Source: a virus (lineage: Duplodnaviria; Caudoviricetes). Taken from it: a stretch of DNA of 39,988 bases. Below the pieces are notes generated by a model. The model was not told the origin of the DNA and made no database searches. It saw nothing but the letters and a program-made list of their open reading frames with translations. Shown piece after piece: positions 1 through 39,988 of this stretch. Each line of letters begins with the position of its first letter. The stretch's first letter is position 1. Both the position numbers and the translations under genes were made by a program. The stretch lies in the IMG/VR virus record IMGVR_UViG_3300017658_000008, positions 1 to 39,988 of that record. One strand, 5' to 3'.

Positions 1-219
1 AGGCACTTCAAGCCAGCAGCCGCCCGACAATCCCTCCATGCTGAACCAGTAGACGATGACCGGTTCCTCGTGGCGCTTGTGGCGATCGAAGATACGGTCG
101 TCCTCGTCGTAGCAGTCCATGATTGTCACGGACCACGCGACGAACGCCTTGCCGTCTCGGGGCGCGCTGTCGAAGGGCACCCAGGCCAGCTCCCCGCCCT
201 TTCCTGATGTCCCAGTCAT
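1..219 (-). CDS. DUF551-like phage protein, truncated at window edge
   Basis: Hand translation MTGTSGKGGELAWVPFDSAPRDGKAFVAW...; WxPxxSAPRDG motif; ATGA overlap with the upstream gene's stop. Confidence 0.6.
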   Translation of the reverse strand, partial: MTGTSGKGGELAWVPFDSAPRDGKAFVAWSVTIMDCYDEDDRIFDRHKRHEEPVIVYWFSMEGLSGGCWLEVP

Positions 220-437
220 GGCTTCCTCACGAGCTGGTCGTAAATGGCCTTGCTGTCGGAAGCGAAGCCGTCGACGTACCCCACACACGTGCTGCCGTCT
301 GGATACTCGGTCAGCTCGACGCCAACGAACCCTGGACACCAGTCGAGCAGATCGGCGCTGCAAAGGTCGTTCAGCGTCTTGCGCGAAGTGGCGCCGCAAC
401 GAGGACACTTCCAGGCCTGTCCTGATGTCTCAGTCAT
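216..437 (-). CDS. Small Cys-rich hypothetical protein (WKCPRCG)
   Basis: ATG at 437 overlaps the end of the upstream gene; CxxC motif. Confidence 0.6.
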   Translation of the reverse strand: MTETSGQAWKCPRCGATSRKTLNDLCSADLLDWCPGFVGVELTEYPDGSTCVGYVDGFASDSKAIYDQLVRKP

Positions 438-1122
438 GGGAGGCCTCAAAGTTGAAGACGCTCATGGTCGCCGGAATGAGTTGGCGACCGTGGTTCACTC
501 GGTCGAGCAATCGGGCTTTGCAGTAAGCGCACCCGGTATCGCGGCCGTAATTCTGCGCGACGTTGGTGCTGTCGGCGGATGCGAGCGGCCAGACCTTGAC
601 CTGCCCGAGCATGCGCAATCCGTGAAGCCAAGGAAGTCGCCCGCGTCGAGACAGATGCTCGAATGCCTCGCCCATCCGCCGTTCCCAACGCGGCGTGCCG
701 ATTTCTGCGAATTCTCCTGCCGAGCCAAGACAGAGGGCCGGCCACTCATCGGCAAGCTCGGAGAGGTAGTCGAGCGGTTTGTCGAGATGCCATACAGGCC
801 AGCTTAGATCGCGAGGGAATGGCCAGCGCTTCAGCGCCCCTCGCTGAACTTCGACGGGTTCATCGATGACATCGAGCACAACGGCGCGGTGCGGGTGGTA
901 GAGGCGAGGCTCAAGCCAAGCGTAAAGCTTCGATTCGTCGACGGCGCCGCCACGCGTCCAATGACTGAATGCGCCGTTGTCCCACAGCACCGATTGCCCG
1001 ATTGTCTCACATACGTCAGCATTGTCAGGCCGGTAGAAGCTGACGCAGAAATGCTCTCCAGCCATTCGAGCGAGCTGTGCAGCTGGCGTGATCGGCGTTC
1101 CGTGGTAATGGATCGTCATCAT
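430..1122 (-). CDS. tRNA-guanine transglycosylase (TGT)/DpdA-like base-exchange protein
   Basis: Motifs DNGAFS (cf. TGT DSGGF), LDVI, PVWH, LCLGS, LHGLRM and SADST occur in TGT order; ATGA-coupled to queD. Confidence 0.72.
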   Translation of the reverse strand: MMTIHYHGTPITPAAQLARMAGEHFCVSFYRPDNADVCETIGQSVLWDNGAFSHWTRGGAVDESKLYAWLEPRLYHPHRAVVLDVIDEPVEVQRGALKRWPFPRDLSWPVWHLDKPLDYLSELADEWPALCLGSAGEFAEIGTPRWERRMGEAFEHLSRRGRLPWLHGLRMLGQVKVWPLASADSTNVAQNYGRDTGCAYCKARLLDRVNHGRQLIPATMSVFNFEASHD

Positions 1123-1502
1123 GCCTCGACCCAGTACCGCGGCGTTTCGTAGATGCGCACGACGGGCGCCAACGGCGTGATGGCATTGGCGATCCTCGTC
1201 TTGAGCCACATCGCCAGGACTTCAGATGTCGGGTTATCGAGCCCGTCGATGTCGTTCAGGTAGCGATGGTCGAGCCGGTCTATCAGCGGCTGCACGGCAG
1301 CATCGAGTTCCGCGTAGTCGATGACAAATCCGCGCTCGTCGAGCGGCCCCTCGACCGACACCTCAACGCGGTAGTTGTGGCCATGTAGGCGCTTGCACTT
1401 ATGCCCGTCAGGCAGTCGGTGCAATTGGTGCGCAGCCTCGAAGCCGTACGTCGCTGCGATCTTGAAGACTTGGGGCGCCGCCCCAGGGCTGTTATCTGCC
1501 AT
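1119..1502 (-). CDS. queD: 6-carboxy-5,6,7,8-tetrahydropterin synthase
   Basis: FEAAH..L...GHKCKRLHGHNY, LDHRYLNDI.GLDNPTSEVLA.W and YET motifs closely match E. coli QueD. Confidence 0.93.
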   Translation of the reverse strand: MADNSPGAAPQVFKIAATYGFEAAHQLHRLPDGHKCKRLHGHNYRVEVSVEGPLDERGFVIDYAELDAAVQPLIDRLDHRYLNDIDGLDNPTSEVLAMWLKTRIANAITPLAPVVRIYETPRYWVEA

Positions 1503-1731
1503 CGGTGGAGTCCGTCGTTTGAAGGCCAAGATCGACCTTGTCGAGCGCAAGCGGATGACACTGGCGCGGGCGCCGGTCGCCGTCGAATTTCACGCTGACG
1601 CGGTGAAGAGATGAAGCGTTTACGGGTGCGACGGTGCCGACGCGGTGCGTCTCGCTGTGCTGCACGCGCTCGCCCGGCGTGAACTGCACGCCATAGGCGC
1701 TGGCGATGTAGGCGTAGTCACAGCTCCCCAT
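1492..1731 (-). CDS. Hypothetical phage protein (SH3/KOW-like)
   Basis: MGSCDYAYIASAYGVQFTPGERVQH..GTV...CHP; overlaps both neighbours. Confidence 0.6.
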   Translation of the reverse strand: MGSCDYAYIASAYGVQFTPGERVQHSETHRVGTVAPVNASSLHRVSVKFDGDRRPRQCHPLALDKVDLGLQTTDSTDGR

Positions 1732-2089
1732 TGGAAGTCTCCGTGGCTTTGGCGAGGACTGCGCAGCGGAGTTCATAGGCCTCGTTCCAACTAGTGACGC
1801 AGTGCTCACAGGAAGCGGGGTCTCTGGCGCCTTCCATGCAGTCCTCGCAGGCGGCGTGGATGTCGTGAGCCCGTTCTGTTGCCTTCAGCGCCTCGTACAT
1901 CTCTGGCGCTGCTGCTATCAGGCGGGCGTTGGCGTCGCAGACTTCATCTGGCCGCTTCTCTCCCTCGGCGCCGGCAGCTAGCCCGAAGACAAGTTGACCA
2001 TCCGCGCCGCGTATTTCTGAGAAACCGCTCCACGGCTCCGCGACAGCCCAAGGCCCGGGCGTAAATCCCGCCTCTCTCGTCTCTGTCAT
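1718..2089 (-). CDS. Conserved phage hypothetical protein (TPGPW...ANARLIAAAPE family)
   Basis: Characteristic motifs; alternative start at 2146. Confidence 0.75.
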   Translation of the reverse strand: MTETREAGFTPGPWAVAEPWSGFSEIRGADGQLVFGLAAGAEGEKRPDEVCDANARLIAAAPEMYEALKATERAHDIHAACEDCMEGARDPASCEHCVTSWNEAYELRCAVLAKATETSNGEL

Positions 2090-2153
2090 GGAGATGGTTC
2101 CTGGTTCACGCATGGGGAGTGCTCCCGCTGTCGTTGGCGAGGTCATCGCTATG

Positions 2154-2519
2154 TCAGTTGCTCCGCTCAGGATCGAAGTCGACGTTTGGAACGTGCTCCA
2201 TTCCCCACTTGTCTCGCATCATGCCGCCGAGGTGCTCGCACATCTTGAAGGTGTTGGCGGCAATGTCGCGCATCTGCATGATGACGTGGGCGGTGTTGGT
2301 GCAAATCTCGCGCACCACCTCCTTGCTTGGGTGCTCGGCTGCCTTCATACGAAGGCGCACGCTGTCCTCACCCATCTCGACGCAAGTCCACGTCGGGAAT
2401 TGGTACTTGAACATGCAGCGCTCTTTGTCGACGACAGTTATGGCTCCGGCCATGTCGTATTTCTTGAGCACGCCGATGATTTCAGCCATGCACTCGCGAT
2501 AGCGTTTACCGTCTGTCAC
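2154..2519 (-). CDS. Hypothetical protein
   Basis: 121-aa ORF, GTGA-coupled to the upstream gene. Confidence 0.7.
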   Translation of the reverse strand: MTDGKRYRECMAEIIGVLKKYDMAGAITVVDKERCMFKYQFPTWTCVEMGEDSVRLRMKAAEHPSKEVVREICTNTAHVIMQMRDIAANTFKMCEHLGGMMRDKWGMEHVPNVDFDPERSN

Positions 2520-2719
2520 TGTGTCGGATCCTTGTAGAGCAGGGCGCGAACCGCACAGTCCTTCGCTTCAAGGAGCTTCCTCAGTCCGGCGGTTCTCTCT
2601 GCGTTGGACGGCAGCGTTTCGACCATGTGCTGTGCCAGCTTTCCGAACGGCTCGCTCACCGTTTGCAGATGCGCTGGTAGGTGCGAATACGCAAAGAACT
2701 GCATCATCCTGTCTGTCAT
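2516..2719 (-). CDS. Small helical-hairpin protein, possible Acb2/Tad1-like anti-defence sponge
   Basis: FFAYSHLP.HLQ.VS.PF..LA...LP.NAERTAGLRKLLEAKDCAVRA; GGAG RBS; function inferred. Confidence 0.55.
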   Translation of the reverse strand: MTDRMMQFFAYSHLPAHLQTVSEPFGKLAQHMVETLPSNAERTAGLRKLLEAKDCAVRALLYKDPTQ

Positions 2720-2827
2720 CTTTTGACTCCGCTATTCGGGTTGGGTGGCTTTCGCGACCTCTGCCGGTCCACAGGTGTCAGCGTGATCCATCTTCGTCTC
2801 TGTCATGGCTATGGGTGCTCCGATGCT

Positions 2828-3622
2828 TCAGCCCGGCTCTTCCGGTGCCACGACGGGGCACTCGGCCGGATCGCCGCCGAGATCCTTCCATTTGTCCTCG
2901 AACTCTTGACTGGCGAGGAGCGACCAGCGGATTGGCATGTCCGCCAGCTCCTGCGCGTAGCTGTCGGCGATGGTGGCAAGGAACTCGGTATCCGTGGCGC
3001 CGGCGATGTGGCGGCGGATTTCCTCGAGGACCTCGTTGGTCCCGTCGCGCTTGGCGGCAGCCGATGACTTGCGCTTGGGCTCCGCCTTCACGTCCTCGAT
3101 CTCGGTCTCATCGAGGACGCCGAGACCGGTAATGGAGAGCGTCGCGCGTCGCTTCGCCTTCGTCTCCGCCTTCATGATGGCGTTGGCGAGCGCCTCGCCC
3201 TTCAGGTTCTGGATCATCACCGCGCCGCGGGCGATATCCTCGCGCCCTTCGCGATCCTTCACCTTGGCGACGACGATGTAGACGCCATCGAGTTCCTCCT
3301 GCCGCGTCTCGGTGACGGACACGCCGTGGATTTTGCGCAATTGATCGGTACAATCGCGCAGCGCATAGAGGACGAGGTTGCCGTTGAGCTTGATGTAGGC
3401 GAACGGGCGCGTCATCGGGTTCAATCCCAGCGTCGCGCACATGTCGCGGTAGTATTCGACCTTCTGCTCCGTAGAGAGGCGGGAGAGATCGCCTTGGATG
3501 ATGACGCGTTCCAGGAGTTCTGCCGGCGGCTGGCCCTGTGGCGCAACCTCGCGGCTCGGCGTCTGTACAGGCTGCATCTGGCGGCCCCGATCTTTCGTGT
3601 TGAAGCTCTGCGGCAATGCCAT
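2828..3622 (-). CDS. RecT/Red-beta-like single-strand annealing recombinase
   Basis: C..LGLNPMTRPF...MKAETKAKRRATLSITGLG.LDETE motif; GGAG RBS. Confidence 0.75.
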   Translation of the reverse strand: MALPQSFNTKDRGRQMQPVQTPSREVAPQGQPPAELLERVIIQGDLSRLSTEQKVEYYRDMCATLGLNPMTRPFAYIKLNGNLVLYALRDCTDQLRKIHGVSVTETRQEELDGVYIVVAKVKDREGREDIARGAVMIQNLKGEALANAIMKAETKAKRRATLSITGLGVLDETEIEDVKAEPKRKSSAAAKRDGTNEVLEEIRRHIAGATDTEFLATIADSYAQELADMPIRWSLLASQEFEDKWKDLGGDPAECPVVAPEEPG

Positions 3623-3680
3623 GTTTCAAACTCCCACTAAGCGCGCGCAGCGCAGCCGAAGGCGTCGATACGCCGAGGCG

Positions 3681-3809
3681 TCACCCCAGCCATCCCCTGA
3701 GTGCCTCTCCACATTTCTCCACCACCTTGGCGCTGACAGCAGCAAGGACGAGTCCCATGGCAAAGCAGATGAGAAGGAAGATCAGTGCGCTGGAGGCTGT
3801 CTCGATCAT
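3681..3809 (-). CDS. Small membrane protein
   Basis: Hand translation MIETASSALIFLLICFAMGLVLAAVSAKVVEKCGEALRGWLG. Confidence 0.45.
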   Translation of the reverse strand: MIETASSALIFLLICFAMGLVLAAVSAKVVEKCGEALRGWLG

Positions 3810-3948
3810 GAGTTCCCCCAAACGAGCAGCGCGATGGCGCTGATCGAACCCCAGAGCATCCCGAGGACAATGCTTGCAGGCGGCTCTATTTCAGCGACGC
3901 CACAGAGTGCCGCGAAGGCGACAGCGCCGGCGACCCAGATGATCAGTT

Positions 3949-4266
3949 TCAAAGCCGCCCCCAATGCGTTGAATGCTCGTGCACGGCGGCGCGGCGAACT
4001 GGAAGATCGTCAGCCAACTTGGCTTCGATCGCTTCGCGTTCTTGCGGATTGTCGCGAAGGTAATTGCGGGCCTCGCGAAACTCTGGCGAGAAAGGCTGGA
4101 TCTCGAAGCGCTGACCGCCGCATACGTGCTCTTCGGCGTAGATGGCGATGACGCACCAATCCTCCGGTGAGCCCTCGATCTCGGCCTCCATCTCCGTCTC
4201 GTTGATGAGGCGCTTGGCGCCGTCGGTGCCGCAGGCGTATTTGGGAAGCTGGAAATGGAACTGCAT
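3949..4266 (-). CDS. Hypothetical protein
   Basis: MQFHFQLPKYACG...; TGATG coupling with the upstream gene. Confidence 0.6.
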   Translation of the reverse strand: MQFHFQLPKYACGTDGAKRLINETEMEAEIEGSPEDWCVIAIYAEEHVCGGQRFEIQPFSPEFREARNYLRDNPQEREAIEAKLADDLPVRRAAVHEHSTHWGRL

Positions 4267-4565
4267 CACGCCAGCTCCTTCTTCGCGCGGTAGGCTTCGA
4301 AGGAAACGGTGCCGTCCTCGATGTCGAGTTGGTGCTCGTCGGGGTGCACGATGGCGACGGAGGCTTCCTCCGGTTTGGTGAGCCGGTCGTAGACGTTGAG
4401 CGCTTCCTGCAGCTTTCCCAGCTCGGCCTCGGCGGCCTCGAACAATTCCGGCCAAGGCTTGTCGCCCATGTACGGGCACTGCTGCATGCGGCCGGAGAGC
4501 AGGATGAGCCCGTAACCAACCTCGGCGAGGCGGTCGACGGCCTGGGTAATGGTGCTGATTTCCAT
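4266..4565 (-). CDS. Hypothetical protein
   Basis: MEISTITQAVDRL...; lies in the leftward early operon. Confidence 0.6.
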   Translation of the reverse strand: MEISTITQAVDRLAEVGYGLILLSGRMQQCPYMGDKPWPELFEAAEAELGKLQEALNVYDRLTKPEEASVAIVHPDEHQLDIEDGTVSFEAYRAKKELA

Positions 4566-4596
4566 CACACGGAACCTTTTTGCTGGTTGATGAATT

Positions 4597-4637
4597 GAGC
4601 GGGCGGAAATTGCGCACACCACAGTTTCCGCCCGCTC
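4597..4637. repeat. 13-bp perfect inverted repeat (RNA hairpin)
   Basis: GAGCGGGCGGAAA ... TTTCCGCCCGCTC. Confidence 0.8.
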
Positions 4638-4744
4638 CCCCGCTCGGCCGTGCTGTCAAAGTCCCTCTCGAACAGCACGGTCGTTGGTGGCAGAGCGCCT
4701 TCGCCGCAGGAGGATGGCCACTCCAGCGCTCAGCCGGGAAAGGG

Positions 4745-4888
4745 TCAGGGATCTCGGAAGCGCTCGCAGAGCGTCAGCCAGGTATTCACCACGGCGCAGC
4801 GCAGCCACCACCAGAAGCCGAGCTTGCGAACGTTCCAGATGAAGGAGCGGAGGGAGTGCAGCGGCGGCTTGCTGGTCATGGCGTGCAT
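4745..4888 (-). CDS. Small Trp-rich protein, likely first gene of the leftward operon
   Basis: MHAMTSKPPLHSLRSFIWNVRKLGFWWW...; purine-rich RBS. Confidence 0.45.
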   Translation of the reverse strand: MHAMTSKPPLHSLRSFIWNVRKLGFWWWLRCAVVNTWLTLCERFRDP

Positions 4889-4912
4889 GGCTTTCCCCTG
4901 TGATCCAGTTTC

Positions 4913-5024
4913 GTCACCGCCTGAAGGAAGCTCGCCCGGCAAAGGGGGAGTGCCATCGCCGGGAGACGGGGGAGGGTGCACCCCTAGGAACCGGCGGCGG
5001 GCGTCACGTCCTTCAGGCGGTGAC
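4913..5024 (-). promoter_or_regulatory. Structured leader of the leftward transcript, closed by a 16-bp perfect stem
   Basis: GTCACCGCCTGAAGGA (4913-4928) is the reverse complement of TCCTTCAGGCGGTGAC (5009-5024). Confidence 0.7.
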
Positions 5025-5026
5025 AG

Positions 5027-5086
5027 GCATAAAGCTAATTTATGCAGCCGTCTGACGTCAAGAGAAAAGATAAAAATAGTTTATGT
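5027..5086. promoter_or_regulatory. Left operators and pL-like promoter
   Basis: GCATAAAGCTAATTTATGC (5027-5045) and AGATAAAAATAGTTTATGT (5068-5086); TTGACG on the minus strand between them. Confidence 0.75.
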
Positions 5087-5184
5087 TGCTGTGCATGATG
5101 CCGCCGTAAATCGTATTGATCATGCAACCTCAGTGGGTTAGTATTAACCCGTTCATAAATTAGATTTCGTAGGGGGGATAAAAT

Positions 5185-5466
5185 ATGCGCAGCGTACCCT
5201 TTTTGTTCGGGGCATTGGCTGTCTTCGCTTTATCGAATGCCGCCTCTGCCGGCAGCACCTATGTGCACGGCTACACCAAATCCGACGGCACTTATGTCGA
5301 GCCGCATTACCGCTCGGCGCCGGACACCAGCACCTACAACAACTGGTCGACGAAGGGGAACGTCAATCCCTACACGGGAGAGGCCGGCACGCGCGATCCC
5401 GATTACCGCGCGCCATCGTCCGGCTATGGCGGCTACGGCTCGAACTATACCGGCCGGCGGAACTAA
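5185..5466 (+). CDS. Secreted small protein (moron)
   Basis: Signal peptide, then V.GYTKSDGTYV.PHYRSAP...NNWSTKGNVNPYTG motif; G-rich RBS. Confidence 0.75.
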   Translation: MRSVPFLFGALAVFALSNAASAGSTYVHGYTKSDGTYVEPHYRSAPDTSTYNNWSTKGNVNPYTGEAGTRDPDYRAPSSGYGGYGSNYTGRRN

Positions 5467-5579
5467 CGGCCGGCAAAGGTGACTCCGAACAACTAGTTGC
5501 CAGGGTTGTTCAATAACGCTGTCAACTAGTTGAGGCGGGATCGTGAATTAAGCTTACTCGTCCGTTCGGAAGGGGATGA

Positions 5580-5915
5580 CTATGCCACGCGGTCCGTAGG
5601 GGAATGTGGGCGTTCCTTCTGCTTGCGCCTTTTGCCGAAGGGCAGCAGGTCGTTCGGCTCCACGTCGAGGATTTGGCATATCTTGACGAACAGCTCGAAG
5701 CCGGGCTCGGCCGAGCCTCGCTCGTAGTGCCGGTATCGATTTTCCTCGATACCCAAGACCTTGGCGAAGTCCGCGGCGTGCTCGTAACCGGCCTCCTCGC
5801 GGGCAGCTTTCAGCCTCGCTCCAAACATATCCCGGATCTCTCTCCTGAACTTGGAAAGGGGCTCCGCCAGCTTCTTGCTGGCCGGCGGTTTCGGAGATTT
5901 TGGGCGTCTGGGCAT
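5580..5915 (-). CDS. XRE-family HTH phage repressor (CI-like, no S24 peptidase domain)
   Basis: FGARLKAAREEAG..AADFAKVLGI....YRHYERGSAEP; adjacent to operators. Confidence 0.85.
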   Translation of the reverse strand: MPRRPKSPKPPASKKLAEPLSKFRREIRDMFGARLKAAREEAGYEHAADFAKVLGIEENRYRHYERGSAEPGFELFVKICQILDVEPNDLLPFGKRRKQKERPHSPTDRVA

Positions 5916-5930
5916 GCCACCACTCTGGCG

Positions 5931-6017
5931 GCATAAAGATTTTTGTGCACGTCAACGCCTTTGATCTCACCAGTGGCGTTGACCGTAGCGGCGCGAGCGC
6001 ATAAAGTCAATTTATGC
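5931..6017. promoter_or_regulatory. Right operators and divergent pRM/pR-like promoters
   Basis: GCATAAAGTCAATTTATGC (5999-6017) matches the 5027 site; imperfect copy at 5931; TTGAC boxes on both strands. Confidence 0.75.
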
Positions 6018-6153
6018 GGCAGGGCGGATTATCGGCCTGTCCCCATACTTCTTGCGCCCTGACCGTCGGGCTGAATCCCGGCCCGCAGCCTAGTCATTCC
6101 CGTTCGTAGCGTTCGTGTCTTGAGCCCCGCCAAGGGCTTCCCCATCGACTGGA

Positions 6154-6197
6154 ACCCGGGCGCCAAGCGCCCCCGCGTGAAACGCCCGGGTCTTTTC
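6154..6197 (+). terminator. Terminator or attenuator in the rightward leader
   Basis: ACCCGGGCG/CGCCCGGGT stem followed by CTTTT. Confidence 0.5.
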
Positions 6198-6216
6198 CAC
6201 CGCGGAGCACGACGAC

Positions 6217-6477
6217 ATGACCGAGCCATCCCCGCACACCAACTGGCGCAAGCAGGCGGCCGCCGACGACACCGCCCGCGCCGTGCGCCTGTGGGGCTAC
6301 GGGCTCGACTGCGTGACCATCGGCTCGCGCCTCGGTCGCGATGCCGGCTGGGTGGGTGAAGTCCTGGTCAAGGCCGGCGTCAGAGCCAAGGGCGAGCGCC
6401 GCGATCGCTTCTACGCCATGCCGGTGACCTACGGCGTTGCCTGGAACGGGCATGTGCAGGCGAGGCGTGCGCCATGA
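6217..6477 (+). CDS. HTH-like protein
   Basis: GGAG RBS; LWGYGLDCVTIGSRLGRDAGWVGEVL HTH-like pattern. Confidence 0.6.
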   Translation: MTEPSPHTNWRKQAAADDTARAVRLWGYGLDCVTIGSRLGRDAGWVGEVLVKAGVRAKGERRDRFYAMPVTYGVAWNGHVQARRAP

Positions 6478-6689
6478 GCCCCTTCGCCAACGTCGCCGAG
6501 CGCATTTTCGAGCACGCGCAGATGTTCAACGCCGACGTGGAATTGCGCCGCCTGCTGCTCGCCACCGAGCGCAAGCCGATCCCGTTCATCACCATCATGC
6601 AGCTGGGCCTGCAAATGCAGGCCGACAGCAATCCCTTCGAGTCCCCCATCGAGTCTCAAGGCGTAAACCCGCAACCCTTGGGAGAATGA
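6474..6689 (+). CDS. Hypothetical protein
   Basis: ATGA-coupled 71-aa ORF. Confidence 0.6.
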   Translation: MSPFANVAERIFEHAQMFNADVELRRLLLATERKPIPFITIMQLGLQMQADSNPFESPIESQGVNPQPLGE

Positions 6690-7783
6690 ACATGAACCCC
6701 CTGGACGACATCGCCACCATTCGCAGGGTGGCTCTCTACCTCGGCCTCACGGCCCTCGCCCTCGCCTCGGCCATGTCCTTTGCCTTCGGCTGGGCCATGA
6801 GCTGGAAGCACGCCGCGCTCTTGGCGCTGCTCACCTTCGCCGGCTCCATCGTGTGGCCCTATATCGGCCACCTGAAGGTTTCCGGCTTCTCGAGCAAGGC
6901 CTACGCCTTCACGCTCGCCGGCGTGCTGTTCCTCGCCGTCGAGCTCTTCTCCCATGTCGGCTACACCAACGGCCAGCGCATGGCCGACGTCGACACCACC
7001 GGCTGGCAGAACGCCAAGGCCGAGACGACCATCAACGCCGCCAAGCGCGAGAGCACCAACCTCGAGTTCTGGAAGGGTGAACTGGCCAAGCTCGAGGCGC
7101 AGAACGCCTGGGCGACGTCGGTGAAGGCCGATGCCCTGCGGGCGCAGCTCACGCCCATGCAGCTCGCCATCGAGCAGGAGACGGCGCGCGGCGGCTGCGG
7201 TCCCAAGTGCCTGAAGCTCACCCGCGACAAGGCCGACGTCGAGGCGCGCATCGCCACGGCCGAGCAGCGTGAGGACCTGACGGCGAAGATCGCCGCTGCC
7301 GAGCGCATCGTCGACAGCAAGGAGGAGGTGGCGAGCCAGGCCGAGTTCAAGGCGTCGCCCGTCGCCTACCAGACGAGCTTCGTGTCGCAGATCTGGACCA
7401 TGAGCCTGAAGCCCGGCGAGGCGGAGAAGGCGGGGACGCAGATCGGCATCTCCTTTCTGCTGGCGCTGGTCACGACATTCCTTGCGCCCGTGCTGATCTC
7501 CATCGCCTACGGGCCGGTGGAGTTCGTGCCCGGAGCTTCGAAGGTGATCGCCAGGGCCACGGAGAAAGCCACCGACGCCAACGCCGCGCTGCTGCGTGAG
7601 GTGCACGCGCTGCTCGCCAAGCGCGATGCAGCCCCCGTGAAAACCCCGGCAATCGCCTCTCCCATCGAGAAGCACACCCATGAGGTCATGGTGGTGAAGG
7701 AGGACGACCCTAGGGGCAAGGCCGCCTACGAGGCCATTCAGGAGCTGGTGCGCGGCACCAAGGCCCTGCAGCGCGCGGCTTAG
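6686..7783 (+). CDS. Multi-TM coiled-coil membrane protein (DUF4407-like)
   Basis: Three N-terminal hydrophobic helices, coiled coil with GGCGPKC, one further TM helix; start at 6686 or 6692. Confidence 0.7.
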   Translation: MNMNPLDDIATIRRVALYLGLTALALASAMSFAFGWAMSWKHAALLALLTFAGSIVWPYIGHLKVSGFSSKAYAFTLAGVLFLAVELFSHVGYTNGQRMADVDTTGWQNAKAETTINAAKRESTNLEFWKGELAKLEAQNAWATSVKADALRAQLTPMQLAIEQETARGGCGPKCLKLTRDKADVEARIATAEQREDLTAKIAAAERIVDSKEEVASQAEFKASPVAYQTSFVSQIWTMSLKPGEAEKAGTQIGISFLLALVTTFLAPVLISIAYGPVEFVPGASKVIARATEKATDANAALLREVHALLAKRDAAPVKTPAIASPIEKHTHEVMVVKEDDPRGKAAYEAIQELVRGTKALQRAA

Positions 7784-7792
7784 AAAATGAAA

Positions 7793-7821
7793 ACGCCGGT
7801 CTCGGGGAAAGAGACCGGCGT
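7793..7821. terminator. Hairpin or terminator
   Basis: ACGCCGGTCTC-GGGGAAA-GAGACCGGCGT. Confidence 0.55.
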
Positions 7822-7880
7822 CTGGATCATCGCCCGGGGGTATTGGGCTTATCAACAGACCGTACGCGGAGACCGAACTA

Positions 7881-8111
7881 ATGTTGACAAATCGGAATCT
7901 AGAGAACGTTCAAGGCGAAATCAAGGAAATCGCCTTCGTCGGGAATGGAATTTGCACCACTATTGGAGTGACCCGCGACGACATCCGCGCGGCCGTCATT
8001 CTGCACTTGATTTGCCGCGCTGCGGGCATTGACGCCTCCGAAGTCCAATTCGGCATGTCGGCATCCGACAAAACCTATGCCGAGGCAATTGCGAACGAGG
8101 TGCCGCTATGA
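7881..8111 (+). CDS. Hypothetical protein
   Basis: GGAG RBS; ATGA-coupled to the replication gene. Confidence 0.55.
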   Translation: MLTNRNLENVQGEIKEIAFVGNGICTTIGVTRDDIRAAVILHLICRAAGIDASEVQFGMSASDKTYAEAIANEVPL

Positions 8112-8800
8112 GCAGCGTCGCCGAATTCCTCGCCACCCCGCAATCCGACCGGACCGCGCTCGCGCAACTGGTCGCCATTCACATCGCAAATGGAGTCTCT
8201 GCAACTCGCGACTTGGCCCGCCTCACCGGCTACTCCGAAAGAGCTGTCCTGAAGGCTAAGAAAGAACTCGGGTGCGGAACTATAGTGCGGAACCCCGGTG
8301 CGGATGCGCACCCCGGTGCGGAACTCGGGTGCGGATCGGAACCCGAGTGCGGAACCCCGGTGCGTTCCTCGCGTGCGCCTATACGCGCGTGTTTAGAAAC
8401 CCCTTCGGGGTTAGATTCTACCCTAGAAGTTTTAGATTCCCCCTCTTCGGTCCCCCCCAAGCGGAAAGCAGCGCCTCGCGGTGCTCGGCTTTCGGCAGAC
8501 TGGACGCTGCCTGATGACTGGCAGCAGTGGGCGCGGATCAACTTCGCGCATGCCTCGGACGCCATGGTCGCGCTGGAAGCCGACAAGTTCCGCGATTTCT
8601 GGTGCTCGAAGGCCGGGCAGAGCGCTTGCAAGCTCGACTGGGAAGCCACCTGGCGCAACTGGTGCCGAACGGCCTTCGCGGCAGTGCCCGGCAAGCAGCC
8701 GGTGAACTGGGGCCGGGCTTCCTGGGACGAGCAACGTGCCGCGAAGCACGAACAGACACGGGCGCTGCTGGCGAGCCTAGAAACCATGGGGGCCGCGTGA
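8108..8800 (+). CDS. Phage replication initiator (N-terminal HTH, DnaT-like C-terminus)
   Basis: ATRDLARLTGYSERAV HTH; W.LPDDW..WA...EADKFRDFW...KLDWEATWRNW; internal iterons. Confidence 0.8.
   Translation: MSSVAEFLATPQSDRTALAQLVAIHIANGVSATRDLARLTGYSERAVLKAKKELGCGTIVRNPGADAHPGAELGCGSEPECGTPVRSSRAPIRACLETPSGLDSTLEVLDSPSSVPPKRKAAPRGARLSADWTLPDDWQQWARINFAHASDAMVALEADKFRDFWCSKAGQSACKLDWEATWRNWCRTAFAAVPGKQPVNWGRASWDEQRAAKHEQTRALLASLETMGAA
8264..8368. repeat. Replication origin iterons
   Basis: About 7 copies of a 13-bp unit GAACNNNNGTGCG inside the initiator gene, followed by a more AT-rich tract (8391-8440). Confidence 0.75.
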
Positions 8801-9423
8801 TGAGCAACGCCCTGCTCGGTCGGCTGTGCATCGTCTTCGGCCAGCCTGACAGCCATGATCCGGCGGCTTACCTCGCCGAGGTGGCGAAGATGATCGCCAA
8901 GTACCCGCCGAATATCCTCGAAAAGGCCGGCGATCTCATCCTGCGCACGCACCGCGGCAAGGGGTTCCCGAAGCCCAATGACATCGTGACCGCTTGCGAG
9001 GATTCCCTTCCCGATCCAGCAAACGTCATCGAGCGCGTGCGCAGGGCGGAGTTCGAGGCCGCGTGTTTCGTCTGCGCCATGGAACACAACGCGAAAACCG
9101 GCAAGCGCGAGCCGATAGGGTTCGCGTTCTCGCAGCGATTCCGCAGCCATCCGTGGGTCGAGCAGTCGGAGCGCGAGGGCTGGGCGAACGAACTGCGCGG
9201 GCACCTGCGCCAAGTGGTCAAGGGCTGCGTGCTGGCTGAAAAGCCGTACGGCGACATCAACGAACTGATGCCGGACAAGTCCTGGGTGGAGGCGGCGCGC
9301 ACGCAGGCCAAGCGCTATGCAGAAGCGAAAGCGTGGCGCGACAAGGTCACCACCGAGCACGGCTCCGTCGAAGCATTCTTGTTGAAGTTCAAACCCAAGA
9401 GCATGTTCGAGGGGCGGAGATGA
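8800..9423 (+). CDS. Replication partner (helicase loader-like)
   Basis: Directly follows the initiator; L..YP...L......L......FPKPNDI...C pattern. Confidence 0.55.
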   Translation: MSNALLGRLCIVFGQPDSHDPAAYLAEVAKMIAKYPPNILEKAGDLILRTHRGKGFPKPNDIVTACEDSLPDPANVIERVRRAEFEAACFVCAMEHNAKTGKREPIGFAFSQRFRSHPWVEQSEREGWANELRGHLRQVVKGCVLAEKPYGDINELMPDKSWVEAARTQAKRYAEAKAWRDKVTTEHGSVEAFLLKFKPKSMFEGRR

Positions 9424-9563
9424 ACCCCTCCCTCGCCATCCTCGCCATATGGGCCGCCTTCATTGCTGGCTTCCATTTCGCCAAGTGGGACAGCGCGCAC
9501 GGCTACAGGGTCGGATATGCGGCCGGCAACTACGTGCACGCCGTGTGGAAGGGAGAACAATGA
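9420..9563 (+). CDS. Small membrane protein
   Basis: MNPSLAILAIWAAFIAGFHF...; ATGA-coupled. Confidence 0.6.
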   Translation: MNPSLAILAIWAAFIAGFHFAKWDSAHGYRVGYAAGNYVHAVWKGEQ

Positions 9564-9760
9564 ACCCCTCCCTCCCAGCCCTCTGCCGCGAGCTTCTTTG
9601 CCAAGGCTGGGACACCATCAGAATAGCTGCGTACCTCGGTAAGCGTGAAAGCACCATCTACAACGCTCTAGCCGAAAGGAACGCCTCCCATGACGCTCGC
9701 CGAGCACTTCCCAAGGCCAAGGATAAAGCGCAAGCCATTCCGCAATCTGCACGGATTTGA
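9560..9760 (+). CDS. Small HTH protein
   Basis: GWDTIRIAAYLGKRESTIYNAL HTH motif. Confidence 0.6.
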   Translation: MNPSLPALCRELLCQGWDTIRIAAYLGKRESTIYNALAERNASHDARRALPKAKDKAQAIPQSARI

Positions 9761-10343
9761 CCGCGCCCGCGTCCTGGCAGCGGCGGAGAAGGGTACCGTC
9801 AACCTCAAGCTCTCCGGCGACACCTTGCGCTGGTACATCCTCCGGGTGGAGCCGCAGAAGGAGTTCGCCGCCGTCGAGATCATCGACAAGCGCGGCGGCA
9901 TGGCGTTCGTGCCGGTGGAGGAAAAGTTTCCCCGTCTCCGGCGCGGCTCCTGGAAGCGCGACAAGCGCGCCGCGCCCAAGCGCTACCCGATCTTCCCCGG
10001 CTACGTGTTCGCCGGCTTCAACGGCGTGGTGCCGCTCTACCAGCTCGCCCGGCTCTATGTCGTCAAGGGCGTCGTCGGCTTCGAGGGCAAGCCGTACGAG
10101 GTGCCGGCCGCGATCATCGAGGGCATGCAGAAGCTTTCCGGCCAGACCTTGCGCCGGCGCTCGACGCCCAACCCGCACAAGAGCTTCGACGTCGGCGAGA
10201 CGGTGGAGATCACCGGCGGCCCGTTCGAAGGCTGGTCGCTACCCATCGTCGGCATCTCGGGAAAGATGGCCGAGTTCATGGTACAGTTCATGGGCAAAGA
10301 GCAGAAGGTGAAGGTGCCGTTGAGCTTTCTGGAGGCCGCGTGA
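9690..10343 (+). CDS. NusG-family transcription antiterminator (late regulator)
   Basis: WYILRVEPQKE, PIFPGYVF and C-terminal KOW (FDVGETVEITGGPFEG); sits in the Q position. Confidence 0.88.
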   Translation: MTLAEHFPRPRIKRKPFRNLHGFDRARVLAAAEKGTVNLKLSGDTLRWYILRVEPQKEFAAVEIIDKRGGMAFVPVEEKFPRLRRGSWKRDKRAAPKRYPIFPGYVFAGFNGVVPLYQLARLYVVKGVVGFEGKPYEVPAAIIEGMQKLSGQTLRRRSTPNPHKSFDVGETVEITGGPFEGWSLPIVGISGKMAEFMVQFMGKEQKVKVPLSFLEAA

Positions 10344-10525
10344 CACATCGGCCTCCGAAGCGGTATCCATGGCAGCGCTGCAAAGAATGTGGCAGCCCTT
10401 TTTGGCCTCATAGTTGCCCAGCTATTTACGCGGCTATGCGGGATGCCCTGGAGAAATTGGAGAGCGGAGATCTGAACCCGCTCGATTGGTATGAGTCTTC
10501 CGAGGCACACTCACAGGATAAATAG
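10340..10525 (+). CDS. Small Cys-containing hypothetical protein
   Basis: GTGA-coupled; CKECG motif. Confidence 0.45.
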   Translation: MTHRPPKRYPWQRCKECGSPFWPHSCPAIYAAMRDALEKLESGDLNPLDWYESSEAHSQDK

Positions 10526-10714
10526 CGCGTCATTCCCTTCGCCCCATTGCAACGCGCCCGCGCGCGCGATAGCCCTGAGTTCTCAATGGTGTTGATCTGC
10601 CGCTTGCGCCAATAGAGCCGTGCGAGGATCACCCAGCCGAAGGCTGCAGTAGATCGTAGCAGCGCCTTTTCGGTCGCATCCGAAATTATGTCTGCTCAAG
10701 ACCTCATCCGAGGC

Positions 10715-10746
10715 CGCCCGGATTGATCCCCGGGCGTTTTCATTTC
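10715..10746 (+). terminator. Terminator in the late leader (tR'-like)
   Basis: GCCCGG-ATTGATCC-CCGGGC followed by GTTTTCATTT. Confidence 0.55.
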
Positions 10747-10814
10747 CCGGCCGCGCGGCCTTGAGCGCAGGCGACGGGCTCGATAGCCCGAGCCGTCAAC
10801 ACCAAAGGAATCCG

Positions 10815-10973
10815 ATGTCAGCCAACCAGCTCTACGCCGAGCTCCGCAGGATATTGTCCTACGTCGGCTTCTTCCTCGTCTGCATCGCCCTGCTGAAATA
10901 CCTCGGCGTCGATATCAAGCAGGTGCCGGGCAACTATTGGGAAATTGCCATCCTCGGACTGGCCTTGAAGTGA
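10815..10973 (+). CDS. Small two-TM membrane protein
   Basis: AAGGA RBS; MSANQLYAELRRILSYVGFFLVCIALL... Confidence 0.65.
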   Translation: MSANQLYAELRRILSYVGFFLVCIALLKYLGVDIKQVPGNYWEIAILGLALK

Positions 10974-11170
10974 CCGAGGAAGAGAAGCACGCCGCACGCA
11001 TCAAGGTCGTCGGCACCAACCTCTTCCACTGCCTCGACATGGCCGAGCGCTACACGCGCTATGTCTGCGACATGCACCGACGGCATGCGGACGATCCGGT
11101 GTTCAAGGCATGGCTGCGCGACATGGGGCTGACGGACCGGCTGAGCAAGTTCATCGAAAGGAACGGGTGA
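10970..11170 (+). CDS. Hypothetical protein
   Basis: GTGA-coupled MTEEEKHAARIKVV... Confidence 0.6.
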   Translation: MTEEEKHAARIKVVGTNLFHCLDMAERYTRYVCDMHRRHADDPVFKAWLRDMGLTDRLSKFIERNG

Positions 11171-11188
11171 AGAAAGGCCAAGAGTTCA

Positions 11189-11422
11189 ATGAACATTGAT
11201 AGTCTAAACACTGCTGGTGCTCTTGCACTCCGTGACGCTATAGAGCGTGCGATCAAGAACCTCGAAGATGAAATCAAGCGGGAGCCACCTAAAGGGCTGC
11301 GGCCGTCAGCGGAACAATATTTTGACCACCAGCACGCCGAGCAGCTAGACGCCATTGCTCAGTTACGCCGCTTGCGGGCAGCGGCGCACAAGCGCGTGTT
11401 TGATTCTCAAGCTGACAAGTGA
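11189..11422 (+). CDS. Hypothetical protein (apparent insertion)
   Basis: 77-aa ORF flanked by a GTGAAGAAAGGCC direct repeat. Confidence 0.55.
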   Translation: MNIDSLNTAGALALRDAIERAIKNLEDEIKREPPKGLRPSAEQYFDHQHAEQLDAIAQLRRLRAAAHKRVFDSQADK

Positions 11423-11432
11423 AGAAAGGCCC

Positions 11433-12143
11433 ATGACCCGTATCGCCATCGTCGGCCTCGGTCCGTCGTCTCTCGACTACATCACCACTGCCGAATCCCA
11501 GGGCGATAAGTCGAAAACCTTCGACGAAGTATGGGTGGTCAACTCCTTCGCCTCCGTCCTGCGCGCCGACATGGTTTTCCACATGGACGACCTCAAGGTG
11601 CAGGAGGGGCGCGCTGCCGCCGAGCCGAACGGCAAGATCGCCGCCATGCTGGAAAGCCTCAAGGCGAGCGACGTGCCGGTGATGACCTCGCGCGCCTACC
11701 CTGACTATCCGGCCGCCGTCGCCTTCCCGCTGGAGAAGGTCGTCAACAAGCTGGGTGCGATGTACTTCACCTCCACCCCGGCTTACGCGCTCGCTTATGC
11801 GCTGTACCGGGAAGCGAAGGAAATCAGCCTCTATGGGCTCGACTACACCTGGCCGAACGCGCACGAGGCCGAGGAAGGCCGGGCCGCCTGCGAGTTCTGG
11901 ATCGGCCAAGGCATGGCGCGCGGCGTCGTCTACCACATCGGCAAGTCGTCGACGCTGATGTGCACGCGCGAGCCGGCGCAACATCGCCTCTATGGCTATG
12001 ACAGCCAGGAGTTCGTCGGTCTCAGGGCCGATGGCAACGTGGTGCGCATCGACTTCAAGGATCGCAAAACCCTGCCGACAGCGGCCGAGATGGAAGCCCG
12101 TTACGATCATTCCAAGCCGCGCAACGTGGAACCACGCTCATGA
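11433..12143 (+). CDS. Sialyltransferase/Maf/MptE-like Rossmann-fold (putative glycosyl)transferase
   Basis: RIAIVGLGPS, DEVWVVN, D.VFHMD, FTST.AYALAYA, KEISLYGLDY motifs. Confidence 0.65.
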   Translation: MTRIAIVGLGPSSLDYITTAESQGDKSKTFDEVWVVNSFASVLRADMVFHMDDLKVQEGRAAAEPNGKIAAMLESLKASDVPVMTSRAYPDYPAAVAFPLEKVVNKLGAMYFTSTPAYALAYALYREAKEISLYGLDYTWPNAHEAEEGRAACEFWIGQGMARGVVYHIGKSSTLMCTREPAQHRLYGYDSQEFVGLRADGNVVRIDFKDRKTLPTAAEMEARYDHSKPRNVEPRS

Positions 12144-12568
12144 GCAAAGGCAATACCTTCGAGAACGACCTCGTGAAGATGATCTTCCAGGCGAAGGCGA
12201 TCTCCAACCTGTGCGACAACGCCGCCTCCAGCCCGCTGAGCAATTTGTGGGTCAGCCTGCACACCTCCGACCCCGGAGAGGCCGGCTCGCAGACGACGAA
12301 CGAGACGAGCTATGGCGCCTATGCCAGGAAGAGCGTGGCGCGCACCTCGGCCGGCTGGACGGTGACCAACAATTCGGTTTCGCCCGGCGCCGACATCACC
12401 TTCAACCAGTGCACCTCGGGCACAGCGACGATCACCCATGCGGCGGTGGGCTCCGCGTCGAGCGGCACGGGCAAGCTGCTATACTCGGGCGCCATCAGCC
12501 CCAACATCTCGGTATCCGCTGGCGTCACCCCGCGCCTCACCACGGCGACCGCCATCACGGAGGACTGA
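12140..12568 (+). CDS. Virion structural/fibre-associated protein
   Basis: LWVSLHTSDPG...E.SYGAYAR..V...ADITF...TITH.AVG...G.LLYSG, typical of a phage minor tail family. Confidence 0.7.
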   Translation: MSKGNTFENDLVKMIFQAKAISNLCDNAASSPLSNLWVSLHTSDPGEAGSQTTNETSYGAYARKSVARTSAGWTVTNNSVSPGADITFNQCTSGTATITHAAVGSASSGTGKLLYSGAISPNISVSAGVTPRLTTATAITED

Positions 12569-12616
12569 TCTCTATCCTGCGAATGAATAGTCGCGGCGCC
12601 TGAAGGGAGGCACGAG

Positions 12617-14623
12617 ATGCCCGACTATTCGTTCACGATGACGGCGGGTGATTTTGTTGGCGCCCTCCAAGGGTACGGCGGCGCCAGCAGTCCTTTTGGG
12701 CCGTTCGGGGCGATTGACGCTGAGCCCATATCCGGGCAGACGCTGCAGTTGCTGTTTACCGGCGTTGGGTCGGGTGGCGGTGCAATAGTCTTCGACGGCG
12801 ACGTGGAGAGTCTTGTCGCCGGCAAAACGCTGTGGGTGGATGGTACGGAGTATCCATTCGCCGTGGATTGGCAGACCGACGGTGACGCTACTTCTGGCGT
12901 GTGGGATGACGGCTCTGGCTATCCAACTTTCACCGACGGCAACTCCTACTTCATCGAGATCAAGTCTCCTGGCGGCGGCCCGACCTATGGTGACGGCGCT
13001 CTAGCGTCTTCCGGGTCTGGTGCTCTCTCCGGTGTTGCCCGGGCGACGGCCGCGGCGGCGCTTTCAGCTTCCGGCGCCGCCTCTGCGTCCTTCCGGCCGG
13101 AAGCCGCCGGTACGCTCTCCGCATCGGGCAGCGGCGCTCTATCGGCTGTTGGCGCTTCTCACGCTGCGGCAGCATTCGCGGCCGCCGGCGCCTCCGATCT
13201 CGCCGGCGTTGGCGCCTACGCAGCCGTGGTTTCGGCGGCGCTGTCGTCTGATGGTGCCGGTGCTCTGGCCGGCGCAGGAGCTTCGCTCGCCCTCGCAGCG
13301 GTAAGCAGCGGCGGGCAAGGTGCCGCCAGCTTCGCCGCCAAGTACTACTCGACGCCCGTTCTACTCGCTGCGCAAGGGCGCAACGTGGCCCGCTCAGGCG
13401 GCACGGATTGGACCAATCCCGGCAATGTCACCGCCGAGGATGCCACCAACGCTACGCGCTCGCTCGTCAATTCATCGAGCAACTGGCTGGTCGCCGATAC
13501 CTTCGGGCTAGCGTCATATCTGCCATCGAACCTCGAAGCCATCGTCGGCATCGAGGTGACGGTCAAGGCGTCGGAGACGCTCTCGGACGCGGTGTTGACG
13601 CAAGTCAACGTCGGCAAGGGCGATTCGACCCTAGCCACGGCCAAGGGGCCGCAAGACCTCACGACCACGCTGACGAACTATGTGTTCGGGGGCGTGGGGG
13701 ATACCTGGGGCCTGTCCTGGTCGCGCAGCGATGTTGTCGCCTCGACCTTCCAGGCGAGGCTCTACGCCAGCGCCTCCAGCGTTGCACAGGCCAATGTCGA
13801 TGCCATTAAGGTCCGCGTCCATTACCAGCTAACGCAAGACACGACCGCGGCATTCGCGGCATCAGGGACCGGCGATCTGCAAGCTGCCGGCGCCTCTATC
13901 GCCGCTGCCGCGCTCACGTCTTCCGGTGCTGCAACTCTCGCTGCTGTCGGCGGCACGGTCAGCCCGGCTGTGTTGACGGCAGCCGGCAGTTCAGATCTCG
14001 CCGCCACGGCGGCGCCCTTCTTCAGTGCTACGCTCACCGCTGCGGGTGCAGGCAGTCTCTCTGCGCTGAGCAGCGCCGGTGCCGGGGGCGTCCTTGCGGC
14101 GGCAGGTGTTGCCACATGCGACTTCCGCCCCGCCGCTCTGGCAGCAGCAACGCTGACCTCAGCTGGCGCCGGCGCGTTCGATGCCAAGTCGGGCTCGGTC
14201 ATTACCGCAGCCCTGGCGGCTGGCGGCGTATCGACCGGGACGTTCGTTGCCCAGGTGGCGTTGCAGGCCCAGGGGCAAGGCATTGCGACGTTTGCTGGCG
14301 CGCCTCTTTGCAACGCCGCGTTGGTCGCAAGTGGCATCGGCGCAATAACCGCCGTTGGCGCTTCTGTTGCTCCGGCGCAGCTTTTATCAGCCGGCGTTGG
14401 CTCAATGACAGCGGACGCACGCCTGTTCGCTACCGGTGTTCTAGCGGTAGCCGGCTGGTCATCGTTTGTGGGTGTCATCGAGCTTGTACCCGACGATGAA
14501 TTTGCTGCCTCTCGTATCCGCGGCAGGCGCAGCGAAATAAGCCGCGTGGCGGCAGTCCGCACCGAGAGGGTGTTAACCGCTGCCCGGCTTGAACCAAGGC
14601 CAACCAGGGTGCGCATGCAATGA
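12617..14623 (+). CDS. Long Ala/Gly/Ser/Thr-repeat fibre-like virion protein
   Basis: Many [AS]xG.G.L.A repeats around a globular insert (WTNPGN...FGG..DTWG). Confidence 0.7.
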   Translation: MPDYSFTMTAGDFVGALQGYGGASSPFGPFGAIDAEPISGQTLQLLFTGVGSGGGAIVFDGDVESLVAGKTLWVDGTEYPFAVDWQTDGDATSGVWDDGSGYPTFTDGNSYFIEIKSPGGGPTYGDGALASSGSGALSGVARATAAAALSASGAASASFRPEAAGTLSASGSGALSAVGASHAAAAFAAAGASDLAGVGAYAAVVSAALSSDGAGALAGAGASLALAAVSSGGQGAASFAAKYYSTPVLLAAQGRNVARSGGTDWTNPGNVTAEDATNATRSLVNSSSNWLVADTFGLASYLPSNLEAIVGIEVTVKASETLSDAVLTQVNVGKGDSTLATAKGPQDLTTTLTNYVFGGVGDTWGLSWSRSDVVASTFQARLYASASSVAQANVDAIKVRVHYQLTQDTTAAFAASGTGDLQAAGASIAAAALTSSGAATLAAVGGTVSPAVLTAAGSSDLAATAAPFFSATLTAAGAGSLSALSSAGAGGVLAAAGVATCDFRPAALAAATLTSAGAGAFDAKSGSVITAALAAGGVSTGTFVAQVALQAQGQGIATFAGAPLCNAALVASGIGAITAVGASVAPAQLLSAGVGSMTADARLFATGVLAVAGWSSFVGVIELVPDDEFAASRIRGRRSEISRVAAVRTERVLTAARLEPRPTRVRMQ

Positions 14624-14982
14624 GCATTCAGAATCTCATCGCCGGCGATGCCTTCTACAGGAACAGGACCGCCCGCTTTCCGTTCGAGCTGCGGGAGCCG
14701 GACGGCTCGGTGATGGACCTCACGGGCCTCGGCCTCAAGTTCGGCATTTCGCTCCCTGGATCTCCCAATTCACCGATCGTCACCAAGACGGAGAGCGACG
14801 GCATCGAAGTGCAGGACGCCACTAACGGCAGATGCCTCGTCACCATCCCCGACACGGAGATGACCATGGACGCCCCCGGCACCTACGCCTGGGAGATCAT
14901 GGCCATCTGGCCGAACACCGAGAAGTACACCTACGGCTCGGGCACCTTCCGCCTGCTGCCGAGCATCGATTTGACCTCATGA
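14620..14982 (+). CDS. BppU-N-like Ig-fold structural protein
   Basis: PDGSVMDLTG...GIEVQDATNG...VTI...PGTYAWEI...GTF. Confidence 0.6.
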   Translation: MSIQNLIAGDAFYRNRTARFPFELREPDGSVMDLTGLGLKFGISLPGSPNSPIVTKTESDGIEVQDATNGRCLVTIPDTEMTMDAPGTYAWEIMAIWPNTEKYTYGSGTFRLLPSIDLTS

Positions 14983-15233
14983 GCACCGCCCCAAAGCTAG
15001 CTGAAATCGTCCGGCTTCCACCAGACGCGGACATCATCGAGCATCTTGAGCATCACCTCGAGCAAGCCAAGTCGGGCCGCTACATCGCCTGCGCGGTGGT
15101 AGCGGTCACCACGGACAACGAAGTCGACACAAGCACCCGCACACTAGGGCATGCCAGAACACACCTCCTCGGTGCTATCGAGGTGCTGAAGGCTCGGATG
15201 CTATCTGGGATATTGCGGGGGATGGGAGAGTAG
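14979..15233 (+). CDS. Hypothetical phage protein
   Basis: LEQAKSG...LLGAIEVLK motif; ATGA-coupled. Confidence 0.65.
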   Translation: MSTAPKLAEIVRLPPDADIIEHLEHHLEQAKSGRYIACAVVAVTTDNEVDTSTRTLGHARTHLLGAIEVLKARMLSGILRGMGE

Positions 15234-15235
15234 CA

Positions 15236-15442
15236 ATGCCAGAGACTGACAACGACCCGATGGCCGGCGCCGGCGCAGAGGACACGCGCACCGAGCGCCA
15301 GCGGATGTTCGAGCTATCGAAGGAGCTGCACCACTGGCTGGTTGAGGTCGGCCTCGGCAACGACATCGATCGCGAGGACTGGAAGGCGCTGGAGCAGAAG
15401 GCTCTGGCTCTCAGCCTCTACCTCAAGGAGCAGGCGCAGTGA
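15236..15442 (+). CDS. Hypothetical protein
   Basis: GGAG RBS; 68 aa. Confidence 0.55.
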   Translation: MPETDNDPMAGAGAEDTRTERQRMFELSKELHHWLVEVGLGNDIDREDWKALEQKALALSLYLKEQAQ

Positions 15443-15481
15443 GCGTTTGAATATTTGAATTCAATCAAAGGAAATCAAAGC

Positions 15482-15784
15482 ATGCGTGGTGGAGCCCGTC
15501 AGGGTGCAGGACGCAAGAAAGGCGCGCTGACCAAGCGGACGCAGGAAATCACCGCTGCGGTGCTTAAGGACGGCGTCACTCCACTCGATTACCTGCTCGG
15601 CGTCCTGCGCAACGGGGAGAACGAGAAGGATCGCTTTGCCGCTGCAGTCGCTGCCGCGCCGTATGTTCATCCAAAGCTGGCTTCAATTGAGCACTCCGGC
15701 GAGATGAAGCTGACCCACGAACAGGCCCTCGCCGCATTGGAAGAGGCCGAAGCATCGCTGAACGGCCGTGAGCAGTCTCACTAA
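15482..15784 (+). CDS. terS: Terminase small subunit
   Basis: RGGARQGAGRKKG, TPLDYLL, AAPYVHPKLASIE; directly upstream of terL. Confidence 0.8.
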   Translation: MRGGARQGAGRKKGALTKRTQEITAAVLKDGVTPLDYLLGVLRNGENEKDRFAAAVAAAPYVHPKLASIEHSGEMKLTHEQALAALEEAEASLNGREQSH

Positions 15785-17321
15785 GCGGGAACTCGAGCTT
15801 CGCGCTCGCTACCGGGACGACTTCAAGACCTACGCCGGCGTCTGCCTCAAGATTAGACCCAAAGACCCGCGCGCCGGGAATAAGCCTCTGCTGCTGAACA
15901 CTGCACAGCGGTACGTGCACCAGAAGCTCGAAGATCAGCGCGCGGAGACAGGCAAGGTTCGTGCCCTCGTCCTGAAGGGACGGCAACAGGGTATGTCGAC
16001 GTATATCGGCGGCCGCTTCTACTGGCGTACGACGCACGGGAAGGGTATCCGCTGCTTCATTCTCACCCACGAGCAGGACGCCACCGACAACCTGTTCGCT
16101 ATGGTCGAGCGTTACCATGATCACTGCCCCGAAATCGTCAAGCCGAGCACGGGCGCCTCGAATGCCAAAGAGCTGTTGTTCGACAAGCTGGAGAGCGGCT
16201 ACGCCGTCGGCACGGCAGGCACCAAGGCGGTGGGCCGGTCGCAGACCATTCAGCTCTTCCACGGTTCTGAGGTAGCGTTCTGGCCCAACGCGGCCACCCA
16301 CTTCGCCGGCGTGGTGCAGGCGGTTCCTGACCTGCCGGGGACGGAGATCATCCTCGAATCGACGGCCAATGGCGTCGGCGGCGAGTTTCACGAGCGCTGG
16401 CAGCAGGCGGAAGCGGGGATCGGCGACTACATCGCGATATTCGTCCCATGGTTCTGGCAGGAGGAATACAGCCGAGATGTCCCCGACGGATTCGTGCTCG
16501 ACGACGAAGAAGCCGAGTACATGGAGTCTTACGGCCTCTCGCTCGAGCAGATGGCCTGGCGGCGCAACAAGATTGCCGAGCTCAAAGACCCACTGCTGTT
16601 CAAGCAGGAATATCCGGCGACCGCCGCAGAAGCGTTTCAGATGTCGGGCCACGACGGCTTCATTAAGCCGGCACCCGTGGTCAAGGCGCGCAAGGCCAAT
16701 CTGCCGGGCATCGGTTCGCTGATCATCGGCGCTGACCCGTCGCGCTTCGGCAATGACCGGTTCTCGCTCGCCTACCGTCGTGGCCGTAAGGTGCTGAAGG
16801 TCGAGAGCAAGACGAAGCTCGACAACGTTCAGGGCGCCAATTGGATCAAGCAGGTCATCGACCGCGACAAGCCGGCGCGCGTGTTCATCGACGTGGGCGG
16901 TGTTGGTGCTGGCGTCTACGACATCCTCAATAACTGGGGCGCGCCCTACAACAAGATCGCCGTCCCCATCGACTTCAGCGGTTCGCCGCAGGAGCCCGAC
17001 GTGACGCTTCCGAGCGGCGAGGTTCGGCCCGGCCCGTTCAATCGCCGGGCCGAAATGTGGATGCGTTCGCGTGACTGGCTGGACGAGCCGGGGGGAGCCG
17101 ACATTCCGGACAGCGATAGTCTTCAGTCTGACGCGTGCGCCCCCGGCTACAAGTACAACACCAACTCCTACCTGCTGATCGAAAGCAAGGAACACATGCG
17201 CGACGTGCGAAAGATCAGATCACCGGATGAATGGGACGCCGTGGCGCTGACCTTTGCCGAGCCGGTTAAGGAGGTAACGCCCGGCCCAAAGCGCCGCGTC
17301 AAGCTCGGGACCATGGCCTGA
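15768..17321 (+). CDS. terL: Terminase large subunit
   Basis: LKGRQQGMST Walker A, FHGSEVAFW Walker B, ESTANG, GADPSRFGND nuclease, RSPDEWDA. Confidence 0.95.
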   Translation: MSSLTKRELELRARYRDDFKTYAGVCLKIRPKDPRAGNKPLLLNTAQRYVHQKLEDQRAETGKVRALVLKGRQQGMSTYIGGRFYWRTTHGKGIRCFILTHEQDATDNLFAMVERYHDHCPEIVKPSTGASNAKELLFDKLESGYAVGTAGTKAVGRSQTIQLFHGSEVAFWPNAATHFAGVVQAVPDLPGTEIILESTANGVGGEFHERWQQAEAGIGDYIAIFVPWFWQEEYSRDVPDGFVLDDEEAEYMESYGLSLEQMAWRRNKIAELKDPLLFKQEYPATAAEAFQMSGHDGFIKPAPVVKARKANLPGIGSLIIGADPSRFGNDRFSLAYRRGRKVLKVESKTKLDNVQGANWIKQVIDRDKPARVFIDVGGVGAGVYDILNNWGAPYNKIAVPIDFSGSPQEPDVTLPSGEVRPGPFNRRAEMWMRSRDWLDEPGGADIPDSDSLQSDACAPGYKYNTNSYLLIESKEHMRDVRKIRSPDEWDAVALTFAEPVKEVTPGPKRRVKLGTMA

Positions 17322-17322
17322 C

Positions 17323-19533
17323 ATGGCGGACATGACCGAAGAAGAGCTGCTGAAAATCCTCAAGGAAGAGGAAGCGGACGCAGCCTCCTACTACACCTCG
17401 GAATTGGCCAAGCACCAGGCCGAGGCCATGGAGCGCTTCTACGGCGAGAAATACGGCGATGAGGTGGAAGGCCGGTCCTCGATCACCACCCACGACATCG
17501 AGGACTGCATCAACTGGATCATGCCCGACCTGATGCGGGTGTTCCTCGCCTCCGACGAGCTGGTCACCATCGAGCCGGGCTCTGTCGAGGACGAGCAGCC
17601 GGCCAACGGGCAGCCGGGCGGCAAGCCGATCACCGAATTGGCCGCCGATTATCTCGACCACATCTTCTTCAAGGACAACGACGGCGAGACGAACCTTTAC
17701 GACTTCGCCTTCGATGGCCTGCTGCAGCGCCGCGGCGTCATGCGGGTGGCGTGGGAGGACCCCAAGCCCAAGCCCGCCAAGACGCTGGAAGGCGTCGCTC
17801 CCGACAAGCTCGCCAGGTACCTCGAGGACCCCGAGTATGAAATCCTCGAGCAGGAGCAGGATCCGAAAACGCAACTCTTCACCCTCAGGGTCAAGCAGAC
17901 GCCGAAAGTCGGGCGCGTGTGCATCGAGGCGGTGGCGCCGGAAGGCTTCCGGATCGCCCGCCGGGCCAAGTCGATCTTGGCGGCCGCCTATCATGGCGAG
18001 CAGTCGGACGAATTCCTCGCCGACCTCATCCGCGAATTTCCGCGCAAGGCGAAAGACCTCAACCCCGATGGGGTCAACTACGCCAACGACGACAAGGACG
18101 ATGAGGAATCCGACCCGCGCGCCGAGGCCCGCTGGCAGGATGAGATTTCCGACGTTGCGCGCAAGTGCGCCGCCAGCGCCGGCCGCCGCAAGGTCAAGCT
18201 GACGCGCGAATACGTGCGTGTCGACTATGACGGCGACAACATCGTCGAATTGCGCTGCATCAAGCGCGTCGGCGACACGATCCTGGAGAACGTCGAGGTC
18301 GAGCGCTCGGAATATGTGACGTGGACGCCCCTGCGGGTGGCCCACAAGAACGCCGGGCGCTCGATGGCCGATGTGCTCGGCCCCATCCAGCGCGCCCGCA
18401 CCGTCGTGCTTCGTCGCACTCTCGACGGTCTTGCCCAGGCGCTCACCCCGCGCTCCACCGTGAACACGGCGATGGTCGGCGATGAAGGCATCGACGACCT
18501 GATCGACAACGAGATCGGCGGCGTCGTCCGTGTCGACGGCGATGTGAGAGCCGCGATCGCGGTGCAGCAGACGCCCGATGTCTCCGCCTCCGGCTACCAG
18601 ATGCTGGAATATCTCGACCAGCGGGGCGAGGAAGCATCCGGCGTCACCCGCCACGCCCAGGGCATGGACCCGCAGGCGCTGAACAAGACGGCGACGGGCA
18701 TCGACCTGCTGCAGGCGGCGGCGAAGTCCCGTATCGAGTTGATCGCCCGCTGGCTCGGCAAGGGCCTGCAGGATGTCCTCGAACTGGTGCTGCACCTCGT
18801 GTGCGCACATCAGGACGCCGCCCGGCAGGTGAAGATCAAGGGAGAATGGGTCTCGATTGACCCGCGCCGCTGGTCGGACGAGATGGCGGTCAAGGTGCAC
18901 GTCGGCATGGCCGCGGCATCGCGGGCGCAGCAGGTCGCCAACCTCGAGAACGTCATCACCAAGCAGGGCGAAATCCTGAAGCTGGCCGGCCCCGGCAACC
19001 CCATCGTCGGCGTGCAGGAATTGCGCAACGCCTGCGCCGAGCAGGTACAGGCCATGGGCTACAAGGACGCCTCGCGCTTTTTCAAGGAGATCGACAAGAA
19101 CTATCAGCCGCCGGAGGCTCCGCCCGATCCGAAGATGGCGGAAGTGCAGATGAAGGCACAGATGCAGCAGCAGCAGGCGGCCTTCGACCAGCAGATGCAA
19201 CAGCAGAAGATGGCCTCCGAGCGGGAGATGGCGGCGTTCAAGGTGCAGTCCGAGCAGCAGCTCGCCATGCTGCGGCTGGCGTCCGAGGAACGCCTTGCCG
19301 TCCAGCGCATGGAGATGGAAGCGCAGCTCGACCTTCGCCGGCAGAACATGGAAGCCGATCAGGACGAGCGGCGCATGGGGATGGAGGCCGCGCAGGCCGA
19401 GCGTGACAGCCAGCGCAATGCGGCAACCACCGTCATCGCGGCGAAAGAGAACGCCAAGGCGAAGGCGAAGCTGAACGGCTCGGGCAAGACCGCGATCAAG
19501 AAGAACCGCCCCGGCGGTGATCTGGCGAAGTAG
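17323..19533 (+). CDS. Portal protein (P22/SU10-like)
   Basis: 736 aa after terL; GRSMAD, SGV...AQG.D, TATG motifs; C-terminal coiled-coil barrel. Confidence 0.9.
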   Translation: MADMTEEELLKILKEEEADAASYYTSELAKHQAEAMERFYGEKYGDEVEGRSSITTHDIEDCINWIMPDLMRVFLASDELVTIEPGSVEDEQPANGQPGGKPITELAADYLDHIFFKDNDGETNLYDFAFDGLLQRRGVMRVAWEDPKPKPAKTLEGVAPDKLARYLEDPEYEILEQEQDPKTQLFTLRVKQTPKVGRVCIEAVAPEGFRIARRAKSILAAAYHGEQSDEFLADLIREFPRKAKDLNPDGVNYANDDKDDEESDPRAEARWQDEISDVARKCAASAGRRKVKLTREYVRVDYDGDNIVELRCIKRVGDTILENVEVERSEYVTWTPLRVAHKNAGRSMADVLGPIQRARTVVLRRTLDGLAQALTPRSTVNTAMVGDEGIDDLIDNEIGGVVRVDGDVRAAIAVQQTPDVSASGYQMLEYLDQRGEEASGVTRHAQGMDPQALNKTATGIDLLQAAAKSRIELIARWLGKGLQDVLELVLHLVCAHQDAARQVKIKGEWVSIDPRRWSDEMAVKVHVGMAAASRAQQVANLENVITKQGEILKLAGPGNPIVGVQELRNACAEQVQAMGYKDASRFFKEIDKNYQPPEAPPDPKMAEVQMKAQMQQQQAAFDQQMQQQKMASEREMAAFKVQSEQQLAMLRLASEERLAVQRMEMEAQLDLRRQNMEADQDERRMGMEAAQAERDSQRNAATTVIAAKENAKAKAKLNGSGKTAIKKNRPGGDLAK

Positions 19534-19541
19534 GGGCATCC

Positions 19542-19829
19542 GTGGACAGACCCGACAAGGAAAGCCGCCTCGCCAATCGGGTGCAGGTGGGCGACAGGAT
19601 GCGGGCTTTTGTCGGCGACCCGCTGATCTCCGGCTGGTTCGACCGGGCCATAGCCAACGCCACCGACGCGATGGTGCAGGCGGCCGTCGCAGGAGATGGC
19701 CCGCAGGCCATGCACAAGGGCCTGACGATCAACATCCTGAAAGAGGTGCGCGCGCTGATGCTGCGCGCCGAGGCAGAAGGCAGTCGCGCGGCAGAAGACC
19801 TGCAGAAGCGCAAGCATAGGAGCGAATGA
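19542..19829 (+). CDS. Hypothetical head-region protein
   Basis: 95-aa ORF between portal and scaffold. Confidence 0.7.
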   Translation: MDRPDKESRLANRVQVGDRMRAFVGDPLISGWFDRAIANATDAMVQAAVAGDGPQAMHKGLTINILKEVRALMLRAEAEGSRAAEDLQKRKHRSE

Positions 19830-20884
19830 TGGACCCGCTAGCCCGTTTCCCGTTCTTCCGCGTCAACATGAAGCCCGACGATGAGGGCGCCGGCGGGCTC
19901 GATGACAACGACGGCACGCTCGTCGATGCCACCCGCGCCATGCCCGACATCGAGGCCTTGGAGCGGGGAGAGAGCGGCCGTCCGGCCGAGCGCGAGGCCA
20001 ACGGCCGCTTCAAGGGCAAGGAGGGCGCCGAGGCGGAGAAGGTGGAGGCCAAGGCCGATCCCGCAAGCGAGCCGGAGAAGGCCGCCGAACCGGCCGAGGG
20101 CGAGGACGAGGAGGATTACCTCGAGTTCGCCCCCGAGAAGGAAGGCGAGGAGCCCAAGCGCCACAAGGTCTCCGAGGTGTGGGCCGGCTATCAGAAGGCG
20201 CAGACGCTCGAGGCGGAGATCGCCGCCCTCAAATCGAAGTCGCCGATGGAGATGTCCGCCGATGTCGAGAAGGCGACGTCCGATCTCGTGCGCCAGATGG
20301 CCGAATACGAGAAGGCGAACGAGATCTGGGCCTCGATGCAGCAGGTGCGCGAGCCCTCCATGGAGCTGCTGAACGAGGCCTCCGAGCACTACAACCCGAC
20401 CCTTTACGCTCAGCTGAAGCAGCAGTCGCAGAAGCAGGCGCAAGATATCGCCAAGGCGACGGCCGAGATGCAGCGCGTCGGCAAGGAGCGGGCGGCGCAC
20501 GAGCAGCGCCTGGAGCAGGCCCGCTTCCAGCGCGAGCAGGCAAAGCTCAATGAGTTCTGGCCCGAGCTGATGGCCGACAAAGCCGTGCAGCAGCAGGTCA
20601 TGGTGGACGCCGAGAAGGCCTACGGCTTCAAGGCCGAGGACTTCAACGGCCTCAGCGACCACCGCCACTACAAGGTTCTAAAGGACGCGTTGGCGTATCG
20701 CGCGGCGAAGGAGAAGACCGAGGCCGCCGTCAAAGTCGTGAGAGCCAAGCCGAAGCTGGTCAAGGGTGCGGCGCGCTCGAGTGTGAACCCCAAGGATGCC
20801 AAGCGCGCAGACGCGATGGACCGGCTATCGAAGTCCGGCTCCATCGACGATGCCGCCGACGCGCTCGAAGGGTTCCTGCACTAA
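19826..20884 (+). CDS. Capsid scaffolding protein
   Basis: Acidic N-terminus, coiled coil, LSKSGSIDDAA C-terminus; precedes the major capsid gene. Confidence 0.8.
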   Translation: MMDPLARFPFFRVNMKPDDEGAGGLDDNDGTLVDATRAMPDIEALERGESGRPAEREANGRFKGKEGAEAEKVEAKADPASEPEKAAEPAEGEDEEDYLEFAPEKEGEEPKRHKVSEVWAGYQKAQTLEAEIAALKSKSPMEMSADVEKATSDLVRQMAEYEKANEIWASMQQVREPSMELLNEASEHYNPTLYAQLKQQSQKQAQDIAKATAEMQRVGKERAAHEQRLEQARFQREQAKLNEFWPELMADKAVQQQVMVDAEKAYGFKAEDFNGLSDHRHYKVLKDALAYRAAKEKTEAAVKVVRAKPKLVKGAARSSVNPKDAKRADAMDRLSKSGSIDDAADALEGFLH

Positions 20885-20928
20885 CCGGAGCACCCCCTGG
20901 CCCATTCATCAACAAGGACTGAAACGAG

Positions 20929-21936
20929 ATGACTGTTCCGACCAACACCGTGCAGACCTTTGCCATGGTGGGCATCCGCGAAGATTTGTCGGATGTCATC
21001 ACCAACATCGCCCCCATGGAGGTGCCGTTCTACTCCATGTGCAAGAAGGGCTCGGCCAAGAACCGGACGCCCGAGTGGCAGAAGGACAGTCTCGCCGCCG
21101 GCGACCCGACCAACAAGCGGGTTGAAGGCGACGCGGCCGGGGACGCGGATGCCGGCAGCCAGCCGACGCGCCTCAAGAACGTCGTGCAACTCATGGACAA
21201 GGTGGTCGAGGTGTCGACCACGGCGCAGGCAGTCGAGACCGCCGGCCGCTCCAGCGAGCTCAAGTTCCAGGTGGCCAAGAAGGGCAAGGAGCTGAAGCGC
21301 GATATCGAACTGCGTATCACCGGCAACTTCGCCTCGGTGCTGGGCAATGCCTCGACCGCCGGCGAGCTCGGCGGGGCGGAGGCATGGATCGAGACCAACG
21401 TCTCGCGCGGCAACACCGGCGCCTCCGGCGGCTTCAACACCGGCACGGGCCTCGTCGAGGTGGCCGATGACGGCGACGCACGCACCTATACGGAGACGCT
21501 GCTCAAGGACGTGGTGCGCCAGGCGTGGGAAGCGGGCGGCGATCCCTCGATCATCATGTGCACCGGCTCCAAGAAGCAGACTTCCTCCGGCTTCGCGGGT
21601 ATCGCCACCCAGTACCGCGACAGCGGGCAGAGCCGCAAGCAGGCGGTGATCCTCGGCGCCGCCGACGTCTATGTCTCCGACTTCGGCGAGCATCGTATCG
21701 TGCCCAACCGCTTCATGGGTGCCGGCACGGGCCGCTCGGCGGGCGGTAACGGGCTCTATGACGGGCGCTCAGTGCTCGTCCTCGACCCGAAGACGTGGAC
21801 GCTGAAGTTCCTGCAGCCGTTCAAGACCGAGCCGCTGGCGAAGACCGGCCACTCCGACAAGCGCATGCTGTCGTGCGAGTTCACCCTCGCCGTGTCGGAC
21901 GAAGCCGCCAACGGCGTCATCGCCGACCTGTCGTAA
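20929..21936 (+). CDS. Major capsid protein (SU10/DUF5309-like)
   Basis: GIREDLSDVI.NI.P, EWQ.DSL, KELKRDIE, YVSDFG, LAKTG.SDKR. Confidence 0.92.
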   Translation: MTVPTNTVQTFAMVGIREDLSDVITNIAPMEVPFYSMCKKGSAKNRTPEWQKDSLAAGDPTNKRVEGDAAGDADAGSQPTRLKNVVQLMDKVVEVSTTAQAVETAGRSSELKFQVAKKGKELKRDIELRITGNFASVLGNASTAGELGGAEAWIETNVSRGNTGASGGFNTGTGLVEVADDGDARTYTETLLKDVVRQAWEAGGDPSIIMCTGSKKQTSSGFAGIATQYRDSGQSRKQAVILGAADVYVSDFGEHRIVPNRFMGAGTGRSAGGNGLYDGRSVLVLDPKTWTLKFLQPFKTEPLAKTGHSDKRMLSCEFTLAVSDEAANGVIADLS

Positions 21937-21963
21937 CGCTCCGTGCGATAGGGAAACGAGAAG

Positions 21964-21997
21964 GGCGGCTGCCTGGCCCTCTTGGCAGCCGCCTTTT
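21964..21997 (+). terminator. Rho-independent terminator after the capsid gene
   Basis: GGCGGCTGCC/GGCAGCCGCC stem followed by TTTT. Confidence 0.75.
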
Positions 21998-22005
21998 CCA
22001 TACCC

Positions 22006-22329
22006 ATGGCAAAGCGGCTTTTCGACTTCGATCCCGAGACCGGGATTCGCATCGACTTCGAGGATACCGACGACGGCTTCCAGCTGCATTACAGCCAGGA
22101 CGCCGAGCCGATCATCGAGGAGAACAAGAGAAAACAGGCGGCCGGGCGGGACTACTACGCCCGCGACGACGACATGTGGCGCGTCGCCTCGATTCCCATC
22201 CTCATCCAATACAAGTGGCTCACCGAGCACGGCGTCGACGTCATGAACCAGGATCACTGGCCGAAGGTGCGCCAGCTCCTCAACTCCTCCGACTATCGCT
22301 ACCTGAAGACAGCCGAGGTGATCATATGA
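22006..22329 (+). CDS. Conserved podophage hypothetical protein
   Basis: QDAEPIIEENK...VASIP...LNSSDYRYLKT. Confidence 0.75.
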   Translation: MAKRLFDFDPETGIRIDFEDTDDGFQLHYSQDAEPIIEENKRKQAAGRDYYARDDDMWRVASIPILIQYKWLTEHGVDVMNQDHWPKVRQLLNSSDYRYLKTAEVII

Positions 22330-22892
22330 GCAACGTGCATCTTCACGCTATGGACGCCTCCGGGCGGTGGGTGCCGGTCCGCTCGGATGCCATCGGCGAA
22401 CTGGCCGGCGGCGCGGGCGGCGGTGGCGCGGGTACAATCCCTGCCTCTTCTCCGACCATCGTCCAGCCATGGGTGTATGCCGGCCCGACGGGTGGCATCA
22501 CCGACACCGCCGACGATGAGATCATTGCCGCTGCCGGCTCTGGCAAGGCGAATTATCTGACCGGGCTGCAGATCATCAACGGACACGCCTCGACGGGGAC
22601 GGAAGTGGTGATCAAGGACGGCTCGACGGTGATCTGGCGCCAGTATCTCGACGCCAAGGCGGGGATCAGTGTCGATTTCGGTGCCCACCCGCTCATCTCG
22701 TCCAACAACACCGCCCTCAACGTCGCCTGCCTGACCGGATCGACCGCCACCTATGTCTCGGCGCAAGGCTACCGTGAAGCCTCGATCGATGTCATCCGGG
22801 CGCAGCAGACCAGTGAAATCGAGCTGTTCGACGCCTTCGGCAACCAGATGGTCGACGGCGCCGGCAATCTTCTCATCGTGCCCGCATACTGA
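22326..22892 (+). CDS. Putative virion (head decoration/spike) protein
   Basis: ATGA-coupled; beta-rich and Gly/Thr-rich. Confidence 0.65.
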   Translation: MSNVHLHAMDASGRWVPVRSDAIGELAGGAGGGGAGTIPASSPTIVQPWVYAGPTGGITDTADDEIIAAAGSGKANYLTGLQIINGHASTGTEVVIKDGSTVIWRQYLDAKAGISVDFGAHPLISSNNTALNVACLTGSTATYVSAQGYREASIDVIRAQQTSEIELFDAFGNQMVDGAGNLLIVPAY

Positions 22893-22907
22893 ACAGGATA
22901 GAAGCTC

Positions 22908-23483
22908 ATGGCCACCACCTCCATCGAAGCCATCACCTCGACGTCCGCAAGCGCGTTGGCCATCGGCCGCAACGGCGCCACCAATCCCGTGTTGAAGATC
23001 GATTGCTCGACGTCATCGGCCGCCACCGGCGTGCAGGTGAAAGGCGCTGCTGCCGCCGCCGGCGTGGCGCTTGCTGCCATTTCCTCCGGCACCAATGAGA
23101 ACCTCACCATCGACGCCAAGGGTTCGGGGACCGTCACCATCAACGGCACCGGCACGGGCGCCATCGCCCTGGCCCGTAACACGGCGGTGACGGGAACGCT
23201 CGGCGCCTCCGGCAACCTTGCCATCAACACCGACAAGTTCACGGTCGCAGCCTCGTCCGGCAATACCGCAGTGGCAGGCACGATGACCGTCACCGGCGCC
23301 GTCACCTTTTCCTCCACGCTCGGCGTTGCCGGCAACGTGTCGGTGAATACCAACAAGTTCACGGTAGCGGCTTCCACGGGCAATACGGTGGTCGGCGGCA
23401 CGCTCAAGTCGACCGGCGCCCTGACCATCGGCAGCACGGAGTTGACCGAAGCCAACCTGATCGCGCTGCTGGCGCTGCTCTGA
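22908..23483 (+). CDS. Fibre-like virion protein with internal repeats
   Basis: Two copies of NT[DN]KFTVAAS[ST]GNT.V.GT. Confidence 0.7.
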   Translation: MATTSIEAITSTSASALAIGRNGATNPVLKIDCSTSSAATGVQVKGAAAAAGVALAAISSGTNENLTIDAKGSGTVTINGTGTGAIALARNTAVTGTLGASGNLAINTDKFTVAASSGNTAVAGTMTVTGAVTFSSTLGVAGNVSVNTNKFTVAASTGNTVVGGTLKSTGALTIGSTELTEANLIALLALL

Positions 23484-23485
23484 CC

Positions 23486-23710
23486 ATGGCGCGGCCGAAG
23501 AAGCAGCCCACCGATGCGCCTCAGGCGGTAGAGCCGGCAGTGGCCGCAGCGTCCCCCGGCGAGGGTGGCGTCATGGTGCGCTGGACGTCGCTGGGCGCAA
23601 AGCGCCGCGCCTGGGCGGTCGGGACGATGCATGCGGCCGGGGAGGAGTTCCCCGTCTCACAACGGGACGCAGAAATCCTCGCTGAACGCGGGTTTGCGGA
23701 GCGCATCTGA
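23486..23710 (+). CDS. Hypothetical protein
   Basis: 74-aa ORF coupled to the adaptor gene. Confidence 0.65.
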   Translation: MARPKKQPTDAPQAVEPAVAAASPGEGGVMVRWTSLGAKRRAWAVGTMHAAGEEFPVSQRDAEILAERGFAERI

Positions 23711-24369
23711 TGGCATCGTTCGGCAGCTTCGACGACCTGCGCCAGCGCATTCTCCTCGAGTGCATCAAGAGCGCCAACTCGGCTTTCGACCAGGAAATCC
23801 CCGGCTTCGTCACCTTGGCCGAAGCGCGCATGTGGTACGGTTTCGGCAAGTCGGGGGATCCGCTCTATTCCGCCCCGTTGCGCTGCCGGGCGATGGAGAC
23901 GACGGAGCCGGAATTCTCGTTCACGAACGGCGAAGCCGAACTGCCCGAGGACTATCTCGACAAGCGCCACCTCTATTGGCCGTCGAACCCCATCGCCTCG
24001 CCCAACTACGAGGCGCCCATGGTGTTCTGGCCGAGCCGCACGAATGCCCAGGGCTCCAACCGCCCCATCGCCTACACCATCGAGGGCAACTCCTGCTTTC
24101 TGCGTCCCGCTGTCACCGGCGACGCGACGCTGCTCTATTACCGCAAGCTCACGCCCCTGGTGAACGCCGGCGACAGCAACTGGATTCTCGCCAACGCACC
24201 GGGCGCCTATTTCTACGGCACGCTGATCGAGGCCTGGCGCTTCATTCGCAACGCCGACAAGCTGATGGAGGCGATCACCGCCTACAACGGGATTGTCGGG
24301 GCGCTCAACGCCACGGAATCGAGGGCCCGTTTCTCGGGTGGGCGCATGGTGCGCCGGGTGACGTGGTAG
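23710..24369 (+). CDS. Head-tail adaptor (tail tubular protein A-like)
   Basis: IPGFVTLAEAR, LP.DYL, NWIL.NAP..Y.YG.L.EA. Confidence 0.8.
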   Translation: MASFGSFDDLRQRILLECIKSANSAFDQEIPGFVTLAEARMWYGFGKSGDPLYSAPLRCRAMETTEPEFSFTNGEAELPEDYLDKRHLYWPSNPIASPNYEAPMVFWPSRTNAQGSNRPIAYTIEGNSCFLRPAVTGDATLLYYRKLTPLVNAGDSNWILANAPGAYFYGTLIEAWRFIRNADKLMEAITAYNGIVGALNATESRARFSGGRMVRRVTW

Positions 24370-25845
24370 ATGGCGCGCTCCAAGAAGCCCGTCGCCTTCG
24401 CCCCCTTCGAGCCCGACAAGGCCGTCGTCTCGGGGGCCGCCGTCGAGGCCAAGGGTGTCATCTCGCAGGCCAAGCGCTATGCGCCCCTGCCGAGCCCGAC
24501 GCCATACCGCAACAACACGCCCATCAACGACACGTGCCTCGGCGCGGCCTCCTACTACGACTCGGATAACTCCCCGCACATCTTCCTCGGCGACCGCAGC
24601 CGGCTCTATAAGCTCATCAACCGCGTGCCGACCGATGTTTCCCGGGTGGCCGGGTATTCCGTCGACGCCGACTGGCAGTGGTCGTTCGAGCAGTTCAACA
24701 ACCATATCGTCGCCACCGCCCGTGGATTGAGCGACCTGCAGCTGTTCACGCTCGGCTCCTCCAGCACCTTTGCCGATATCCCCGACAGCCCGGCGGCCGA
24801 TGTCGTGTTCCGCATTCGCCAGCAAATGTTCGCCTGCCAGGGCATCACCGTCAACGTCTCCGCCTTCAATGATCCGACCGATTGGGCGCCCGACAGCGCC
24901 ACGCAGGCCTTCCAGACGACGGTCAACCAGAAGGCGGGGATCGTCGTCGCCGGCCTCGGGGGTGAGCAGGGCGCCATCTTCCAGGAGCGCGGCATCGTGC
25001 GCCTGTCGTTCACGGGCGGCGATCCGCCGTATATCTTCGACGAGGTGGAGGGCGGACGGGGCGCCGTCTCCCCCTCGGCCGTCAAGGCGTGGGGGCGGGG
25101 CGGCTTCGCGGTGGCCGAGGATGGGCTCTACTATTTCGACGGACTCGAAGCGCAGCCGATCGGCCAGGATAAGGTCGACCGGTACTTTGCCAACGATCTC
25201 AACCACACGTTCCGGGCACGGTGCGTCTCGGCCATCGATCCGGCACGCAAGGCGTGGATGATCGCCTATCCCGGCGGCTCGTCGACGGTGTGCAACCGGC
25301 TGCTCATCTTCTCGATGACGGATGCGCGCTGGACGCGGGACGAGTTCGAACTCGACGCCCTGTTCGAGATGCCCATCGAGGGCATTTCCGGGGATGACGA
25401 GGAGGCGATCATCGACCTCCTGGGGACCGCCAACGCGGACGCCCTCAACGTGTCGATCGACAGCCCGATCTGGCGCGAGTTGCGCGCCCAGTGGGCCTGC
25501 GTGACGCCGGAGCGCATCGTCAACACCTTCACCGGCCCGAACCGGCCGGCAACCATCGACACGGGGGAGTTCGAGCCGAATGCCGGCGGGCAGTCGTATC
25601 TCTCGGAATTGCTGCCGTTGATCGACGCCCCGCCCTCGCAGATCACCGCCTCCGTCTATGGCAAGCCCTACCGGCTGGAGGAAACCCCCATCCTCATGGA
25701 TGCGGCGCAGATGAACGACTATGGCATCTGCGACGTGCGCGCCGAGGCACGGTTCATCCGGGCGCGGTTCGAGATCGCCGAAGGGTGCACGTGGTCGGAA
25801 GCCTCGGGCACCCATTGGGACGCGGAGGCCTCCGGTGCCCGGTGA
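24370..25845 (+). CDS. Tail nozzle / DNA stabilisation protein (gp10-like)
   Basis: 491-aa beta-propeller-like protein after the adaptor. Confidence 0.75.
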   Translation: MARSKKPVAFAPFEPDKAVVSGAAVEAKGVISQAKRYAPLPSPTPYRNNTPINDTCLGAASYYDSDNSPHIFLGDRSRLYKLINRVPTDVSRVAGYSVDADWQWSFEQFNNHIVATARGLSDLQLFTLGSSSTFADIPDSPAADVVFRIRQQMFACQGITVNVSAFNDPTDWAPDSATQAFQTTVNQKAGIVVAGLGGEQGAIFQERGIVRLSFTGGDPPYIFDEVEGGRGAVSPSAVKAWGRGGFAVAEDGLYYFDGLEAQPIGQDKVDRYFANDLNHTFRARCVSAIDPARKAWMIAYPGGSSTVCNRLLIFSMTDARWTRDEFELDALFEMPIEGISGDDEEAIIDLLGTANADALNVSIDSPIWRELRAQWACVTPERIVNTFTGPNRPATIDTGEFEPNAGGQSYLSELLPLIDAPPSQITASVYGKPYRLEETPILMDAAQMNDYGICDVRAEARFIRARFEIAEGCTWSEASGTHWDAEASGAR

Positions 25846-26305
25846 GATCATCCCGACACCGCGGGGCAGCGATCCATCCAACCTCTACACGTGGGCACAG
25901 GCCCTGGCGACGGTGCTGACGCGGCGCTTTGCGCAAGGCGATAAGAACCTCGCCAATGGGCTCGATGACGCCGCCGGGCTGGAACAGGATGCGGACCTCG
26001 GTCATTGGCTGCTCGAGGCGCCAGACGACAAGACATACACCATCGTCGGCAAGCTGAAACAGCCGGTGACTATTACCGAGGTAACGACGATCACCAAGGC
26101 CGGGTCGTGCACGGTGACGGTCAAGATCAACGGCGTTGCCCTCGGCGGGACGGCCAACAGTGCTTCCACCAGCGCGCAGAGCCAGAGCCACACGACGGCG
26201 AATGAAGCAGTCGCGGGTGACACGATAGACATCGTTGTGTCGTCGAACTCTGGCGCAGAGATGCTGACGGTGGATATCAGCGGAACGGTCACCTTAGACC
26301 CATGA
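25835..26305 (+). CDS. Tail-associated protein
   Basis: GTG start with GGAGG RBS; beta-rich C-terminus. Confidence 0.65.
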   Translation: MPGEIIPTPRGSDPSNLYTWAQALATVLTRRFAQGDKNLANGLDDAAGLEQDADLGHWLLEAPDDKTYTIVGKLKQPVTITEVTTITKAGSCTVTVKINGVALGGTANSASTSAQSQSHTTANEAVAGDTIDIVVSSNSGAEMLTVDISGTVTLDP

Positions 26306-26949
26306 TGCCGCTGGGAACGGGCATCATCGGCGGGGGGCGATTCCCGTCTGTCATCGCGAGCACGCAGACCAACAACGGTAGCCCGGTCGGCAGCGGAAAC
26401 GTCAATCTCCCGGCGGGGATCGTTGCTGGTGAGTTGCTGCTGATCCATTGCAGTTTGTTCAACGCAACCGCGTCAGGCTGGACGCAGGCGTTCGTGCCCA
26501 CGAATGCTGCGCATGGCACTGTCTTGTGGAAGATAGCCACCGGGTCCGAAGGTTCCACAGTTGCGGTGACGAATGCCGGTGGCACGCAGTACCTCGCCGC
26601 GATCGCGTGGCGGATCAAAGGCGGCAAGGCGGTAGAGGCACCGTCCTCGCCTGCGACTGGCGCCAGCACATCGCCTGCGCCCGCATCGCTGACGCCATCA
26701 TGGGGCAAGCGGAGCACGCTTTGGTTCGCGCTGCTGCATACCAACGGGTTGTTTCAGAGCGCACCCACGGTGTCCGCTTACCCATCCGGGTTCAGCGATG
26801 GGCAACAACGGAACGCGTCGAACAGCAACGGCTTCAATTCTGTCGCCGCAGCTTGGATGCAGGACCGCGCGGCCACGATGTCGCCAGGGACTTTCACGTT
26901 GAGCGCAAGCCGTAGCTGGGCGGCCTACACCATCGGCATCAAGCCGTGA
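26302..26949 (+). CDS. Minor tail/fibre tip-like protein
   Basis: VNLPAGIVAGELLL, WKIATGSEG motifs. Confidence 0.6.
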   Translation: MMPLGTGIIGGGRFPSVIASTQTNNGSPVGSGNVNLPAGIVAGELLLIHCSLFNATASGWTQAFVPTNAAHGTVLWKIATGSEGSTVAVTNAGGTQYLAAIAWRIKGGKAVEAPSSPATGASTSPAPASLTPSWGKRSTLWFALLHTNGLFQSAPTVSAYPSGFSDGQQRNASNSNGFNSVAAAWMQDRAATMSPGTFTLSASRSWAAYTIGIKP

Positions 26950-27359
26950 CAGCCAGCATCGATGGCATCCATCCAACCGACATCGACCTCTATTGGCCGC
27001 TGGTCGAAGCCTGGGTGGAAGCGGCAGCGTCGGATGTTGCCTCGTGGTCGACGGCCGACTGGCGCCACAAGGTGGAAACCGGCCACGCGCAGTTGTGGCT
27101 CATCCGTCTTCGCTCCGCACTGAGCGGCGTCATCATCACCGAGATCTACGACACGGCGGCGGGGAAGACGTGCGCCCTCCCCATCGTCGGCGGAACGCAC
27201 CTGAAACAATCCCTCCCCGTGCTCGCCGATATCGAAGCCTGGGCCAGGGAGCAGGGCTGCACCCGGTTGCAGGGTGACGGCCGCGAAGGGTGGGTGCGGG
27301 CGTTGCAAAGTCTCGGCTGGCGTCCGGTGAGCGTACAGATCGCAAAGGAACTCATCTGA
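26946..27359 (+). CDS. GNAT-like virion assembly protein
   Basis: AQLW...TEI...GG.....IEAWAREQGC..L...GREGW.R. Confidence 0.7.
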   Translation: MTASIDGIHPTDIDLYWPLVEAWVEAAASDVASWSTADWRHKVETGHAQLWLIRLRSALSGVIITEIYDTAAGKTCALPIVGGTHLKQSLPVLADIEAWAREQGCTRLQGDGREGWVRALQSLGWRPVSVQIAKELI

Positions 27360-28051
27360 TGGGCTCATCGAAGCAAACGCAGACCTCGCAAGCCACGCCC
27401 TATTCAGCAGCCAAGCCGGTCATCAATGCGCAGGGCCAGGCGGCGCAGAACTATCTCTCCGACCCCAACGCCACGGCGGGTGCCAAGTCGGCGGCCGGCT
27501 ACTATCAGAACGTCGTCAACGGCGACTATCTCAACCCGGGCAACCCATATACGGATCAGCTCTCCGATTCGATCTGGTCGGAGGTGGCCCCCAGGGTCAA
27601 CAACAACTACGCGGCGGCCGGGCTTCCGAACTCGACGCTGGCACAGGGCACGATGGCGAAGGAGTACGCCCGCGCCCTCGCCCAGCCGCTGTTCGCCAAC
27701 TACCAGAACGAGCGCGGCATGCAGCAGCAGGCGGCCGCTGCCCTTCCCGGGGCGGAGTTCGCCGCCTCAGACGCCGGCAAGGCGGCGAACACGCTGCCGA
27801 TCTCCTCGTCGATGACGCCCTATGCGAGCCAGACGCAGACTTCGCAGACGCAGCAGCCCTTGTGGCAGCAGGTGGCCGGCGGCGCGCTCGCGGGTGCAGC
27901 GCTGCTCGGCGCGCCTTATACGGGTGGGGCGAGCCTTGGATTGCTCGGCGGTGCAGGCGGCCAGACACTCGGCGGCGCGGCCATGAACACGCTGCAGGGC
28001 AAGCCGGCCGAGTACGGGTATAGCTGGGCTCCCTGGGTTCAGTATTCCTGA
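27359..28051 (+). CDS. DNA ejection/pilot protein (gp7-like)
   Basis: MGSSKQTQTS start; Gln/Ala/Gly-rich; hydrophobic Gly-rich C-terminus. Confidence 0.7.
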   Translation: MGSSKQTQTSQATPYSAAKPVINAQGQAAQNYLSDPNATAGAKSAAGYYQNVVNGDYLNPGNPYTDQLSDSIWSEVAPRVNNNYAAAGLPNSTLAQGTMAKEYARALAQPLFANYQNERGMQQQAAAALPGAEFAASDAGKAANTLPISSSMTPYASQTQTSQTQQPLWQQVAGGALAGAALLGAPYTGGASLGLLGGAGGQTLGGAAMNTLQGKPAEYGYSWAPWVQYS

Positions 28052-30816
28052 TGCCGCCGCTTTTCGTCCGGGACGATCCGGAAGCCCCCGGCCTGATGCG
28101 CAAGCCGCAGGAGAAGCGCGTCGGCTTCCGCGCCTCCATGCTCCCCATCGGCAACTACGAGGATGGATCTGTAGCTTTTCCCGTCTGGCCACAGAGCGCG
28201 GTGGACGCCAAGAACGCGCTGATGCGCTTCGGCAATGCCACGCATGCCGCAACGAGCGGCGAGCCATGGTCACCGGCTGAGACGTTCCCTCGAGACGAGG
28301 ACGCGGTGCTTGCCGGCCTGGCGATGACGGGCGCGGGGTTTGCGCCGTGGGCGTCCCGCGGGGCAGCCGGGAATATCAATCTCGTCGACCCGATACGCGC
28401 ACGCTGGATTAACAGGACAGCGCCGGAAGGACCGGTGGCGGTCCACCGCGCGCCGCCATTTGAGGCAAGAAACCCGCTCAACATCGGGGGGCGGGCCGAT
28501 CTAATCCCAGAAACTGCGGCTAACGATGCGCGCGGCCCGATGTGGCATCGACCATACCCCGACGCACCTTTGACCGATGACGGTGATTTGTACCTAGGCG
28601 CATGGGAGACCCAGACCTATCCGCGCTCATGGCACTCCGACAAGCCCTGGGACAGACTCGCATCAATGGGTTTTCATTTCTCACCAGAGGCAAGACGGGC
28701 CCTGCTGAAGCATCATGCGATGATTAACGAGGAGAACGCGGCAAGAGGGGAGCCATGGCGGTGGGCCGGTGATGGCGAATACGGCGATCCCGTCGCAGGC
28801 TTCCACGGCAACTTCGGCGCCACGCCGTGGAATTTCAATCCGAAAACCGGCGAGCCGGCCGATAAACATTTCTTTGCCGTGGAAGCCTGGAAGGAATATG
28901 AGCGCACACGCCCGCACGGCCCGCCAGGCGTCCCTCTTAACAACTATCCGGATGACTATTTCACAGCCAACGCCCCCGACGCAGCCCCGGCAGGAGCGTT
29001 GGCTATGGCGGCGGCTTCGGAAAGAGGCCTCTTCTCCAACCCCAAGGAAGCAGCCCCTGCAGGAGTATTGGCTTCATCTCTGTCTAACCGCGTGACCTTC
29101 ACGCCAGAGATGAAGGATTTTATCAAGCGCAATTACGCGAGCATGGATGAAGCCTCGCTCGCTGAAGGCCTTGGCATTGATAGGAAGACATTGCGAACAT
29201 TCTTGAATGCATCGCATGACGAGTTACACTTACGTCTGCGAGCACAGGGAAGCAAAATCAACGCCGCTACCAAAATCGGCAACTTAGATATGGATCGCGT
29301 GAAAGCCGCCCTGGACGAAGGCGTGTCAATCCGTGAGATTGCGCAAGCTCATGGGGTCGACCATAGCTATCTTGCAAAAAGGCTCGCGAAAGAAGGCATC
29401 CGCGAACAAACGCCCGTCCCAGACAACACGGCCAGGAACGCGCTCGCTGTCGAGTTGGTGAAGGCGGGAGCCAGCTACGACGAGACCGCCAATAAGCTTG
29501 GCATGACCCGCAATGCTGTGGCAGGAGCCATCAGTAGGGCCAAAGCCAAAGGACTCTACGCCAACCCCAAGGAAGCAGCTCCTGCAGGCCTCCTAGCCAT
29601 GGATGCCGCTTCACGCATGAAGCGGGCAAAGGCCTTAGGGTTCGATACTGACAAAACTTGGTATCACGGGACGAACAAAGCATTCGACACGTTCTCGCCA
29701 GAGAAGCGCGGTAGCAATACCGGCGCTCCGAGCGCGGACGTTGGGTATTTCTTCACCGATAGACCCGCGACCGCTTCGTATTATTCATCAGGGAACAGTG
29801 GTAACATCCCTGCAGCCGCGAAGGAGGCGGCACTTATTCGCGATGGCGCTGAACAGATGGCCAGCCTTTACGAGCAGATGGGCGATGTAGAGCGGGCGAT
29901 GCCTCATCGGCAGAGACAGGCCGAGGCGGGCGGCCCGAGTATTATACCAACCCATCTGCGTATGCAGAACCCTCTAATTCACGATTTCAAGGGTCGCGTA
30001 TTTAGGGACGAATCGTACCGCGATATTATAGACCGAGCGGTCGCTAAGGGGCACGATGGCGTCATTTTCAAAAACACTTACGATGCGGGTGAGTATTCGA
30101 AATTGGATGCCCTGCTTCAGGGACGCCTTCGGCCGGAAAACATTGCGGTAGCATTTGATCCAAAGAACATCCGGTCGAAGTTCGCTGCCTTCGACCCAGC
30201 CAAATCCGACAGCGCCAACCTTCTCGCAGCGAACAACCCCAAAGCCGCACCCGCAGGCATCCTGGCCACCTCAGGCCTCGATCGTCTCAAAGCAGAGGAA
30301 GCCGCCAAGCCGCGCTCCATCCCCGATGCCCCGCAGAGCTTTCCCGAGCTGGAATCCTACGTCGGCAAGAACTTCGAGAACGGCTCCGGCAACAGGGTCA
30401 TCGCTGCACGCGATCAGGACCCGCAGCGCTATTGGGACTATGCCAACGGGTTGCACGACGTGCTGCACCCGGAATCGGAATGGATGATGGGCGCACCGAC
30501 GCTGCATGCAGGTGGATCGTCCGGTGGCCTACTCGGAGCCGTCGGCGGACCCGCACCAGGGCTGATGAGACAGCCGGAAGAGGCACCGGCACCGGGGTTG
30601 ATGCGCATGGCGAAGAGCGACTATCGGTTCGCACCGCCGCAAAGAGGGACAGCAATGCCGCCTCGACTGCCGCTTTATGGCGACGGTTTTACGCAAGACA
30701 TGCTCGTGCCACCCGACTGGCCGTTCGGCGACCCTTACCCGCGTGTCCCGGTGACCGGTCCGAGGCTGAATCCGCCCGTTCGTCCTCTCGGTCCTGGGTT
30801 CCGGCTGGTCGATTAG
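28051..30816 (+). CDS. Modular polyvalent ejection-region protein (unknown module + multi-HTH/GcrA-like + ART-PolyVal-like)
   Basis: 921 aa; four AAPAG linkers; YHGT...GYFFT...DGVI...FDPKNIRSKFAAFDP ART-like motifs. Confidence 0.8.
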   Translation: MPPLFVRDDPEAPGLMRKPQEKRVGFRASMLPIGNYEDGSVAFPVWPQSAVDAKNALMRFGNATHAATSGEPWSPAETFPRDEDAVLAGLAMTGAGFAPWASRGAAGNINLVDPIRARWINRTAPEGPVAVHRAPPFEARNPLNIGGRADLIPETAANDARGPMWHRPYPDAPLTDDGDLYLGAWETQTYPRSWHSDKPWDRLASMGFHFSPEARRALLKHHAMINEENAARGEPWRWAGDGEYGDPVAGFHGNFGATPWNFNPKTGEPADKHFFAVEAWKEYERTRPHGPPGVPLNNYPDDYFTANAPDAAPAGALAMAAASERGLFSNPKEAAPAGVLASSLSNRVTFTPEMKDFIKRNYASMDEASLAEGLGIDRKTLRTFLNASHDELHLRLRAQGSKINAATKIGNLDMDRVKAALDEGVSIREIAQAHGVDHSYLAKRLAKEGIREQTPVPDNTARNALAVELVKAGASYDETANKLGMTRNAVAGAISRAKAKGLYANPKEAAPAGLLAMDAASRMKRAKALGFDTDKTWYHGTNKAFDTFSPEKRGSNTGAPSADVGYFFTDRPATASYYSSGNSGNIPAAAKEAALIRDGAEQMASLYEQMGDVERAMPHRQRQAEAGGPSIIPTHLRMQNPLIHDFKGRVFRDESYRDIIDRAVAKGHDGVIFKNTYDAGEYSKLDALLQGRLRPENIAVAFDPKNIRSKFAAFDPAKSDSANLLAANNPKAAPAGILATSGLDRLKAEEAAKPRSIPDAPQSFPELESYVGKNFENGSGNRVIAARDQDPQRYWDYANGLHDVLHPESEWMMGAPTLHAGGSSGGLLGAVGGPAPGLMRQPEEAPAPGLMRMAKSDYRFAPPQRGTAMPPRLPLYGDGFTQDMLVPPDWPFGDPYPRVPVTGPRLNPPVRPLGPGFRLVD
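28966..30268 (+). repeat. Four dispersed linker repeats (at 28966, 29036, 29561, 30234)
   Basis: CCAACCCCAAGGAAGCAGC[C/T]CCTGCAGG is 27/28 identical at 29036 and 29561; the other two copies are degenerate. Confidence 0.85.
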
Positions 30817-31022
30817 CGCGCGATCACGAGCGGCTTTTGCCAAGGCCCGCAGAAGACCTTTACGCGCGTGCCGTCACGTCGGTAGTGCTCAGCGAGCTTG
30901 CCGCGCCGCATGTGGCGCGCGGTCTTCCAACACTCAACCTCGGTCGACAGCGGGAATTTCACGAGCGTGAATTCTCCGCCCGAAGCGAGTGCAATGACCA
31001 AGTATAGCGTCGAAGCATCCAT
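30813..31022 (-). CDS. Small antisense moron protein
   Basis: MDASTLYLVIALASGG...C...C; AGGGG RBS. Confidence 0.55.
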   Translation of the reverse strand: MDASTLYLVIALASGGEFTLVKFPLSTEVECWKTARHMRRGKLAEHYRRDGTRVKVFCGPWQKPLVIAR

Positions 31023-31052
31023 ACCCCTATGCAACCAGATGATTGAGGCTAG

Positions 31053-31841
31053 ATGATGCCGGCTCTCTTCGATCCCTATGGCCAGCCGATGCCGGACGTG
31101 CCGAGGCGTCTCGTGCCGCCGTGGCAGCAGCAGATCGCGCCCGGGTTCGAGATGCTGCCCATGCCGCCGCCTGTTCAGGCCCGGACCGAACAAATGGCTA
31201 CACCTCCACCGGCGTCGCAACTCTCTCCTCCGTGGAACGCCGCTGAAAGAGCAGCCGATGCGATGATGCCGCAGTCGGCTCCGCTTTATCCGCCGCCGGC
31301 GTCACCCTATCGCTTCCCCTCGCCCGCGAGTGCATCAAACCCGCTCGAGTGGCTTGGCGGTGCGGTGCAGGATGTCGCGGATGATCCGTGGAGGGCTATC
31401 GAAGGAGGTGGCGCGAGCGCTGGTCTAGCTCTCGGCGCCGGCGCTGGTCTATTTGATGCCGCCAGCAACGTGTTCCGAGGCCCACGGCGCGCATTCACGG
31501 AGGCGGAGAGCAACGCTTTCCGTTCAGCCCGTCGCAGAACCGACGTTGAAATCTCCCGCCAGCCGCCGCACGCCGTGCAGGGGCGCAATCCAGACGGCAC
31601 GTTCCGTCCATTCACGGAGGCGCAGCGCGTCGAGCGAGAGCGCGGCATAGGCGCCAGGGCGCAGGACCAGATCAGCCGGGAAGCTGCCGTAAGGCGCGCG
31701 GTCGATGACGCCGAGATTTCTGCCCGACAGAAGAAATACATGCAGGATAATTGGGGCGGGCAGACACTTCCCGAGGAGCCTTCGCGAGAGCTCTTGGATA
31801 TCTGGAAGGGGTCCCCGAAGCCCCCATTCCGGCCTTACTGA
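31053..31841 (+). CDS. Pro-rich putative internal/ejection-region protein
   Basis: GAGG RBS; MMPALF start; Gly-rich hydrophobic middle. Confidence 0.65.
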   Translation: MMPALFDPYGQPMPDVPRRLVPPWQQQIAPGFEMLPMPPPVQARTEQMATPPPASQLSPPWNAAERAADAMMPQSAPLYPPPASPYRFPSPASASNPLEWLGGAVQDVADDPWRAIEGGGASAGLALGAGAGLFDAASNVFRGPRRAFTEAESNAFRSARRRTDVEISRQPPHAVQGRNPDGTFRPFTEAQRVERERGIGARAQDQISREAAVRRAVDDAEISARQKKYMQDNWGGQTLPEEPSRELLDIWKGSPKPPFRPY

Positions 31842-32028
31842 GCCGCCAGACTTGGTAGAGGTTCTTAGCGGCAGGCCACATGAAGATGGCGAATAGTCCG
31901 ATAGCAACAATCGCTGCTGTCGCGCCTCCGGTGTTTCGCGTCCCGAATAGCACAAAGGCGAGATAGGCGGCGACGGCCGCGGCAAACCAGAACGTTCGCC
32001 AGAAGTCGTAATGCGTTCTGATCCTCAT
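31672..32028 (-). CDS. Two-TM membrane protein (moron)
   Basis: Two hydrophobic helices; ATGA-coupled; its 3' end overlaps the opposite gene by about 170 bp. Confidence 0.55.
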   Translation of the reverse strand: MRIRTHYDFWRTFWFAAAVAAYLAFVLFGTRNTGGATAAIVAIGLFAIFMWPAAKNLYQVWRLSKAGMGASGTPSRYPRALAKAPREVSARPNYPACISSVGQKSRRHRPRALRQLPG

Positions 32029-32342
32029 CGCCTATCTCCCGAGGCTGCCATGAGCTCGTCGTAACCGGATATGGAGCCGCGGCAGTTCTCCATCAGCTTG
32101 TCCAGAGTGACGCCAAGGCGCGCCGCCTCAGTGGCGACGAACCTCGCAAGGAATTCGTCGCCACCCGGCATCTTGGTTGACTTCTGAAAGCCATACATTC
32201 CGATGATGGCTCCGCAAAATCCGGCGTATTTGGCCATGGCCAAAATTCCCTCGACCTGCGTGTCGTCGGCAACGGCAGATAGAGGCGTCATCAAAATGAT
32301 CGCGTAAGTCGCGACGCGCTTCAACATTTTGGCCTCTATCAT
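32025..32342 (-). CDS. Secreted protein (moron)
   Basis: Signal peptide ending AVA-DD; two Cys; TGATG-coupled. Confidence 0.65.
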   Translation of the reverse strand: MIEAKMLKRVATYAIILMTPLSAVADDTQVEGILAMAKYAGFCGAIIGMYGFQKSTKMPGGDEFLARFVATEAARLGVTLDKLMENCRGSISGYDELMAASGDRR

Positions 32343-32716
32343 CACCTGCAATTCGTCTGCACGGTTCCGCCGACACCATACGATGTGCAATTCACCGGTC
32401 GAGCGATCGGCATCGGTTGGGGTGGCGGTGGAGCGGATGCCGCCAATGCCGATGAGGCGGCCAGAAGGGATTGTGAATAGGCCGCCTGTCTCTGTGCCTG
32501 ATCCTGCCGCACAGACGCTATGAACTCGTTCTGCCGGCGGTACATCACCATCTTGTAGCAGTTGTCTTTCCACTCGCTCGATCGCTCCGGCTGATCGCAG
32601 GTGGTGACAGCTTCATAATGGGCGGCCTGCTTCGCCTGCTGCTCCAATTGAGCGTACGGATTGCCTCCGCAGCCTGAAACCAACGCGCATGTAAGCGCTG
32701 CAAATAAAATACGCAT
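32342..32716 (-). CDS. Lipoprotein (moron)
   Basis: MRILFAALTCALVSGC lipobox; C-terminal NCTSYG..GTVQTNCR. Confidence 0.75.
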   Translation of the reverse strand: MRILFAALTCALVSGCGGNPYAQLEQQAKQAAHYEAVTTCDQPERSSEWKDNCYKMVMYRRQNEFIASVRQDQAQRQAAYSQSLLAASSALAASAPPPPQPMPIARPVNCTSYGVGGTVQTNCR

Positions 32717-32785
32717 CACAACCCCCGAAGTATGCCGACGAGTATAACCAACTCCAGCGCACGCACAACGGGAACAAGCAGAATC

Positions 32786-33847
32786 ATGCCCCCTCTCTTC
32801 TCCCCCTTCGACTTCGGCGGCCCGCAGATGCAGTGGACGCGCGGTACGCAGATGCCGCCCCCCATGCAGGCGCCGCTGCAACAGCCCGAACAGTCGCCGC
32901 CGCCAAACCTCATGCAGCCCATGCCACAGCCATCGCCCCAGCCCCAGCAGGCTCCGCAGGGCGGTTTCCAGGGCCTCCTGGGGGGATTGGAGCAGGGCAT
33001 CTCCTCGCCGCTGTTCCAGGCCGGCATCGGGTTGATGTCGAGCGGCGTCCCAGGGCTGCAGCAGGGTCTGAAGACGGGCGCGGAGCTGCGCACCCTGCCG
33101 CTCGAGCGGCAGCTGAAAGAGGCGCAGATCGACTGGTACAAGGCGCGCGCCGCCGGCAAGGGCGTCGAGGCTCCCTCCAATGTCCGCGAGTGGGAGTACT
33201 TCAACCGGCTCAATCCGGCGCAGCAGCAGCAGTACCTCACCATGAAGCGGGCCGAGAAGTACCTCGACACCGAGACGGGATTTGTACGGCCGAACCCAGT
33301 TACAGGAGAGGTCGCGCCAGTCGTGTCGAAGGATGTCGCCGGCGCCGCCACCGCACGCAAGGCCGGCGAGGCAACGGGCCAAGCCCAGGGGCAACTGCCT
33401 TTGTCGATCGCTGCCGGCGAGAGGATCATCGGCAATATCGACAAGGCGCTCGCCGATCCGGCCCTTGGCAGGGTGACCGGCTCATTCGGCGGCCGTGCGC
33501 CGAATTGGTCCGAAGGCGCTCAACGTGCGCAATCCCGGGTCGACCAGGTGGTCGGTGGCGCCTTCCTGCAGGCCTACAACGACCTGCGCGGCGCCGGCTC
33601 GATTTCCGAGCGTGAGGGTGCGGCAGCCTCAGCCGCCTATACGCGCCTCAAAACGCAGACGATGGGCGATACCGACTATCGTGAGGCTCTGAAGGAGTTC
33701 CGCGAGGAGGTCAGGAAGCTCATGGGTATCGCGCGCGACCGCGCCGCCGGCCGCATCCCGCCGCTCGGCGCGGCGGAGATGGGCGATGGCCCCCAGAGCG
33801 GGGCAGGTGGGGGAGATAGTGGCTGGTCGGCACGGGAGCTTGACTGA
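32786..33847 (+). CDS. DNA ejection protein (gp20-like)
   Basis: MPPLF start; Q/P-rich N-terminus; PSNVREWEY; LRGAGSISEREG. Confidence 0.75.
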   Translation: MPPLFSPFDFGGPQMQWTRGTQMPPPMQAPLQQPEQSPPPNLMQPMPQPSPQPQQAPQGGFQGLLGGLEQGISSPLFQAGIGLMSSGVPGLQQGLKTGAELRTLPLERQLKEAQIDWYKARAAGKGVEAPSNVREWEYFNRLNPAQQQQYLTMKRAEKYLDTETGFVRPNPVTGEVAPVVSKDVAGAATARKAGEATGQAQGQLPLSIAAGERIIGNIDKALADPALGRVTGSFGGRAPNWSEGAQRAQSRVDQVVGGAFLQAYNDLRGAGSISEREGAAASAAYTRLKTQTMGDTDYREALKEFREEVRKLMGIARDRAAGRIPPLGAAEMGDGPQSGAGGGDSGWSARELD

Positions 33848-36060
33848 TGCCGCGCTTTGAGATCACCAGCCCCGACGGGCGCCGCTTCGAGGTCAACGGA
33901 CCCGAAGGCTCGACCCAGAACGACGCCATTCGCTTTATCCAGGGGCAGTTGAGCGCCAAGCACCCCGACGAGCCCGAGCGGGACATTGATTACGATACCC
34001 CGGTTCCCGACGTCCGCGCCGCCATCGACAAGCTACCCGAGACGCGCAAGGACCGGGCGCTCAACATCTGGGCCGACAAGCGCATCGCCAAGGAGCGGCA
34101 GCAGCAGGGGGCGTTGGCGCCCCTTCCGAATACCGCCGAGGGCATACCGTTCATCGGCAACCTGCTGGATGAGGGCACGGCGCTGGTCAAAAGCGGCCTG
34201 CACACGGTCATTCCCCAGATCGGCGCGCCCTACTCCGAAGAACTGGCGTTGCAGCGCGCGCGCTCGCGCCAGGCAGACGCGGCCAGCCCTGCACTTGCGG
34301 CCGGTTCGAAGCTTGCTGCCGGTATTGCGACAGGTGGTCCCCTGTTCGGCCGTATCGCCCCGGCGGCAACGTTGGCAGGGCGCGTCGGTCAGGGTGTGGG
34401 CATCGGCGCCGGCGTCGGCGCCGTGGAAGGCTTTACCGGCGGTGAAGGCGGCTTGGGAGAGCGCGCCGACAATGCGACGCTGGGTGCTCTGTGGGGAGCT
34501 GGCACGGGCGGCGCCATCCCGATCGCCGGCTCTGCGGTGACGCGCGGGTACGGGATGGCGCGGGACGCCATTGGCCCGACGTTCACGCGCCTTCGCTATG
34601 GTCCCGAGGAAGCCGCCGACCAGATCCTCGCCCAGCGGATCGCTCGCGAAGGCTCCTCGCCGGCGCTGAAGCGCCTCGACCTGCAGCGCGGGCAAGCGGT
34701 GGCGGCGCGCATGGACAGCAATTCCCGCGCAACGCTGCCGGAGACCATCGCCGACACGTCCGACGACATGCGCCGGCTGACGGGCAGCCTCTATCGCCAG
34801 GGCGGGGAGGCGGGCAATGTCATCGAGGACGAGCTGACGCGCCGGCAGCGGGGGCCGGCCAACATGTTCGCCAATGCTGATCCGGATGGGCCACCGCAGG
34901 GTCAGATGGCGCGCGTCATGGATTCGACCGAGCGCGCGCTGCAGATCCGGTCGGCGGACAGCGCCAGGCGCACCGAGCAGCAGATCATGGCCGAGCAGGC
35001 CGCCGAAGGGCGCCATCTTTATCAGCAGGCGTACGAAGGCTCGGAAGCTTTCGACCTGCAGCCCGCCCTCGATGCCATGGGGCTGACGATCCAGCAGTAT
35101 CCGGCGCCATTCGCTGCCCGCCTCAACCGCGCGCGCAACCTCTTTCTGCGCTCCGGATCGAGCCCCAACAACCCCATGTGGGTCGACAACGTCCGCCGCT
35201 TCGATGCGGCCAAGAAATCCCTCGACGACATGATCGAGACGGCGCAGCGGCAGGGGCAGAACAATCTCGCTCGCGAATTGACCGGTTTCAAGGATGCGCT
35301 GTTGCGCCAGGTGCACGGCATCGACGAGGCCGGCAATCCGACCCGCAACCTCGCCTATCAGGAGGCCCGGCAAACGTGGGGCTCGGCGGCGGAAAACCGC
35401 GAGGCGATCGAGATGGGCCGATCCGCGCTGCGGGAGGGATCGGAGGTGTCGGTCGAGCACTTCCGCGATCTGTCGCGTGGCCAGCAGCGCCTTTTCCGGC
35501 TAGGATTCCTCGAAAGTCTCCGCAATGCCTTGGGCACCAAGCGTCCGGGCAACGACGTGACGCAGCTTTTCCAGCAGCAGAGGGTTCGCGACCTGATGGG
35601 GGAGATCGTTCCGCGACCGGCAGGACGGAACGCGGTGTTCCGCAATCGCCCCGAGCGCTATGGCGACCTCATGCGCCGCGAAGGGCGCATGGTGCAGACA
35701 AATGCCGAGGTGCTCGGCAACTCCAAGACGGCCCAGCGGGGCCAGGACGACCTCAACTACACCGGCAACGCGCTGTCGACGATGTGGAACCGCTTCCGTT
35801 CCAGCCCCAGCCTGTTCAACGTCGGTGTCGAAGCCATCGGCGCCGGCATCCAGCGTATATTTGCCTATAAGCAGGACGTGGCGCTGGCCCTGGCACGGCG
35901 GCTGCTCGAGGCAAATCCGGAAGCGCGCAATCAGATCCTACGCCGCCTGTCGCGGCGCGGCGGGCCGGACAGGTTTTCGCGCTTCGCCGATGAAGTGGAC
36001 AGGGCCGGCAATGCTCTTATCGGCGCCACGCCGGGACTGCTGACCGATCAGCGAGAGTAG
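33847..36060 (+). CDS. Large DNA ejection protein (gp16-like)
   Basis: MPRFEITSPDGRRFEVNGPEG start; Gly-rich hydrophobic segment; GNSKTA.R near the C-terminus. Confidence 0.8.
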   Translation: MPRFEITSPDGRRFEVNGPEGSTQNDAIRFIQGQLSAKHPDEPERDIDYDTPVPDVRAAIDKLPETRKDRALNIWADKRIAKERQQQGALAPLPNTAEGIPFIGNLLDEGTALVKSGLHTVIPQIGAPYSEELALQRARSRQADAASPALAAGSKLAAGIATGGPLFGRIAPAATLAGRVGQGVGIGAGVGAVEGFTGGEGGLGERADNATLGALWGAGTGGAIPIAGSAVTRGYGMARDAIGPTFTRLRYGPEEAADQILAQRIAREGSSPALKRLDLQRGQAVAARMDSNSRATLPETIADTSDDMRRLTGSLYRQGGEAGNVIEDELTRRQRGPANMFANADPDGPPQGQMARVMDSTERALQIRSADSARRTEQQIMAEQAAEGRHLYQQAYEGSEAFDLQPALDAMGLTIQQYPAPFAARLNRARNLFLRSGSSPNNPMWVDNVRRFDAAKKSLDDMIETAQRQGQNNLARELTGFKDALLRQVHGIDEAGNPTRNLAYQEARQTWGSAAENREAIEMGRSALREGSEVSVEHFRDLSRGQQRLFRLGFLESLRNALGTKRPGNDVTQLFQQQRVRDLMGEIVPRPAGRNAVFRNRPERYGDLMRREGRMVQTNAEVLGNSKTAQRGQDDLNYTGNALSTMWNRFRSSPSLFNVGVEAIGAGIQRIFAYKQDVALALARRLLEANPEARNQILRRLSRRGGPDRFSRFADEVDRAGNALIGATPGLLTDQRE

Positions 36061-36223
36061 GGTGTGGGGCGGGCTGACCGTGTGGTGGTTCACCCCCTGG
36101 ATGGTCACGCCAAAAGGCTACGCCACTCCCGCCCCACCCATTGAATAACGCACCGTTTGACGATTGACCAGCCGGCTCCCCGCCGGCGCGATGTTCTGCG
36201 TCTTTCACGCGGAGACAAATGAC

Positions 36224-37111
36224 GTGGCCGAACTCGCCGACCTGGAACCCATCGATTCCGACAACACCGCCCGCTTCCCGGAAGGGCAGCTCGTGCCCAC
36301 CTTCAACAACGGCGCGCGGGCGCTGGAGGGCATCCTTGCCCGCTGGCTCGCCGATACCAACGGCACCATCGTCTCCACCGGCTCGGCGCCCAGCTACGCC
36401 ATCGCCACCGCCAGCAGCTACGTCTCCCTCGTCGATGGCCTGGTCGTCGTCTGGCGGGCGCACGCAAGCTTCACCACGGGCACGGCGAAGCTCACCGTCA
36501 ATGCCCTGGCGCAGAAGAACCTCGTCCGCCAGGACGGCACGGCGCTGAAGGTTGGCGATATCGTCGAGGATCAGACGGTCGTCTCCCGGTACAATTCCGA
36601 CATGGATGCCTTCGAGTGCCTCGGCATCGCGGCAAAGCCCTCAGACACGGATTTCAGCTCGTTCTTTCCCGGCGCGCTCTTGGCCATCCTGGAGGACCGC
36701 AAGAGCGCCAACACCGACCCGCAGACGGGTCCCGGCAGCTCGTGGGCGGCGCGGCATCTCAATACCGAGGTCTACGACCGGCTGGGCATCGTCTCGATTG
36801 CCTCCAACCAGTTCACCTTCAGCGAGGACGGCGCCTTCGAGATCGGGTGGGAGAGCCCGTTGTGGGGCAGCAGCGGCAAGACGCGGCTCTACGACATCAC
36901 CAACAGCACCGAGGTTGCCCTGGGCACGCAAGGGCGATGGCCCGGGGGCACGGGCAACACGATGTACTACTCCACCGGCCTCGCGCGCGTGAGCGTCACG
37001 GCCGGGCAGACGTTCGAGGTGCAGATGTACGGCAGCGCCGACGGCGGCCAGAGGGCCAACCTCGACGGCAAGCAGGAAATCTACACCCGCGTCATCATCC
37101 GGAGGGGCTAG
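36224..37111 (+). CDS. Tail fibre/spike protein
   Basis: GTG start after GGAG; typical alphaproteobacterial podophage fibre N-terminus (DN...FPEG..P...N..ARAL). Confidence 0.7.
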   Translation: MAELADLEPIDSDNTARFPEGQLVPTFNNGARALEGILARWLADTNGTIVSTGSAPSYAIATASSYVSLVDGLVVVWRAHASFTTGTAKLTVNALAQKNLVRQDGTALKVGDIVEDQTVVSRYNSDMDAFECLGIAAKPSDTDFSSFFPGALLAILEDRKSANTDPQTGPGSSWAARHLNTEVYDRLGIVSIASNQFTFSEDGAFEIGWESPLWGSSGKTRLYDITNSTEVALGTQGRWPGGTGNTMYYSTGLARVSVTAGQTFEVQMYGSADGGQRANLDGKQEIYTRVIIRRG

Positions 37112-37115
37112 GGCC

Positions 37116-37340
37116 ATGCCAGCACAGCCGCACGAGCACGACCCGACCCTCGACGCCCGCACCTGCCGGCGCATCGCCCGCCTGGAAGAAGCGGTGCTGC
37201 GGGGCAATTTCGCCCCCCTGATCAGCGACAGCGTTTCCGTCCAGGACGATCCGCGCATCTCCAATCTGGAGGCACGCCTTGCCGCCCTGGAGGGCATCCT
37301 CACCCGGGTGGCGGAGCATTTCGAAGGGGGGCAGGGATGA
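37116..37340 (+). CDS. Small coiled-coil protein
   Basis: RISNLEARLAALE. Confidence 0.6.
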   Translation: MPAQPHEHDPTLDARTCRRIARLEEAVLRGNFAPLISDSVSVQDDPRISNLEARLAALEGILTRVAEHFEGGQG

Positions 37341-38122
37341 AGATTTCCGAGGCCATGCGCAACCGGGTGAAGGGGTACGAGGGCTACCACCGGGCGCTGA
37401 AGAACGGGGACTGTACCGCCTACCGCTGCCCGGCCGGGGTATGGACCATCGGCTGGGGCTCGACCGAGGGCGTGCGGGAAGGGCTGGTGTGGAGCCGGGA
37501 CGAGGCGGAAGCGGCCTTGACCCGCGAGCTCGCCAAGTTCGAGACGGGCGTTGATCGCCTGGTCACCGTCGACATGAACCAGAACGAGTTCGATGCGCTC
37601 GTTTCCTTCGCCTACAACGTCGGGCTCGGGGCGCTCGGTTCCTCCACCCTCCTGAAGAAATTGAACAAGGGCGACCGCGCCGGCGCGGCGAAGGAGTTCG
37701 CCAAGTGGACGCGGGGCGGGGGAAGGGTGCTGCCCGGGCTCGTCTCGCGGCGGGCATCGGAAGCGGCGCTGTTCGTCAAGCCGGTGGCTGCACCCGATGA
37801 GCCGTTCATGCCGCAGAGCGTGGAAGCCTCTAAGGAGCCCATGAGCGCGCCGACGGCGGCGGTTTCGACGAGCGCCGTGGTGGGGCCGGCTGCCGCCGTG
37901 ACGACCGCCAGCATGCTCCCTGCGCCCCCGGACGCGGTGACCAGCACCGTCTCCAACGTCGACATGTGGCGCACGCTGGGGGAGACGGTTTCGGGCCTTG
38001 CAAATCTTGCCGTTGCCAAGCCGCTGCTCGCCGCCGCGGTGGTCACCGCCATCTTCGGCTTCATCTTCGGGCCGCTGCTCAAGAGCTATCTGCCGAAGAT
38101 CACCTGGGGGGCAAAGTCATGA
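37337..38122 (+). CDS. Endolysin, GH24 lysozyme with C-terminal TM segment
   Basis: YEG...AYRCPAGVWTIGWG, NQNEFDALVSFAYNVG, LPGLVSRRASE. Confidence 0.92.
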   Translation: MKISEAMRNRVKGYEGYHRALKNGDCTAYRCPAGVWTIGWGSTEGVREGLVWSRDEAEAALTRELAKFETGVDRLVTVDMNQNEFDALVSFAYNVGLGALGSSTLLKKLNKGDRAGAAKEFAKWTRGGGRVLPGLVSRRASEAALFVKPVAAPDEPFMPQSVEASKEPMSAPTAAVSTSAVVGPAAAVTTASMLPAPPDAVTSTVSNVDMWRTLGETVSGLANLAVAKPLLAAAVVTAIFGFIFGPLLKSYLPKITWGAKS

Positions 38123-38349
38123 TGCAGTTTTTCATCGGATCGGTCATCGGCCGGGCGCTGCTCGCCGGGGCCGGGGTCCTCACCGCGTGGGTTGCTTTTG
38201 CGTGGCACTACGAGAGCAAGGGCGCCGCGAAGGAGCGCGCCAACATCGAACGCGCCGGAGAGAAAAATGCCGCCAAAGCCGAAGCTGCTCGCCGCTCTGC
38301 TGATCGCCTGCCTGCTGACAGGCTGCGCGACCGCTACTGGCGTGACTGA
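38119..38349 (+). CDS. i-spanin (Rz-like)
   Basis: N-terminal TM plus short coiled coil after the lysin. Confidence 0.7.
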   Translation: MMQFFIGSVIGRALLAGAGVLTAWVAFAWHYESKGAAKERANIERAGEKNAAKAEAARRSADRLPADRLRDRYWRD

Positions 38350-38461
38350 TACGTCCTGCACGTCCTTCAAGCCGATCCGGGGCAGCGTCAAGGATACCCC
38401 GGATACCAAGCGTCAGATCGTCGCTCACAACGGCGTCTACGACGCCATCTGCAAACCCTAG
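38267..38461 (+). CDS. o-spanin (Rz1-like lipoprotein)
   Basis: LLTGC lipobox; overlaps the i-spanin in the +1 frame. Confidence 0.75.
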   Translation: MPPKPKLLAALLIACLLTGCATATGVTDTSCTSFKPIRGSVKDTPDTKRQIVAHNGVYDAICKP

Positions 38462-38472
38462 GAGACATCCCC

Positions 38473-38652
38473 ATGAAGCTCACCCTCACCGCCCTTGCGG
38501 CGGCGCTGGCGCTTGCCGGCTGCTCCCGCTCCCTCGGCATGGAGAAGGAAGTCGATTCCGCCGTGCATGAACTCGATAGAGCCGTGTGGACCGATGGACT
38601 GAAACCTATCGTGGCACCGGAGAAGGATAAGGGACTGCCACCGTTGAAGTAG
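38473..38652 (+). CDS. Small lipoprotein (not in ORF track)
   Basis: AGGAG RBS; MKLTLTALAAALALAGC lipobox; 59 aa. Confidence 0.75.
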   Translation: MKLTLTALAAALALAGCSRSLGMEKEVDSAVHELDRAVWTDGLKPIVAPEKDKGLPPLK

Positions 38653-38678
38653 GGTTGACGGGGCTCGGCTATCGAGCC

Positions 38679-38846
38679 TCACCCCTGCGCTGCGCGCGCT
38701 TCTCTGTATGTGTCGATGAGCGCGATCAGCACGTTGATGTGCACAGGGACTGACATGTAAGCCCCATCTTTGGGCTTACGCTCTTGGCGCCATCGCGCAC
38801 TGTGTTCAAGGTCCTGAAGAATTTGGTCTGGAACGTAGTGTTTCAT
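38679..38846 (-). CDS. Hypothetical protein (not in ORF track)
   Basis: MKHYVPDQILQDLEHSARWRQERKP...; GAGGAAAGGAAG RBS; 55 aa. Confidence 0.6.
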   Translation of the reverse strand: MKHYVPDQILQDLEHSARWRQERKPKDGAYMSVPVHINVLIALIDTYREARAAQG

Positions 38847-38861
38847 CTTCCTTTCCTCACT

Positions 38862-39116
38862 CTATCGAGACTGATGGGTGGGGTGCGCTGGCGTCAATTT
38901 ACGGGCAGCGCGTAGACGACGCGCTAGCAGGTATTTTTCTGCAGCGAGTTCGCGAATGTAGGCATTCAAATCGGCTATGTGGCCCTTGAGGTCATCGATC
39001 ACCGAAGCCTCACTGCAGTGTTTCACCGCGGCATCGCAGGCGGCAGAAAACTCAGGCAGACCGTCTGCTTCGATCTCTATTCGACCGCTGCGTACGTCCA
39101 AAAGCATGCGTGACAT
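38862..39116 (-). CDS. Hypothetical coiled-coil protein
   Basis: GGGAAGGAAG RBS before the ATG at 39116. Confidence 0.6.
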   Translation of the reverse strand: MSRMLLDVRSGRIEIEADGLPEFSAACDAAVKHCSEASVIDDLKGHIADLNAYIRELAAEKYLLARRLRAARKLTPAHPTHQSR

Positions 39117-39125
39117 CTTCCTTCC

Positions 39126-39444
39126 CTTCATTCGCGAAGCGAATAGCCGAAGCCGCCGTTAGGCGGCTTCCTCCTCAACGTCGAGACTTTCGAGCAGACC
39201 GGCAGCGTAACCCTCCGCATCTCGCTGTTCTTTGCGGGACTTCACGGCGTCGCGGATCAGGGCACCATTGTTGGTGCCCGAGTAGTTGCACTGGGCGTCC
39301 GCATATATGGCGTCGATCTGATCCTGAAGGTTCTCAATGCGGGTCACCATATCCGTGGCGATGGCCGTGGTTAGCTTCTTCATGTGCTTGTCTCCTATGG
39401 TTTCAATTCCAAACTACTTCATTCGCGAAGCGAATAGCCGAAGC
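39126..39444. repeat. 28-bp exact direct repeat, two copies (39126-39153, 39417-39444)
   Basis: CTTCATTCGCGAAGCGAATAGCCGAAGC. Confidence 0.9.
39159..39383 (-). CDS. Divergent GapR/DUF2312-like protein
   Basis: AGGAG RBS; RIENL..QIDAIYADAQ.N...LIRDAVKSRK resembles GapR. Confidence 0.5.
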   Translation of the reverse strand: MKKLTTAIATDMVTRIENLQDQIDAIYADAQCNYSGTNNGALIRDAVKSRKEQRDAEGYAAGLLESLDVEEEAA

Positions 39445-39498
39445 GCTCGATAGCGCGAGGCGTCAACATCATCTTACAAGGTCAGAAAGCCATGGCCT

Positions 39499-39765
39499 AT
39501 GCAGGACCACGAAACCCTCAACGGCTCCACAGCGTTGGTCATCCTGAAGCTCGACAGCATCCACAGGGACGTGATCGAGCACAGGCACGATACGCGAACA
39601 GGTATGCAGGCCTTGACCACGCGTTTGGATACGCTCGAAGCGAAAGCTTCCCCGATGGATCGTCTCAAGGATCTATCCGGCTTTCTCACAGCGCTAGCGG
39701 TGGTGGCTCTGGCTCTCGCCGGCAGGTACGACCTCATTGGCTACCTCGTGGGCTCAGGGAGATAG
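39499..39765 (+). CDS. Holin-like membrane protein
   Basis: Coiled coil plus C-terminal TM; last sense gene before att. Confidence 0.5.
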   Translation: MQDHETLNGSTALVILKLDSIHRDVIEHRHDTRTGMQALTTRLDTLEAKASPMDRLKDLSGFLTALAVVALALAGRYDLIGYLVGSGR

Positions 39766-39942
39766 GTTGGGCATTTGCGTTTCCGTTTGGCGTGCTCATC
39801 GGCACGGTCATATGGTTCGTGTAGCGTTTACGAAGTGCGCCTAGGTTCGCCGAACCGTTTTTGCTCCACCCAGACACTGTTAATCCTCTACAAGCGGAGC
39901 AGAGATGGCCCAAGAATATACACGCTGACAGAGGCCACCTCT

Positions 39943-39988
39943 GTTTACACCGAGGATGTCGGGAGTTCGACCCTCTCACCGCCCACCA
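39943..39988 (+). other. Prophage attachment site: duplicated 3' half of tRNA-Val(UAC)
   Basis: GTTTACACCGAGG anticodon loop and 3' stem, GGGAG-TTCGACC-CTCTC T-arm, ACCGCCCACCA acceptor end; no 5' half. Confidence 0.85.

Follow-up and report, generated by a model that had tools for sequence, protein, structure and literature searches.

Organization of the Cargo Gene and Its Locus

The window, a 39,988-nucleotide stretch of soil-phage DNA (Caudoviricetes; IMG/VR record IMGVR_UViG_3300017658_000008), contains a 921-residue cargo open reading frame (ORF), P0001, which belongs to a family of approximately 100 members. P0001 consists of an N-terminal anchor, a string of modules bounded by a short repeated linker, and a C-terminal tail of which the initial ~90 residues are common to 14 relatives (Table 1). 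All four linkers that had been reported to separate distinct modules were located, and their central asparagines are residues 307, 330, 505, and 728. The near-empty slot between linkers 1 and 2 is likely a deletion scar. The inner modules are richer in AT than the core genes, as originally noted: GC/GC3 is 0.54/0.61 for the HTH module, 0.55/0.60 for the ADP-ribosyltransferase (ART) module, 0.61/0.66 for module 1, and 0.68/0.80 for the anchor, so that inner-module GC3 is 0.60–0.66 versus 0.81–0.90 in core structural genes (n = 9).

The window also encodes an SU10-type portal and capsid, a terminase, an ejection gene, and a lysozyme. The cargo gene had been described as lying between ejection-protein genes. 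This holds on the downstream side, where the gene at 32732 matches a PHROG annotated as "released from the phage upon host infection", while the upstream gp7-like gene has no family match and owes its name to position only. A promoter and terminator scan gave results at chance level.

Table 1. Features of the cargo ORF P0001 and its neighbors in the window.
Feature	Position	Strand	Remarks
Upstream ejection-type gene	27359..28051	+	gp7-like by position only
Cargo ORF P0001	28051..30816	+	921 aa
N-terminal anchor	28120..28353	+	aa 24–101; kept family-wide; predicted hairpin and two helices
Module 1	28354..28956	+	domain without family assignment; otherwise only in P0002 and P0003, with different parts after it there
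Linker 1	28957..29007	+	degenerate
Near-empty slot	29008..29025	+	start resembles the ART-module leader downstream of linker 3
Linker 2	29026..29076	+	canonical NPKEAAPAG
HTH module	29077..29550	+	two HTHs with Pfam match and a possible third
Linker 3	29551..29601	+	canonical
ART-PolyVal module	29602..30219	+	predicted PARP/diphtheria-type ADP-ribosyltransferase fold
Linker 4	30220..30270	+	degenerate, terminal
C-terminal tail	30271..30813	+
Free-standing ORF	31053..31841	+	homologue of the fused C-terminal tail of P0006
Downstream ejection genes	32732..36060	+	gp20-like (phrog_2534); gp16-like by position (phrog_5880)

Module Identities

Module types in the family include several ART-fold types, GNAT, LPD23, ParB-like, and HTH, with ART-PolyVal, LPD23, and GNAT matches found across the 90 members scanned. 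About a dozen module classes have no Pfam hit; among them is module 1 of P0001, for which no usable Atlas match was obtained either. The ART-like domain noted earlier is borne out by an above-cut-off Pfam match to ART-PolyVal (residues 536–709, E 7.8e-10), and its model is closest in structure to ART folds of the PARP, RES, and exotoxin types (highest Z 6.9, with an rmsd of 4.8 over 125 aligned residues). The module is thus predicted to have the ADP-ribosyltransferase fold seen in H-Y-[E/D] enzymes. As for the catalytic triad, inspection by eye shows His539 to be present, Phe in place of the usual Tyr, and Glu696 as a candidate for the third residue. The model also matches a chain of the cyanophage A4 pre-ejectosome (Z 5.9), although the term "ribosyl" is absent from the text of that paper. 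A search of cultured phages and plasmids with the ART module gave one weak match.

The presumed triple HTH stands in part: HTH 2 and 3 have Pfam matches, weak when scanned alone, while HTH 1 has none and a third unit is only possible. The final HTH is weakly GcrA/sigma-4-like, and searches with this module found no shorter relatives and no PDB sequence match. No zincin metallopeptidase match is present in P0001, and some relatives have weak peptidase matches. The anchor and tail gave Atlas feature matches below the bar to PT-TG (0.83), P22 gp16 (0.82), and MafB (0.80), which serve as leads only.

The Linker and Its Conservation

Linkers 2 and 3 are identical at 27 of 28 nucleotides (29036–29063 versus 29561–29588), a figure given earlier and now re-measured, and the repeat that flanks the HTH module extends to 34/39 identity over 39 nt. 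When up to three mismatches are allowed, the 19-nt linker core is found nowhere else in the window (0.01 expected); linkers 1 and 4 are 62% (over 39 nt) and 79% (over 19 nt) identical to the reference. Linker 3 shares 23 identical nucleotides with the single linker of an empty allele (P0024) carried by a Hyphomicrobium prophage in an isolate chromosome (Hyphomicrobium sp. 1Nfss2.1).

Among 68 close members, 62 contain the linker, 28 have at least two copies, and 6 have none; the profile, which was trained on those 68 proteins, found 0 sites in their shuffled copies. A lineage-specific equivalent is present in 33 of 39 distant members (0.9 sites in shuffles), where other core DNA sequences are used and the peptide character is kept. 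An end of the L-x-[S/A]-N type is retained after unrelated folds and across lineages with differing downstream residues. Between genes, the linker core is conserved at silent sites over ~20 nt: identity in the 5' core is 276/425 versus 169 expected, in the 3' half 97/390 versus 103 (saturated), and in the anchor control 235/560 versus 180, with some excess also in the first block of the anchor (136/285 versus 94). When one linker per gene is taken from 10 genes, the values are 0.67 versus 0.41.

The linker peptide is predicted to be an unstructured coil, lying in a low-confidence region of the empty-allele model (pTM 0.24), and the view that it is part of a structural repeat was therefore rejected, in keeping with the original reading. 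This model had no match among viral folds at E 0.001 or better.

Module Exchange across the Family

The linker had been suggested as a point at which module content changes between homologues, and the alignments agree: 54% of internal BLAST ends (n = 1290) fall at −12 to +20 of a linker versus 21% for random positions. Alignment starts peak at −8 to −1 and ends at +8 to +23, and excess mutual information with the upstream module is seen at −9 to −1 (z 3–19) and with the downstream part at +9 to +17 (z 6–13). Across 96 linkers, 71 different combinations of upstream and downstream module class are seen. Domain order is likewise not fixed: of 48 pairs whose anchors are at least 85% identical, 43 differ in module string, near-identical tails come after different modules in 8 of 9 pairs, and 61 members display 40 module strings. 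The pair counts are not independent, and the module classes are over-split.

Individual pairs illustrate these changes. The empty allele P0024 and the filled allele P0019 share 81% identity as far as the end of the linker and 92% from the linker on, and P0019 carries a 212-residue ART insert between two copies of it. P0003 matches residues 1–320 and 723–863 of P0001 through one linker and lacks everything between linkers 1 and 4. Some deletions, including the likely one in the slot between P0001 linkers 1 and 2, end away from linkers. As judged by eye, certain first-slot modules are also bordered by another kind of junction, so exchange is not confined to the linker.

Genome searches gave matches in 6 of 401 genomes at the family level and 2 of 401 at the order level, with G001 among them. 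Twenty matching stretches comprised three known loci, two new cassette genes (L033 and L039), and 15 chance matches. P0024 and P0088 had no match among cultured phages or plasmids. In the contigs of three sequencing runs no exchange or excision joints and no differences from the window were found; contigs drop rare variants, and the coverage from run X3 is limited to two short stretches within the ART module.

Probable Packaging and Alternative Explanations

The P0001 product is probably packaged in the particle and injected into the bacterium, judging from where the gene lies, from its fusion in relatives to proteins of the ejection type, and from virion mass spectrometry of a distant phage protein. 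At every family locus seen, the gene is on the structural strand and has head, tail, or ejection genes around it. In one case the cassette forms the C-terminal part of a 1536-residue amidase-bearing protein (L003, P0059), and in another the anchor lies inside the gp16-like protein P0083. In Sulfitobacter phage phiGT1, gp5, whose ART module is 41% identical to P0094 (E 7e-40), was detected in virions with 12 spectral counts (PMC10386132). These observations argue against a non-packaged late moron, acting for example in lysogeny or late infection, with the linker a spacer spread by duplication. We regard that reading as unlikely, even though the gene moves between several late-operon positions, the virion detection is of phiGT1 gp5, which lacks the anchor, and minimal or deleted forms (P0056, P0066, P0127) occur. 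Somewhat more room, though still on the doubtful side, is left for the linker as a processing site at which the polyprotein is cut, in the capsid or after injection, to free separate effectors. The retained L-x-[S/A]-N-type end fits such a role, a linker predicted to be disordered would be accessible, and processing of polyvalent proteins has been discussed by Iyer et al. (2017, PMC5512222). Against the proteolytic release once suggested, which is unsupported, no peptidase match was found in P0001 or the scanned phage ORFs, the residue after Asn varies, the Asn itself gives way to Ser at 3 of the 41 sites in distant members, and the linker persists in empty alleles, which have no module to set free. 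T4/phiKZ-type cleavage takes place after Glu, and the N-terminal targeting tag of T4 internal proteins is cut off. An acidic residue is not kept in the linker, which argues against a cut of the T4/phiKZ type.

Two other explanations concern the DNA itself. A site-specific recombination site, similar to an integron or attachment site and served by its own recombinase, might account for the silent-site conservation of the core, the 23 nt shared with the Hyphomicrobium prophage, and the duplicated site that accompanies insertions. We nevertheless find it quite improbable: for 18 linkers, folding is no stronger than in synonymous controls (mean z +0.7), which leaves no conserved attC-like hairpin, and extra copies are absent from the window and the G001 host genome. 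Distant lineages, moreover, use other core sequences with the same peptide character. An inverted repeat in linker 1, considered as an attC-like hairpin, is not common to the other linkers and was rejected. No annealase, integrase, or other recombinase was recognized among the scanned ORFs of at least 80 residues, on a contig that may be incomplete, and within the window the linker core occurs only inside the ORF, with no orphan cassette. The term "programmable" in the original prediction is an overstatement, because no recombinase, conserved hairpin, orphan cassette, or excision joint in contigs was found. That the mosaic is a metagenome assembly artefact at short repeats is hardly credible. 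Most of the family was called from metagenomes, and in run X1 a contig stops at linker 1, yet exact repeats here do not exceed 19 nt, contigs of one sample bridge each of the four linkers without differences from the window, the empty allele is found in an isolate chromosome, and several filled forms occur on 10–29 contigs.

Proposed Mechanism

We conclude that P0001 is a podophage cargo protein of the polyvalent type whose cassettes are joined in frame and delimited by linkers, a design of which no description was found in the literature searched. The reading that we favor, and consider fairly probable as a whole, is a late-region podophage gene of the form anchor-[module-linker]n-tail, in which modules are gained, lost, and exchanged at the linker, likely by ordinary short-homology recombination between linker copies, and whose product is probably a packaged and injected multi-effector. 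The terminal linker would be the start of a carrier tail held by selection on the protein, as a flexible, small-hydrophobic tag that aids packaging or threading. Insertion of a module at the terminal linker would duplicate it, and the internal copies may then allow co-infecting phages and prophages to cross over in frame, with the crossovers homogenizing linker DNA. The modules (ART, GNAT, ParB-like, LPD23, and HTH) may target proteins, nucleotides, or DNA of the host within the first few minutes after infection, and none of this requires cleavage at the linkers. Since modules are gained, lost, and swapped exactly at the linker, the cargo gene is likely a fast-changing toolkit.

A bolder version, which we think rather unlikely, regards the linker as a dual code: a DNA crossover site conserved across unrelated alphaproteobacterial podophages and a peptide signal for packaging and release. 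If so, any domain ending in the linker would become an injectable effector, and the phages would share a plug-in pool of anti-host modules, the in-frame counterpart of an integron.

Two questions become testable: the way in which injected anti-defence cargo is reshuffled by phages, and the nature of the signal by which accessory cargo enters podophage heads, where no targeting tag is known. The cultured Hyphomicrobium prophage with its empty form provides a natural test system, and the linker is a handle for mining, as each domain with the linker at its end becomes a candidate for an injected effector.

Comparison with Known Systems

The virion-detected protein phiGT1 gp5 is also the product of a podophage head-module gene with a related terminal ART module, but it has a single module, no significant anchor match (E 0.15), and no repeated linker (PMC10386132). 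The T4 internal proteins IPI and IPIII (Srikant et al. 2022, PMC9391042) are likewise variable, packaged, and injected anti-defence cargo with gains and losses at short homologies; there, they are separate small genes of a myovirus with an N-terminal capsid-targeting tag, not one cassette ORF.

CDI/Rhs toxins delimited by the VENN motif (Poole et al. 2011, PMC3150448) share a short conserved peptide-coding sequence at the junctions and module homology that spans from motif to motif. Those bacterial systems have a single C-terminal toxin, an immunity gene, and silent orphan cassettes, whereas the P0001 modules are phage-borne and internal, follow one another in frame, and are all translated, and orphan copies of the linker are absent. 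P0001 has no single variable C-terminal toxin of the CDI/Rhs/MuF kind, as a conserved tail follows the internal modules, and the small reverse-strand ORFs nearby, checked as immunity genes, gave no informative match.

Polyvalent proteins combine 2–15 domains of disparate activity, are encoded by phages, prophages, or conjugative elements near virion or transfer genes, and commonly (about 36%) but not necessarily include a zincin metallopeptidase (Iyer et al. 2017, PMC5512222). P0001 falls within this range, with HTH, ART-PolyVal, and one domain without assignment. The family resembles polyvalent proteins in joining unrelated domains in one phage protein, in late-region context and predicted injection, and in the variable combinations of the same repertoire (ART-PolyVal, LPD23, GNAT, ParB-like, and metallopeptidase-like). 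The main text of Iyer et al. does not contain the word "linker" and raises cassette recombination only for separate small ORFs in Verrucomicrobium (PMC5512222). Unlike polyvalent proteins as described there, the P0001 family bounds each domain with one repeated linker that marks exchange points and has a constant anchor and tail as well as empty alleles. Polyvalent proteins were previously described as domain grab-bags without a stated assembly rule; the P0001 family provides one, in which a short junction is repeated in frame and alleles may be empty or filled.

The phage and its cargo gene

The window, one whole virus record of 39,988 bases found in soil metagenome runs, carries a podophage gene set including terminase, SU10-type portal, scaffold, capsid, adaptor, ejection gene, and lysozyme. 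The nearest cultured carrier of the cargo gene family is a prophage (locus L010) of Hyphomicrobium sp. 1Nfss2.1, and an alphaproteobacterial host is therefore inferred for the phage. The queuine tRNA-ribosyltransferase-like gene and its neighbor likely form a 7-deazaguanine DNA-modification module.

Positions of the cargo gene, its internal features, and other features of interest
Feature	Record	Position	Strand	Remark
Queuine tRNA-ribosyltransferase-like gene (phrog_887)	Window	433-1550	-	Adjoins PTPS/QueD gene
NusG-like antiterminator	Window	9690-10343		5′ of late operon
Cargo ORF	Window	28051-30816		Starts at stop of gp7-like gene (named by position); gp20-like and gp16-like genes downstream
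Pro-Gly-Leu-Met-type repeat	Window	28084-28110		One protein end
Imperfect 20-nt inverted repeat	Window	28962-29007		Overlies linker 1; one contig of metagenome run X1 stops there
Shine-Dalgarno-like run	Window	28992-29007		8 nt 5′ of Met319; database protein P0021 starts there
Pro-Gly-Leu-Met-type repeat	Window	30553-30615		Other protein end
Free-standing ORF	Window	31053-31841		36% identity over 252 aa with C-terminal tail of family protein P0006
Anchor and cassette fused into large ejection-type protein	L003	5256-9866	-	Other podophage lineage

The four linkers originally noticed in the cargo ORF, NPKEAAPAG-type junctions with a central asparagine, are present; linkers 2 and 3 show the noted 27/28 identity, and the inner modules are indeed AT-richer, with reduced GC and GC3. 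The proposed triple HTH is partly upheld, as HTH matches are present but Pfam backs just two of the three. The ART-like domain is matched by ART-PolyVal, and the closest structural matches of its predicted model (pTM 0.67, with the flanking linkers as low-confidence coil) are ADP-ribosyltransferase folds; the top Z of 6.9 is middling by itself, but the leading matches without exception belong to this one fold class. The model also matches a chain of the cyanophage A4 pre-ejectosome (PDB 9k3a_B, Z 5.9), and the accessible text of the A4 paper (PMC12002296) leaves an ART fold unmentioned. Translation could also start internally at Met319. The short Pro-Gly-Leu-Met-type repeat recurs in neighboring ejection-type proteins and is a candidate packaging motif.

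A family built from exchangeable modules

A search with the N-terminal part of the cargo protein returned 20 proteins, and searches with a 63-column anchor profile returned 56 and then 103, the last including a few repeat-rich false matches (e.g., P0065 and P0080). The 68 close members comprise P0001-P0059, minus P0021, which is only a piece of the window's cargo gene, and a further 10 picked by eye from the 103-protein search. The linker is present in 62 of them, once in 34, twice in 23, three times in four, and four times in one; six lack it. A Pfam scan of 90 members gave ART-PolyVal, LPD23, GNAT, HTH, and weak peptidase matches in varying combinations, and a further module is presumably ParB-like, a label based on a sequence motif.

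The cassette architecture of this family is real and well supported. Pairwise alignments between members have 1290 internal ends, and 54% of these lie at -12 to +20 of a linker asparagine, vs. 21% for random positions; starts cluster shortly before the linker and ends shortly after it. At 96 linkers, 30 upstream classes and empty slots are paired with 22 downstream classes in 71 combinations, these counts being upper bounds because clustering over-split the ART types. Mutual information, computed on 69 and 84 linkers for classes of three or more, shows that residues before the asparagine track the upstream module and those from +9 track the downstream part, so that the switch falls inside the linker, whose core shares strong mutual information with neither. 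The 61 members with usable anchors include 48 pairs whose anchors reach 85% identity or more, and the module string differs in 43 of these; even identical anchors precede different modules (P0034, empty, vs. P0036, with ART; also P0025 vs. P0026). Conversely, genes with anchors only about 50% identical carry one ART module at 87-90% identity. In two direct comparisons, the empty P0024 differs from the filled P0019 by a 212-aa ART insert flanked by two linker copies, and P0003 unites the anchor, module 1, and tail of the window's gene through a single linker. Module content thus varies with breakpoints at the linker, as predicted, and the opposing possibility of a fixed domain order is excluded by the alignment breakpoints, the anchor pairs, and the P0024/P0019 and P0003 alleles.

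Several findings weigh against this reading. Besides the six close members without the linker, some deletions end away from linkers. In many members, such as P0028, P0035, P0045, P0050, P0055, and P0091, a second short junction identified by eye comes after the anchor and also recurs between first-slot modules; likewise by eye, it is absent from the window's gene. No rearrangements were seen in the contigs. Judging from the sequences, tails too undergo exchange and fusion.

DNA signal, peptide, or cleavage site

Linker-core codons are shared between genes above the codon-usage expectation (276/425 vs. 169), the 3′ half is saturated at the codon level (97/390 vs. 103 expected), and the anchor, used as control, falls in between (235/560 vs. 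180 expected); these counts come from linker pairs, not independent of one another, in the eight genes whose anchor was parsed. When each of 10 genes contributes a single linker, core codon sharing is 0.67 vs. 0.41, and the DNA-level comparisons together cover about a dozen genes. Such sharing fits homogenization through repeated crossover. Codon conservation is insufficient to establish a dedicated recombination site, since the linkers have no common hairpin, neither the window nor the host genome G001 holds a further copy, and no recombinase was recognized among the scanned ORFs of at least 80 aa.

Selection at the protein level is also evident. Of 39 distant members, 33 have a counterpart of this junction (0.9 sites in shuffles), in which a hydrophobic-x-small-Asn end leads into a small-hydrophobic stretch, by a pattern composed after inspecting the sequences; in eight it is repeated internally. 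At three relatives' loci (L024, L033, and L039), the two linker copies resemble each other and are unlike the canonical linker. In nearly every member, even those with an empty slot or reduced to a minimal form, a linker directly precedes the tail, and it may therefore have originated as part of the carrier tail. The further proposal that the linker is a proteolytic release site found no support: the acidic residue and the residue following the asparagine vary, the asparagine itself is substituted at some linkers, and the window's cargo protein contains no peptidase domain. Cleavage there is possible but unlikely.

Probable packaging into virions

Gene position, fusions to ejection-type proteins, and phage phiGT1 gp5, which is found in virions (PMC10386132), point indirectly to packaging of the cargo protein in the particle. 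The cargo gene lies between gp7-like and gp20-like genes in the window and L004, 3′ of the last ejection gene in L002, L007, L010, and L011, between adaptor and tail genes in L013, and after the portal in L008 and L020. In L003 and relatives, a large amidase-bearing protein ends in the fused cassette, and a gp16-like protein has the anchor embedded in it. In all, fusions of anchor and cassette into large ejection-type proteins of other podophage lineages are present in L003 and in P0005, P0046, P0059, P0072, and P0083.

Relation to known systems

By the features testable here, the cargo family belongs to the polyvalent proteins and is a member of neither the polymorphic toxins nor the integrons. 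It has one ART module type in common with phiGT1 gp5 but not the anchor. In the literature searched, largely outside subscription papers, no cargo gene made of linker-delimited cassettes is described, although the FTP supplements of Iyer et al. 2017 (PMC5512222) may show such proteins.
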